DNA of 63,981 nucleotides, filler included, from Pelomyxa schiedti (GCA_020536535.1; 8 parts of 8 records of this genome joined end to end with filler, not necessarily neighbours in it); one strand, 5' to 3'; counted from the whole stretch's first letter, positions 1-63,981 are shown. Notes: a model not told the origin generated them from the letters alone. Program-made: numbers and translations.

Positions 1-197
1 TTGATGATGGGAGTCTCACCACAGCGCCGACGTTGCCTTGTTCGACGAAAAAGGGGTTTCGTTTGAACGAAGTTGGGGTGACAGGTCGTACTTTTCCCCC
101 CAACTTTGCTCACAATTGAAAGAAAGCCAAAGGGGATTAATGAATTACAAACTCATCAAAATGAACACAGGTTGGGGGTAGGGGGGGTTGGTCACCA

Positions 198-3100
198 TCA
201 TTCTTGCCTGGACTTGTTGATGCTGTTGCTGTTGGTAGTGAACAGAGAAGAAGGGGGTGGCTTAGAAGGAGGAGGTGGGGCTGGTGCTGGTGAAGAAGAT
301 GATGACAGATTGGACAATGCATTGGGACATGTCACAGAGGGCTGTGATGGGCTCCGTGACCGCGTGTTTGTTGGTGATGGTGCATGCTGTGGAAGCGGCG
401 GTGCTGCGTGTGGCTGTGATTGCTGTGATTGAGATAGTGAGGTGGTAGTGGTAGTGGTGGTATTGTTTGTTGTGGATGTGGTTGGGTGGGGTGGTGGTGG
501 CTTGATGGGTGCCCTTGGGGGAAGTGTTGGTGGTGTGTTGTTGGATACCCCCGGTTTTGGTTGGGATTGTAATGGTGATTCTGACAGAGTGGTTGTGGTT
601 GTAGGTACAGCAGGCGGAAGCTTGGGTGATGTGATTGTTCCGGGTGTGAGGAGTGATGAGGGAAGCGCTGGGGGAGGGTGCGAGGGGGGAGGTAGCTTGG
701 GCAGTGGCTTTGAGGGTGGGGGTGTGTGGAGCTGCTGCAACCATTGAGTCCTAGTCAATGGGGGAACCCCGTCTCTTGGCATTTCCGCGAGTTCCGTGAG
801 TGAGAATTTGGATGTCTCGATTTCCCCTAGTGAGCCGGACCTTCTTCTTGATGTTGATCCTGCAAAGCATGCGGCGTTACTGTAAACCACCCTTGGGAAG
901 AAGCGGGAATACCTTCTCGCACAGTTGCGAAATTGAATGCTTTCGGGCTTCGAGAGTTAGGACCCAAGGGTGGTGATAAATCGCGGCTGCGGCGGGAAGG
1001 GCGAAGAGTGGCCAGTCCCGTTCTGCTCATTCTACTACTGAGTTTTGCAGCTGTTGCGGCATCCACTGGAACAAATGGAGTTGTGTCTATGCCCATTAAG
1101 TGGGGAAGCTCAGTTGAGAGTAAAACTGCTCCCTCTTCCTGCGAATATTTGAATAGACCGGAAAGGATAATATCATACATACTTTGGGAAAGATAGTTTC
1201 GTAATGTACAATCATCAAATCAACAACTGGAACGAGTTTAGTGCCACTAGTGGTTTTTTTGGGCACAATTACCCATAAAGTGAAGCTTCATTGCTGTCAA
1301 AGTTTCCAGTGTTTCTGTCTGGGGTCTCAAAAGTGTGGGCCCGAAGACAGTACTTAAGTTTTCTGAAAGATTCATCAGCAAAGTGAAAAGGAGAGATGGA
1401 ACTGTACCACTAGCCATCTTATTTTCAGAAGAAAATTTGGAAACGTAATGTAACAACTCCAAAAACCACCTGAAAAAAAAAGTGGGAAACGGCTACTTGC
1501 CCAACTCCAAACCTGAGCAGGTAAAAATTGCTCTTGGGAAGTTTATCTACGACTCTCCGACAATGAGAAACAGAATTTGAAATCCCATCAGGGGAACGGC
1601 GATGGGCCTCATATCCTCGTGCAACTTCAATAAAATCGTCATAGAGATCAAATGTGAGCAAAGGTTCGGGCATCGTCCTTATGTAGTCTGAGGGTTGGAC
1701 CAAGTTTTGAAAGAGCAAACCTTAAAAACATGCCAATCAAGCCGCATGCTGTGTGCACATTGGAGCATGACTTGGCTTCTCCACTCTCCGCAAGTGATTT
1801 AAGCTGCTGCAGGGCAGCAAAGCTCCCAGGAACTCGAAATATACCCTCTGTCGTTACCTCTTTTGCAAGTAAGGAGTGACAAAACTAATACAGAGCACAC
1901 CAGGGAGAATGCACTGCGCACATAGCCACAAAACATCAGGAACTCCACCTCGCATCTCGGGAAATGCCTCTGCCAACTGCTCAGGACTCATGCCAAACTG
2001 CTGTTGTTTTCCTACAAGAGTAAATGTTTGGTGAAGACGCATCACGAGAATACCTTTTTTCTTCTTAATGGGTTTTGCTTTTGGAAGTGGTCTTCCTTTT
2101 GAGGAATTATCTTTTGGCTTTTCCGGTTCTTTTCAAGTGTGAGGCAACATTTACAGAAAAAGGAAGATTGTACCTGATTTTTTAAACCCAATTATGCCTG
2201 CTTTTGTTTTGTATTTCTATTGGGTTTTAGCATTAGAAACTAAAAGAGTACACTAACCTTTTTTTCCTTCTCGGATTGAGGAGAAGGACTGGGAGGGGTT
2301 GATTCATCTGTACATGTCAGTGAATGGGTGTTTTGGGAAGGCAAACCTATAATTATTCCAGCGCGCATCAGGTCCTCCTTTGAAACTCTATGGGAAAGAT
2401 GTTTGCTCAGTCGGTCAGCTGCTATAGCTCTTTCAAGTTGCCGTTTTTGTTCCACCAGGCTGGGGTCCACAGAATTGGGGTAAGCTAGTCACAAGATATT
2501 AGTTCCACTCGGTAAAGAAATTTAATTGTATCGTCATCTTTGTAAAAAAGAGAGTGTTAGCCACATGCTCCACGTACCGTGTAAAATGTTTTTTGCTTGA
2601 AGATCTTGCGGTTTAGATCTTTTCTGGAAAGAGGTCACTATTTCAAGCTACAGAAATATACGAGTCATACATTAAAAAAGAATGAGAGTAGTCCAGCAGT
2701 TTTCTTATGTGTAGCTATTGAGGGGGGGGGGGGGGAATCAAGTTAGCCAAAGTGCACACAACAGCAAGCTATGGTAGGTGTCTCAAAGAATAAAGAAAGA
2801 TAAAAAGGGTACCAGGGAGAGAGGGAGGGAGTGTACACTCACGGTTTGGCAGCGAAGTCGAAACACCGGGTGTCTTTGGCCCCCCTCCCGGCGGCGTCCC
2901 ACTAGCACCACCACCACTACTACTACTACTAATCGTCGAAGAAGAAGAAGTAGTAGTACTAGTACTCGTACTCGTAGTAGCCGTGGTGCCGGTGTTAGTC
3001 ACTACCCCCCCGCTACCACCACCACCACCACTGATGTCACCCATCGTCCCCGTGTGTCCCGTGCACGTGGACGACGTTGTTGTTGCTGTTGATGATGATG

Positions 3101-3740
3101 ATGAGGAGGAGGAGGAGGAGGAGGAGGAGGAGGAGGAGGAGGATGTCCTGAGGTCGGTGGATGTGGATGTGGCTGATGGGGGGGGGTCAGGGGGCGGCGT
3201 CGGCGTGTAGACCGCGGGGGTGGTGGCGGCGGGGGCGGCGGGGGTGGGGAACGAGGGGTGGTGGGCGTGCGTGTGGCCGCCGGTGGCGGGGGGCGGCGGC
3301 GGCGGGTGGGGCCGCGTCACCGCCGTGGAGTAGGCCCCCCCGCGCCCCGTGGTGGAGGTGGACGCGGAGGCCGAGTGCTGGTGGGCCGGGGACGGCGGCG
3401 TGGGCCGCGGCGGCGTCCGAGGAGGCGGCACCACCCCGCCGCTGCTGCTCGTCGTCATCGCCGTCGCCGTTGCAGTGGCGGAGGTGGCCGTCGTGGGGGG
3501 CGGCGCGGACGCGAAGAAAGAGGGCTCGTGCTGGGCCGCAGACCCCCCGCCGCCGCCGCCGTCGCCCGAGTCGGCGTCGGTGTTTGGCACCCAGCCCTCG
3601 AGGGGGGTGTCGGGCGGGGTGGCGGGGGGCGGGGGTGGGTGAGGGTGTGCGGGTGTGGGTGGCGCGCCGGGCGACGGCCGTTGCTGCGGGGGCGGTGGGC
3701 GCGGCCGGTTTGCAAGTCTACCGCGCTGGGGGTCGTCCAT
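198..3740 (-). CDS. RPEL-repeat Rho GTPase-activating protein with Pro/Ser/Thr-rich termini (multi-exon)
   Basis: RhoGAP motifs lie in successive exons: FGMSPEQL..GVPDVLWLC, TEGIFRVPGS (Arg finger, about 1820-1850), RTMPEPLLTFDLYDDF, LPKSNFYLL, SENKM..NLSTVFGPTLLRP. Two RPEL-like repeats: FQKRSKPQDLQAKNIL (about 2585-2640) and LSKHLSHRVSKEDLMRAGII (about 2350-2410). The 3' stop at 198 is tentative. Confidence 0.85.
3103..3142. repeat. (GAG)n trinucleotide run encoding poly-Ser in the RhoGAP first exon
   Basis: Directly visible run of GAG repeats; reads as poly-Ser on the minus strand. Confidence 0.9.
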
Positions 3741-4037
3741 GGGGTGTAGAGCGCTGCTAGAGAAGAACGAGAGCGAGTAGCTGGGTGGGCGGGAACTTTT
3801 TTGGCTGCCTTGGCGTAGCGCGTCGCTCCACGCGATTTCGTTGATTTTTCTCCTTTCTCAAGAATTGATGGATTGATCATCCGTACGAACCAAATTGCCG
3901 GATCCGTGCCACCATCCTTTGCCATGCTTCAACAGCACAAAAGATGAAGTATCGAAAAGAAGTAGCCTTGGTTTTCTGGCACTCTGAGTCCACACAATCA
4001 AGCATCGGTGAACATCTTTGGGTTGTAGACAAACAGA

Positions 4038-5695
4038 ATGTCGGGAGGCGCTGTGGGCAACAACAGCGGATTTGCGACACATCAGCAGCAGGTGGATCTT
4101 GACGACGGTGGCGCTCCGATACTGGATCTCGACGACTGCGGCAGCGTTGTGTCGACCGACAACACCGCGACTGTGGCGAGCCACTATAATGCCAGAGGAA
4201 ACTTGCAAGAAGGTTGTGCCGGCACAGTGCAATCACCAGCCAGAGCAAAACAAAATTGCCTGGTTTTTTGGAGTTCATTTTGACCAATGTGTGCTTCACA
4301 GACCAAAGGAAGAAGAGCCCTATTGCGAACTTGAGGAAATTCAACAACTGGGTGAAGCAAGCACTTATTAGGAGGTATACAAAGCCTTCGATGTCTGCTT
4401 TGGACATATGTGGCGGCAAGGGAGGTGATTTGAAGAAATGGTAGATTTTACTGACACTGCCGTTGATCCCCTCACCTCATCACTCTGCTAGGAATAGTGT
4501 TGGTGTAAGCCAGCTGGTTTTGTGTGACGTCGCACACAAGTCAATTGAGGATGCTCTAGAAAGGATCGTGCTTTGTAAAATGCAAGCGAGAACTTACCTC
4601 GTATCGGCAGATTGCTTTCTTGTATCATACTCCACACAACTACTTCGTTTCTCATGCGCGTCAGACCGATATAAATTCTTTATTACCTCCGTTTGTGGCA
4701 TTTGATGTTGTAAGCTGTCAATTTGCCCTGTAAGTGCCCACAACTCGTATAAGTCTCATCATTTACGTACAGACATTATTCATTCGAGAGTGAGGAAAAG
4801 GTGCGAGGTTTACTGTGCAACGTTACTACGAGATTAAAGCCTGTATGCGTACTTTTTGAATGTCACTCTTTCACATATTTTAGGGTGGCTTCTTTTTTGG
4901 TACCATTCCGGATGCAAATGTATTGGTAAAAAAACTCCGGAACACACCTGATCCAGGTTCGCATTTCTTGTTTTTGCGAACCTAGAGCTTTTAAAGCTGC
5001 ACTGTCCTTTGGAAACAGTGTTTTCAGAGTTGAGTTTGAACGGAAAGACCATTTTCCACAGTTCGGAGCAAAGTATGTATTCACATTGGCTGACGCTGTC
5101 GCATCAGTGCCGGAATGTTTGTATCCCTTCGAATTTCATTCCCTCTCTCATTTTCTTTCAGATCTTGTGCACTTGCCTACGCTGCGGGTCACCTCTCCCA
5201 GAATTCTCAATTTATTTACATCTTGCAGATGATCGCTAAGGAATACTCCTTGGAGCTTGTAAGCTGGGAATCCTTTCCTTGCATGTGGAATAAGTATCAA
5301 AACTCGGAATTTGGGGCAAGTGCCANNNNNNNNNNNNNNNNNNNNNNNNNNNNNNNNNNNNNNNNNNNNNNNNNNNNNNNNNNNNNNNNNNNNNNNNNNN
5401 NNNNNNNNNNNNNNNNNNNNNNNNNTCTCAATTTATTTACATCTTGCAGATGATCGCTAAGGAATACTCCTTGGAGCTTGTAAGCTGGGAATCCTTTCCT
5501 TGCATGTGGAATAAGTATCAAAACTCGGAATTTGGGGCAAGTGCCATGTATGTGTCTCCCCACGAGTGGGAGGCCATCCACCTCTACGGAGCCTTTGTAT
5601 TCCGGAAACTTGAAACAACCTCGCCACCCCCAGTCCCCTCCCACCCTTCACATATAATTACACTCCACAACAAAATGTTTGAGGACTATGACTGA
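4038..5695 (+). CDS. RNMT: mRNA cap guanine-N7 methyltransferase (RNMT/Abd1 family), multi-exon, spans the N-gap
   Basis: VASHYN, RKKSPIANLRKFNNWVK, SAM-binding LDICGGKGGDLKKW, FDVVSCQFAL/HYSFESEE, FFGTIPDA, EWEAIHLYGAFVFRK. Confidence 0.93.
5205..5546. other. Scaffold gap (100 N, 5326-5425) with a 121-bp exact duplication on both sides; likely unmerged overlap
   Basis: 5205-5325 is identical to 5426-5546. Confidence 0.9.
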
Positions 5696-5893
5696 AACCA
5701 ACCAGAACATCACACTGCACTCGTGCAGCTTACAAAAAGTCAACAATTGCAATACCCTATAACGAAATATGGTAAAAAAAAGAAAGAAAAAAGTAAAAAG
5801 ACTTTTTTTTATTCTTGTACATATTCCTGCTGGTTTGTACATATTTATGAGTTGATTCACAATGCACTGCACTCCATCCCCACACAAGCTAAG

Positions 5894-8800
5894 CTAGCTA
5901 GATGACTCTGATGAAGAATGTGCCTTGGGGTGTTTGTTGTTGTGCTTCTTATGTGCCCTATGGTGGTGGTGATGGTTCCGGCGCCGGTGCCTTTTTCCAT
6001 TGTCATCCTCGTACTCACTTGATGTGTCAGAGTCATGCGATGATGAAGAATGAGGAGGTTGTGTAGTGGTAGTAGTAGATGATGATGATTGGGGCTTGCA
6101 CTCAACATCATCACCAGTGAGAACAATGGCGAAATCAGAAGGGAGTATTGGCGTTGAGTGGGATGGGTTAGTGACCACGAATGGGTGCTGGTTGTCAAAG
6201 GCCTTTGCGGCCCGGTACAGCCCAATCACAATGGCACCACCATAGTGCAGGAGAACATGCTCAAACAAATCACCGAATGTCACAGTCTGCTTGTGCTGTG
6301 CGGAGTCTCAGTGACTGAGTAGAGGGGGTAATAAATACCTCCATTGACTTGAGGATTTGTTGTGGCAACTGCATGTGTATCATTCTACTTTGTTCTGTTG
6401 CTTGCTGGTAAGAAATAAATGAGCATGAATATGGGTTGAACAGAGAGAAGATGGTACTTGCGTGAGGCCAGGAATGAACTGTGTAATTAAATCAAACATT
6501 TGGTCTTGGAAGAACGGCTGTGCATAGTTAAATGTTGATGCGATTGTAATGTGTTTAGAGATACCTTTAGAATCATAGTGTGGAGGCTTTCACTACAGGA
6601 AACGCAGCCGGACGCTACAAGGTCGTGTGTGTAGAATGGCTTGTCAATGTCCTTATTATCGCAGAAGTACATGATGTTCTGTTGATGCTCTGTGTTGGGA
6701 GGATTTGTGATTCAATCGAGGCGGGTGTTTGTTACTCACTGAGTTCCAGTAGGATTCTTGGTTGATCAGTAAGAGAACCTGCCAAGAATCGCTTGATAAC
6801 AAGGTAGGTGAGAATCACAGCCTGAAAAGATGTATTAAGAGGTGCCGAGAAAATTAATTAAATACCGCATCGGACTGTTGCTGGGGTAGAAAGTCTGGAC
6901 TGGAAATTATTACAACTTTGCTTGCTCTGATACCGGCTCTTTCTAAGTCAAACGGATTCCTCATCGAACCCTTGAGATAGGTGAGGGAGTGGAAGGGGAA
7001 TAAATGGGTACTTCACCTTAACAATGTTAACTTTAGAAATGTTCTGAGCCATGAACAAAAGTTTCGGCTGCCCTGGTGTGAGTATGACAATGGGAGTCTC
7101 TTGATCAGCTTTACGAATGGTGGTTATTACATCACTTGTCCTTTTGAAGTGTGAATTAGGTTGATATTCATTGAATAGATGTGTACTCACGAAGAACAAT
7201 CCTCTGTGCATAGAATAATGTGCCCATTGAAACCTCTAGTGTTGAAAACAGTCAGACTATCGCATTGTGAAAGAATGAGGTCCTCAAAGTCAGGGTTCTC
7301 CTGGTTCTGGAAAATACTTACGAACTACAAATGCACGGGTGGAGGTCTCACCTTAGCGTAGATGACATTCAAGACTTGTGTGGACGAAACATCAGCCAGT
7401 GTGATTGATCTCTTCAGAGTGGCTGCTATTCTCCTGTGGGGAATTGCAAATAGGCTACGCAGGGTCGGTCTATTGGCTTCAGGGTTGTCATCGGCAGTAG
7501 TATCCTTCATAATTGGCTCAGAGTCTTCTTTATCACCTCCAAACCAGGCCGGTTCGTCACCACATTTGTGAGTTTGGGAGGGGGTGAAATCAGCCTTGTC
7601 TGCCCTAGCTTGTATGACAGGGGTATCCACATCAAAGTAGAACTTCATATTAGTCACTTCTGATTTACTTTGGGCCAACACAAAGAGGGTCTCGCATCCA
7701 GTTATAATGTAGTGTGGTCCCGGGTTTATAAGCACCTAGTACGAAATTAACCTGAGTCATAGAGAAGACTGTTCTTACTGTTTTATTGGTGTTTTCTGCT
7801 TTTTTGCTGAGTCCAATAACAAGGAGAGAATATTTCTCAAAGAAAGTCTAAAGTTGGTTAATAAAGAGTACATTCCGTCTGACATTTACCATTACTACAT
7901 CCGTGAAGGAACTTCCTTTCAGGTTCCCCTCTAACTCGAAACAGTATACTTCATTGCCAGCCCCTTCTACTGCAAGATGCTAAGTCTAACGAGTTGATGA
8001 ACATTTATATACAATATTGAGACTTCCAGATCAGCGAATCTTCTGCATCACGGATTGTGGCAAACAGATTGTAAAAAATAGCAGAAAACCCAGGGCACAC
8101 GGCATTGTATCCGATTATCATCTCGGATTCAGTTGAGGAGAAAGTTTATGAGGGGCACATTGTACTTTTTGCATCTTCTCAATTGAGTGAACAGTATACA
8201 CATTCTTATAGCCAAGTAACAATTTCTACAGAATTATTAAGTCTCGTCGTTTCAACCACTAAAATACTTGTGTAAATAGGTTCGCTAAGGAGACGTAAAT
8301 GGGTACATCAGCACTGAACTTTCGGATGGCATACGTTATGACAAGGGTCTCTAGAGACTGGTGAACTTAGAGGCAGAGAACGTGGAAAAAGGAACCTCTA
8401 TCTGCAACCATAGGGTCTGATGACGACATGGAGAACACAAACACAGCTGCTGCCTTGGCAAGATTCGCCCGGTTTTTCATTACAATAGGATCCTAAAATC
8501 GTTACTACATTGCCAGGCGGATGTAGGGGCCTACAGCACAGTTCCCAATCAAGAAAGTCACCTACCAAAGCTTAGTTAGAAACAGGTATGTGAACTAACT
8601 CACTCGTTTACTGAAAAACTCAACATTCAAAAACCTGTGAGGTTTGGGTTATTTCAAATACGGCGAAAGCACCCATACCTTTCAACAAAGGAATTAGGAT
8701 ACAATTCAGTAACTACGACTGCATGCGTATCTTGATATCCATTGTCCTTCAATCTTAAGCGGAGAAGAGGATTATATGAATGTATACCTCGTGATAGAAC

Positions 8801-9944
8801 TCCATGAAAAAGTCAGCAAGTCTTTCAAAATTTATCTGCACTTATGGTTAAGTGATAGGGTGGCGACTTCTCACATACATTTCCGCATATTATGATATGG
8901 CCTCTAGCCCGACTCGTTCCTGCATATCTATCAAAGACGAGAAGTGAATCTTTGAGAAAGGAAGTTCCGTGCCATACTTGGGAGCACTCTGTAACGTATT
9001 CACTAAGTTTCCCACTTGCATAGGCACAACACAGATAGCTATTGTAATGGAACATATAGCTACAAACTTCCCCAAGTCTAGGTGCTTGTGAGTAATTCAG
9101 TGAAAAAACTTGATAACCTACCGGTTAAAGGAAATATATCCCCGTAGCCAACAGAAGACAGAGTCTTTGACTATTAATTTTGCTTACTTACTTAGAGGTA
9201 CAAACCACAAATGCCCAGTATATGCAATGCCAAAGTTCCAGAGGGGGGTCATACAGCGTACTTCTTTTGTAAGTTTCAAAAAAGAATCCTCCACAAATAA
9301 ATGCAATGCAGAGAAGAAGGTAAACAACGCGGGCCAACTGGAATGGAAACTCAGATATTTCCGCTATTCATAAAATCTTAGGTAACGAAAGAACTCTGTT
9401 TCAACTTACAGAGAGGCCATTGAAGGCGAAACACGTTCCACACTATGTATATGTACGCACAACGCAGGAAATTGAAGTTGACATAGGCATCCAGCTTATC
9501 AATGTGCCCCCAGTCACCCATTGCAACTAGTATAGGAACTACAGTAAAAATATCCAACAGTAGCTGCCTATTAAAAAACCGCTTGAACCTTGAAAGGAAG
9601 ATTAGAACAGCCCATCACGATAGAATAATTGCACCAGGACTTTGTGTACATGATCTTGTGCAAGGCATTTAAAATAAACAGCAGGGCAACTACAAAATCG
9701 ACAATGAGAGTCTTATGCGACTGGCCCTCATAGGCCTCATACACATAAAAACAAACACTGAATAGATTCAGAACAATCATCGCAAATTGCTGAACAGAGA
9801 TAGGTTAGTCATAGGGAAAGCGCTCCCGGCCGTTTAAGATAAGTGATTGTTAGCAGAAATCTGATCACGCACCCAAGCCCTAAACGTGGGGGAATAAACG
9901 CTCGAAAACCAAAATTTAACGGTTTGCCTCTTGGTTTGAATCAT
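5894..9944 (-). CDS. Slo/BK-like 6TM potassium channel with two RCK domains (multi-exon)
   Basis: S1-S2 MIVLNLFSVCFYVYEAY..VDFVVALLFI; pore TLSSVGYGDIFPLT (about 9122-9165); RCK1 GHIIICGN; LINPGPHYIITGCETLFVLAQS; C-terminal IGLYR..PFVVTNP..DFAIVL typical of Slo RCK2. Start is approximate. Confidence 0.88.
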
Positions 9945-10604
9945 GCTACGACGGCAAATTAGCCCACAGTGTTGAGGGTATAGGTATATAATAATAATAC
10001 ACTTTCAAATCGACTCTCATAGCAAGGGTGACATGTATTTCAAACTACACACGTTTCCACGTTTCCATTTAGCAGGTCCAACTTGAACTGGTCTTGTTCA
10101 CTCAACATCGGTTCAGCATTGCTCCCACTCATTCTGCTCTCCCAACTCCCAAACCAACAAGAAACTCAAAAAAGGATTTTTTTGAATTTGTGTCGATTCA
10201 CTTTCAACGCCTCCAGGCTAGTTCCCACAATCCTTTGTACTACCGCCGACGGTACACGCCAACACCGCACCTCCTCAAGCAATGTGGTGTTTTTTCTGAT
10301 GGAACTGAGGCCTAGAACACAGATGCCTTCAACGACCGGAATTCACCAAAAACCCGAAAAAGTGACGAAAGTTGCCTTGTACGTTCTTGTTTTGTGTTGT
10401 CGATGGCAAACACCAAAGCGAAGTGTGAAGAACATTAAATTGATTTTGTGTTGTTGAACTTTTGTGTCAGCAAAAAAAGCAGACATAAGAGGGGTGCATG
10501 GTATGAATTGTGTGTTGGAATGGCATTTATGAATGGTTTAGCGTTGCATAGTGAAGAAGACTGAATTGTAGATGTGTACATGTTTCAGGTATGAATGGGT
10601 TTTG

Positions 10605-11925
10605 TTAAAACCGTTCATTTAGTCGGCCCGAAACACTTCTGAGGCGTGCATAAACCTTGCCGGGAGGAGCACCAAGAATAAGGCTTACTATGGAGTCTCT
10701 GGCTAGTTTTATATTGCTGTACGAACCAAGAATGTGTATTTTCCTGTACAATGCATGAGCAATTGGTACAGGATCAGGGATAACTTACTTGTCTGCCATT
10801 ACAATTCTTGTGCGGGTTGCATTCTCAATTGCGAACTTTGTTTTTCCGTTTTTACCGGCAACTCTACCTATTGCTCTGGAGAGATGCTCTCCGTGGAGGG
10901 ACTTAACTATAATGGGTGAGAATTATACTGCCACATAAAGGTGAATACCATCTCCTATTTCAAATGTGTCGATATACAAATCGTCTAGCCTAATGAGGGC
11001 AATGGCATCCTACAAAGAATTAAAAACGGGAATGCCGAGTTTGTAGAAGTACAGACTCTCAAATCAAATCCAAGAATGAATGCATGTACAAAGTCGGCTC
11101 CTTTCTGAAGAGAACCTAGGTCCTCTGTTTGAGGGGATGTCTGAGATAATCAATGCCACTGTCGGAATCAAGAAAAAAGAAACCTTCAGTTCCACCGACT
11201 TTGTTGCAGTATTCATTCGGACTTGGAGTTTGAGGTGATTGACAAGCGGTTCTATTACTACTGGCAGTTAGAGAGAGAGAGAGGAAAAAAATGTTCCTTG
11301 ATTGATGACTGACCTGTGAGCCAGTGTGTCTTTAACGCAGCAAGTCTATTTGGAGGTACGTGAATTTTTCTTACATCGTTTTCGTCCAGAATTTCGGCGG
11401 CATTTATCGGAGGGAAGCTTGGTGTGCCGGAAGTGGAAGTTGTGGACGATTGCTGCAATTGCTGAACAACAACCTGAGCCTGTTGCTGCAGTTGCTGCTG
11501 CAGCGGCTCCGCACTTTTCGGTGCAATTGGCAATAGCCCCCCGCCATCTTCTTCCTCGTCCTCGTCCTCATTCTCCTTCTCCTCCTCGCCCTCTTCTTCA
11601 TCGTCATCTTCCATGTCATCGTCATCATCATCTCCTAATTGTGGGAACGAAAAGAAGTGAGTGAGAGGAGTAAAACATAGAGCAGTCACGATAACGACAA
11701 AGAAAAAGAACATCCCATTATTACCATACACATGCACCCCAAGCACATAAGCAACAAACAAGCCGAGTAGGAAAAAGAGGCAATGAGCCCACCGTCATCG
11801 TCTTCGTCATTGTAGTCCTCGTCTTCTTCGTCGTCAACAACGTCGTCTTCGTCATTATGGGTTGGTGCCGTCACGTCGTCTTTGGCTGTCGGCGCTGCCG
11901 TCGTGGTTACGCGTAGCTTCCTCAT
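10605..11925 (-). CDS. PNO1: Pre-rRNA-processing KH-domain protein PNO1/Dim2 with acidic N-terminal extension
   Basis: RKIHVPPNRLAALKTHW, EPLVNHLKLQVRMN, LQKGADFVHAFILGF, DAIALIRLDDLYIDTFEI, C-terminus LILGAPPGKVYARLRSVSGRLNERF*. Confidence 0.95.
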
Positions 11926-12154
11926 TTCGTCCCGCAATTCAAGACTCACAAGGGTTCTAGGTTGTAATCGACAGGGAACGTGGGCGAGCGCCGCGGGCTT
12001 AATTAAAGAATGCAACTGCAATATCTGATCGCCGATTCTTAGAAGATTGAAGGAGTGTGGTTCCAAGTGAACTTGGCAGACAATAACAGACCTTCAATCT
12101 TCTAAGGACAAACGACAAAGCAGAACAACTGGAATTCCTTTTCTCTCCTTCTAA

Positions 12155-15100
12155 TTAGCTCTGCTGTCCACAAGAGCAAGCAGGGGAACATGAGCACAGT
12201 ATAGTACACTTTAGCGATACACCAGTGACAGCACATTGTGTGTACATGGGCACAAGGGACCCGGGCCCAAGCACAGCAAGAGTGACTGTCTCCCCGACGG
12301 CCCCGCGCACCGCAACCGTCATTGTGGGAGCGCTGCCGCTCGTCGTGGACACCGAGCTTATTCTGGGGTGCGCGACCGGCAGGAATTTAGTCATGTCCCC
12401 AATCAGCGTCCACCCCCCGCTCATAACCGGCGATACCTGCGTAATTATGGGAGACGATTAGTCCGGGATTATGGCGGAATTTTTGGGAATGAATTTAATT
12501 AAATTTGGGGAGACATACTATGAACATTTTGAATTCAGCAGTACCATAGGGAGGTGTCTCTGCCATTTTGTTGAGGTGGAGTGGAACTGTGTCATTGAAT
12601 ACAGCTACCACCGGCGGCAGTGCGAAGAGGTCAACAACGCGGCCCTCTACGCCGAGAAGGCCTAGGTCCTTGGGTAATATATCTACATCCCAGGGTAGTT
12701 CCGCGGCCAGTAGATAGGTCCATGATGTTGCACCAACCTTGGTTAGTGTTGTGGATAGTTGTACAAGTTCCGGAGCATCAAAGGTTTTTTGGTACATTCT
12801 TCCCGGAGAGAAGTATTTCAGTTTTAGAGAAAAAAAGAGAAGTAGAAACACACAATTCAACAGGAATAGCGGGTCTGTCTGGTTTGAGTAACGTGCCGTC
12901 ATTGAGGCAGGTTCTGAGAACAAGGGTGCTATTGGTGGACCCTATCTTGTCTCCAATGGTGAGTGGTCCGGCACTAAGAACAGCAGTAATAGCTTGAAGC
13001 ACATTGTTGGGTTCTTTACATTGTACATATCTAGGGGTGGTTATATCGGAGTTGGAATATTGTCGGCCAACTTGCAGTTTGTTTGTGTATCGGAAGTTGT
13101 CCACAGTGGCGGTTTGGATACAAGTAACCCAACAGACCACATAAAGAGACTAGAGTGGGCTATCTTTGAAAAAGTTACTTCTGTTGAGGTTTACCCGCAT
13201 TACCTTCCAGGATGAAAGACCTGGGGCCATGTTGCTATTTACACGAGCTTGAGTCACTGCAGGAAATTCAGAACTTTGCAAAATTTGGTTCGGAAGCATA
13301 TTGCCATACTATTCCATGCAAAGTGAGGCTAGGGATAACTGCATGATGTAAACCTGTATTGTGTTTCTATTTACATTTGCAGCGTTGGCCATATTTGTCA
13401 TCCATGTCCGAGCCGTGCTTACGTTGGTTTGAAGAGAGTCCATATTCATGTATGGAAAAGCAAGGTCATTGGCCTCATACCTATGAGAACGTAAGACTGT
13501 AACTGGTTGACAAATCTTCAATACAATTGCATTTTCCAGTCAGAAGAAGCGTTTTTCATAAGTTGTTGGTATAAATCCTGTCCGATTGGTATTGCGCATG
13601 TCTCTTCTACCAAGAAAGGAAATTGGCTCTGATAACTGTTATCACTGCTGAAATACCTTTTATTTTTATTTTGTGAGACATACTGAGGAGGATAAAGCAC
13701 ATACGATGTTTCTAATGCAAAAGAGACCAGGAACATTTTATCCACCACATTATCCAGACCACTGGGAAAGACATCAGGCCTATCTGCCCAGAGCTTCACA
13801 CCAGAGGGTTGTCCTGTGTAATACCACCAATCGTCAAGCTGTGATAGTTATTACTGCAACTCGCAGTTATTTTAGTTTCCAGACCTGATAAAAGGCAATG
13901 GGGACCAGATCTTTTTCGTAGTCATATATCTATTTAATACGTTACTGTGAATAAGAATACAATATACTTACATCAACAAGAGTTTCTTCGTAAGTCTTAT
14001 CAGGTTCTGTTAGACTGTAGTAATAGGCCCCACTAGAGTGGGATGAGTTGTGAAGGAAAGAAAGGCGAAATATCACTATTCTGTTGAATATCCCAAGCGT
14101 TGTGTTGTCAAGTCTAAGGTTCGAATGAGAAGGGAGCCAATCACTTCAGCATACCATTTCCCGAAACTGATCTACTCTTCCCAGTCAGTTTCAATAAATA
14201 TCCTCCCCACTCAAAAATTGCTTGACTGACACCATTTTGGTAAATGAGAATAGTGCTGTGATTGAAGCCTGGTGGAAGTGACTCAACCATTCCCTGTATT
14301 CCATAGGAAAGGCTATAGTCGAAATCTTGTAAACTAGTCCGGTGAGACAATTGCGGAAAAAAAGTGATAATAGTACATTGTCTGACTAGCTGCCATAAAG
14401 TTTGACATTGCAGAAATGACAATGGTGTTTAAAGACTTATCATAAATTACAAGTGGGCAACCGCCAGAAACACCTCCCTTCAATTTCAATAAGAAAATAG
14501 AAACACTAACAGTGGAGGATTACCGGAAACTTGGTGTATTCATCCCACTTTCCGGTGTAAGGGAACGCACCAGTCCCGTTGTAAGTTAGAAAGTTGAATC
14601 CAGTTTGGGAATCGCTAAATGATGGAAAGCATGTGGCAAGGTCAAGGTTATTCCCAACGCCAGTATTCTTCGCGCCATCTGGAAATGATTGGTCGAAGAC
14701 TATCACGTCTATGTCATCATAACTGTAGGACAGAATAAATAAGGGAAATCAGCCAAGCACTAGATACGTTTTAAAATCGGTAATCATGGTAACCGATTGG
14801 TCAATAGTTGTGTACACCAATGAAACGTAAGAGTACGTTCCAATGGCATCACTTCCTGTTCCACTAACGTTGTTAACCAAAAAAAATTAAAATGAAAACA
14901 CAACAAGTATCTACCTAGAGGATGACTGTAAAGTCAAAGTGTCATCTAAAGGTGAGCACCACTTCCCATTTTGATGCAATGCACTATACCCTCCATGCAA
15001 CCAAACAGCACCATCAATCTATCAATTAAAAAAAAAAGTCCCCTTGTTATTCCTTCTTCTTTTCATTTCAAGGATAACTAAAAACAAACAAAAAAAAGAG

Positions 15101-15324
15101 CACTTAAAAAAATAATAGAGCACTACTAATATGCACCATTGAATTGAACCCATAATTACCTGCACAGTATATAATCCTGTTTCTTGGTCGACGGGCACAC
15201 TCAGGTGAGTCCCACAATTGACTCCCCGCAGTGACACCAACAGGGCACTACAAGCGAGAATAAACCAACCGACGCGGCGTGGCAATACTCCCCTGCCTCC
15301 CCGCTCGTGGACGGGAACCACCAT
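12155..15324 (-). CDS. Secreted putative glycoside hydrolase (clan GH-D-like TIM barrel; uncharacterised family), multi-exon
   Basis: Signal-like N-terminus (GWFILACSALLVSLRGVNC); AYYYSLTEPDKTYEETL; QLDDWWYY resembling the GH27/36 IDDGW motif; DVFPSGL; TQARV; AVLSAGPLTIGDKIG; RTCLNDGTLLKPDRPA; Cys-rich tail. The family call comes from motif recall only. Confidence 0.6.
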
Positions 15325-16841
15325 TTTTATTATTTGAACGAAATTGAACCCCAAATGAATTTTTTCCTTGTCGTGGATTATGTGACTGATCTTGAATAAG
15401 AAAGCCCGAAGATACGCATCGTACGGCCTGCGTTTGGCTAAGAAAAGTCTGGCGACTTTTCGTTTTGTGGCACTGTTCCCCGGTTGGAGTTTGTTGTTTG
15501 AAAGATTTGGAGGGAAGCTTTTGGCTTCGTTGTTTTTCATTTTGATTTTTTTAATGGCTGTCTTATATACAGAATACGTTTGCTTGAGTGTGCAGTGTAT
15601 AGTGATACTACAGGTCACTCATTGTCAACCTATCCAGCATTATTTTCTGGTCAGCTTCAACTCTGACAAGAGATTCATATTCACGTGAGAGTTGTTCCAG
15701 AACAGCTGCCCGCTGTGACTCGGCTGCTTCCTTGTGTTGTTTATTAGTATGTTCATAATTAGTCTTGAAAGACAGTTTTTATATGCAATGTAACGGGTTG
15801 TTATGAGTGGTTTGTAGGTCATTGAATTCAATCGGCGGTGCGAGCATGTTACTTGTTTGGTGATAGGGGTTACTAACGTACTAGTTCACGTTTGGCACGT
15901 TCTAATGACAAATTTGCACCTTCAACACGGTTGCGTAGTCCAATTGCCTTGAGCTTCTCGTTGTCTATTTGCCGTGCTTTACTGTCCATCACCTGATAAG
16001 TAAAAAGCCAAGCTGTGCGTTTTTTCGTGATGCTTTACACTAGGGATTATACCTCAAGAAAGGAAGATGTCAGTTCATCAAACCGAGTGATTTGGGTCAT
16101 AAATTCCTGTGTAAAGTTACAAATTTTCGAAAACCTACCTGACTTTTTTTTTTTTGTTTTTCGGGTTTTTGTTACTTGGGACAAGTGCTGCAATTGACAA
16201 GAATTTTTCAACGTGGCTTCGTCTATTATTCTTATTTGGTTGGTCTCGTCCAACCTCACGTCACCGTCACCCACAATTCCCTGCTGCCCCGCCATCACAC
16301 AACGAAATTCTGCTAAGTGGCTACTCAGCTCCTCACAAGCTAGTCACCTGCGCTGTACTCTCACAACGTCTGTTGATCCCAACCAGTAAGAGATAGAAGA
16401 ATTAGACTGCATGGAATGCATCAAACCCATGATGTGGTGGTGACAGATTCTTGACCGGATCCAAGAACTGATCATCGCAGATTCCTTTTAGTGCCTGGTG
16501 AAATCAACGACTTGTTGCGCTATTTAGCAGTCGGTAGCGTCCATTTCCCCGTTTGGGTAGCGGCCGGTAGATCCGGTGCAGAGAACTTGGAAAAAACCAG
16601 AAGAAGACGCTTTCAACTGTTGCACAAAAACCAACGAAGGTCCATTCTGTCAAGCAACAATTCAGCCACCCAAGCGAAAACAGTGCCAGCACTGAAACCG
16701 CAGCCAACAGCACAAGCCGATCAAAACCAAATCAACCCACAATCCCACACAACTCACCGCTTCGCATGTGGAAAAAGACCAGCACAAGTAAAGTTGGACC
16801 AACAGACGTACACAGAACCACAATCACAACAAAATCCAGAT

Positions 16842-19800
16842 ATGAGCGTCGACATCATTATTGACGCGCACGGACCCACAATCGGGGTTCTCTCCGCTTC
16901 CCGCAGCACGCTCAACAACAACAACAGCAACGTGGCGGGAGTGTCTGTTCGTGCTGGGACTGGTGGGGGTCTCCTGGGTGCCAGTAGCGGCAGCCTGCAG
17001 CTCCGCGCAATCGCAACTCCCATAATTGATCCTGGCCGCGGAGACTCTGAGGGGGGCAAGAGGTACGCGCGGCTTTTTTTTTTGTCTTACAAAAAAGTGA
17101 CAGTGCACCATTTCGTGAAAATCTAAACGATGCGAAAACAACACAAAATAACGAAACAACAAACAAAAAAAAAAGTGGGGAAATGTTAACCTTTATAGTA
17201 CAAGGTTGGCTGGAGCATGTCCATTGACTGTTATTGTGCCAGTTGTTGCTGTTGTTATAGTTGTGTCCATCGTCACGGCTTGCTTGGCACCGATGACTTC
17301 ATTATGGGTAACATCTTTGAACACTATGAAGTCCACATGTGCCTCCAGCTTATCACAGGTTCACGGTTTTTTTCCCTTGGTTTTTTTTTTTTTTTTTGTG
17401 CCTTATATTATTAATGGTATTTTTGAACGCACTAAAACGCATTTTTAGGAAATGAATGTATATAGGAAACTTCTCGTTGATAAGAGTGTTACAAGCATTA
17501 CAACTGAAATGTGGATACCGCCTACAGTTGGTTCTATCCTCAAAATCGGTATACCTGAGTCAGTTTACACGTCTGCTGTCCCGTTGCACGTGGATCGGAG
17601 TGGATTTCAGATGACTGTAAGAGGGCTTGCAAGACAATTCAGAGCAATCAACAACATTGTAGGAACTGCCTTACCAACGACTATTAATGCTGTCCTCCTA
17701 AACAGATACTTTCATGGACGAATTATGAGGGGGACCACCTGTATGGGGATTGGCAGACTTACTGGGGGTTATACGACAGTAACGTCGACTCGAATATCAC
17801 CATGTATTGGTTCGATGGTGACACTCCAACAGACCAAAGAAAGGGAGGAGATATCTTAAACTACAATCTCACCCTCAGAGATTGGTGGTACGCAAAACGC
17901 TTGAAAAGTACTCACTACTATTAGCACTTACTTCAAACCCTTATAGGGTGGTCGGTGTCACAGCCTGGAATGGGTCCTGGACTTCTGTTTATAAATCAGC
18001 AAACAAGGCGGACGGGAGAGTGATTGCTTACACAATCAGACCACCAGTTTCCGTTCCAGTCGTTATCCAAGTCACTCTGAGCATTTCATTTTTGTCGGAC
18101 TTCTTCACCAACTTTAATCTCACCAAGAATGGCGTTTCCTTCCTCGTAGAAGACAAGACCCTCGATTTGGTATCAGGGACTCCTGGCATCACCATATTAA
18201 CGGAAGATGGAGAAACTATTAGTGCCACGCAGTCTCCTGATCAAACTGTCAGGGATACCGCTGGAATGGTATGCACATTTCTAATTTTCACCGCAATCTC
18301 AGACCCTTTTTAGTGGCTGAATCTCACAAGTGAACTGTTTGTTGAGAGCCATTTTAAGATGGCTGATACCGACGGAATGTTATTCGTGGATGTTGTACCT
18401 ATCAAAGCAAGTGGAGGACTCGTCTTGTGGTTATTCCTGGTTACACCCGAGAATGTGAGCTTCTAATCTTGAAATAGCCTGTAACACCTTAATAGGATTT
18501 TATGGGTGAGATAGAAAGTGAACAAGCCCGGACAGTAAGCCGCGCTTACCTCTCCCTATGGTCTGTCCTTGGAATCGAAATATTTATTGGAATGGTGGCA
18601 GTTGTGACCAGCATGACTTTGTCTCTTGTACTGGCACGAGCGCTGACTGCAGTGATTAGAAAACTCCAAAAAGTATCGAGGGGGCAGCTTGAAAAGTGAG
18701 AGTTTCACCCTACCTAAGAAGTACCAATCTTATTAGGAGTGAGAGCAATAAGGACCTGAAAAGAAGCATGTTAAGAGAAATAGATTCGGTATTCTGAACT
18801 TCAGTTACACCCATAACCAAGTAACCCTCAGTATAGTTGAACGCCGAAGTCACTGTAATGCAATCCGCTCTGGAGTCTTTTAGTCAGTGCGTTTCGTTTT
18901 CTCTTACTTTTCTCTAACGTCTTTAAGATATGTCCCCACGCAAGTGGTAAAATATCTATGTAAGAATCACATGAAACCAGTGGTCGGAGTTACCTCAATG
19001 CACTGCACTGTAATGTTTCTTGATGTAGTTGACTTTGTAAGTTTCCTGCTCCTCTGTGCGTATTATTAAAGTTTTTCCAGACTAGGAATATGGAGCAATA
19101 TGGCGCGCAGACCGTGATTGAAATACTATCAACAATGTTCGAGTCATTTTCCACAATAATAACAAAAAATAACGGCTGCATTGACAAGGTAGCTATTTGA
19201 CAGGACTTTATAACTGTTTACTAACCTTTTTTTTCTTTCTGCAGTACATCGGAGATGCCATTATGGTAACAGAACAACAGTATTTTTCTCTTTTGATTCA
19301 GCTTAGGCATTATGGGGGTGCCCTATGATCGACCATAATTCAGAAATGAATGCTTGCCAGGCTGTATCTGAGATACTAGCTGATCTTGCGAGATTAAATT
19401 TCGTTTTTGCCTCCAAGTCTTACCCACAAATGCATATTCGTATTGGGGTATGTACCAATCTCCATGACGGCCAAACTAACCGTGCCTTAGTTGCATGCAG
19501 GGGAAGTGAAAGCCGGGAACGTTGGGTACATCTCTTTTCTGTAGCCTGTGTCTTATTTTCTCTAAAGGTCCAGTCAAAGACTAAATTTTACTGTTCTAGG
19601 TCCCTGATAAAATTCATCCTATTATAATTCTCAACCATTTCAGGAAATACTGTTAATTTGGCTGCCAGATTGGAACCTCTGAACAAAGAACTACTTACTT
19701 CAGTTCTTGTCACCAACGCCATACGGGATCCCGTTTCCTTACACAATAGCACCAAATTCTCGTGGCGGTCCCTTGGGCACATTAGAGTTTGTATTCCATC

Positions 19801-20168
19801 TATTTTACTTATTTGTTAACTGAAATTAAAGGTGCGGGGAATCAAAGAACCTGTACTGGTTCACGAATTCCTCGGATTCTCAAACAAGTAGGACTTTTGC
19901 ATTTCTATGTGGAACCCTAACAACCTAATAATACTTTACAAGACTGGCTCCCGAGACAAGAACAACACTGGAGAAATATGCGGATATCGATCACCTGTTG
20001 TACAAGAAGCTCTCATCAAAGCTTTCAACACCCGCGGACGTAACTGATGCAATGGAATATTACCTGGACCAGAATCCGGAGGACTTCACAATAGCCCAGG
20101 CTTTTAAGCTGCTTGTGAATCCCCGTAGTACTCAAGGAAGCAAATCCAGAATAGAAACGAGACACTAG
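16842..20168 (+). CDS. Receptor-type class III adenylyl cyclase, copy 1 (TM - Cache-like sensor - TM - HAMP-like - cyclase)
   Basis: Spliced catalytic domain: TVMFLDVVDF..CIDK/YIGDAIM/ALWGCP..IRIG/LHAGEVKAGNVG/SSQRLNFTVLG/NTVNLAARLEPLNKE..VRGIKEPVLVHEF. Two hydrophobic helices flank WNGSWTSVY. Confidence 0.88.
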
Positions 20169-20940
20169 AACCTGCCCCTGAAACAAAGCAACAGCAATAC
20201 TGACCCTGATTCTCAGCTGAGGAGAAGGATCCCCACAATCTTCTCCTGAGTTCTGTATTCATAGGCCAACAACATTTCAGTCACCATTCCAGAATATAAA
20301 CCGCTCCCCCTGTACAGAGAGCAAAATCACACAAAGTCACACAAAATCACACAAAACCACCAATCAACCTGTTGTAGTCCCGCATCATCATGTAAAAAAG
20401 AAATATTTCAAACAGTTCACACCCACAAGAAGCAACTTTGATTTTCGGCTGCACGAGTATTTGACCTTCTTCGTTTAGCTTAGTTAAACTGCCCAAATCT
20501 GGGTAATCGAACCGAAGTCCGTGGAAAAAGTTAAAAATTCACATTGGTTCACTGACAAAATCGTTGACCACGGTTAAATTCAAGTTTGACGTTTCGCGGA
20601 GGTGAGCTTTTTTAGTGCACGTGTTGCTGCGTTTAGGATGTGGACGTTTTGGCCAGAACGAAAAGGTTAGGCAAAAATCCTGAAGAAAAAGTTAAGCTTC
20701 GGGCACAAGCTACACAAAAACAAAGAATACAAAGACTTCTGTAGACTACAAACATAACACACAACACGTAAGATGTGTCGTTTGCTCATTCTGTTCTCAT
20801 TACCCCCTTTTTGTTTGTGTTTCTATTAACATTACATACCCTCGCGAGGCATTTCTTTCCTATGACACACTACGTAGTTAACAGAGGAGGAAATGAAAGC
20901 CTTGTTTCATAACAAAATCGGCGACTCAGGCAACGACTTG

Positions 20941-23900
20941 ATGACGTCGACTGCAACTACCGCGACGGCTGCTACGTCTGCGGACAGCAGCAGCGTCAGC
21001 GTAGTTATGGGAGGGCACAGCGACGTCAAGGCGATAGACCTGCGTTCCATAATTCCCGTTCACCACGTGAACGGCACCGCAAAGTCGCCGTTCTCAATGG
21101 CGATCGACATCGACTTCGGGCCGATGGACCCGGCGATTATGGGAGGAGGCATGAGGCCGGGGAGCACAGGGAGCAGCATACAATTGACAGGAATTGGCAG
21201 ACCAATTGAAACAAGTCAGGCCATTCTTAGAAGAAAAGGGTATCGCCATTTTCTTCTAGTCAGATGTTTTTGGCTTTTCGTTTTGCGTTTGAACGATTTT
21301 TTTCCCTTATGCGATATTTTGTTTGTTTTCGTCATTGTTGTTGTGTATTGCAACAAGCCCAAAGCAGTTTTATGCTTTATGCATTTGATTGATTCATTAG
21401 TATTCTTTTGTATTCGCCTTTTCTCTAACAGTCACTCCAGTAAGATGGCAGGGGCGTTCTCGTTGATGACTGTTGTGCCCCTGGTGGCAGTCATGGTTGT
21501 TGTTACAATCATTGCTGTTTGTTTGGCTCCTATGACGGCTCTGTGGGTCAAGTCGTTGGAGTCCCTTACTGGAACTTGTTCTGACAGCATTTTCAAGGTG
21601 ACTTATGCGGTCTTCTTCTATAGAGTTGTTAACCTCACCTGTGTCTTTAGGAAATGGAAGTCTACAGGAAACTCCTTGTGGAAAAAAGCATAACCAGTAT
21701 ATCTACCCAAATGAGCATCCCTCCCACTGTTGCATCAGTGGTAAGAACGGCGATTCCTGAGTCGGCATACACTTCTCCCATCCCTTTACACAACGATAGC
21801 AGCGCGTTGGCGATGACTATTAGGGGCCTGGCGAAGCAATTTCCTTCAATCAATAACATGGTATCCATTCACATTACAACACTCTGATTGAGCTCTAACC
21901 GATAAACAGATTGTGGCCTGGATCAACCCTCAAGGAGAGCACTTGTATGGTGACTGGAAAACGTACTGGGGAGTTTTTGATAGCAACATTGACTCGAACA
22001 TAACGATGTACTGGTTTGATGAAGACACCCCAACTACTACCAGAACAGGGGAAGATGTTACAGATTATGATGTAACAACAAGAGACTGGTGGTATGTCTA
22101 ACATACCCATGCAGTACAATTTAATATTTCTGCAAAGGTTGGTTGGAATAAAAGCATGGAATGGCTCATGGACGCCTGTGTACACTTCTGCAGTTGCATC
22201 TGACGGGCGAGTCATAGCCTACACACTCAGACCACGTGCCTCTGTGCCAGTGGTAATCCAAGTCACTCTCAGCATTTCCTTTTTGTGGGACTTTTTCATC
22301 ACCTTCAACCTTACCACCAACGGTGAGTCCTTTTTGGTTGAGGACCAAACTCTGAAGATGATTGCTGGAACTCCTGGCATTCCTATACTCACCCAATTTG
22401 GTGATGATACCTTTGCCTTCAGCTCTACTGATCAAACTGTGAGAGATGCCACGGAAATGGTTTGAATGCACACCACTCTTCTAATTTAATTGTTACTCAG
22501 TGGTTGACATCCTCTGTGGATTCTCTGGTTGAAGCGCATTTCGAAATGATGGTGGACGGAGGAAACGCGTACGTTGACGTTGTCCCAATCAAAGCCACTG
22601 GAGGGCTTGTCATGTGGCTATTTTTGATCACACCAGAAAAAGTAATAATTTCCAACCGTGCCTTTGATATAACCCCTTGTTTAGGACTTTATGGGAGAGA
22701 TTGAAGAAGAACAAAATAAAACTGTCGATCGGGCTTATTTCTCACTCTGGGCCGTACTTGCCATTGAAATATTCATTGGCATTCTTGCAGTGGTCACCAG
22801 TATGACATTGTCACTCTTTCTGGCTAGGGCCCTTACCGCAGTGATAAGAAAGCTTCAGAAAGTTTCCAGTGGAAAGTTAACAAAGTAACTTATCTTCCGC
22901 TACCTTCTTCTACACTTAACTGGAGCAAGGACAGAGAGCAATAAGGATCTATCAAGAAGTTTGCTCAAAGAAATTGATTCCGTAATTCTACTTTTCCTTA
23001 TGGCTCAATGTGACTGTTTGTAGTTAAACTCAGAGGTTACAATTATGCAATCGGCACTGGAGTCATTCAGCCAATATGTGCCAACCCAAGTCGTGAGGTA
23101 TTCCCTGACAGTTTTATGAATTTACCGTTTACGTACTCATCAGATACCTATGCAAGAACCATATGAAACCAGTTGTTGGTGTAAACAAGATGCACTGTAC
23201 GGTGATGTTCCTTGACGTTGTTGATTTCGTATGCGTATCTCAGTTGCCTTGTTAGTGAATTAATTTTTAAAATTTTAGACCCACACTATGGAGCAATATG
23301 GAGCTCAAACTGTGATTGAAATCCTTTCAACTATGTTCGAGTCCTTTTCCATCATTATCACGAAGAACCATGGCTGCATTGACAAGGTAATCAAATTATT
23401 CTAGTCGTTTGACCTAATACACATTAGTACATTGGGGATGCCATAATGGCATTGTGGGGATGCCCTGTGGCAGACCACAACGCGGAAATACATGCATGTA
23501 AAGCTGTTGCGGAGATAATGGCTGATCTCTCCCGGTTAAATGCGATTTTCAAGGCGAAATCATTCCCGGCAATGCGGATTCGCATCGGGGTACACAGTTT
23601 ACAAATTTCCGATTGAATCTAACTCCACCATCAGCTGCATGCAGGAGAGGTCAATGCAGGAAACGTTGGTTCGAGTCAGCGGCTGAATTTTACTGTTCTA
23701 GGTTCGATTTCTTTTTCCCTGTCTAAACGTTGTTAACACCGGAAAAAAGGAAATACCGTAAACTTGGCAAGTAGATTGGAGCCACTGAATAAAGAGCTAC
23801 TCACTTCAGTCCTCGTGTCCGATGCAATACGAGATGCAACCGCTGAGAAATTGAAGGACACTTTCTCCTGGCGCGCACTCGGACACATTCAAGTATGATA

Positions 23901-24336
23901 TTTTCTGTATCCAACACGCCCAATGACAATAAACAGGTTCGCGGATTCAAAGCCCCCGTCCTCGTACATGAATTCTTTGGCTTCACCTCACTGTATGTTC
24001 CTATCCATAAAACCAAAAAAACCAAAATTCCTTTCCCACGGAGATTAACCAAATTCCAATAGGCTTGGTTCCGAAACCAAAAGGCTACTCCAGGATTACT
24101 CCGAAGTCGATCAGATGCTATACAAGAAGCTCTCTTCTCAAATGTCCACGCCGGCTGACATAACTGAGGCCATTGACTGCTACCTAGCACAGAACCCTGA
24201 CGACCTCACTGTAACACAGGCAAGGAAGCTACTAGTCAACTTGCGTGGAAATACTACATACACCACCCATCACAAAGACAACAGAGAAAACAGCAATAAT
24301 CCCACAGCCATTCCATCAACAACATCTGGCTTGTAA
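20941..24336 (+). CDS. Receptor-type class III adenylyl cyclase, copy 2 (tandem paralog)
   Basis: Collinear and highly similar to copy 1: TTRDWW, WNGSWTPVY, FLDVVDF, DKYIGDAIMALWG, NFTVLG/NTVNLASRLEPLNKE. The start could be 20893. Confidence 0.88.
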
Positions 24337-24497
24337 AACTAGAGTGGTGGTGAGAAGATAGGTATCTCCACCCACCAAATAACCAGGCAATAGTCCAGTC
24401 ACCACCACAAACATCAAGTCACAATGTTGTAAAAAATTAAATTATTTTCCGATTCGAATTACTTTTCAAGTTACCACTGATTGGTTTCCACTTTTAG

Positions 24498-25561
24498 TCA
24501 CAATAGGGAGGCCATGTCATCCAGATACACACTGTCGGGTTGCCCATTTGTAACAACTTCAACAGTGGCAACGTGGTGGCCAGTGAATGCATCAGTGATA
24601 ACTACTCTGTTGCCGTTGCTGTTTTGGCTGTTGCCTCTGTTTTTGCTTTCACACACTGTGAAAAGCATTCCACTTCCACCAACAACCTGCCGAAACACCT
24701 CACCATCATCACACCTGATCACTCTCACTGGAGTTAGGATTGAACTGGTGTTTTGGTTGCAGTCCCAGAGCTCACATGTCACTTCATTGTTGTATGCAAT
24801 GCAAAAGAAGGATCCACTAACATGTGACAGGCTACTGCAATCAAGTGCTATCACTGAGGCTGTTGCTATGCTGGGTTCTTCAGACTTTTGCTCGATCAGA
24901 AAAACCTTGGCCTCAATTTGCATTACAAATACCAAGGTGCCTGTAGCCGTCCCCTTCCTCATTACAACTCCAGTGGCACACATTAATTCATCCAATGTAG
25001 GAAATAGTTGGAACTGTGAACTTGGCAACGGGCACTGCAACTGAACAATGGTGGATAGTGACTTTGTGACATAGGTCTTTCTGATATCGACCAGCGTGAG
25101 TGTGATACAACTCACCCCACTGGGCACAATCTGGCCATCATGGCAATGCAGGATCAGGGCATCGTCGCACCGCTCCCTGTCACAAAACACCCCACAGAAC
25201 CTTGAGTCCCCGCAACAGAGTCCAGGCACACTGACCCCAACCTCCGGGTCATCCATATCTCGCAGCAGATACGAAGCAGCGCCAGGAACAGGCTCAATCA
25301 CGAGGTTCCACCCCGGGCCAGAGAAGCCCCTCAGAACCCACCTGCTGTGGACCCCCACCCTGGTGCAGCAGTGGGCACCCCCGAGGTCCCGCAGCAGCAC
25401 AGACCCAGGGCCCCCCACCACCCCCTCGGCGTTGCGGGGGAACGGGGCGAGCGGCGGGCGGGGGAGGGGGAGGAGGAGGCTGCCCAGGAGCGGGCAGACG
25501 GCCAGGCGGAGGGCGTGGGGGGCGCGGGCGGGGGTGCGCACCGAGGCGGGGCGCCGGCGAA
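24498..25561 (-). CDS. Lineage-specific expanded family protein (intronless, 5'-truncated at contig end)
   Basis: 347-aa ORF sharing motifs with the ORFs at 43024 and 57933: AVCPLLG, ELWDCN, GGSGMLF, ITDAFTGHHVATV. Confidence 0.65.
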
Positions 25562-25661
25562 NNNNNNNNNNNNNNNNNNNNNNNNNNNNNNNNNNNNNNN
25601 NNNNNTTAATTAATTAANNNNNNNNNNNNNNNNNNNNNNNNNNNNNNNNNNNNNNNNNNNN
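25562..25661. other. Artificial contig linker N44-TTAATTAATTAA-N44
   Basis: Six-frame stop linker between N runs. Identical linkers at 52297-52396, 56468-56567, 57833-57932, 60128-60227, 61357-61456 and 62491-62590. Confidence 0.97.
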
Positions 25662-25803
25662 GGGGGTTGGCTTGGGAGTGCGTTGTGGGCGCGGCGTGGG
25701 GACGGGAAAGCGATGTGGGAGTTTTATGGTTTTTGGCTTTTATCACGTGCACATGCCATGTTCACAGTTTTTTTTTTTTTTTTTTTTTCTATTCTTTTCC
25801 CAG

Positions 25804-26292
25804 GATATGTTACTGAACTACTGGAGGATGCTCACATATATGCAAATCATGCTTCTAGGCCAGAAATTGAAATTAGTGATATATCACTAGCATTAATGTC
25901 CAGGCTCACATATAGCTTCCAACAGCCGCCTCAGAGAGAAGTATTCATCCCTTTCGTTCTCTCTTTTTTTTATTTAGTTTTATTTTTCTATAACTCTAAG
26001 TCTCGGTAGCTGCTCTTACAATTAGCTGGGACAACAAATACACTTCCCATTCCCACTCCCCCAGCTACAGCAAGCATGCAGTTGCCATATGAAGAATATT
26101 GCTTAGTTGAACCAAACTACCAAATGGATTATCCTGACACTCAGATTCCTTCCGCAGCCCACAACAACCAGGTTACTTTTATTTCTAAACTCCTTGCTTG
26201 CATTTCTAAGATGTTTTCCTTTATATCAGCAATTACCCCAAATCATCAAGAAAGCCAAGAACCCCATTCAAATCACATTGAACAAGTCATGA
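25804..26292 (+). CDS. TAF9: TFIID subunit 9 (histone fold), 5' exon(s) lost at contig edge
   Basis: YVTELLEDAHIYANHASRPEIEISDISLALMSRLTYSFQQPPQRE / LLLQLAGTTNTLPIP..LPYEEYCLVEPNYQ. Confidence 0.9.
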
Positions 26293-26716
26293 CCAAAGAT
26301 CACCCCCCCCTCCTCAACAGCATTGTGGGATTGTATTCTTACCCGAACCAATTGATAGCATTATTTTAGGCACGGCACCCTGCAATTGGCACACTTCAAC
26401 TCCGCTCATCAATCATCCAATTGGGTGTCACTTCAAGGAGAGGCGCGAAAAACCAGCGCCTCTTCGTTCAAAGTTTTCTGTGAACATTGATTGTTACACC
26501 TTTTTCCGCAAATGCCAAATGCCAAGTGCAAAAACCAAAACACCAAAAAACTTGCACGACGCCCCTTGAGCGGAGAGCAGATCTAAAACACAATAAATAA
26601 TAAATAACACGCCGTAGAAGGGATCTGTGGCGCTAGGTGCAGGGCGCAGAGACGTGACCACTGCTTGGTCTTTGTTGGGAAACAGCCAAGATAAACCCCA
26701 AGTAGATGGAGCACGT

Positions 26717-29615
26717 ATGCGGTGGATTGTCAAAGTCAATTGTGGCTACGTGTGGTTACGACTACTCGCTGCCCAGTCTTTTTTTCCAATGTATCGCCGA
26801 AAGTTGGTCAAAGTATGTTTCCGTTGTACGTGCTGCATTTCGAAAAGTTGAATGTATTGATTTTTAACGGTTTTGTTAGGAACATCACTGGTCAAGAAAC
26901 TGTGCTTGATATGGGAAGCGTAACTGACCCTATCATAATGTAGGAGTCCCGAGACCTCTATCATCACTGATATAAAACGCTAGGACGAACACTTTACAGA
27001 CGATAGGTGTGTTCAAGATATCAGGGCCACTGAAGGATGTGATGTACGAGTTTCTCGATTCTAACAGGGAGCTTCTTCTCTGCTCAGGGGTTGTTCTAGT
27101 CCCTGAAACTACTGCTGCTCTCTGTGCATATTACAAACTTCGATCAGAGGGTGAGGGTTCTGAGCTGCCAGTTACAACATTTGCGGGAATATCCCTTGAT
27201 TGGTGTGATGAGCTGAAGAGCTTCAAATCCACATTGATTGGAAAATTCTTTGGGAAGTTCACAGTCAACTTGATGGAGCGAAGTTTCACATTGGAGGTTG
27301 CTCAAACTATTATTACACATTTGCTCCATGTAGCAGAGTTCACCCTCACAACTACATGTACAACCTACCCTGAGCAAGCCGCCATTTCACTTCTTGCTTC
27401 ACACATAGTTGCAAGTTCCACTTTGCAAGTATTGAATCTGTCTGTGTGTGCACTTCAACCAGAGTCAATAAGCCTCATCGCGTCCGCCTTGATGCATAAC
27501 AAAACCCTCCAAGATGTTTGCCTTGATCGCAATCCAATTGGGGACATTGGTGCCACCTACTTGGTCAAAGGCCTGAGTGAAAATAGTAGCCTCAAAAATC
27601 TGTCTCTTTGTTCGTGTTCTATTGGAGAATCTGGTGCTATGCAAATTGCACAACTACTAGAAAAGAGAAATTTGGTTGTATGCCTTGAAGGAAATTCGAT
27701 TGGTCTCAGAGGATTTGAAGCAATTCACCACTTCTCTCTTGTAGACAATCCTATTCATAATGCGCCAATTCGAATTGCTTTAATTGGAGAGGGAGGAGTT
27801 GGCAGTAAATCAGTGTGTATAAATCCTCACTTCTGCAAATTACCAACTACTTTACGAAAAGTCGATGTCTATAAGATATGTTGAGGTACGGACAAAAATT
27901 GGTTCCGTTCTCTCCTTAAATTGTTCTTGTCCCCTGTAGGGTTATTTCACCTCTGATTACTCGCCTACTATAGAAGATACATATACAACAAAGCGCTTGA
28001 TTGACGGCGTACCTGTCACTCTAGATATCAATGACACTGCTGGACAAGAAGAGTGCGCAACTTTTTCCTCCTTATATTACTAATTTATTTGTAGGTTTTC
28101 TTCTCTTAGAGACAGGTTTGTTTCCTTTACATGCAGATGAATACCAACTTTTCTTCCTCCCTTCCTGCTTGAACTTTTGTCGTCTAGATATATAAAAACT
28201 TGCGAAGGTAAACTCTCTTATTTTTACTTATTCTAATTGAACTGGTTTAGTCATCTCTCTGGGGTAGACTGCCTTATTCCCTTTAAGTATGCCAACATTT
28301 TGGCAGATACAGCGTGACTTCACGTGATTCCTTCGAATATATTCAAGCACTTCACAGAACTGTGTTGCATGTTAAAGACACTACTGATTATCCCAAGGTT
28401 CTAGTTGGGGGCAAGTCGGACCTTGAACTTTACAGACAAGTAAGCCGAGAAGAAGGTGAGTCATTGGCACAGGAATTGAATTGCCCCTTTTTTGAGGTAA
28501 CGTTTCAAATAGATTTTTCTCTATGCTTAGAAAGTGTTCACTACGAGAAATGGGGCAACCTTTCTCATATGTCTTGTAAATTTGCAGGTTAGTGCAAAGA
28601 CGGGACATCATATTGAACATGTATTCAGCGAGCTAGCACGGCAAACATTGCACGCAAGGCAGATAAAAAAGTTTGGGCGGCTACGGGACCCAAGACAACC
28701 CACTCTCACATTACAAACAAAGAAGAAGAAAGTATCTCTTCCGAAGCTTCCTCGCGTAAGCCCCCCCATTACTAGTACGAAGACAACCGAGAATACAGAT
28801 CTTGTTGGTAGGGCAATTTCTTTTTGATTTCCATCTCAACTGCGTTTTCAGATTGGAGATCTCAGGCCAAAGGAGTTATCGCTGCTCCACCTGCTATAAC
28901 TGTCAACATAGGAACTTCAGCAGCTCCTGCTGTGCGCCCTTCTCGGTCTTTTACCCTGGCAGTCCAGCGATCCTCAATTTATCCAGTACTCGATACATCC
29001 CCTAGGGCCTCAGTATCCAGGCCACTCACAATCCCTCTGGCACTGAAGACCCCTCTATCAGCACCATCTTCCCCACTAGCCTCTCCCATATTGACACACT
29101 CACACAAGTCACCTATGGAATCTCAGAAGCCTCTTGGGATATCCACTGTGCCCGAGGAAGAGGACTCAATTTTAGAGCTCTCTTTGCCGCCAACTAAAGC
29201 ACCCGCACCCCCAACGGCTTCACCCTCGTCTCCCCTAACACCTCCACAGATCCCAGCCCCGTCGCTCCCTTTCGCGATGGATGCCCATTCTGGGACAACA
29301 ACCGCCTCACTATCTCCACCAGTTGTGCATCACCCACCCAAACTATCACTTGCGCGGTCCAGATCCGCACACAACATATACAAGCAACTTGAAGTTAGGT
29401 CACAGTCATCTTTACTCACCCAAACACTCAAACCAACCAACACACAGACAGAAATACCAGCTGAAACAACAGCTGAAATCACACAAAATACAGAAACAAC
29501 ACCATCCCCAGAAACGCAGCCCAGCAACCAGCCTAATCTGGACTTGGATGCGATATGCCTGGAGTACACCAAACTTTATCAAGACTACACCAGTAGACTG
29601 GCACCGAATTTATGA
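26717..29615 (+). CDS. RI-like LRR + Ras-family GTPase fusion with long Pro/Ser-rich tail (multi-exon; start uncertain)
   Basis: LRRs (TLQVLNLSVC, LQDVCLDRNPIGDIGA, LKNLSLCSCSIGESGA), then IALIGEGGVGSKS, YSPTIED, LDINDTAGQEE, VLVGGKSDL, FFE/VSAKTG. Confidence 0.85.
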
Positions 29616-29706
29616 TACTAATTGTAATAATGTTTGTAAGCCTAGTAAAGGGAATTTTCCTTTGTTATAGAATTCGTCCCCACGTTATTGCACATTGTCT
29701 TGGTTG

Positions 29707-30357
29707 TTAAGATCTATCCTGTATGCACATATCACAAAGGTCATAGTCGCACTGAAGTAAGTATGAAGTGACAGACAGTTAGTGGCCAGTTAATTCATTA
29801 TGAAAAGAGATTAACAGATGCATGTATTAGTATTATTTGAAGAGCTCTACGTATAGGAGGGAATACAGACCTGGTTACAGCGCCACCTCGGGACATTTGT
29901 AGTCTGGCGGAACTGGGTAATTCCTCTGCGGCACCCGCCGGTCCTCTTGAAGCCGTCGCAGCGCCATCCATTGTCCTCGTAGGACCTGGTGAGGGCGTGG
30001 GAGTGCAGCGGGTGGTCTACGGTGTCGGGTACCCCCGCGACTGTGCCGCGGACGCCGGGAGGGGGAGGGGGAGGGGGAGGCGGCGGAGGAGGGGCCGGGG
30101 GGTGGTAGCACCCACCAATGTACGGGGGGGTGGACGAGCGAGGGGGCGGCGGGGCGGACGGAGCGGCGGCCTGGCCGCTGAGCGCCGCTAGCCTCTCGTT
30201 GTATTCCTCTTCCTGTATGAACCCCGAGTCCAACAGGTCCTTGAGTTTCTGTTTGGTTTATGTTATCCTATGTGCTCATAGAATTAACTACGTTGTTGTC
30301 TGTGTGTTGGGGAAAAAAAACCGCCCGTGCCCCTTCAACCTGTCTTTCACCGGACAT
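29707..30357 (-). CDS. Small SHOCT-like + polyproline + ZZ/C1-like zinc-finger protein (3 exons)
   Basis: MSGERQVEGARA / KLKDLLDSGFIQEEEYNERLAAL, polyPro, HSHALT..WRCDG..GGC..WRCNQ / CDYDLCDMCIQDRS*. Confidence 0.75.
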
Positions 30358-30462
30358 GCTTTTTTTTTTTTTAAATTTTAAAATCGTTTCTTCGTTCTGC
30401 ATCTTTTCTTTTGTTTATTTACTGGAAGGGTGATGAGGCTTTTTGGGGATTAAGTTAGTATC

Positions 30463-32989
30463 TCAGTCTTTGTGGTCTACAGGGGGAGAGTCCTCAAGGA
30501 GTGGTCCTTCTGGAGTGTCATCTTGGTACTGAACGGGTGCAGAGGGAAGTGCCTCGAGGGAGTTGAAGCATGCATAGACCGGCTGATAGACTATTTCCAT
30601 CTCGGGGTCATCCTTTTCCTTAGGTTTGCCTGGGCTTGGACTGGAGCCGTTGTTTACAATGATGGCCCCTGTGATGTTGTTGGTAGTGTCACGGGGCGAA
30701 TGCGTTGGTGCCGGTGTGGTTGTCCCAGTAGTACCGCTTGATGCAGTTGAAGCTGCAGTATCTGGTGTAGAAGGGGATGGCGTGGGTGTGCTGGTGGTTG
30801 GCGTGGGGGACATTGCAGAAATGGGGGCTGAAGGTGTGGTTGAAGTGGTTGATGTGGGTGTTGTGGGTGTTGTGGTGGGGGTAGGTTGGTTGTAGAATGT
30901 GTAGGTCTGACCGGAGAAGGGGTTTGGGCCAAGTAATGATGCTTGGGACGGCTGTGGTAAGGGTTGCTGTGGTTGGGAAGGCTGTGGTTGTGAGAGTGAG
31001 GGGTTTGGATAGAGCTGTGGTTGAGACAGTTGGGGCTGGAGAGGCGACGGTTGGGACTGCGGTGATGACATCTGAGGATAGAGTAGTGGCTGTGACTGCT
31101 GGGGCTGGAGCTGAGGCTGTGATGGCTGTGATGGAAGAGGGGGGTACTGAGGCATGGGAAGCGGTCCTGATGAATTCAACTGCGCCTGGGACGTACGGAA
31201 TTGTGCTTGCTGCATCATCATGGCCATCATCTGTTGCTGTTGCTGTGGGGTCAATGGTTGGCCAGAGGGTGGTTGCATATTTGGAGGCATCTGACCTGGA
31301 CCCGGTGGAAACATTTGACTGGGTGGCATTTGACCTGGTGGAGGCAACTGTCCCGGGGGCATCTGCCCAGGAGGGAACATTTGTCCAGGAGGTGGCATTT
31401 GGCCAGGAGGTACCTGACCAGGTGGAAACATCTGACCGGGTGGAGGCATCTGCCCGGGAGGCAAGGTCATTTGCCCAGGTGGTGGGTATGCTCCTGGCGG
31501 CATTGTACCGTAAGGCGGATACTGTGGATATGGAGGATAAGGATATTGAGGTTGGGCATTTGGATATCCATTTGGCGGGAGTTGTTGGGGATTAGGTTGT
31601 GCTCTTGGGGGATACATGATAACTTGAGAGGAACTCATCTGAGATTGGGAGGGTAATACCATTGGTGCACTTGGAGTAGGAGATGATGCAACAACGTAGA
31701 CCGCTGTTGATGAACCAATAGGTGGAGGGGTAGCAACCACTTTGGGTGCTTTGTCTGATGGAAGGATTAGGGCAAGAAAATAAATTCCTAAAATCATTAC
31801 TGGTTGTAGTTCCAATAACAATCTCATGTCTCGTGAAGAAATCTGAAGACCCCTTCATGATAGCTTTTATGTGCAAACAGTAACCAACAGTTATAAGCTT
31901 CCCCGTATGGCTTGGTATATTAGGAGGGCAAGGGGGGATCTTTATGTTGACCTATTCATAGCTTAGGTAAGGAGCGGGAAGATAGGAAGGAAACATCAAA
32001 ATCTGAGGTTTGATCCTCATGAACAGAGGTCAAGATAGTCTCAGAAGTAAGATTGCCCCACCTAATGAGGGTTTTACCGTGTGCTCCAGTGTATTTGACT
32101 TCTTGTTGTAAGGTGACTATGACTTTACTGACAAGTTTCCTTTGGGTGATCATCAGTAAAACAAGTGTAGGTTTCGGGTTCAAATACTTTGTTCGGTTTT
32201 CCACGGTTACTGTAAGAGGTACGGCCTCTCCAGGGCAAAACGCACTTCTTGGAGATTTCCAATCCAACGTAACTTTCGTTGGATTGATCCAGCCTATTTT
32301 GTTTTCCAATTTGCCAGTCAAAGGTCGCGAAACACTGACATCAGCAACAGGGCACAGAGTGAATGGATGTACAGTCTGATATTGGTCAGTGCATCAAAGA
32401 GTAGACATTTTGAACGACCTTGTAATCACTTTTCCAATTCCTGCGGATTACAGCAACTATGGTATACCTCACAAAACCCAAGGCTCCGTCAAAGGAAGCA
32501 GGAAAATCGTGCCCAGTCGTGTCAAACTTAAAATCGTAAACAACTTCATTATCCGCTTCGACGTTAGCCTATTGGCCAACAGAGAAAAAGACCCTTGTCA
32601 GTAGAGGAAGAGGAAAAAAGACTGCCATACTTCCTTTTTTCCATGTGGAGGAACCCAACAATTCCAGGCAACATCGCAAATTGGTTCTCTCCTGCTCCCG
32701 AGGTATTTATTCACCTCCGAGGGATGATTTGCAGTCAAATTGGTAACCACAACGCCCCTGAAATAAACATGAACGCCCTTAGACTAGAAAAAGATTAGAT
32801 GATGCCCATATGGCCTTCTCCCATAACACTACAGAAGATACAAAGTTGCATTATAATGCACATATGGATGTAGGCACAAACCAAAATGGGCTTATGCAAG
32901 TGCATCACAAGTTGTCCCGTTATTGGAGAGCCAACAAAGTACAAGTTTTGAGGCAGCTTAATATGAAACGCTCGAACGCTTCCCGACAT
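30463..32989 (-). CDS. Arrestin-domain (alpha-arrestin-like) protein with long Pro/Gln/Tyr-rich tail
   Basis: YFVGSPITGQLVMHL, FPASFDG, AFCPGEAVPLTVTVENRT, IPPCPP..GKLITVGYCLHIKA..IVIGT, then a tail of about 400 low-complexity residues. Confidence 0.8.
31290..31500 (-). repeat. Coding tandem repeat PPGQM[F/P] (15-18 nt units)
   Basis: About 10 imperfect PPGQ(M/V/L) units in ORF 30463..31827. Confidence 0.85.
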
Positions 32990-33381
32990 CGTCGTTGATA
33001 CGCTTTTTTTGTTTTCGTTGGTTGTTTGTTGTTTTTTTTTTTTTGTTTTTTTTGGTTTCGGTGGTTGAGACTTAGTGGGTACAAAAAAACAACAAAATGC
33101 ACTTGGACCTGACACCAGATTTGGGGAGGGGAGGGGAATCCAGATGTAATCAAAGGTGGAACGAACGACAGTTGGTTTGAATAAGGGACTGACCATTGAT
33201 TGGGAACTGTCCTTTTAAGAGAATGGAGTGAAGACTCAACCGGTTTCAATTGTAACCGGACATTAGGTGATATTCTCTCACATTGACTACAAGAGGTGGC
33301 TACATTCCACCCCTATATTTTATGGTGTGTTGTGTAGGAGAGGATGGAGTGAAGTGTACAGTGGTTGTGAGTGGTGGGGGG

Positions 33382-36300
33382 CTAGTAGCTTATGAGTTTA
33401 CCCCAGGCGTGGACAGAGGAGTGGTTGGATACAGAGGAAGCGGAGTGCGGGCGAGCTTGTGCCATCTCGGCAATGATTGGGTGCCGGTTCTGGCTGTTGG
33501 GTGGGGGTGGTTTGTACAGAAATGCGTTCACTTTGTAGCCGCCTTTGATCTCCACTTCGCCGCGGGGCTGTAAGGGGAATTCTGACCCAAGAAGTCGAGC
33601 TGTGTTCTCAGTGACTTGCACAGCATCGGGCACGCCACTGCTTTCCATTCTGGAAGCCATATTGACTGACGGACTCTGAGAAAGTTGAGCCGGGCAGAGG
33701 TAAATCAATTTTGACTGCATACCCATATATCATACATGACTTTTGATAAACCAATAACTCCAGCTACAACCGGGCCAGAGTTAATACCGATCCTCACATG
33801 GATATCAGTTTTCTTTGACTTGTTGAAATCATCTAGAGAATATAGCATCTCTGTAGCGAATCGGAGAAGGGTTTGAGCATGATTTTCATCTGGCTCTGGG
33901 CATCCGCAGACACACATGTAGCAATCGCCGATTGTCTACAACATTTTGTTAACAGGAACAATCCCCAGTAAATGCATACTTTAATCTTTTCTACGTGAAA
34001 CGAAAGGGCAATTACATCCCAGATAGACACTATTCCATTTAAGATTTCTACAAGATTTTCAGCATCTATTGTTGTACTCCATTCACTAAACTTGACGATA
34101 TCCGCGAACAATATAGACACCTTGACCAGGAATTTCAGTGCAAATATAAAAAAGTGAAGGATAACCTGGGGGTGCCTGTCAGCTATAAGCAGTGGTTGAG
34201 TTTTGTCTTTTGCCGAAGCTATGGAAGATTTGAGACGTTGCGCAATACTTTTAGGTAGCATTTTCAAGAGCAAATTTTCGTTCTGCTCAAGGAGTTTTTG
34301 GTAACCCCTGTTGGATTAAGTTTTCAAGGTATAATCATGATAGGTACGCCTACCTTATCTCTCTTACATCCCTTACAATCAAAATGGCAACCGTGCCACC
34401 TGATAATTAGATAAGGATCACTTTTTCCTGTTGTTTTTTTTTTTTTACTTTCAAGAGCGGCAGTAGATTTCGAGATGAGAACGGGAAATTGAACTCCTTC
34501 TTTAGAAATTCCAACTGCCTCTGTGTTCTTTTCGCTTACATGTGTCTATGGGTCTGAGAAATAAAAGAAAAGTCTGGAATGGAATACCTTTTGGTTTTCT
34601 AACCAGTCCTTACAAATCAACCGCGCAAGGTGCGAACCTACAATTTCACCAGATGTCCATCTAAAAATGTGAGCCTTTCAAACCAATAAGCAAGAAACAG
34701 TACCCAAACATTGTTTCTGCGGCAGTGTTGAATGTTTGGATGTTTAGAGTCTCGAAATCAACAATAATAACAGCATCTGCAGCTGCTTGAATCAGTCGTT
34801 CCGTTTTAGTTTGTGTGTCCTTCAACATTTTTTGCATTTGCTCTGTCGTGTCCGTTTTTTCCCCTGTCTCCAAGAAATGCTTTATCTGAGGAGTACTCTC
34901 GATCACATCAACGGGTATGAGTAGAAACATCCGGAGGGTGTGGAAATGTTGTTGATGTATTTGCTTCAGGGGAATATGAAGGAGAGCATAGACAATGGCA
35001 GCAAATGGCCATGCGGTTGCAAACAAGGCTGTCAAAATGGATTCGTATCGTTCTATTTGCGAGATGAAGTAATCCAATAGCATTGACTCTAGCTTAATAT
35101 GCCAAGGCCAGAGCCCACGTTCATCAACTCTGTCCATTGTGAGCCACTGAGGGCAAGAAACAGTAGCATCTTTGTCTGGGATATTCTGTTTCATGTTAAG
35201 GAACCAGTGTCTCTATATTGTAGAAGAAAGGTGAACTAACGTTGATAGCTACGGCGGCTGAGATGAAGATGTTATCAATTTCCTTCCCGTGTTAGAGCAG
35301 GTTTATTGAGTGGTTGCATACATCAAGTCCCTCACAGTGGGACAGAACAATATCAGAACAGTCATCATAGAGTAATAGCTCTCTGAGAGCTTTATCTGTT
35401 ATCTCTACGTGCCAGGTTCGTGTTATGCCACTTGAAATGTTTTGTGCTTCGTCATAAGATTGCAGGCCACTTCTGAGGTATTGGTGGAGACCATTCATGT
35501 CGTTAAACGTAATAAAATCTCTATTGATGAGTGAGGCGGCAGCGGTGTGTATTCGCTGAAGTGTGGATCGCTCCAGTATCCTTTCTGAAGTTACATCCTA
35601 GATAAGAATAAAACGAAGTACCTGGAACTTGTTAAGTCCAGTGGACCAGAGAATTGACGAAGAGAAGAAATTGAAAAAGCAGAGATAGCTACAATGAAAA
35701 GAACTAAAACGCAGACACCGACTGTAAATCTGCAACATGTGTTTAAAAAAAAAAAAGTAGGAAATTAGGTAACCTGATGGTAACGTCACTGACGAATTTA
35801 ATCTTAATGGAGTTGACCTGGTGTTTTGACATTTCGGCGGTATTTAGAGAGTCACCAGAAGTGATTGATGAAAAAGAGGCATTGTTCGTAAAGCCTGCAT
35901 TGGAACGTTGGTATCAATACTTGAAAATGCGTAAGTTGTACCTTGTTTTTTTTCTGTGCATGTTTCATATATTTGTCGCACGGTTGTTCGAGAAAGGCAC
36001 AAAAATAATCTCAGTACTTCCAGTCGCTCCTACCAGAGTTTGGTTTCTTTCTTATGAAACTGGTTTTTTACTTACTTTGCGAATCAATATAATCGATCGA
36101 ATGAAAAGACCTGCGACACAGGCAACCACAATCACTACAGTGACTGGGAGCAGAACTGACAATAGTAATCGCGAGGAACGCATTTGAGAGAGAACAGATT
36201 CCTAAATTACAGTCAGATTTTGAGAGTGGTACTTGGGTACTTGCCCTATAGGCCAGAGTAAGTTGTTCAAGAGCAGGTCTGATGACAGAATAACCATTAT

Positions 36301-39300
36301 CCTTGGGGAAGTTGGTGGAAATAATTTCTCTATTGGACATACAAGCATAAACCGAAGATTAGGATCTGATTGAAAAGAGCTTGGGTCACTATGATTATGA
36401 GCAGAGGTAGCCAGATCAGAAGCTCTCCTGCTATACTCTTCCAGAAGATAAGATAAGCTAACAATCATCGAGCTGCGGGTATGGGTTGCTTCGTCCCAAG
36501 TTGATATGTTGTGCACTTTCCCAGTCCATAGCGTGAAGTCAACCGCTTTGCCCTTTGCTGCATCAATGTCTGTCTGGTATAAGTGATATTTCACAATAGA
36601 TACACCTACAGAGCGTTCTATCCAGTTCTTGAAAGATGTCTGCTGCCGACAAGAGCTCTGGCATTGCATTGGAGTTGTTGTAGCTTGGATAAAGCAGCCC
36701 CATGGTCTGCTTTTCCACCAAGTAGTTCAAATGTGGTACGAATCTTCTAATATTACAGAAGGACCAAACTGGCTTTTACATACGAAGTCAAATTGGCCGT
36801 GTATGAAGTTTCTTTATATGCATATATAAACCCACTAACAAACATTAACAATGAAGAATTAAAACAAGGCGTACCTCAAAGCCCAACGAGAGATGGCATA
36901 TGTAATTGTAGTATTTACCAGTATAACTGCAGAAATTAGAAAGGTCTGGGAATACAGTGGGAGTACCTCCAAGAACAGTAAAAATGGACAAATACAACTG
37001 TCTACGAAAAATAAGTGCAAATTGAAATGTGACGTGTAGAATACTTGAAAACAGAACTTTCCAGAGTGGCAACCCGCTCTTTGTACCACTGAATTTTTTG
37101 GGAATCCTGCGAGCGTTTGTGCAGTGATTGCTTCTGTGCTGCAAGTTGAGCCTGTGGATTGGATGGAGGTGTAACCGAACGTTCTTTTTCAAAACTGAAT
37201 TCAGGTAAAAGTTGTTTGGACACTTACTGTCACTGTTCTTGAACTTAACAGTTGTGAGACCACTCTCACCAAATGACTCTGGAGCTATTTGATTATGTCT
37301 AAAAGGTTTACGATGCTTATGATGCTTTGTCTATTTGGTATAAGAAACTGGGCCCAAAAGGTAAAAAACCTAACTGTATTTTCCTCCAATGAGTCCGCAG
37401 CAGCATACATAATTTGTGCTTGATGAGGGTCATTTTTTATCTTTTTTTTGTTTTTGGTTTTTTTTTTTCCCTTTGGATGAAATTGAGATACCTGATCTAA
37501 AAACAAGGCATACTGACGGAGAACCCGTGAGGATTTTGGGAACTTTTTCTTCAATCGTTCATAGATCTCTGTAGCACTTTTTTCGGCGCTGTCAAGGGTA
37601 GCCACATGTTCAGGTAAGCTTCCAATATTTCGAATAAGTAGTTGCTGAAAGGGGTAAACTTCAGTACAAGAAATTTAATAGAAAACCTGCCAAAATTGGC
37701 ACAATGCATCTTGAGCTTTTTTGTGATTTTTCTCAGCCTGTCTGAAGCCCTTTCATTTTGTTTATTTTTCAAAAGAAAGCTGATGGAAGAAGTACAAATT
37801 CAATTTCCTCATTTCCGCCATCAAATGCCCTTGTTTTTTCTCTCCTATACTCCTCCAGGCGAATGATCAATAATTTTGTGTCAGGCCACTGATTGTCATG
37901 ACTCTGGGCACGTTGAATATGTATTGCCACCGTTTGAAGTTCTTCAGATTGCTGGAGCAAAAACAGAGAAAAAAGCTGTTTTCCATAAAACAGGCAAGGT
38001 AAAAACCAGGTGACGTTAGGGACAGAAAAAATTACAATTTCTGGATTCGGTCCCGGGTGGGTTTCAATAAAGGAAAAGAGTATGCGTGTCATATTATCGA
38101 CAGTGTCCCTTGTTGTACTGGTCTAAAACAGACTTAGTCTCAGAAAGGAAAGACACAAATAGGTACGTTGGTGGTAAGATCCCAGTATAGGTGGAAAGCT
38201 ACCATATGCACAGAACGCAAGGACTTCGAAATTTGGGTTACAAGACTCTGGTTATCGGTTGTCTCATTATCAAATAGAATTTTGCTCAGGTTTCTGGAAG
38301 AGCATTACTCTTACTGCACACAAAAAAGGAGTATGCCTTTTTAGAGAGATGTTAGTCCAATGAAAGAAGGCCATTCCACCTAAGCAGCTTAACACAGGCA
38401 CCAGAACTGCTGAACAAATAACAGCAATTAGGATATCTCTGGCATTTTCAGGAAAAACCTGCATTGAAAATGAGGAGTCGTTAAAGAATATTGGAGATAC
38501 CGATTGGAAAAAAGCTATTGCTGATGATGTTAATACAGCACTAAAGCCCCCTATCTTTAGATAGTTTGCCCACCACTTGTAATACGGCGCATAATACAAG
38601 GTATATAGAATACAACAAGCACACCCAAGCACAATTATGGAAGCGACCTGAAGGATGTCATTACTCCAAGGAGAAAAAAAAAAGAATTCTTACAATTCCT
38701 TGGCAAACAGTTACGCTAATCACTGGATACCTGAGGTATCGGGAAAAGCATGAGGCTAGGGCTACCTTCAGTTCTTTAGAAATATAAGTGCATTGGGCAG
38801 AAAAACAAACAGTTATAAATTGAATAATTTCAACTCGAGATAGAAATCGAGCCAGGGGATGCTTTGATGATATGTGGCAATCATACTGAGAGGACGTGCT
38901 TAAGAACGCAATGACAGTCCCAATAATCAAGAGGAGTCCCATTATAATAGATTGTGAAATCTGAGTTAGTTTTAGAAGGAAAACTTGAAGAGTAGCACAT
39001 TACCATGGATCCTGAGCTGCAAGAATAATCCATCCCCTCGGGAGCTATACTACTGCATACGAACACTGCTAACGTTGTATAAGCCAGAGGTGCATATAAT
39101 ACCGTAGAAAAAAGTTCAACCTATGTGTGATAGTCAATACATTCGTATTCTTTTTGGAGCACTTTGCATTTATTTTTATATGAATTGTATAGAAGGGAAA
39201 AAGTTGGAGCATTACTTCCAGATGCAATAGTGAGGCGAATTTTCCTTCATACTGGAAATTTGTTTTATATTTGAATACAACAAAAACCCCCAGGAGGCAC

Positions 39301-40116
39301 AGGGAAAGCAGATAGACCGTAAAAACAATTTCAAGTACCAAAATGGATGCTATGTGTTCTAAGGAAAGCTACTTTCGTGCAAACAACATACTATAATTGT
39401 AGTTGACTCCAAGAGTGCGAGGAAAAGATACAACTTTGAGGAATGTCTTCCAACTTGAGTTAAGGCTCAACCATCCTAATGTAGGGTCCAAAGTGAAGCT
39501 CAGCATCTAAATAAACAGTAAACAAATAGGCAAGCAAAACCCACGATACCTGTATAAACTGTATGATACACAAAGGCACGGAAATGTGAGAACTACTCTT
39601 TGAGCACGCCATCTGGCACCAATGAGTAAGGCCTGTCTTGAGTCTTCTGACCATCAACTCACTGATGCCGAATGTGGAGGAACTAGAAGATGAAGAAGAT
39701 CCCGAGGAACCTGACGAAGCCAGAGAATTAGACAAACTGACAGGAGCCGACGCCGACGTGTTAATTGAGACGCCGTCTTCGTCGTCCGTGTCGTCCCCCT
39801 CGTGCACAGAGGGGGGAATAGCCATGGTGCTCGCCTCTTCAGTGTCAGTGTCTCTGTCGTTGTAGTAGTCGGTGTCATCACCGTTGATCGTGTTCGAAAG
39901 TCCTTTCGGCGTTGTCGTTCCTGAGACGCGGCCAGCACTTGCCCAGCCTTCTGTGGCTTTTGGTTTTGTTCTCATAGCCAGAGAGCCTGCCCTTGGTCTC
40001 AAGACGCCCATACTGCTATGGTGTGATTCGTGGTGTCTTGTACTCCCAGGCTCAGTGTGGGGTGTATTGGTGGTCGTGTTTCCGGTACGCAAGTCGAGAT
40101 CTCCGCGACTGGCCAT
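33382..40116 (-). CDS. Large multi-pass membrane nucleotidyl cyclase (TM region, TmcB/C-like TPR, PAS, C-terminal class III cyclase)
   Basis: Many hydrophobic exons; YERLKKKFPKSSRVLRQYALFL (TmcB/C-type TPR); PAS LIQAAADAVIIVD..FNTAAETMFG; LLKMLPKSIAQRLK; VSILFADIVKF, VEKIK/TIGDCYM, RIGINSGPVVAGVIG, YDIW/SPSVNMASRMES. Confidence 0.88.
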
Positions 40117-40476
40117 ACTTGTGTGTCTGTTGTGGGTCTTGGGGTGCTTGGTTATTAATGTAATGTTTGTTAATTTTTCTGTTGTGTTTCGTTATAATGC
40201 GTGCAGGGAAGTACTGCCAAGAAACCGTTCCTTCTAGATTTGTTTGTTCCTACACATGTTAATTTCTTTTTTTGACTCTCTTTGAGTCGCAGAGTGGCGA
40301 ACGGATTCGACGTCGAATTTTTTCATCGTGCAAAGTTCGTTTGTTTTCAATGATATTTAAATACACAGTTGAACTCGCGTGATTTTTTCCCTCCTGCTTA
40401 GCTGATGCACACGTACAGCCGGGGGTTTGGGTTGTTGATTAATGTGTGGGTGATGCCCATCCATCACATTTGATCA

Positions 40477-42892
40477 TCAATAGGTGGGCTTGGGCAAGGG
40501 CATGGGTGTCACACAGTGTCCAACGGACCGTCTGCCGCCCAGGAATAGAAACGAGGTGTATTGCACTGGCTTCTCGGAGGGATCCTTTGGTACGAGAACG
40601 ATGGAGTGAGTGTGCTCGGGGAGATACGGGTGATCCCTGTGGAATCGGTGTATGTGAATGATTGTCTGCCGGATATCTTTGTACTCTACAACAAGTGGGG
40701 GCCTGTCATGGTAAAAGTGAGAATAGTCATTCAATTACACCGCAAGAACCTTGTGGATGTTGTCCCCAAGTAAGCTGATTTGCTTTTGCACATATATCCA
40801 TGCCCAATGAATAAGGTCTTCATAGTAAACGCCACTTTTTGTACATTCATTCCATTGTGCACCATAACATGGGCATGGTCGGGGAGCATCTCCAGTGTAT
40901 CCTCTAACTGTGCTACCATTTGTTTAAGCCGTGTACATTCCTCACTGATTAATTGGACACCAATGGCAGCTGAAGTTTGGTTACGCAACCTACAGGGAGA
41001 TCAGATTGAAAGGACTACGAATTCTTGCTACCGATTCAGTACATGAGAAACGCGGCAGCTATATCTCTTAGTTGCTGCGATCATATCTGGTGTGGCACTA
41101 TTCTGACCTATTTTGACAGTAGCCTATATGTTTCAATTAGAAATTGGGTGATTGGAAAGAAAAAAACCTTCGAGAAAATTCCATCAGAAGGTGGAGGAGC
41201 AATTTCTCTTGAGGGGGGAACACCCGAAGAAGCAATGTTCGTTGAAAATGGGGGATAAGGCTCCACGTCATGAACACAGGGAAGTTCAATCTTACCCCAT
41301 TTCCAGCAATGGGAATGTGGTGGAACCTCAGATAACGCCGTTCGCACATGGGAGAGGAGTGCGTCAATCTGCGAGCACCATTCATATAGCCAGCCTAGGG
41401 CTCGGTTCCATGCTGCCCACTCTACTACCATAGATGGAACAGGCCAAGGCAGAGGAGCTTTCATCAGCTCAAGTTCAGTTGGCCACATAGCACTGCAGGC
41501 ATCAAACAGTTCAAAGAAAGGAGCAGCAGCAACGTCGAGAGATTCACTGCTCCCAGTGGGAACCCACCCATCTGTCTTAATAATTGCTGCTGAAGCCAAA
41601 TCTAATATCGCCTTTGGTATCATTGTAGAATTTGCAGAGAGGGATCCTTAAGAAGAGGTTAATTATCAAACGCATTAGCAACAATGAATCAACCGGTTGC
41701 GGATTGAGCTTCTACAATTTGCCTTGCAAACGATTTTAGTGTGAGAAGTGCAGTGCAAGCAACATGACTCTGAGAAAGATCAACTGGAGTAGAATACATC
41801 GCAGGGTCTAAGCGCACACTATTCGATAAATTTCAATTTAGAGGGAAATGGAGACACACCAAAGGCTGTATGTGCCACATGGTGTGTTACAGCAGCAGAT
41901 GTTGATGCTGTAGGTTTAGTTTGGGTTGTAATAATTGGAGATGATGCTGCAGGATGGGAGTGCTCCTCCGCACTTCTCTTTTGGTGGGGGGGTGCATTGT
42001 TACGTGAACGGTGAGGCCCGAAATGTGCGAATGTGTTCATCAATCTTGTGTATACCTCATCAAAAAAGTCATGCGTGTGGGCAGCCGGAACCGGTGGTGA
42101 ACAGGACTCGGCTTTGCTCACTACCGCTGCACTCTTTGGGCCCACAGTCGGACTTGGAGCAGTGGCAACAGTGGGAGTTGCGGTCGCTGTGGAGGTTACT
42201 GCGGTAGTAGTTGTTGTGGTTGCCGTGGTGGTTGCGTTGCCTTTTACCGCAAGTTCCGGCATAAGCCTTTGTGTAACTGGGCCCAGCGGAGGAGGAACAG
42301 CTTCACTAACCCCAAAACAGGCCACATTCTGAGGGACTTCGTGCACGACAAATGCACTTTCGCTTTCCACGGTGCTGGTATTTGCGCCAACAGACACCAC
42401 TACTCCGGCGCCGCCGCCAGAAGCCAGAGTATCGTCGGCGTCAGTGTTGTTTGTGACCAAGTTGGCGTCGCGAGCCAGGTGCTCGAGCACGGGGGATACG
42501 TCACCAACTGAGAGGGTCCCTAGAGCCTCAACGCCAGTCTCTCTTTTGATTTCGCTCCAAGTAGCGAAATGAGCAAACGTGGTGGCGTTTTCCGCACTCG
42601 TGTCGGCACCATTTCCACTCGGTGAGATCTCGGGAGACGCCGCGCTCGCATTTCCGGTTCCAGTCGAACTCTGTGCCGCAGTAGTCGTAGTAGTAGTCAA
42701 AACACCACTGCACGGGGTAGTAGTTGTAGTCGTAGATCCGGTTGTCGCAGTCGCGGTCGCAGATCCGGTGTCGACCTGGGCACCCGGATCGGGAATAGGA
42801 TCTGACGGAAATAATGAAGCACTGTTGGCCTCGAACTCAGCCAACGCCGACACGGACAAAATCAACGGCGGCAGCCCCGTTCCATCGGCCAT
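40477..42892 (-). CDS. Hypothetical protein (Thr/Ala-rich N-terminus, helical C-terminal part), multi-exon
   Basis: Same-strand ORFs 41819-42892, 41108-41623, 40731-40988 and 40477-40734 can be joined by GT-AG introns; no recognisable domain. Confidence 0.6.
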
Positions 42893-43023
42893 TTTTTTTT
42901 TCTTCTTTGGATTTTGACAGGCCGAAAATGAAAAATTGGCCAGATCGTTGATGGTTCAAGACAGTCAAAATCAGAGGGCACTTTGTGGGGTTGCCGGCTT
43001 GCTTGTGGGCCCACAATGGAGGT

Positions 43024-44367
43024 TCACGGGTGAAAGGAGAAATGTTCAGTGACTTCCTTCAGTCGTTCGAGTAACTTGAAAGCAATGACCGGGGCACCAG
43101 AGGACTCCTCAGTCACGTGCATTTCCGTGAGCGATTCGCTCATTTGGAACAGCAGCCCGCCTTCAACAAATGCCTGAGCCGCCGTGCACCCTTCGCGGAA
43201 CCCCGGTGTCCTGATGGGCCTGGCCGCGTCATTGACATCCCACACTTCGTAGGAATCCTCCCCCTTTTCGGTGATTATGCATAACTGTGACTGGCTGAGA
43301 AGTGACAGTGACCTAGAGTCATCGTCTCCAACTCCAATCATATGGGATTGGATCGGCTGAATTTTTCCTGTTGCTTCCTCAATGCTGATGGCAAAGTCAG
43401 CACCCTCTGACATCACAATAATGGAGCGAGAACCCCCGGTTCTTGGATTGGACAATACACAGTGGTCACCCCAGAGAATTGGGTCAAGGTTGGGAAGGCA
43501 CAGGCCAGCACATAGAGGAACAGTTAGGCTCAGAACTGCAAGAGTTTTGGTGCGAGTGGTTTGCATCAGGTCCACAAGAAGAAACTCACAATAGCTGGAA
43601 GAGAAAAGGCGATTTCCGAAGCAAAGCAAGAGGTGGTTTTCGTTGTAGCTGCAAAGTGACAGCTGGAAGTGCTTCTTCCTGCTGCTAACACTCAGTGGCA
43701 CAACGGTTGTCTGCCGTTCAAGGGAAGTTGAACCCATTGGGTACAGCTTTGGCAGCTCGATTATAAGGAGTTTCTTTCTTGAAGACCGGTCACAGCAAAC
43801 AAACCACTTAGAGTTCAAGCAGGTAGTCCAGGAGTGTTTCTTCTTTGTCCAGAAAGGCACCCTTTGGCCTGTCACAACGTCCTGCAGAAAGCACAGTGGG
43901 CCTCTTTGCACCATCAAGTAATGCTGAGTAGCCCCCATCAATGCCTCAGTGGCCCTGGCAACCCACCACTTCATTTTATGTGTAAGTGTCAGCAGTAGTG
44001 GTGACACACCAAAAGTCATCATAACCACATGACAGCCAGCGGTGTAGAACTTGATGCAGTAGAACCTGGAATGTCCCATAATCCAATTCCGCAGCACCCT
44101 CAGCACCAACGTGCTGTCAAACTCCCCTCCAGCGCCGTCTCCACATCCTCCCATAATCGCCAAAATAGGGACCAACAGTGCGCAGCAGGCACCACAGCGC
44201 GGGTGGGTGCCAGCAGCCAACACCCCCACCTGCTCCCTGGCCGTGAGACACGGGGATGACTGAGAATTATGGGTAACGGAACCTCCCTCGTGCAGTGCAT
44301 CTGAGGGGGGTTCTACAACAACGACTTTGCCAAAACGTCGTTGTTGTCTGCTATCGCTGGTTGACAT
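43024..44367 (-). CDS. Lineage-specific expanded family protein (intronless)
   Basis: AREQVGVLAAGTHPRCG, FGVSPLLL, CLNSKWFV, YEVWDVND, VEGGLLFQ, VTEESSGAPVIAF. Confidence 0.75.
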   Translation of the reverse strand: MSTSDSRQQRRFGKVVVVEPPSDALHEGGSVTHNSQSSPCLTAREQVGVLAAGTHPRCGACCALLVPILAIMGGCGDGAGGEFDSTLVLRVLRNWIMGHSRFYCIKFYTAGCHVVMMTFGVSPLLLTLTHKMKWWVARATEALMGATQHYLMVQRGPLCFLQDVVTGQRVPFWTKKKHSWTTCLNSKWFVCCDRSSRKKLLIIELPKLYPMGSTSLERQTTVVPLSVSSRKKHFQLSLCSYNENHLLLCFGNRLFSSSYCEFLLVDLMQTTRTKTLAVLSLTVPLCAGLCLPNLDPILWGDHCVLSNPRTGGSRSIIVMSEGADFAISIEEATGKIQPIQSHMIGVGDDDSRSLSLLSQSQLCIITEKGEDSYEVWDVNDAARPIRTPGFREGCTAAQAFVEGGLLFQMSESLTEMHVTEESSGAPVIAFKLLERLKEVTEHFSFHP

Positions 44368-44531
44368 CAGGCAACAACTGTGTTTGATGGTTGAAATTCT
44401 TGTTACAGGATGTACAAAGAAATGCACAAACATGCGGGAACGGTTTTTCTGTGAAATTCTTTTCAGTGCTTTTTAATTGTGCTCTTTTGATTCTTCAACA
44501 ACAAATTAAAAAAACAAAACAAACTTGAAGT

Positions 44532-46756
44532 ATGGCAGACATTACGCGGCAGGAACCTAGTGACAACAAGCGCACTCGCGAGCACAAGCATCATCACCAC
44601 CACGACCGACATCGCGACCACAGCCGAGATCTCGACGTTGCTGATCAAACTCGAGCTGGCGACGTGGGCGTTACGTCCCCCCAGGAGCGATCTTCGCCTG
44701 CTGTAGGAGTGGAATTGGGCCAATTGCGAGGCGCGGAAGCAACGCAAGTAAAGAAGCGCAGCGACGCCGACCCCGGCGCCAAAGACCGCTCGGACGTCGA
44801 GATTGGCGTTGCCGAAAGCGCGGCTCCTGATGCTAATGACAGCTCCTTCGTTGTGGATTCGAAGGCGCCCGCAAGTGAACCCGGCAGAAACTGCACATCG
44901 GAGGATGGAACTAGTGGCGGCATGACTTGGCGCTTGTGGGTTCTTGTGGCAGACATGGTCTTGATGTCGGTCGGCGCAATGGTGGTTGAAATGTGCTTGA
45001 TTCCCGCTCTGCCAAAGATATCTACTCAGTTTCCCGAGAACAGTGAGTGGGTACCGTGGGTGTGTTTTTTTTCTTTTTTTTCCCAAAGTTGTTACATGAT
45101 TATTTTTTTTTTTTATCTTAACTCCATAAAGGTGATCAGCATATACAATATTGCTGGGGCAGTTTGGACTCCAATTGCGGGCTCTCTGGCAGACTTCTTT
45201 GGTCCCAAGTGGATAACTGTACTGACACTAGTATTGTCCATGTGTGGGCAAGTAATTTGTGCTCTGAGCTCCAACAGCATTTTCCTTCTGATTGTAGGGC
45301 GGTGCATTCAAGGATTTGGAATGGCAGTGAGTTGTTGTTGTTTAGGTATTAATCCGCCGCCTTCCCCCGTTTTTACTGCACATTCTCTCCCTTTCTTTTT
45401 TTTTTTTTTCCCCTTCGTGTAGGTCTTTGTGCTTGCTTTGATTATTGTACGGATGTGCTTCCCAGGAAAGCTTGTTACACCTCTGATTGCTGTAATGACA
45501 AGTATGGTGAGCGTTGGGATGAGCGTTGGGGTGGTGGGTGGTGCTGGAGCCCTGGAATCTATTGAATGGAACGTCATATTTTGGGTCACTCTCCCTGTAT
45601 TCTTTGTGCTCACTGTTATCTTCATTGCATTCATGCCTGGGGCTCCTAAGTGGTTGAGAAGGTTGCCCACTTGTTGTAACCGGAGTTTATGGCCAGAGCA
45701 AAGTGAATCTGATACCGAGGCAGGGGTCACTCCAGCATCTACCAAGAAGAAGCAAAGCTCCCTACTAGAAAAGTTTTGGTCATTTGACCCAGTTGGCTGC
45801 ATACTGCTTATTTGTGGTGTAGTATTACTTCTTATGAGCTTCACTTTCAGTGAGTCGTGGGGATGGGATGAAGCTAGCACAATCTGCCTCTGTGTAATTG
45901 GTGCTGTACTCTTGATTTGCCTGAGTTTTTGGGAACTCTGGGTTGCACAACCTCTCATACCTGTACGAATACTACTTACCAGAGATCAACTTCTGTTGTC
46001 TCTCGTGGCAATTTTTTCTGGATTTGCACAATTCTCCTTTTTCCAGGTTCATCGCAACTGCACTCAAAATGCGTTAACATCTTCTAGATTCTCCCTTACC
46101 TTTATATGTCGACAGAGATGAGCTATAAGGTTCCACCTGTTTCCCTTAGCTCCAGAATCTTATTTTCCTAGATAAGTGTGGATGACATGCTGAAAGTTGG
46201 GCTCTATATGCTTCCATTTGGACTAGCTTCTCTCTTTGCCATGCCCCTAACCATTTTCATCGGGAAATTTCTCGGACATGCAATGGCCACTTCTGTGGCG
46301 GCTGCTATTGCCGTACTTGGGACAGGCTTGTACATCGAATTCCATGACACTGTGGCACAGACGATTATCTTGAACTGTGTTGCTGGGTGCGGTCTGGGAA
46401 TGTCTATCATTGCAGTCATGAACCTCATCACAGCCATAAGCAAGCCAGAGCAATTTGGGGCTCTCTCCGGGGCAAACCTGCTTCTCCGTTTTGTAGGCGG
46501 GTCTCTCGGCCCGGTAGTTGTAACTTTGATCCTGACCCACTCGGCCATCATCACCACAGACCCAGACACAGGCACCGAGTACAAAGTCTACACTGACGAC
46601 TCCTTCACACATTCCTACATCTTCCTGACCTGCATTCTCGCTTGTGCCCTTGTGTGCACCTTTGGCCTCTCTGGTATGTTCAAGTTCTTCTCTGCTGAAG
46701 GCAGAAAACAGCTGAAGGCCGCCAACCAACCACAGCCCAGTAACTCCAAGCCATAA
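44532..46756 (+). CDS. Major facilitator superfamily transporter, DHA2/14-TMS-like
   Basis: MVVEMCLIPALPKI, TPIAGSLADFFGPK (motif A), LIVGRCIQGFG, FDPVGCILL, WVAQPLIPVRIL, GALSGANLLLRFVGGSLG. Confidence 0.9.
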
Positions 46757-46864
46757 TAAAAAGAATAAAAAATTGGCCTGTAAGTTTTTTTTCTTCTTTG
46801 TGACATAGTCCTTTTGAGGTGTGGGTGTAGCAGTGCCCCAAAGGAAAAAGAATCAAACGATTCT

Positions 46865-49800
46865 TTAACATCCTAGAACCATCTTTTGGTAGTTGGGAAG
46901 GTTGGTTGTGGCAACTGAAATGAGGAGAACATACCTTGACTTGTGCTGGGGTGTACTGACACAGGAGTGAGACGTCGGGGTAGCCAGATGAAGGCGTTGA
47001 CAGTGTGTTATAGAGGGTAGTGTAGTGTTGAACTAGTATGCTACCTATTCTTTCTCTGGCTGCGATTCTGTAGAATTTTAGAGGTGTAAGTCAGCTATGC
47101 GGAGGACGCCACCTCAATTCACTGCTTATAATTCGCTCCAGTACAGGCAACATCACGGCATCGTGCAAAACACCCTCGAATAGGAGGATGGCTCCGTGAA
47201 CTGTATCAAAGTCCATTCCAGGCCACTCACAAAGCAAAGATGGTGTGGTAGTGGAGGTTTTTGATTGTGTGGGCGCACTTGATTCTACTGTTGGAGATGA
47301 CGTGGGAGCTGGTTGTGTTGGAGATGGGGATAGAACCGGGGATGTGGGTGCGGATGCGGATGTGTGATTGTCTCCAGTTGTTGTGGTTTGTGTACTGTCT
47401 GATTGTGTTGAGGAAGTGGACTGTGCTAAGTCAGGTTGTAACTTCTGAACGTGACTGTGATAGCGGGAAATGGTAGAGACAAGGGATAGAATTCCACAGT
47501 CCGATAAAATTCCCAGAGACTGAAGGATATTAACTTTTCGAAAATGAATTTACAAAGAAATTTATGTAATTGTGCCAGAAGAGATAGAAACTTGTAGGTG
47601 AACAATGGAGTCCATGTTAGCATCTATTTGAGCTTGGAGCATCTCTAAGGAGACACTCCATACGTCCTGATGCTTTGTAGACATGACGGCAGTCTAGGGA
47701 CAATTAAACCTAACCAAATGAGAGTACACAAGTACCTGAATACTAAAAGCACAATTGATAACATAAACAGATACACTGCTTTCATCGAATTTAGATAAGG
47801 CCGCACTCATTGTGCAAACCTTGAAGTTTCTTGGGGTAAGAAAAGAATCATAAGGGCAGTGGAAAAACCTTCAATAACGGTTGAATAAACGAATCTAGAA
47901 GTGGGGCTATCTCGAGTTGTTGTGTGGAGGACATGGTGAGAGAGCTGTTGAATGACTTGATCAATTCACTCTGTAACACTGGCTCAGGTTCACTGGAGGA
48001 AAATCGCTTATACCAACAATGAAATTAACTCTCGTATGACAAGAGGTGGGACCAAGTCCAAAGGGGGGGACTTGTGGGAATTGTAAATAAAGTCAATTTA
48101 GAGCAGCGAAACAAACCGGTGGAGACCCAAGGACTTTATCCATCAAGTTGCTTATCGAAGTTGTGAACTTGTTCAACGTGTCCACTTGGCATCTGGTTTG
48201 TTTTACATAAAAGAAATAGGGCAGTGTTGGGTTACTGATGCAGTACTGCAATGAAATGAGATTCTGGAGAGTGAAGGAGAGTGGAAATTTTATTGCAATA
48301 GAAGTCAATCAAGTTCGCCATCCGGAAAATTACGACATTTCCAGCTTGGTGCTCAATTGCTTGCTCTAGCCGCACCTAAGATTCAAGTCACTCTTGTTGG
48401 ATGTGTTCACAAGAGCTCTTACTTTAAATTGCATTACTACGTTTTCCATTATTGCCTCAATAGATTTGTCACATAATTTCTGGAGTTCCACTTTTTTTGG
48501 AATTGAATTTGCGTAAAGGTTAAAGAAAACAGACCTGAAAGAGTAGAATAGTCTGTTACATTGTGTTCAGTTTCTGCCCCAGGTGGAGTGAGAAGTGAGC
48601 AAATGAGCTCATATTCGCTAGCGATTGCTTGATGCAGCCACCCTAGCATATCTCCAACGTACCTTGGATAATAAGAAGACTTTTGGTTGAAAGGAAAATA
48701 CCTGAGAGGATCATGTGCATTTATTTCAATTGGCTTCGTACTTCCAGTACCAACAGTCAATGCAACATGGAATGACTTAAGAATAGCACGGTTCCTGTAA
48801 GTCAAAGATAAATCATAAGGTACCCCTAGCTTCTCAACCTTTGGGATGAAATATCTGACAAACAGCCCCTTTTGAATGTGAGCCACAAAAAGAATATATA
48901 AAAGGGTTAACTACTCCAGCATCGCTGGGTCCGTCAATTCATGTAGTGACTCCCGAAATACAGGATCATATGTGGGGCTCTCCAGTAAAAACGCCTAAGT
49001 GGTATGACTAACATATTGGCCAAACAGTAACTAACTTGAGAGTGTGATCGTATCCACTTGGCTATGGTCATGTTTGCTGATGAAATATGCCTGTACATCA
49101 TTTCTGCAATTTCGATTCTTGATGCTAATTAATTAATACAAAGTTTCTCAGAGCTTACCCAAGAAGTCTCTTTTCATGGAATTTTAATAGCACCTTTGAG
49201 TCATTGCTAATTTGCTTGACATGGCGTAATCCTTCAAAGAATCTGGGGCTTGGCTCTGACTTGTTTTGTCAGACAACTATTGCAAAAAAGGCACATACAC
49301 GCAAAGCAGCCAAAGTTTCTTGTGAAAGTTTACATTCCACTAAGAATGCTTCCAAAATAGAACTGCAACCTTCATAATAGACTCTGAAAAAGGAAGTTTT
49401 AGGAAAACATTGCGCTTTAACAGTGGTACTTGTGCATCCTCAACGAGTTGGCGTTTGACAGAAGTTGCGCCGAAAGTTGTTGTGACTGATTCAATGAATT
49501 TACAACAGACGAAGTATCTTTCCTCAAAGCCACGACATCCGTCCTTACAGATTCCACCAGCTTGGGTGTGGGTGTGTATGTGTGAGATTCGGACGAACTT
49601 CACATTGACGGTTGTAGTGCCCACAACTCCCGAAACATAAAAGAATACAAAACAAAACCAAACAAAACCAAACCAACGAACGAACGAACCTGAAGCAGAG
49701 ACTCATAGCTGGTCAGAAAATCGCGCAGATTGTCCAGCTCCCTGCGCTCCACCAGGCTCCTCAGCTCCCTGCGGTTGGACAGGGAGTTGGACGTGTATCC

Positions 49801-49920
49801 CATCTCCCAAACGCCGTTCAGCATGGACCCCACGTCGGCGACGGACCCGGGGCCGTGCTGCGACGGCGCGATGTCCGTCGACACAACCTTGGCGATTTTC
49901 TTGGACAGTGTGGGATTCAT
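46865..49920 (-). CDS. COG6: Conserved oligomeric Golgi complex subunit 6 (multi-exon)
   Basis: LSKKIAKVV..NSLSNRRELRSLVERR; LTVGTGSTKPIEINAHDPLR / YVGDMLGWLHQAIASEYE; ends YTPAQVK/MVLGC*. Confidence 0.92.
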
Positions 49921-50305
49921 CTCGTGCGCACGCGTCTGCTCTTGGCCACGGTAAGAGGCGACTCTTCAAATCACGTTATTAGCAGTGATGGCTCAAACAA
50001 GAGACTTGGAGAACAGCCAGTCTGAGGATCCCAGTGTAACGCCACTACATCCCCTTTGGGATGGAGTCCTGGAGGAGGACAAACATATACTACCCGATTT
50101 CAGTTTCTGGTGGTATTGTTGTCATTGCTTTCTATTGGGAACTGTGACAAGGAGGACAGTGAAAGGATTGGATTAAAATAGTTACCACTAAAAGTTGGTA
50201 ATTAGCCTCTATGTGAGTGTAGACGGGGAGTGACGGACAGGCGAGATAAAGAGGGAACAAAAGTGTTTATTTATTTTAGTTGATCTGGTGGAGGTGTGTT
50301 GCAAG

Positions 50306-50930
50306 TGTGCGCTTATAAGCCCAGGTTCTTCTCATGAATTCCGAGTATCCAGTGGACCCACAGCGCAGCATCACGTGTCATTGAATTCCAGAAGTTGTCC
50401 GACTTCTGTGGGTCGCTCAGGCCCGACACTGTGATTCCCTTTTTCGGGAAGTCATCACTTTCACATCTCTCTCAATGCCTTCACTGAGGGAGTTGTTGGT
50501 GGATTGATATATGAATGACCTGCGAGAGTGACAAGTATCATCTCCAGAGAAGGAGTTAAAACACTATAGTGTTTGATATGTGGTTCTGAATTGCTTGAGC
50601 CGGTGAGGTTTATTGCAAGACGAAGGAGAGAGGTTACCTTTCCTTTGCAATTTGCTTGGTGGCAGCAACGTGACCAATGTCGGCCTAAATACATCGTGTC
50701 TTGGAAGTAGTGTAAGTGAAGCCAGAAAACGGTGAGTTGTGAAACACCACCCAAAAGTGTTTATGAAGAGGCTCATTGTTACAATTAATATAGCATATGC
50801 CTAGACAGCGTATACATAAGGAGAGTTTGTCACGTATGCCGCACAAAACTAAGGAGTAGATGCAGTTGCAATAGGTACCGAGAATGACAACCGATGAGCC
50901 CACAACAACATTTTCTACGGTGTGCACCGA
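50306..50930 (-). CDS. Possible small spliced hypothetical gene
   Basis: Short minus-strand open segments bounded by GT/AG (..LHKHFW / ADIGHVAATKQIAKER / ..). Exon structure not resolved. Confidence 0.25.
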
Positions 50931-51270
50931 AGTGATTCACACTCGAATCAGATCTTCCACATACAAAAAGCCAACAGGTTGTCGCGCTCCGTACGTAGAA
51001 ATCACACACCGTCAATACACTAACCGCTCGTCCAAAAAAAAAGAGTTTCAACTGTGTAAAGGGAAAAGTCGAAAGAAAAACTAAAACTTCCCCTTTTTAA
51101 ACGCCTGGCGCGGTTACGGTGGCTAACACCGTGTGTGGCGTGTAGAATAGGATTTCGTCTCGCGTCCTCCAAGAAAATGCCGTGCGGAGTTCTCTACACA
51201 TATGATAAGCAACCTAAACAACGCCACAATCACGTTTAACCTACCATCTCCTGTTTTTCCGCTTCCATTT

Positions 51271-52296
51271 CTGTTGTTATTCCCAGCCATCAGTGAAGCG
51301 GCACGGGAACGCATACAACAACAACCACAGCAGTGACTCCTGCATTGCACAAGAAGCTGTTGTTATTCCCAGCCATCAGTGAAGCGGCACGGGAAACAAC
51401 AACAACTCCCTGGTGCAGACTCCAACATCTAGACTCTCCCAGCTTTCCACCAGAATTGTGTGACCTTGTGAGTGGTGCACTGTGGCGTTTTCCTCCCAGC
51501 CATCAGTTAAGCGGCACGGGAGAACACGCCAAAACAGCACACCATCACTCAGCACAACAACTCCAGTTTCCGCCAAGAGAGGTTGATATTGGAGAGCAGG
51601 GATGGGATGACGCCACAGAGCCGAATCAACAGCGGAAATATATAAGAGCTCTCCAAATCATCAATCCCAGTGACTAGCAGTAATATTGGTGGTATCTCAG
51701 CCAGCGAAGCCAAGCCTTCAAGTAGTATCTCACAGTGGTGTGCAATGAAACTATTCTACTATTCTCCCAATAATCGAATGTAGTAAATTAGGTTATAAAG
51801 AGGTAAGACCAATACCGCAAACCCAAGAGATGAAGCAGCCACAGCCAGCAGATGAAGTGACTTGATATTGAGTTCACTTGTTGCAGTTGAAGTTGCTCTC
51901 AGCCATCAGTTAAGCGGCACGAGAACGCTACCAGCCATCAGTTAAGCGGCACGGTAACGCATACAACAACAACCACAGCAGTGACTTCACTTGTTGCAGT
52001 TGAAGTTGCTCTCAGCCATCAGTTAAGCGGCACGAGAACGTTCCCAGCCATCAGTTAAGCGGCACGGGAACGCATACAACAACAACCACAGCAGTGACTC
52101 CTGCATTGCACAAGAAGCTGTTGTTATTCCCAGCCATCAGTGAAGCGGCACGGGAAACAACAACAACTCCCTGGTGCAGACTCCAACATCTAGACTCTCC
52201 CAGCTTTCCACCAGAATTGTGTGACCTTGTGAGTGGTGCACTGTGGCGTTTTCCTCCCAGCCATCAGTTAAGCGGCACGGGAGAACACGCCAAAAC
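51271..52296 (-). repeat. Array of 9 structured hairpin repeats (core GTGCCGCTTMACTGATGGCT on the minus strand) inside an apparent 761-bp higher-order repeat; candidate ncRNA
   Basis: Plus-strand core AGCCATCAGT(T/G)AAGCGGCAC starts at 51285, 51371, 51498, 51901, 51933, 52014, 52046, 52132 and 52259. 51281-51535 recurs at 52042-52296. Most spacings are not multiples of 3. Confidence 0.9.
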
Positions 52297-52396
52297 NNNN
52301 NNNNNNNNNNNNNNNNNNNNNNNNNNNNNNNNNNNNNNNNTTAATTAATTAANNNNNNNNNNNNNNNNNNNNNNNNNNNNNNNNNNNNNNNNNNNN

Positions 52397-54520
52397 CCTC
52401 AACCACCGTCACCGGGCAGGGCACCATCGCATCCGCTCTTCCCCTTGTTTCTGGTGGGTGGAAGATTATCACGTTGTAGCCCACAACTTGTTCTATTTGG
52501 ATCTGATCAAGGAGGGGAGGAGGTTGGTCCCACTGGACTGTGATTATTGTTGTTGGTGCATCAGTGCCTGATGGTGACCTTGTGCACAATGGGGCCCTGC
52601 CACCACTGGGTGTGTTTGGCACCCTTCCTTTGGTCACAGCCCCAAACCCCCTGATCATCCCAATCACCTCGTCGCGTGGTCCGCTCCTGCATATGATTCC
52701 CTTGGATTGCTCACATGGTTCAAGTCTCTGTGTGTCCTGTGTGAATAGGGAGATGGAAGACCAACCCGAGTGTGAGCACAGAAATGGTGCAGCAGTTATG
52801 AGGATAACACACCAGGAGCAAGGGTTTGTCCAAGAGGAAGGAAGAAAGGACCGAGTGCGCTTGGAGCACTTCCAGTGGTAACTGTTGATTAGCCTGATGC
52901 TGTTGGGCAACTTGATTTGCCTTGGAAATCAGAGCTTGGTGGTTCTTCACAACGGTCTCCAATGAGTTGCACTGCACTCCCAGGTTGTGTGCTGTCAGGG
53001 TGCGATGTTAAAAGGGTTGTTTAATAGTTGGAAGTCATGGAACTCATTGTATCAGAGAGTGACTGTGACATTTCGTTGATCTCCTTGCATCTGGTCTCAA
53101 CAGCGCTCTGAATCAACTGCAAATCGGCTAGAATTGACATGCAACCGTCGGTTATCACCTGTGTGGTTTGCATAAAGGAACCAGAAATTCAGTGGTTGGA
53201 AAAAGTGTGCAACTTAAACCTTTGGCACTGACAACTGCTCTGCATTGACTTTTGAAATAGCCTCAGCTTCTTTTTCAGAAATATCACTCATTTCCTTGCT
53301 GAGTCCTGCTTTTTGTTTTTGGCTTGCAATTGAGTGGATGCACTCGATTGTTATTCCGAATTGTTATGTTGAATGTAGTGAGTGAAAAGGCAAGGAAGGT
53401 ACACACTTTTGAGTTCAGACACTTTCTGGGCAATGCTCTCAACCAATGGAATACTTGTGTGGCCAGAGTGACTTTTTGTTTTCTCACATAAATAGCAGAT
53501 TGGCACACCGCATGAGCACATCAAATCTCGTTCCTTGTTTGGGTGATGTTGACACATTGTAGTCGTTGCTGGAGAGCCCTTTTTCACTGCACCTTGTGGA
53601 ATTTCTGTGGCCTGACGTAATTGTTAGTATCATGAATTGACATGTTAGTTCAGAAAAAAAAGACCACCTGGTGTGATCGTAAGGTGCCCCTTTGGTGGTG
53701 CTGCCTGAAACAAGGTCCACAAAATAGCATTCCGTGGCATGAGAGGCATTTGCACGTGGCTGGTGATGGTGAACCTGTGGGTTCCTCACAGCAGTATTGT
53801 GGCTCACACTGTGTTGACTTAACCTGTTTTATGTTGATTGTTGTTTTTCGAAATGGTTGGTTGCCGAAAAACAAGTCGAAAACTACAGCACACCAATTCA
53901 GCTTTTCTGGACTCAATGAAGGACATTGCCACGGTGTTTGGTTTCAAGTTGTCACCTGACGTCGTTATCCTCGTTGTCGTCGTGCACCGGAACGGGCACC
54001 TGATATCGACTAGGTCGCGTGTGAGTGTGTGCGATGTCACCAACAAACCAAACAGCAGAGAAATGAGGTGTGTGTTATTCGCTGTGGGTGCGTGTGATGG
54101 AGACACACCAGTTGCGTCGGGTGAGCAGCAGCCCCACTGACACCCAGTCGACGACGACGACGACGACGACGAGGAGGAGGTGCCGCACGGCGACGAAGCC
54201 GTGGACGTCAGTGGCCGGGGTGCGTTTGTCTGGCCTGGCCCCGGCATCGTGCCAACTGCCCGGCTCGTCGCCTGGCCCGTCGTCGGCGGCGCAGTTGTGG
54301 CAGCCATTGCTGCGGCTGCGGGTGCAGCCACCGGTGGCAAGCGAGCGAGCCTGGCGGCGGCCACGAGCGTGGTGAGGGCGCAGGAGCGGCAGACGGTGTG
54401 GCCGCACTCGAGGTACACTGGGTCGCGGTACGTGTCCATGCACACCCAGCACAAAACGTCATCACCGCCGCCAACACCCTCGTCGACACCGATCCCACGC
54501 GTGTTGTTGTTTGCTGCCAT
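52397..54520 (-). CDS. TRIM-like E3 ligase: RING - B-box1 - B-box2 - coiled coil - FN3-like (3'-truncated)
   Basis: CWVCMDTYRDPVYLECGHTVCRSC..IRCPFRC; CEPQYC..CLSCHGMLFCGPCFRQHH..LRSHQ; MCQHHPNKERDLMCSCGVPICYLCEKTKSHSGH; ITVQWDQPP..VVGYNV. Confidence 0.85.
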
Positions 54521-54940
54521 CAACCTCCGGGTTCGTGCAACTTGGGTAGATTTTCGAAAACGATGTGCCCACCTCCTGCCGGCGTGCAACTCCTGCTGGA
54601 TTTTTTGGGGAGCGAACCGTTGGGGCACTGGTTACTTTAACTTACTTTTGCCGGGGCCAGTACGCTCAGGTCTGTACCCCTCCTGCATACAAACAGTCAG
54701 TTCCAATGACGTGGACAGAGGAAATAAACCTACTTGGAACTAAGGGTGGATGAAGACGATGAGAACGAGGAGACAGAGGACGTGGTGGGATTATGGGATA
54801 CCGCGGGAACGCGATGCGTGGGCGCTATTTTTTGGGTTCTTAAGCTAATAATAGATTGAATAGAGCCTCTTCAACGGGACAAATCACAAAACTACTTTGG
54901 TGTTTAATGAATCAGCCCCAGTGGGGGAATAATATTAATA

Positions 54941-55820
54941 TCAGGAGGCAAAGAGCTGGGTGAAGAACCAATTGCCACCTCTTGATAGGAACAATCCAAT
55001 TCCACAGAAGTCAAATGAGCCTTCAAGGTTGCGCCTGTGCCCTGGTGACTTGATCCAAGCCTTGACTGCTCTCTGCATTTTGGTGTTGGTTGAGTTCACA
55101 ATTGAATATTCACAATCGGTCGTATTCTAGAATCGCATGGGAAGGGGTGTGGAAATAAGGATGCCCATTGCATACATAGCAAACATCTTGGCTCGAATCA
55201 GGAATCATTGCAACATTCTCTGCAGACCTGCGTGAGTGGAACGGGAACTGCTTTACCCTGTCATCAAACCCATCGTGTCCCAGGGGCACTTTACCATCTG
55301 CCATTCCTATTTCGGAGAAGTGAGAGTGATACAAAGGATTTTTACATTTGTGCATTTGTGGCACATACTGATGCTGTGATCTTGCCCAATTGAAGCCAGA
55401 GCATGGTGCCACACCATGGGCTTCATTCCCAGCTTCTGTCTATATTCATTTGTATGAGCCAACACCTCCAGTCCCATTCTGAGTGCTTGTCCACAAACGC
55501 CTCGACTCCTAACATCTCCTTGTGACTTTGTTGTTTTCTCCGCAAATGAACTTTGCTCAGGGCGCTTCTTTGAATCATTGTTGTGCCCAGCACTTGGATT
55601 CCCGTTGTTGTTCACTCCAAGTAATTTCAGAATTGATCGCACGGGTGCCCACTGCATTGGGTGCAACCTTGACAACACATCAGCTTTTTTGATTTTTTAA
55701 AATAAAAGAGCAGGTGAGGGAGGGAGTGTGCATTTTCTTCCTCTTTTCTCTGGATGTGTGATGCCTCCATTTTGCATGCAAGTCGGCACGTATCATGGCC
55801 AGTTGCGACTCTGTTTCCAT
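54941..55820 (-). CDS. CAP/SCP-domain protein, bacterial-type
   Basis: VLAHTNEYRQKLGMKPM..HS, LGHDGFDDR..SAENVA, AVKAWIKSPGHRRNLEG..CGIG..FFTQLFAS*. Start uncertain. Confidence 0.85.
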
Positions 55821-56116
55821 CCTCGAAACACAAAGGGGTATAAAATAACAAGGCTGATCCGTTCCTGAATAGTCATTGGGAAATCGAAATTTAAATTTTC
55901 AATTTATTGTGTACCTAAAGTACGATCGACTGCGATACGATTGTCGTGTAGGACGGTACTACAGTTCGTTTGTCATAGATGTGAGAGTACTCGTTAAGTT
56001 AACCTTGGACTTGATAATAACCTTTTGAAAATTGAAGATCGTTGATATGTGGAGGTTACTAACCTGCAAAAGACAGTGGAAATGCAAGTGAAAAGCGGTG
56101 ACCAACGAATATTAGA

Positions 56117-56467
56117 ATGCAAGCCGTTGTGTTGCCAGAGGGGAAGTCATCCATTAGCGAGTTGAAGGTTTAGCTCAGGAATAACTTCCTGCAATTCTGG
56201 TATGTTGTATGGCTTCCTAAAGAACGCGCAGGTTGTGCAAGTTCCAGCACCGCCACCTGTGAGACCTGCAGAGGCATTGGTGAGAATTAGGGCTGCTGGC
56301 TTGAATCCTGTTGATTGGAAGATTGTTGAAGGTCAACTCAAGAAGATGATTCATCATGAGTATCCACTGATCATTGGCTGGGACGCTTCTGGTATTTGCA
56401 GCTTTCCTTATATTGCTCGTACTTGCAATATGACTTTTTCTTGATTTTACTTTTTCGTAGGAGTTAT
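56117..56467 (+). CDS. MDR-family NADP-dependent (quinone) oxidoreductase, N-terminal part (3'-truncated)
   Basis: MQAVVL.. / ALVRIRAAGLNPVDWKIVEG..YPLIIGWDASG. Confidence 0.88.
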
Positions 56468-56592
56468 NNNNNNNNNNNNNNNNNNNNNNNNNNNNNNNNN
56501 NNNNNNNNNNNTTAATTAATTAANNNNNNNNNNNNNNNNNNNNNNNNNNNNNNNNNNNNNNNNNNNNCATAAGAACGTACGCTATCATAGAC

Positions 56593-57248
56593 TTATGGTC
56601 TGCTTGGAGTCTTTTTTTGTGAGTGTAGTTGGGAATAGCTGGGAATACCCCAGAGCCCTGGGAAGTGTTCACCCTCCCTCCCCTCGTTCGCCAAGTACGC
56701 TTTGCCCATAGCAATTAGTTGTTGAAGTGAAGGTGTGAGTATCAGCATCCTCTCTGGGTCCGTGATCCCTATGATCCACCACCGTGACTCAGGGGAGCTT
56801 TCAGCATAGATCAAAACCAGTTCTCCAACCTGAACGCGAACATTTGCAGGGGTTCCGGGTGTACGCCGCGTTGGGGGAATTTGAAGAGGCAAGCGTTTTC
56901 TCTTTATCTGAAGAAAAGTGAGTTTTCGTTGTAGCGCCTGGATATTTCAGCTGGCCATAGTTCCGAGACTCGGCTGCTTATGGGCTCAATATCTCTGGAG
57001 GGCACGCCTGTGAAATCGATTTGCCTCGCAACCGTCACTCTTTTCTCGTTGACCATCCCCGTTTCGTTCAGGGTTGGTTCTAGGCGTACAATCTCGCTCA
57101 TAAGGTTTTTCATTGTATTGAATGGAACCTCCTCAGGGCAAGCAATCCCATACACGGTGTACCACAAGCACTGGTAGGTCTTTTTGGCTTCTGTGCACTT
57201 CATGGCAGTGCGGAGTTCTGCTGTTGGGTAATTGAAGTGCGACTCCAT
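56593..57248 (-). CDS. Two adjacent unknown ORFs (114 and 99 aa); possibly one disrupted gene
   Basis: Protein-like composition, 11 nt apart on the same strand in different frames; no recognisable domain. Confidence 0.3.
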
Positions 57249-57932
57249 TACTGTTCTGCGAGTGCTATGAGAAAGCTATAACAGCAACGAAAAGATTGCG
57301 TCAGATCTTGCTCGAGTTGGATGTGTTTTTTATATTTTTTGGTCGTTCTGCTTAGTGTTGAGTAGTGAAATAGCAACTTACTGTGCAAATTGTCAAGCTT
57401 AAATTGTAATCAAACGAACCTTAACAACTGACTGAAGCACATTTTGTTGTAAGACTGGGAAGTGAATAGTTACACATGTAACCTTGTGCGGCTTAGAAAG
57501 AAACACAGCAGAAATAAAATTACCTGCTACAAGAAATGTCTGTCTCTTAGGCAAAAACGGGAGATGTTGCCCAGAGTGTTTTATACCCGGATTTCCCAAA
57601 CTGTTTACAATTGATTCACTTATTAGGGGTGTTTGAAAATAGTAAAAGCATACCCACATGGAGGAAATGAACTTCCAGTTTAATCGCCTTTTAGAAGGTC
57701 TTATGTATCAAGTTGCATTAATTCAAAGTTATATGATACCCTCTTCAGTGCAGCTTTGTAGTTAAACCAACATAGAAGGAATCCCCACGCAATATCCTCA
57801 AGAATAGCAAGTTTTGTTTTTCGAAACTTGGTNNNNNNNNNNNNNNNNNNNNNNNNNNNNNNNNNNNNNNNNNNNNTTAATTAATTAANNNNNNNNNNNN
57901 NNNNNNNNNNNNNNNNNNNNNNNNNNNNNNNN

Positions 57933-58767
57933 CTGTCACCCGCGATTCAAACACCAGAAAAACGTCATCACTGAATGATGAAAAGTGGGCACAGACAAGG
58001 AATCCAAGCAGGACCCATTCAAAATACCACTCAGACATCATCCCTGATGACGATGAAGATGACGATGCGTCACCTCTAACTCCAGCAACGACCTGCCACA
58101 CATGCAATCTCCCACTGTTCATCCCCACAACCCACTTCCTGTTGCAATACAGTGGATGGCATGGGGTCTCCAGCGACGAAACCCTCTTCAGTGCCTCCCC
58201 GTCGGCGCCACCCACTTCTTCAATGGCATATTCATTCAGAGGAGAATCACTGATGAAGAGCGACTGATACAGTATCCTGTTGCTTCCCACAGACCCAATC
58301 ACAGCACATGGGGTGTTGAACCAAGAGTGCCTGACGATCCCCAGTGTCGGTGACACGCTCACAAACAAGAAGTGGTCCAAGATTGGGAGCCTGAACACAG
58401 CCTCTTCCGACGGCCTGAGGACCCATTCCTCAGCCCACGCCCTGAACACAACCGTCGAAAGTATCCACTTCACCATCGACGGCGGTGGTGGTGGTCGCCC
58501 GACGGAATGGATGATGGGATGAGCGGAAGCAGCTGCTGGTGGTGTCGTTGCCCCGACCTCGTCGGCGTCGTTGTCGTTGTTGTTGTTGTTGTTTTTGCTG
58601 CTGCTGCTGGTTGTTGTTCTTCTTATTTCGGTGATTGGCGCGCAAATGATGGCCATGACCTGTGATGTTGCCGTTGTTGGCGTCGCAGGCGGTGCGGTTT
58701 TTGTTTTTGGTTTTCTTTCTTGTTGGGAGCCCCGTTGTCGCGGTTGAGACGAGTGGTTATGTCCCAT
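57933..58767 (-). CDS. Lineage-specific family protein with possible N-myristoylation start (3'-truncated)
   Basis: MGHNHSS; SQVMAIIC; RAWAEEWV; FVSVSPTLGIV; CNRKWVVG; LHVWQV. Confidence 0.7.
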
Positions 58768-59720
58768 GGGGTGGCACGTGTCCTTGTTTTTTTTTTGTTT
58801 TTTTTCTAACAGTTCCACACACACCACAGTGTGTTTTTGATTGTGATTTTAAAATTACATGAGGAAGCAAGGGGAAACTTGGCTTGTGTGAATCAGAGGT
58901 TCTGAACACCTCAGAGACACGGCGGAGGTCTGTTCTATCCACAGTGGGGCGCTCGTGCTGGCTCACAACAATCACGTGTGATGGGCCTGTGTTGAAGATC
59001 ACTCTGGAAGTGCGTCTGCCAACTTGTTGTCTTATCTCCTGGCCATAATGGATGGAGAGAATTTCGCTTGGTGATGCCCACAATATGTCGGTGGGATGTA
59101 GCCGCAAGGTCACCTTCCTCAAGACATGCAAGGAACAGCACGCACAGTCAATATTATCCGATAAAATGCACTCGGCATCCTGTGCAATAACTGCAAGCAC
59201 ATCACCATCTGGCGGGTCAAACGGAGGGAACCTGGCCCAACTGGGAATCCCCAGATACCATCTCCCCAAGACACATTGCAGCTGCCAACGGATGCGCGGT
59301 TTTCAATCCTCCAAATCACAAGGTGTGAGGAACCAACACCATCCACTTGCTGTTGCACCTGTAACACGGAGGGCACACTGCTGGCAGGCTGTTGCCAATC
59401 AATCGCACCAGGGGCTCACATGGCCCACTTGACCCACAGTCGCTGTCATCACCACAACCACCAACAGCAGGACCTGGTCCCAGGGATGCAACGAGGGTCG
59501 GCGACAGACCCATGCACACATCGACCCCTGACCTCCTCGCTCCCCCATGAACGAAACCGGTCCAATCACCCACACCATACGCAGCCTCATCAGGGCCACA
59601 GAGGTGAACAGTGACAGCCACAGTCCTGCACCACCCACTTCTTTCCCAGTTCGTCGGCCACCACGTTTGGGTTGCGCTCCCCGGGCTGCCCCATCGACGG
59701 TCTGCCTGGGCTGCGGACTT
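58757..59720 (-). pseudogene. Frame-disrupted (or intron-rescued) member of the same family
   Basis: Family motifs are spread over three frames: GLSPTLV..CNSKWMV, then LVIWRI, then WARFPPFDPPDGDVLAVI. Confidence 0.55.
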
Positions 59721-60227
59721 CCCGCCAACTTGGAGGCCCCGGGGTGGAACCACGCACTTTTCACTTTTGGTGCGTCCACGCACCCACCAAAAATCTCTGC
59801 GCTTTTTCGCACACGCTGGTGTTTTTTTTTCTGGGCCATACTGCGACTCACCACTTTCAAACTGTGACTCCCCACAAAACAGTCGTTTTGGCATTTTACC
59901 CCAAGTCCCGATAACGAAAATGACTGCGTTCCGGTCCGTTGATTATTTTATGCAATAAAATAAAGCCAAGCGTGGTTGTTACAAATTGGAGTAAACCCAG
60001 TCCAGACCCTCAGTGACTCCGGTTCCGGAAACTGCAGATGTGGGTTGAATGATCCACTTCCTGTTTTTGTATCTGTGCATTCCGAGCATGTCGGCGAGCT
60101 CATCCTTGTTCACACCGCCTGGCAAGTNNNNNNNNNNNNNNNNNNNNNNNNNNNNNNNNNNNNNNNNNNNNTTAATTAATTAANNNNNNNNNNNNNNNNN
60201 NNNNNNNNNNNNNNNNNNNNNNNNNNN

Positions 60228-60309
60228 CGTACCGAGCGTGGCGCGAGGCGAACCCCGCGACGACGTCTGCTTCTGTGCTGGGGCTGTCGCGGCTGCCCAC
60301 CCCGCCCAT
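60228..60309 (-). CDS. 5' fragment of a possible N-myristoylated protein (MGGVGS..)
   Basis: MGxxxS start in a GC-rich exon that runs into the contig end. Confidence 0.3.
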
Positions 60310-62590
60310 CACGACGCCCGAGGGCACACGAGCACAAGAAACCACGACAACAACAACAACAACCAACGGAGGAGAAGGAGCAGGGACCGGCGGCGATGGG
60401 GACCACGATGTGCTGGTGGACGCCAAGAGAGTCGTCGAGGGCGGCACCGCTGCGAACGTCGACGATGATAAGCTAAGGTTAGTATCTTTGAGTTGTTGCT
60501 GTTGGTGGTTGTGGCGTTGGTTGGCTTCACTTTAGCAACTGAACACACACACAGGGACGACTCGGATGATGATGTTGCCAACGCTGACTGAGGACAACAG
60601 ATACGAGACAGTAGATCAACCAAAAAAGTCTTGCATCTTCGTTGTCCCTTGTCTCCTTTTTTTTCGAAAATTGGTGTATGAGAGGGAGTGCGGGGGTGAA
60701 AGGCCCACTTCCTTTTCTAGAGATAATATCCAATGGGTACCTGCGCAGTCTCAAACAACCAACCTACTCTTGATAGTGCGCTAAGCACTGACCCTCCAGA
60801 GATTGGTGGTTATCAGAAATCTGCTCTTTTTTTTTTTTCCTTTTGAAAAACCACTTATGGTGAAAGTTGTGTTGTTTATTGATTTAATATTAGGGGGAAG
60901 TCAAGCAGCCCTGTTAAGTGTTCTCGTACCCAAAAGGGTCAATGTAGTATCTGTTGTTCTCTTGAGCACAATAAGACACAATGCCCTGAAAACCCTGCAA
61001 ACCAAGTGCAACCACAATGCACTCAAACTTCATCTCAGCTTTTTCTTGATTTGATTGAAACTGTTGCTGAAAAACTCTGGGTACCAGCAACATATATTGA
61101 CATTCTTCTTAACTGATTTGCAAAGGGTATCATGTTCTGGCTAACTGTGCTTCTAGTTGCCCACATTTATTATGGACCCAGTGTCTCCATCAAGGAATTG
61201 GAAAATGGCAAACTAAAGTGCTTTATCAAAAAAAAGTGATCTCCCCTCAAAGTTTGATAAGTGATTTTCACAGGCAGCACACCTGATGGCTCTTTCATAT
61301 TATGCCAAAGTTGCAGCAAATTGAAAGAAGAAGATCATTAACATCCTCACAAATATNNNNNNNNNNNNNNNNNNNNNNNNNNNNNNNNNNNNNNNNNNNN
61401 TTAATTAATTAANNNNNNNNNNNNNNNNNNNNNNNNNNNNNNNNNNNNNNNNNNNNTTGCCCTTCCTAATTATTATGCAGGTATGGGAGAAGGCAGCAGA
61501 GATGAAAGCCTACTGTTTATTTCAGTCCGGCTCCATACATCCTAGCCTCTCCTCACTCCTTCCTGACCTCTTATTCTTTGCCTTCCGGCTCTTTTAGCTC
61601 CTTTATCACCTCTCCTGGCTTGTACTTAGTGCCCCTCCTGCCCCATAATGGTGCTCCCAATACATACTTGGGGATGACAAGGTAACACATGATTATAAAA
61701 CCGAACTTTCTCTTCCTTTTCCAGTGGGTCTTTCAAAGAAAAAAATCTATGGCTCCAATATCTCCCACGCTTCCGTCTAGAAAAGGCCCAGGCTGCACAA
61801 CTCCTATGGCCACAATGACCTTGATCTAAACTGGTATGAATACAACAAGATAATAGATGATTGGCAGTACCTGGCCCTACAGGGAGATGCCCCACAGTGG
61901 TGCTGTAGAAAAGTGCCCCAGAATGAGGGACAGACCACAGAATACCCAGGATACAATCAAAGAAGCCACAAGGAAAGTGCCACCAACAGAACCAAGACCC
62001 AGAATTCCGCTGCATACAATTCAGTCCCTGCCGGCCCCTCTATGAACACCCCTGGGTCCCCTGGTGCCTCCGCGGCTGCTTGATCTCCCCCAATCTCACC
62101 TTTATCACCATCCCTCTGCTGCTCTGGTTCACCCTGCCCGTGTTCTCCTCTTAAAGGGAGTCCACAAAAGAAGAGGCCTGAGCCTAGGTTAAAGGAAAGG
62201 ATGGTGGATATCTTTAAAGGTGTGCAAATTCGGCTGCCTATTTCTGGATCAGTAAAGGAATACAGGTGCCACTAGGCGCCATCATAATTATATTCACCTG
62301 ATGAAACTGAAAAGACTCCAATGTGGGCCGCAATAGAGCAAACCCCCAGAATCTACCCCGTGTAGATTCTGTGCGCCGGTTGTTGCCTCTTATCTGTTTA
62401 CGTTAACAACCCTCCCTTGTATGTCGGCGTCGTCGATGCAGGAAACTACTGCTCCTGGATACGGGCTTATTCCCCACCCATGCGCAATAGNNNNNNNNNN
62501 NNNNNNNNNNNNNNNNNNNNNNNNNNNNNNNNNNTTAATTAATTAANNNNNNNNNNNNNNNNNNNNNNNNNNNNNNNNNNNNNNNNNNNN

Positions 62591-63153
62591 GCCATGTTTG
62601 ATCTCATGGTTTCAAAAGCAACATCATCGGCAACACCCTCTCATCAATATTCCATTCAGCAACGTAATCACACTCCAGAATCATCAACACCGACGGGGCG
62701 CTATGCTGCTGCTGATGGTCCAGGATGCACGGCCACCACGACGCTCGTCGCTGGGACAATACAAGCCTATGTTTCCTCGGTGGTGGTGGTGAACAACAAC
62801 AGGCACAACAGCCTCAGCATCGTTTGCATGGAGTGTGATGAGAGGCCACCAAACGTGCAGTTGCAGCCTTGTGGTCACATCGTCCTGTGCTCCCAGGTTT
62901 GTCTGTGTGTGTCTGTACTCTTTCTTTTTTTTTTTTTTGCAGTCTGTTCGTCCATTTACTCAAAACAACAAAACAAAACAAAACAACAAAACAACAAAAC
63001 AACAAAACAACAAAACAACAAAACAACAAAACAACAAAACAACAAAACAACAAAACAACAAAACAACAAAACAACAACACACAGTGTGCCACAGTCATGA
63101 AGAAGTGCCCTGAATGCCGTGCAATCATCAAGGACAAAATTAATTTGTTGTGA
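62591..63153 (+). CDS. C-terminal C3HC4 RING (IAP/Mdm2-type) protein, probably 5'-truncated
   Basis: CMECDERPPNVQLQPCGHIVLCSQ / CATVMKKCPECRAII, joined by intron 62897-63084. Confidence 0.85.
62961..63078. repeat. (AAAACAAC)n octamer microsatellite inside the RING-gene intron
   Basis: Directly visible tandem repeat. Confidence 0.95.
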
Positions 63154-63981
63154 ATGTGAAGCCAACCCATAAAACTGTTCTTCTTCAAAACGGAATTCCT
63201 CTCAACTCAAAACAGGTCCAGCAGTCACACCTGAACAGGTCGTCGCTGCCTTTCTGGTAGTCATGTGGAGGCGGGAGCCAGTGGAGTAGTGTGTGGGTGC
63301 GCAGCAGGAGCGAGAGAGCGAGAGTAAGGGGTGTCAGTGCCGAGGTGAAGTGGGTGGAAAGCCTGACATTGCACTCTGTTCGTCCCCTGCATACATAAGT
63401 TCCTCATTGAGCAAAGATAAAAAACCAATACCCGTTCCCCGAAAGCCATCAAGAAGCAAGCCAAGTCAGAGGGTCTCAGGCTGCAAGTCAAATGAGAGGA
63501 AACAAATGTAATCCTGGTGGTCCCGTCCCGTTTGGAGCTAATCGACGTGATGATGTGGACTACTACACTGCACTTTCCACGGATTGCCTTCGCACTTGGG
63601 CCGACGATTGCGACACCAATCGAGAGCGTACCACCTGTCATTGAAACTCATCCTCGGCCCAAGGTGTGTGCCTGCCCATCATCATGTAATGGACCACGGC
63701 AGCACAAACAACAACAACAACGAACAACAACAACAAACCAGTGAAGTGGTTGTTCCTTGGCAGCGTCGCAACGACAACAACCAACACAACCACCAACAAA
63801 ACCACCAGCACCAACACCAGCACAACCAGCGCCGGTGTCAGCAGCACTTGGGCACATGGCGTGGTATTGCCTGGTGCTGACGGATCCAAGGCTGCTGGAG
63901 CCCCTGTGGCCACTTGAGGTGTCTGTGGCTGACAAGTTCTGTGTCGCCGCGAAGCATCACCCGCTGCCGATACATCAATGG

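Follow-up and report, generated by a model that had tools for sequence, protein, structure and literature searches.

A tandem repeat at the end of a nuclear contig of Pelomyxa schiedti contains, on its minus strand, hairpins that share an invariant apex and whose outer stems differ in sequence with pairing maintained. We analysed a window of 63,981 nucleotides, meaning the whole stretch of DNA, filler included, in which 8 parts of 8 records of the genome (GCA_020536535.1) are joined end to end; the array closes a 26.6-kb piece of it. This locus of a eukaryote is a non-coding tandem repeat that is transcribed and spliced. The explanation that we tentatively prefer, and would rate a little short of even, is a non-coding locus of repeat origin, with putative docking or processing hairpins for one factor encoded repeatedly on its G/U-rich strand. 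The anatomy, covariation and strand asymmetry of the repeat and its transcription and splicing are established, and from these we infer a minus-strand RNA, an apex-binding factor and a function.

The original prediction described nine hairpins with a shared core, and this description was borne out. The 20-nt core GTGCCGCTTMACTGATGGCT is present in nine exact copies on the minus strand, where none is expected in 100 shuffles, at spacings of 86, 127, 403, 32, 81, 32, 86 and 127 nt. Its sole variable base is an A/C in the loop, and the outer stems that had been quoted, together with the longer extensions of two of the hairpins (B and C below), are all present. In minus-strand orientation, every copy opens with a 5' arm of variable sequence, continues with a G and a bulged U, and ends in the complementary 3' arm. 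Between the two lie a 4-bp helix (GCCG/UGGC) with a G·U closing pair and a 9-nt loop, CUUAACUGA or CUUCACUGA. The invariant apex measures 26 nt and comprises the 9-nt loop, the 4-bp helix closed by G·U, the bulged U and a further G·U.

The nine copies sit in nested duplications. Positions 51280-51535 match 52041-52296 with a single mismatch, the loop A/C, which gives a period of 761 nt; the contig end falls within the repeat, and the array in the window consists of one full 761-nt unit and a partial second. A 113-nt tandem pair (51869-51981 and 51982-52094) differs at four sites, and a sub-repeat period of 32 nt is also visible inside the 761-nt unit. Because of the 761-nt and 113-nt duplications the copies represent five independent hairpins, A, B, C, D and E, so that all nine predicted copies were found but they do not count as nine independent cases. 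Each unit has a hairpin-rich part with six hairpins, followed by a 307-nt spacer (Table 1). Like a satellite, the repeat has head-to-tail units, internal sub-repeats (113-nt and 32-nt) and many genomic copies. The copy at the array edge, A1, is a chimera with the loop variant and one arm of B and the other arm of A, and the edge therefore looks as if two hairpin cores had recombined. A covariance model of the copies, a check proposed with the original prediction, recovers the nine cores but detects no additional copy in positions 25662-52296 (26.6 kb); a 14-bit match at 44280 is an unrelated hairpin. The remainder of the 26.6-kb piece contains nothing resembling the 761-nt unit.

Table 1. Features of the hairpin array, with positions counted from the first letter of the window.
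Feature	Position	Strand	Remarks
Whole array to contig end	51271..52296	minus	one full 761-nt unit and part of a second
Core copies	51285, 51371, 51498, 51901, 51933, 52014, 52046, 52132, 52259	minus	
Hairpin A1	51275..51314	minus	array edge; 5' arm of A, loop C and 3' arm of B; 61.1 bits
Hairpin B1	51344..51417	minus	31-pair stem, 4 G·U outside core; loop variant C
Hairpin C1	51455..51561	minus	longest stem, 43 pairs, 5 G·U outside core
Spacer, 307 nt	51562..51868	strandless	contains plus-strand TATA-like box and intron
Intron, 46 nt	51738..51783	plus	GT..AG; skipped in X3, X4 and X5 RNA contigs, kept in DNA contigs
Hairpin D1	51893..51928	minus	12 pairs; abuts E
Hairpin E	51923..51962	minus	14 pairs; paralogue of A
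Hairpin D2	52006..52041	minus	copy of D1 via 113-nt tandem duplication
Hairpin A2	52036..52075	minus	14 pairs; 63.8 bits
Hairpin B2	52105..52178	minus	identical to B1 at 761-nt offset
Hairpin C2	52216..52296	minus	identical to C1 at 761-nt offset; 5' arm lost at contig end

The compensatory change claimed for the stems is present. In an alignment of seven hairpins 90% of the cells are paired, compared with 32-53% when the partners are slid, and six of the 13 pairs have changed on both sides; the observed values were reached by 0-2 of 500 column shuffles, statistics that are thin in that they draw on five independent hairpins of related sequence at one locus. The young 113-nt duplication is the cleanest single test of covariation. 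Three of the four differences between its copies fall in the A/E stem and all of them keep minus-strand pairing: A and E are separated by a double change, from C-G to A-U, and by a single one that turns U-A into U·G. When four substitutions were placed at random in a Monte Carlo simulation, such an outcome had p ~0.013-0.016. The expressed variant of the repeat differs from the window copy at one position in about 253 nt of the hairpin block, a change of G·U to A-U, and at 7 positions in 175 nt of the spacer.

The original prediction had also noted that the non-Watson-Crick pairs of four core-proximal stems are all G·U on the minus strand and had taken this to indicate a folded minus strand, which RNA folding parameters likewise favour. 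In minimum-energy folds of the five distinct hairpins on the minus strand, 13 pairs beyond the core are G·U and A·C oppositions are absent, and the same helix on the plus strand has 70% of its cells paired. Stems are 31 pairs long in B and 43 in C, and 12-14 in A, D and E. Folded as RNA, one unit has an energy of -302.7 kcal/mol on the minus strand (z -8.1 relative to shuffles) and -220.8 on the plus strand (z -2.3). For the hairpin block RNA parameters give z -6.8 on the minus strand versus -3.5 on the plus strand, whereas DNA parameters give nearly symmetric values of -57.0 (z -4.25) and -51.1 (z -3.73), respectively. Since the asymmetry is seen with RNA energies and is nearly gone with DNA energies, the strand preference is energetically meaningful for RNA alone. 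The 307-nt spacer is unstructured, with z +0.6 on each strand, and in a sliding-window scan of the 26.6-kb piece the top minus-strand score falls on the array. As far as sequence patterns can tell, the minus strand appears to have been kept foldable as RNA by sequence evolution.

Copy number and expression were assessed in five public runs from two studies, two of which are single-cell RNA libraries labelled "protist metagenome". These were examined as contigs, in which read strand, transcript ends and small RNAs are invisible and an intron serves as the strand cue. Run X1 behaves as genomic DNA, having contigs of up to 91 kb in which the introns of the neighbouring COG6 gene are retained. Its summed depth over 51325-52112 is 330-490, compared to 8-11 in flanking unique DNA (about 30-60x), a ratio that indicates dozens of genomic copies of the unit; the commonest genomic variant is ~5% divergent from the window copy in the spacer. 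In RNA run X4 the depth is ~129 over 51309-52099 and 3-10 over COG6, and expression of the repeat per copy is similar to that of a housekeeping gene. The intergenic stretch between COG6 and the repeat has zero RNA depth.

The 46 nt at 51738-51783 are skipped in contigs of X3 and X4, which derive from one sample, and of X5, from the second study. The skipped segment has GT..AG borders in plus-strand orientation and a 3' part rich in pyrimidines, and falls in the length class of the neighbouring introns. A DNA contig of the same sequence variant retains these 46 nt, and the skip is therefore splicing and not a deletion variant; unspliced RNA at the intron accounts for at most ~30% of the signal, as estimated from depth bins. 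The GT..AG orientation, the only strand-informative evidence on expression, makes the detected RNA plus-sense. A lone TATA-like box, TATATAAG, is found on the plus strand at 51639-51646, ~92 nt upstream of the donor site, and judging by such sequence signals each repeat copy may be transcribed separately, in the plus sense. The spliced plus-strand RNA contains no ATG-started frame of at least 40 codons. No RNA-specific base differences are listed for the RNA contigs at the positions that would be A·C on the plus strand, and thus there is no sign of editing that restores plus-strand pairing. One RNA contig of X4 leaves the spacer at 51834 and runs into 138 nt of unrelated sequence with no splice consensus at the break, which may be the far edge of another array copy. 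On the minus-strand transcription that the original prediction had put forward for checking, the outcome is that the locus is expressed and spliced and that the strand-informative intron is plus-sense, opposite to the folded strand. The foldable strand (minus) and the accumulating spliced RNA (plus) are in conflict. Single-cell libraries are usually poly(A)-primed, so a non-polyadenylated or rapidly processed minus-strand RNA would go undetected.

The 26.6-kb piece is eukaryotic nuclear DNA, with COG6, an MFS transporter, a cyclase and GT..AG introns of 43-78 nt. The MFS transporter matches an ORF on the plus strand at 44.5-46.7 kb, and leucine-rich repeats also occur in the piece. COG6 lies on the minus strand at 46800-49920 (COG6_C, E 5e-20; COG6_N weak) and has six introns of 43-72 nt in RNA contigs, all GT..AG on the minus strand, with 5' splice sites that are poorly conserved past the GT. 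Fragments of adenylate/guanylate cyclase catalytic and PAS domains at 33833-35194 and 31956-32321 on the minus strand are probably exons of one gene, and an arrestin C-terminal domain is located near them. A 454-aa ORF at 30463-31827, also minus, has an extreme P/Q/T content and repeated PPGQM motifs, matches no Pfam family and sits in the strongest GC-skew segment of the piece. We scanned all ORFs of at least 120 aa, except four that are antisense to or overlap annotated genes, plus smaller ones beside the array; no transposase, Rep, Y1, HUH, integrase, helicase or reverse transcriptase domain was found in these ORFs of the 26.6-kb piece.

Between COG6 and the array, the segment 50340-50536 (sharpest at about 50388-50465) has a summed DNA depth of ~2,100, with single sites up to ~3,600 and flanks of 8-11, and is found in RNA contigs with several differing flanks. 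Its plus strand translates into a leucine-rich-repeat-like peptide, it includes a 9-bp inverted repeat, GACCCACAG / CTGTGGGTC, and it may derive from a very large family of LRR genes, as one of their repeat units, and not from a transposon. At 50520-50849 minus-strand splicing is seen in an RNA contig of a paralogous copy (~92% identical): it lacks a 44-nt GT..AG intron (50594-50637) and also skips 78 nt whose ends are ill-defined. Pfam gives no match for a 97-aa ORF at 50461-50754, and the stretch 50537-51324 has a DNA depth ~2-6x that of the flanks.

Searches of family collections agree with the statement in the original prediction that the array matches no recognised family. Rfam 15 at gathering thresholds gives no match in 25662-52296, its permissive mode gives only chance-level matches (E 0.45-4.5), and ARAGORN finds no tRNA or tmRNA gene. 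The exact core has no match in viral contigs, one match in a metagenome collection (L001), within a bacterial contig whose flanks lack hairpin arms, and one single-copy match in a bacterial genome collection (L002), in a metagenome-assembled genome; these two single-copy matches are near the chance rate for a 20-mer in collections so large and were taken as chance.

Individual classes were also compared, with IRE, K-turn, hammerhead, pol III terminator and Helitron or attC ends read by eye against consensus motifs. A microRNA precursor cluster would have a stem of at least ~20 bp in every hairpin, and the stems of A, D and E have 12-14 bp; the hairpins favour the minus strand while the RNA seen in contigs is spliced and plus-strand. 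Integron attC sites have RYYYAAC / GTTRRRY, and the arms here are GTTYYY / RRRAAC, with eukaryotic neighbours and no integrase. REP/BIME elements do not fit the eukaryotic context, and no Y1_Tnp match was found in the scanned ORFs. For a Helitron terminus there is no CTRR after the hairpins, no A|TC junction at 51271 and no Rep/Hel domain. The DUSE of dictyostelid Class I RNAs (CCCAYAA) does not occur in 50906-52296, and the conserved element here is the apex and not a stem-side motif. With respect to hammerhead and other small self-cleaving ribozymes, the loop CUGAUGG lacks the final A of CUGAUGA and none was found to E 5. The only box C/D snoRNA match is to GlsR6, in the spacer, at 16.8 bits versus a 75-bit threshold (E 0.86). 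An IRE-type loop, CAGUGN, is present in the C variant on the plus strand only and with the bulge on the wrong side; position 1b of a K-turn is A or C, not G; and no T-run suited to a pol III terminator follows the hairpins, the sole T4 lying within the arm of C.

We propose that the six hairpins of a unit would be descendants of one ancestral hairpin, multiplied by internal duplication with the 32-nt period and amplified afterwards as a 761-nt higher-order repeat. The outer stems would have diverged with pairing maintained as the apex stayed invariant. The hairpins would act as RNA read off the G/U-rich minus strand, and the 26-nt apex may be a recognition module for one sequence- and shape-specific factor, for which an RNA-binding protein is one candidate and an enzyme of the RNase III type, measuring from the loop, another. 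The array would present many such sites per minus-strand molecule, and the divergent stems would stop neighbouring modules from mispairing, so that each could fold independently. In this scheme the spliced RNA from the plus strand, which is non-coding, would serve as antisense partner or arise from the locus as a product of its own. That the strand-informative RNA is plus-sense and spliced counts against reading the array as minus-strand RNA modules. It is possible, though in our view doubtful, that the array represents an undescribed protist family of structured RNAs, in which dozens to hundreds of invariant-loop, bulged-U hairpins, carried on the minus strand antisense to a spliced non-coding RNA, serve one dedicated factor as a multivalent trap or as a signal for processing.

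The main alternative, which we consider unlikely though with appreciable weight, is a dyad-symmetric satellite. It holds that the hairpins are DNA-level quasi-palindromes, either foldback or MITE-like relics or dyads of the kind found in centromeric or subtelomeric satellites, prone to form cruciforms or to bind proteins, with the plus-strand lncRNA incidental, arm-to-arm correction and concerted evolution maintaining the arms, and mutation bias supplying the G·U excess. Arm-to-arm correction of DNA quasi-palindromes could mimic compensatory change, and a mutation process with strand bias might, in principle, account for the surplus of G·U. The high-copy tandem higher-order repeat at a contig end fits such a satellite, as do the array edge recombinant between two hairpin cores and the roughly equal folding of the strands as DNA; the documented RNA is plus-strand only, and the expression data are best explained in this way. 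Centromeric satellites are known to have dyad symmetries (PMC5889037). However, 13 G·U pairs against no A·C oppositions are unexpected under symmetric decay of palindromes, and transcription-linked deamination on the plus (coding) strand would leave G·U pairs there and not on the minus strand. Only for a minus-strand RNA is the change from U-A to U·G in the young 113-nt duplicate neutral, and the imperfect apex with its two G·U pairs and bulge is invariant, yet palindrome correction should perfect the apex. A further alternative, which we regard as quite improbable, is that transcription of both strands feeds RNA silencing, with the B and C stems or sense-antisense duplexes diced and the repeat's own plus-strand transcript or chromatin as the target. 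B (31 bp) and C (43 bp) have precursor-like stems, their only near-matches in Rfam are microRNA precursor models at chance level (E 0.45-2.8), and any minus-strand product would find a perfectly complementary partner in the existing plus-strand transcript; against these stand a conserved apex instead of a conserved stem arm, the opposite of microRNA families, strand-informative RNA of plus sense only, and the 12-14 bp stems of A, D and E, which are too short for Dicer-type processing.

The original prediction had also offered a REP- or attC-like ssDNA hairpin substrate of a HUH or tyrosine enzyme, and we considered Helitron-type substrates along with it. The strand-specific imperfect hairpins with an extrahelical base are similar to such substrates in outline, but we now hold this to be very unlikely: the locus is in a eukaryotic nucleus with spliceosomal introns, no gene for such an enzyme (Rep, Y1, integrase or helicase domain) was found in the scanned ORFs of the 26.6 kb, the GTTYYY / RRRAAC arms differ from attC core sites, and the hairpins are not followed by CTRR. 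In addition G·T adds almost nothing with DNA parameters, with which the strand preference is almost lost, and the exact core has no bacterial, viral or metagenome match except the two single chance ones. The setting is a higher-order tandem repeat of a eukaryote and not a bacterial-style REP or attC one. We hold a protein-coding repeat, or an artefact of assembly, to be extremely unlikely. On the plus strand an open frame of 114-126 aa that lacks a Met spans three hairpins, and the C variant of the loop eliminates a TAA in it; however, the spacings argue against a coding repeat, as the original prediction had held, and they are not multiples of three. The core is read in three frames, and on the spliced RNA of the plus strand no frame of at least 40 codons starts with ATG. 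Neither Pfam nor a homologue search gave a match for the 114-aa frame, and an open frame is expected on a T-poor strand (p ~0.08, an estimate). An artefact is suggested by the 256-nt duplicate at the contig end, which matches except for the loop A/C, but the repeat is present at high depth in independent DNA and RNA runs. Taken together, the structural inference of the original prediction is supported and its ssDNA-enzyme option is unlikely.

If the hairpins act as RNA, as in the docking or processing array that we prefer, they would constitute a new structured-RNA family in a poorly studied eukaryotic lineage, with a clear recognition element, open to testing, made up of the loop, the bulge and two wobble pairs, and a natural multivalent hairpin array with deliberately divergent stems. 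If they are DNA-level dyads only, the locus would be an ordinary transcribed satellite with an unusual internal architecture. The conflict between the foldable strand and the spliced strand poses a concrete question about sense-antisense use of satellite repeats.

Tandem microRNA clusters in spliced non-coding host genes include C19MC and mir-430, and the present locus is likewise a hairpin array in a repeated, spliced, non-coding transcription unit. MicroRNA families differ in conserving a stem arm and not the loop, three of the five hairpins here are too short, and the best-folding strand is opposite to the spliced host RNA. Substrates of yeast Rnt1p have a conserved tetraloop, and a loop can serve as a ruler for RNase III cleavage. 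REP/BIME and attC elements share with the array strand-specific imperfect hairpins, extrahelical bases and an arrayed arrangement, but they are prokaryotic ssDNA structures beside RAYT or IntI genes, whereas this locus is eukaryotic with no such enzyme nearby, mismatches the core sites and has an asymmetry specific to RNA. Centromeric satellites are often transcribed. Like the array, they are high-copy tandem repeats with short dyad symmetries (PMC5889037); those dyads are <10 bp and come without an invariant loop, a compensatory pattern or a strand bias.

Dictyostelid Class I RNAs combine a compensatory short stem with a conserved unpaired motif and are abundant, with many genes per genome (PMC7919456). 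They are separate ~60-nt genes with a DUSE ~60 nt upstream, and have a 6-bp terminal stem and an 11-nt motif beside the 5' stem, the remainder being variable (PMC7919456). The array resembles them in its compensated stem and conserved motif and differs in that it has no DUSE, its whole apex is conserved and its modules are in tandem within a 761-nt repeat. By analogy, the array may work most like the hairpin modules of repeat-derived lncRNAs, such as the Xist A-repeats, which present a ~26-nt conserved module in 7.5-8.5 copies with non-conserved linkers, forming a multivalent platform for proteins (PMC6917512). These repeats, and likewise roX-box stem-loops, are paralleled here by a 26-nt apex that occurs six times per unit in variable surroundings. 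There is no sequence relation to the Xist A-repeats, and the present array is a genomic tandem repeat of dozens of units in which the stems co-vary, the detected RNA comes from the opposite strand and the factor is a putative one.
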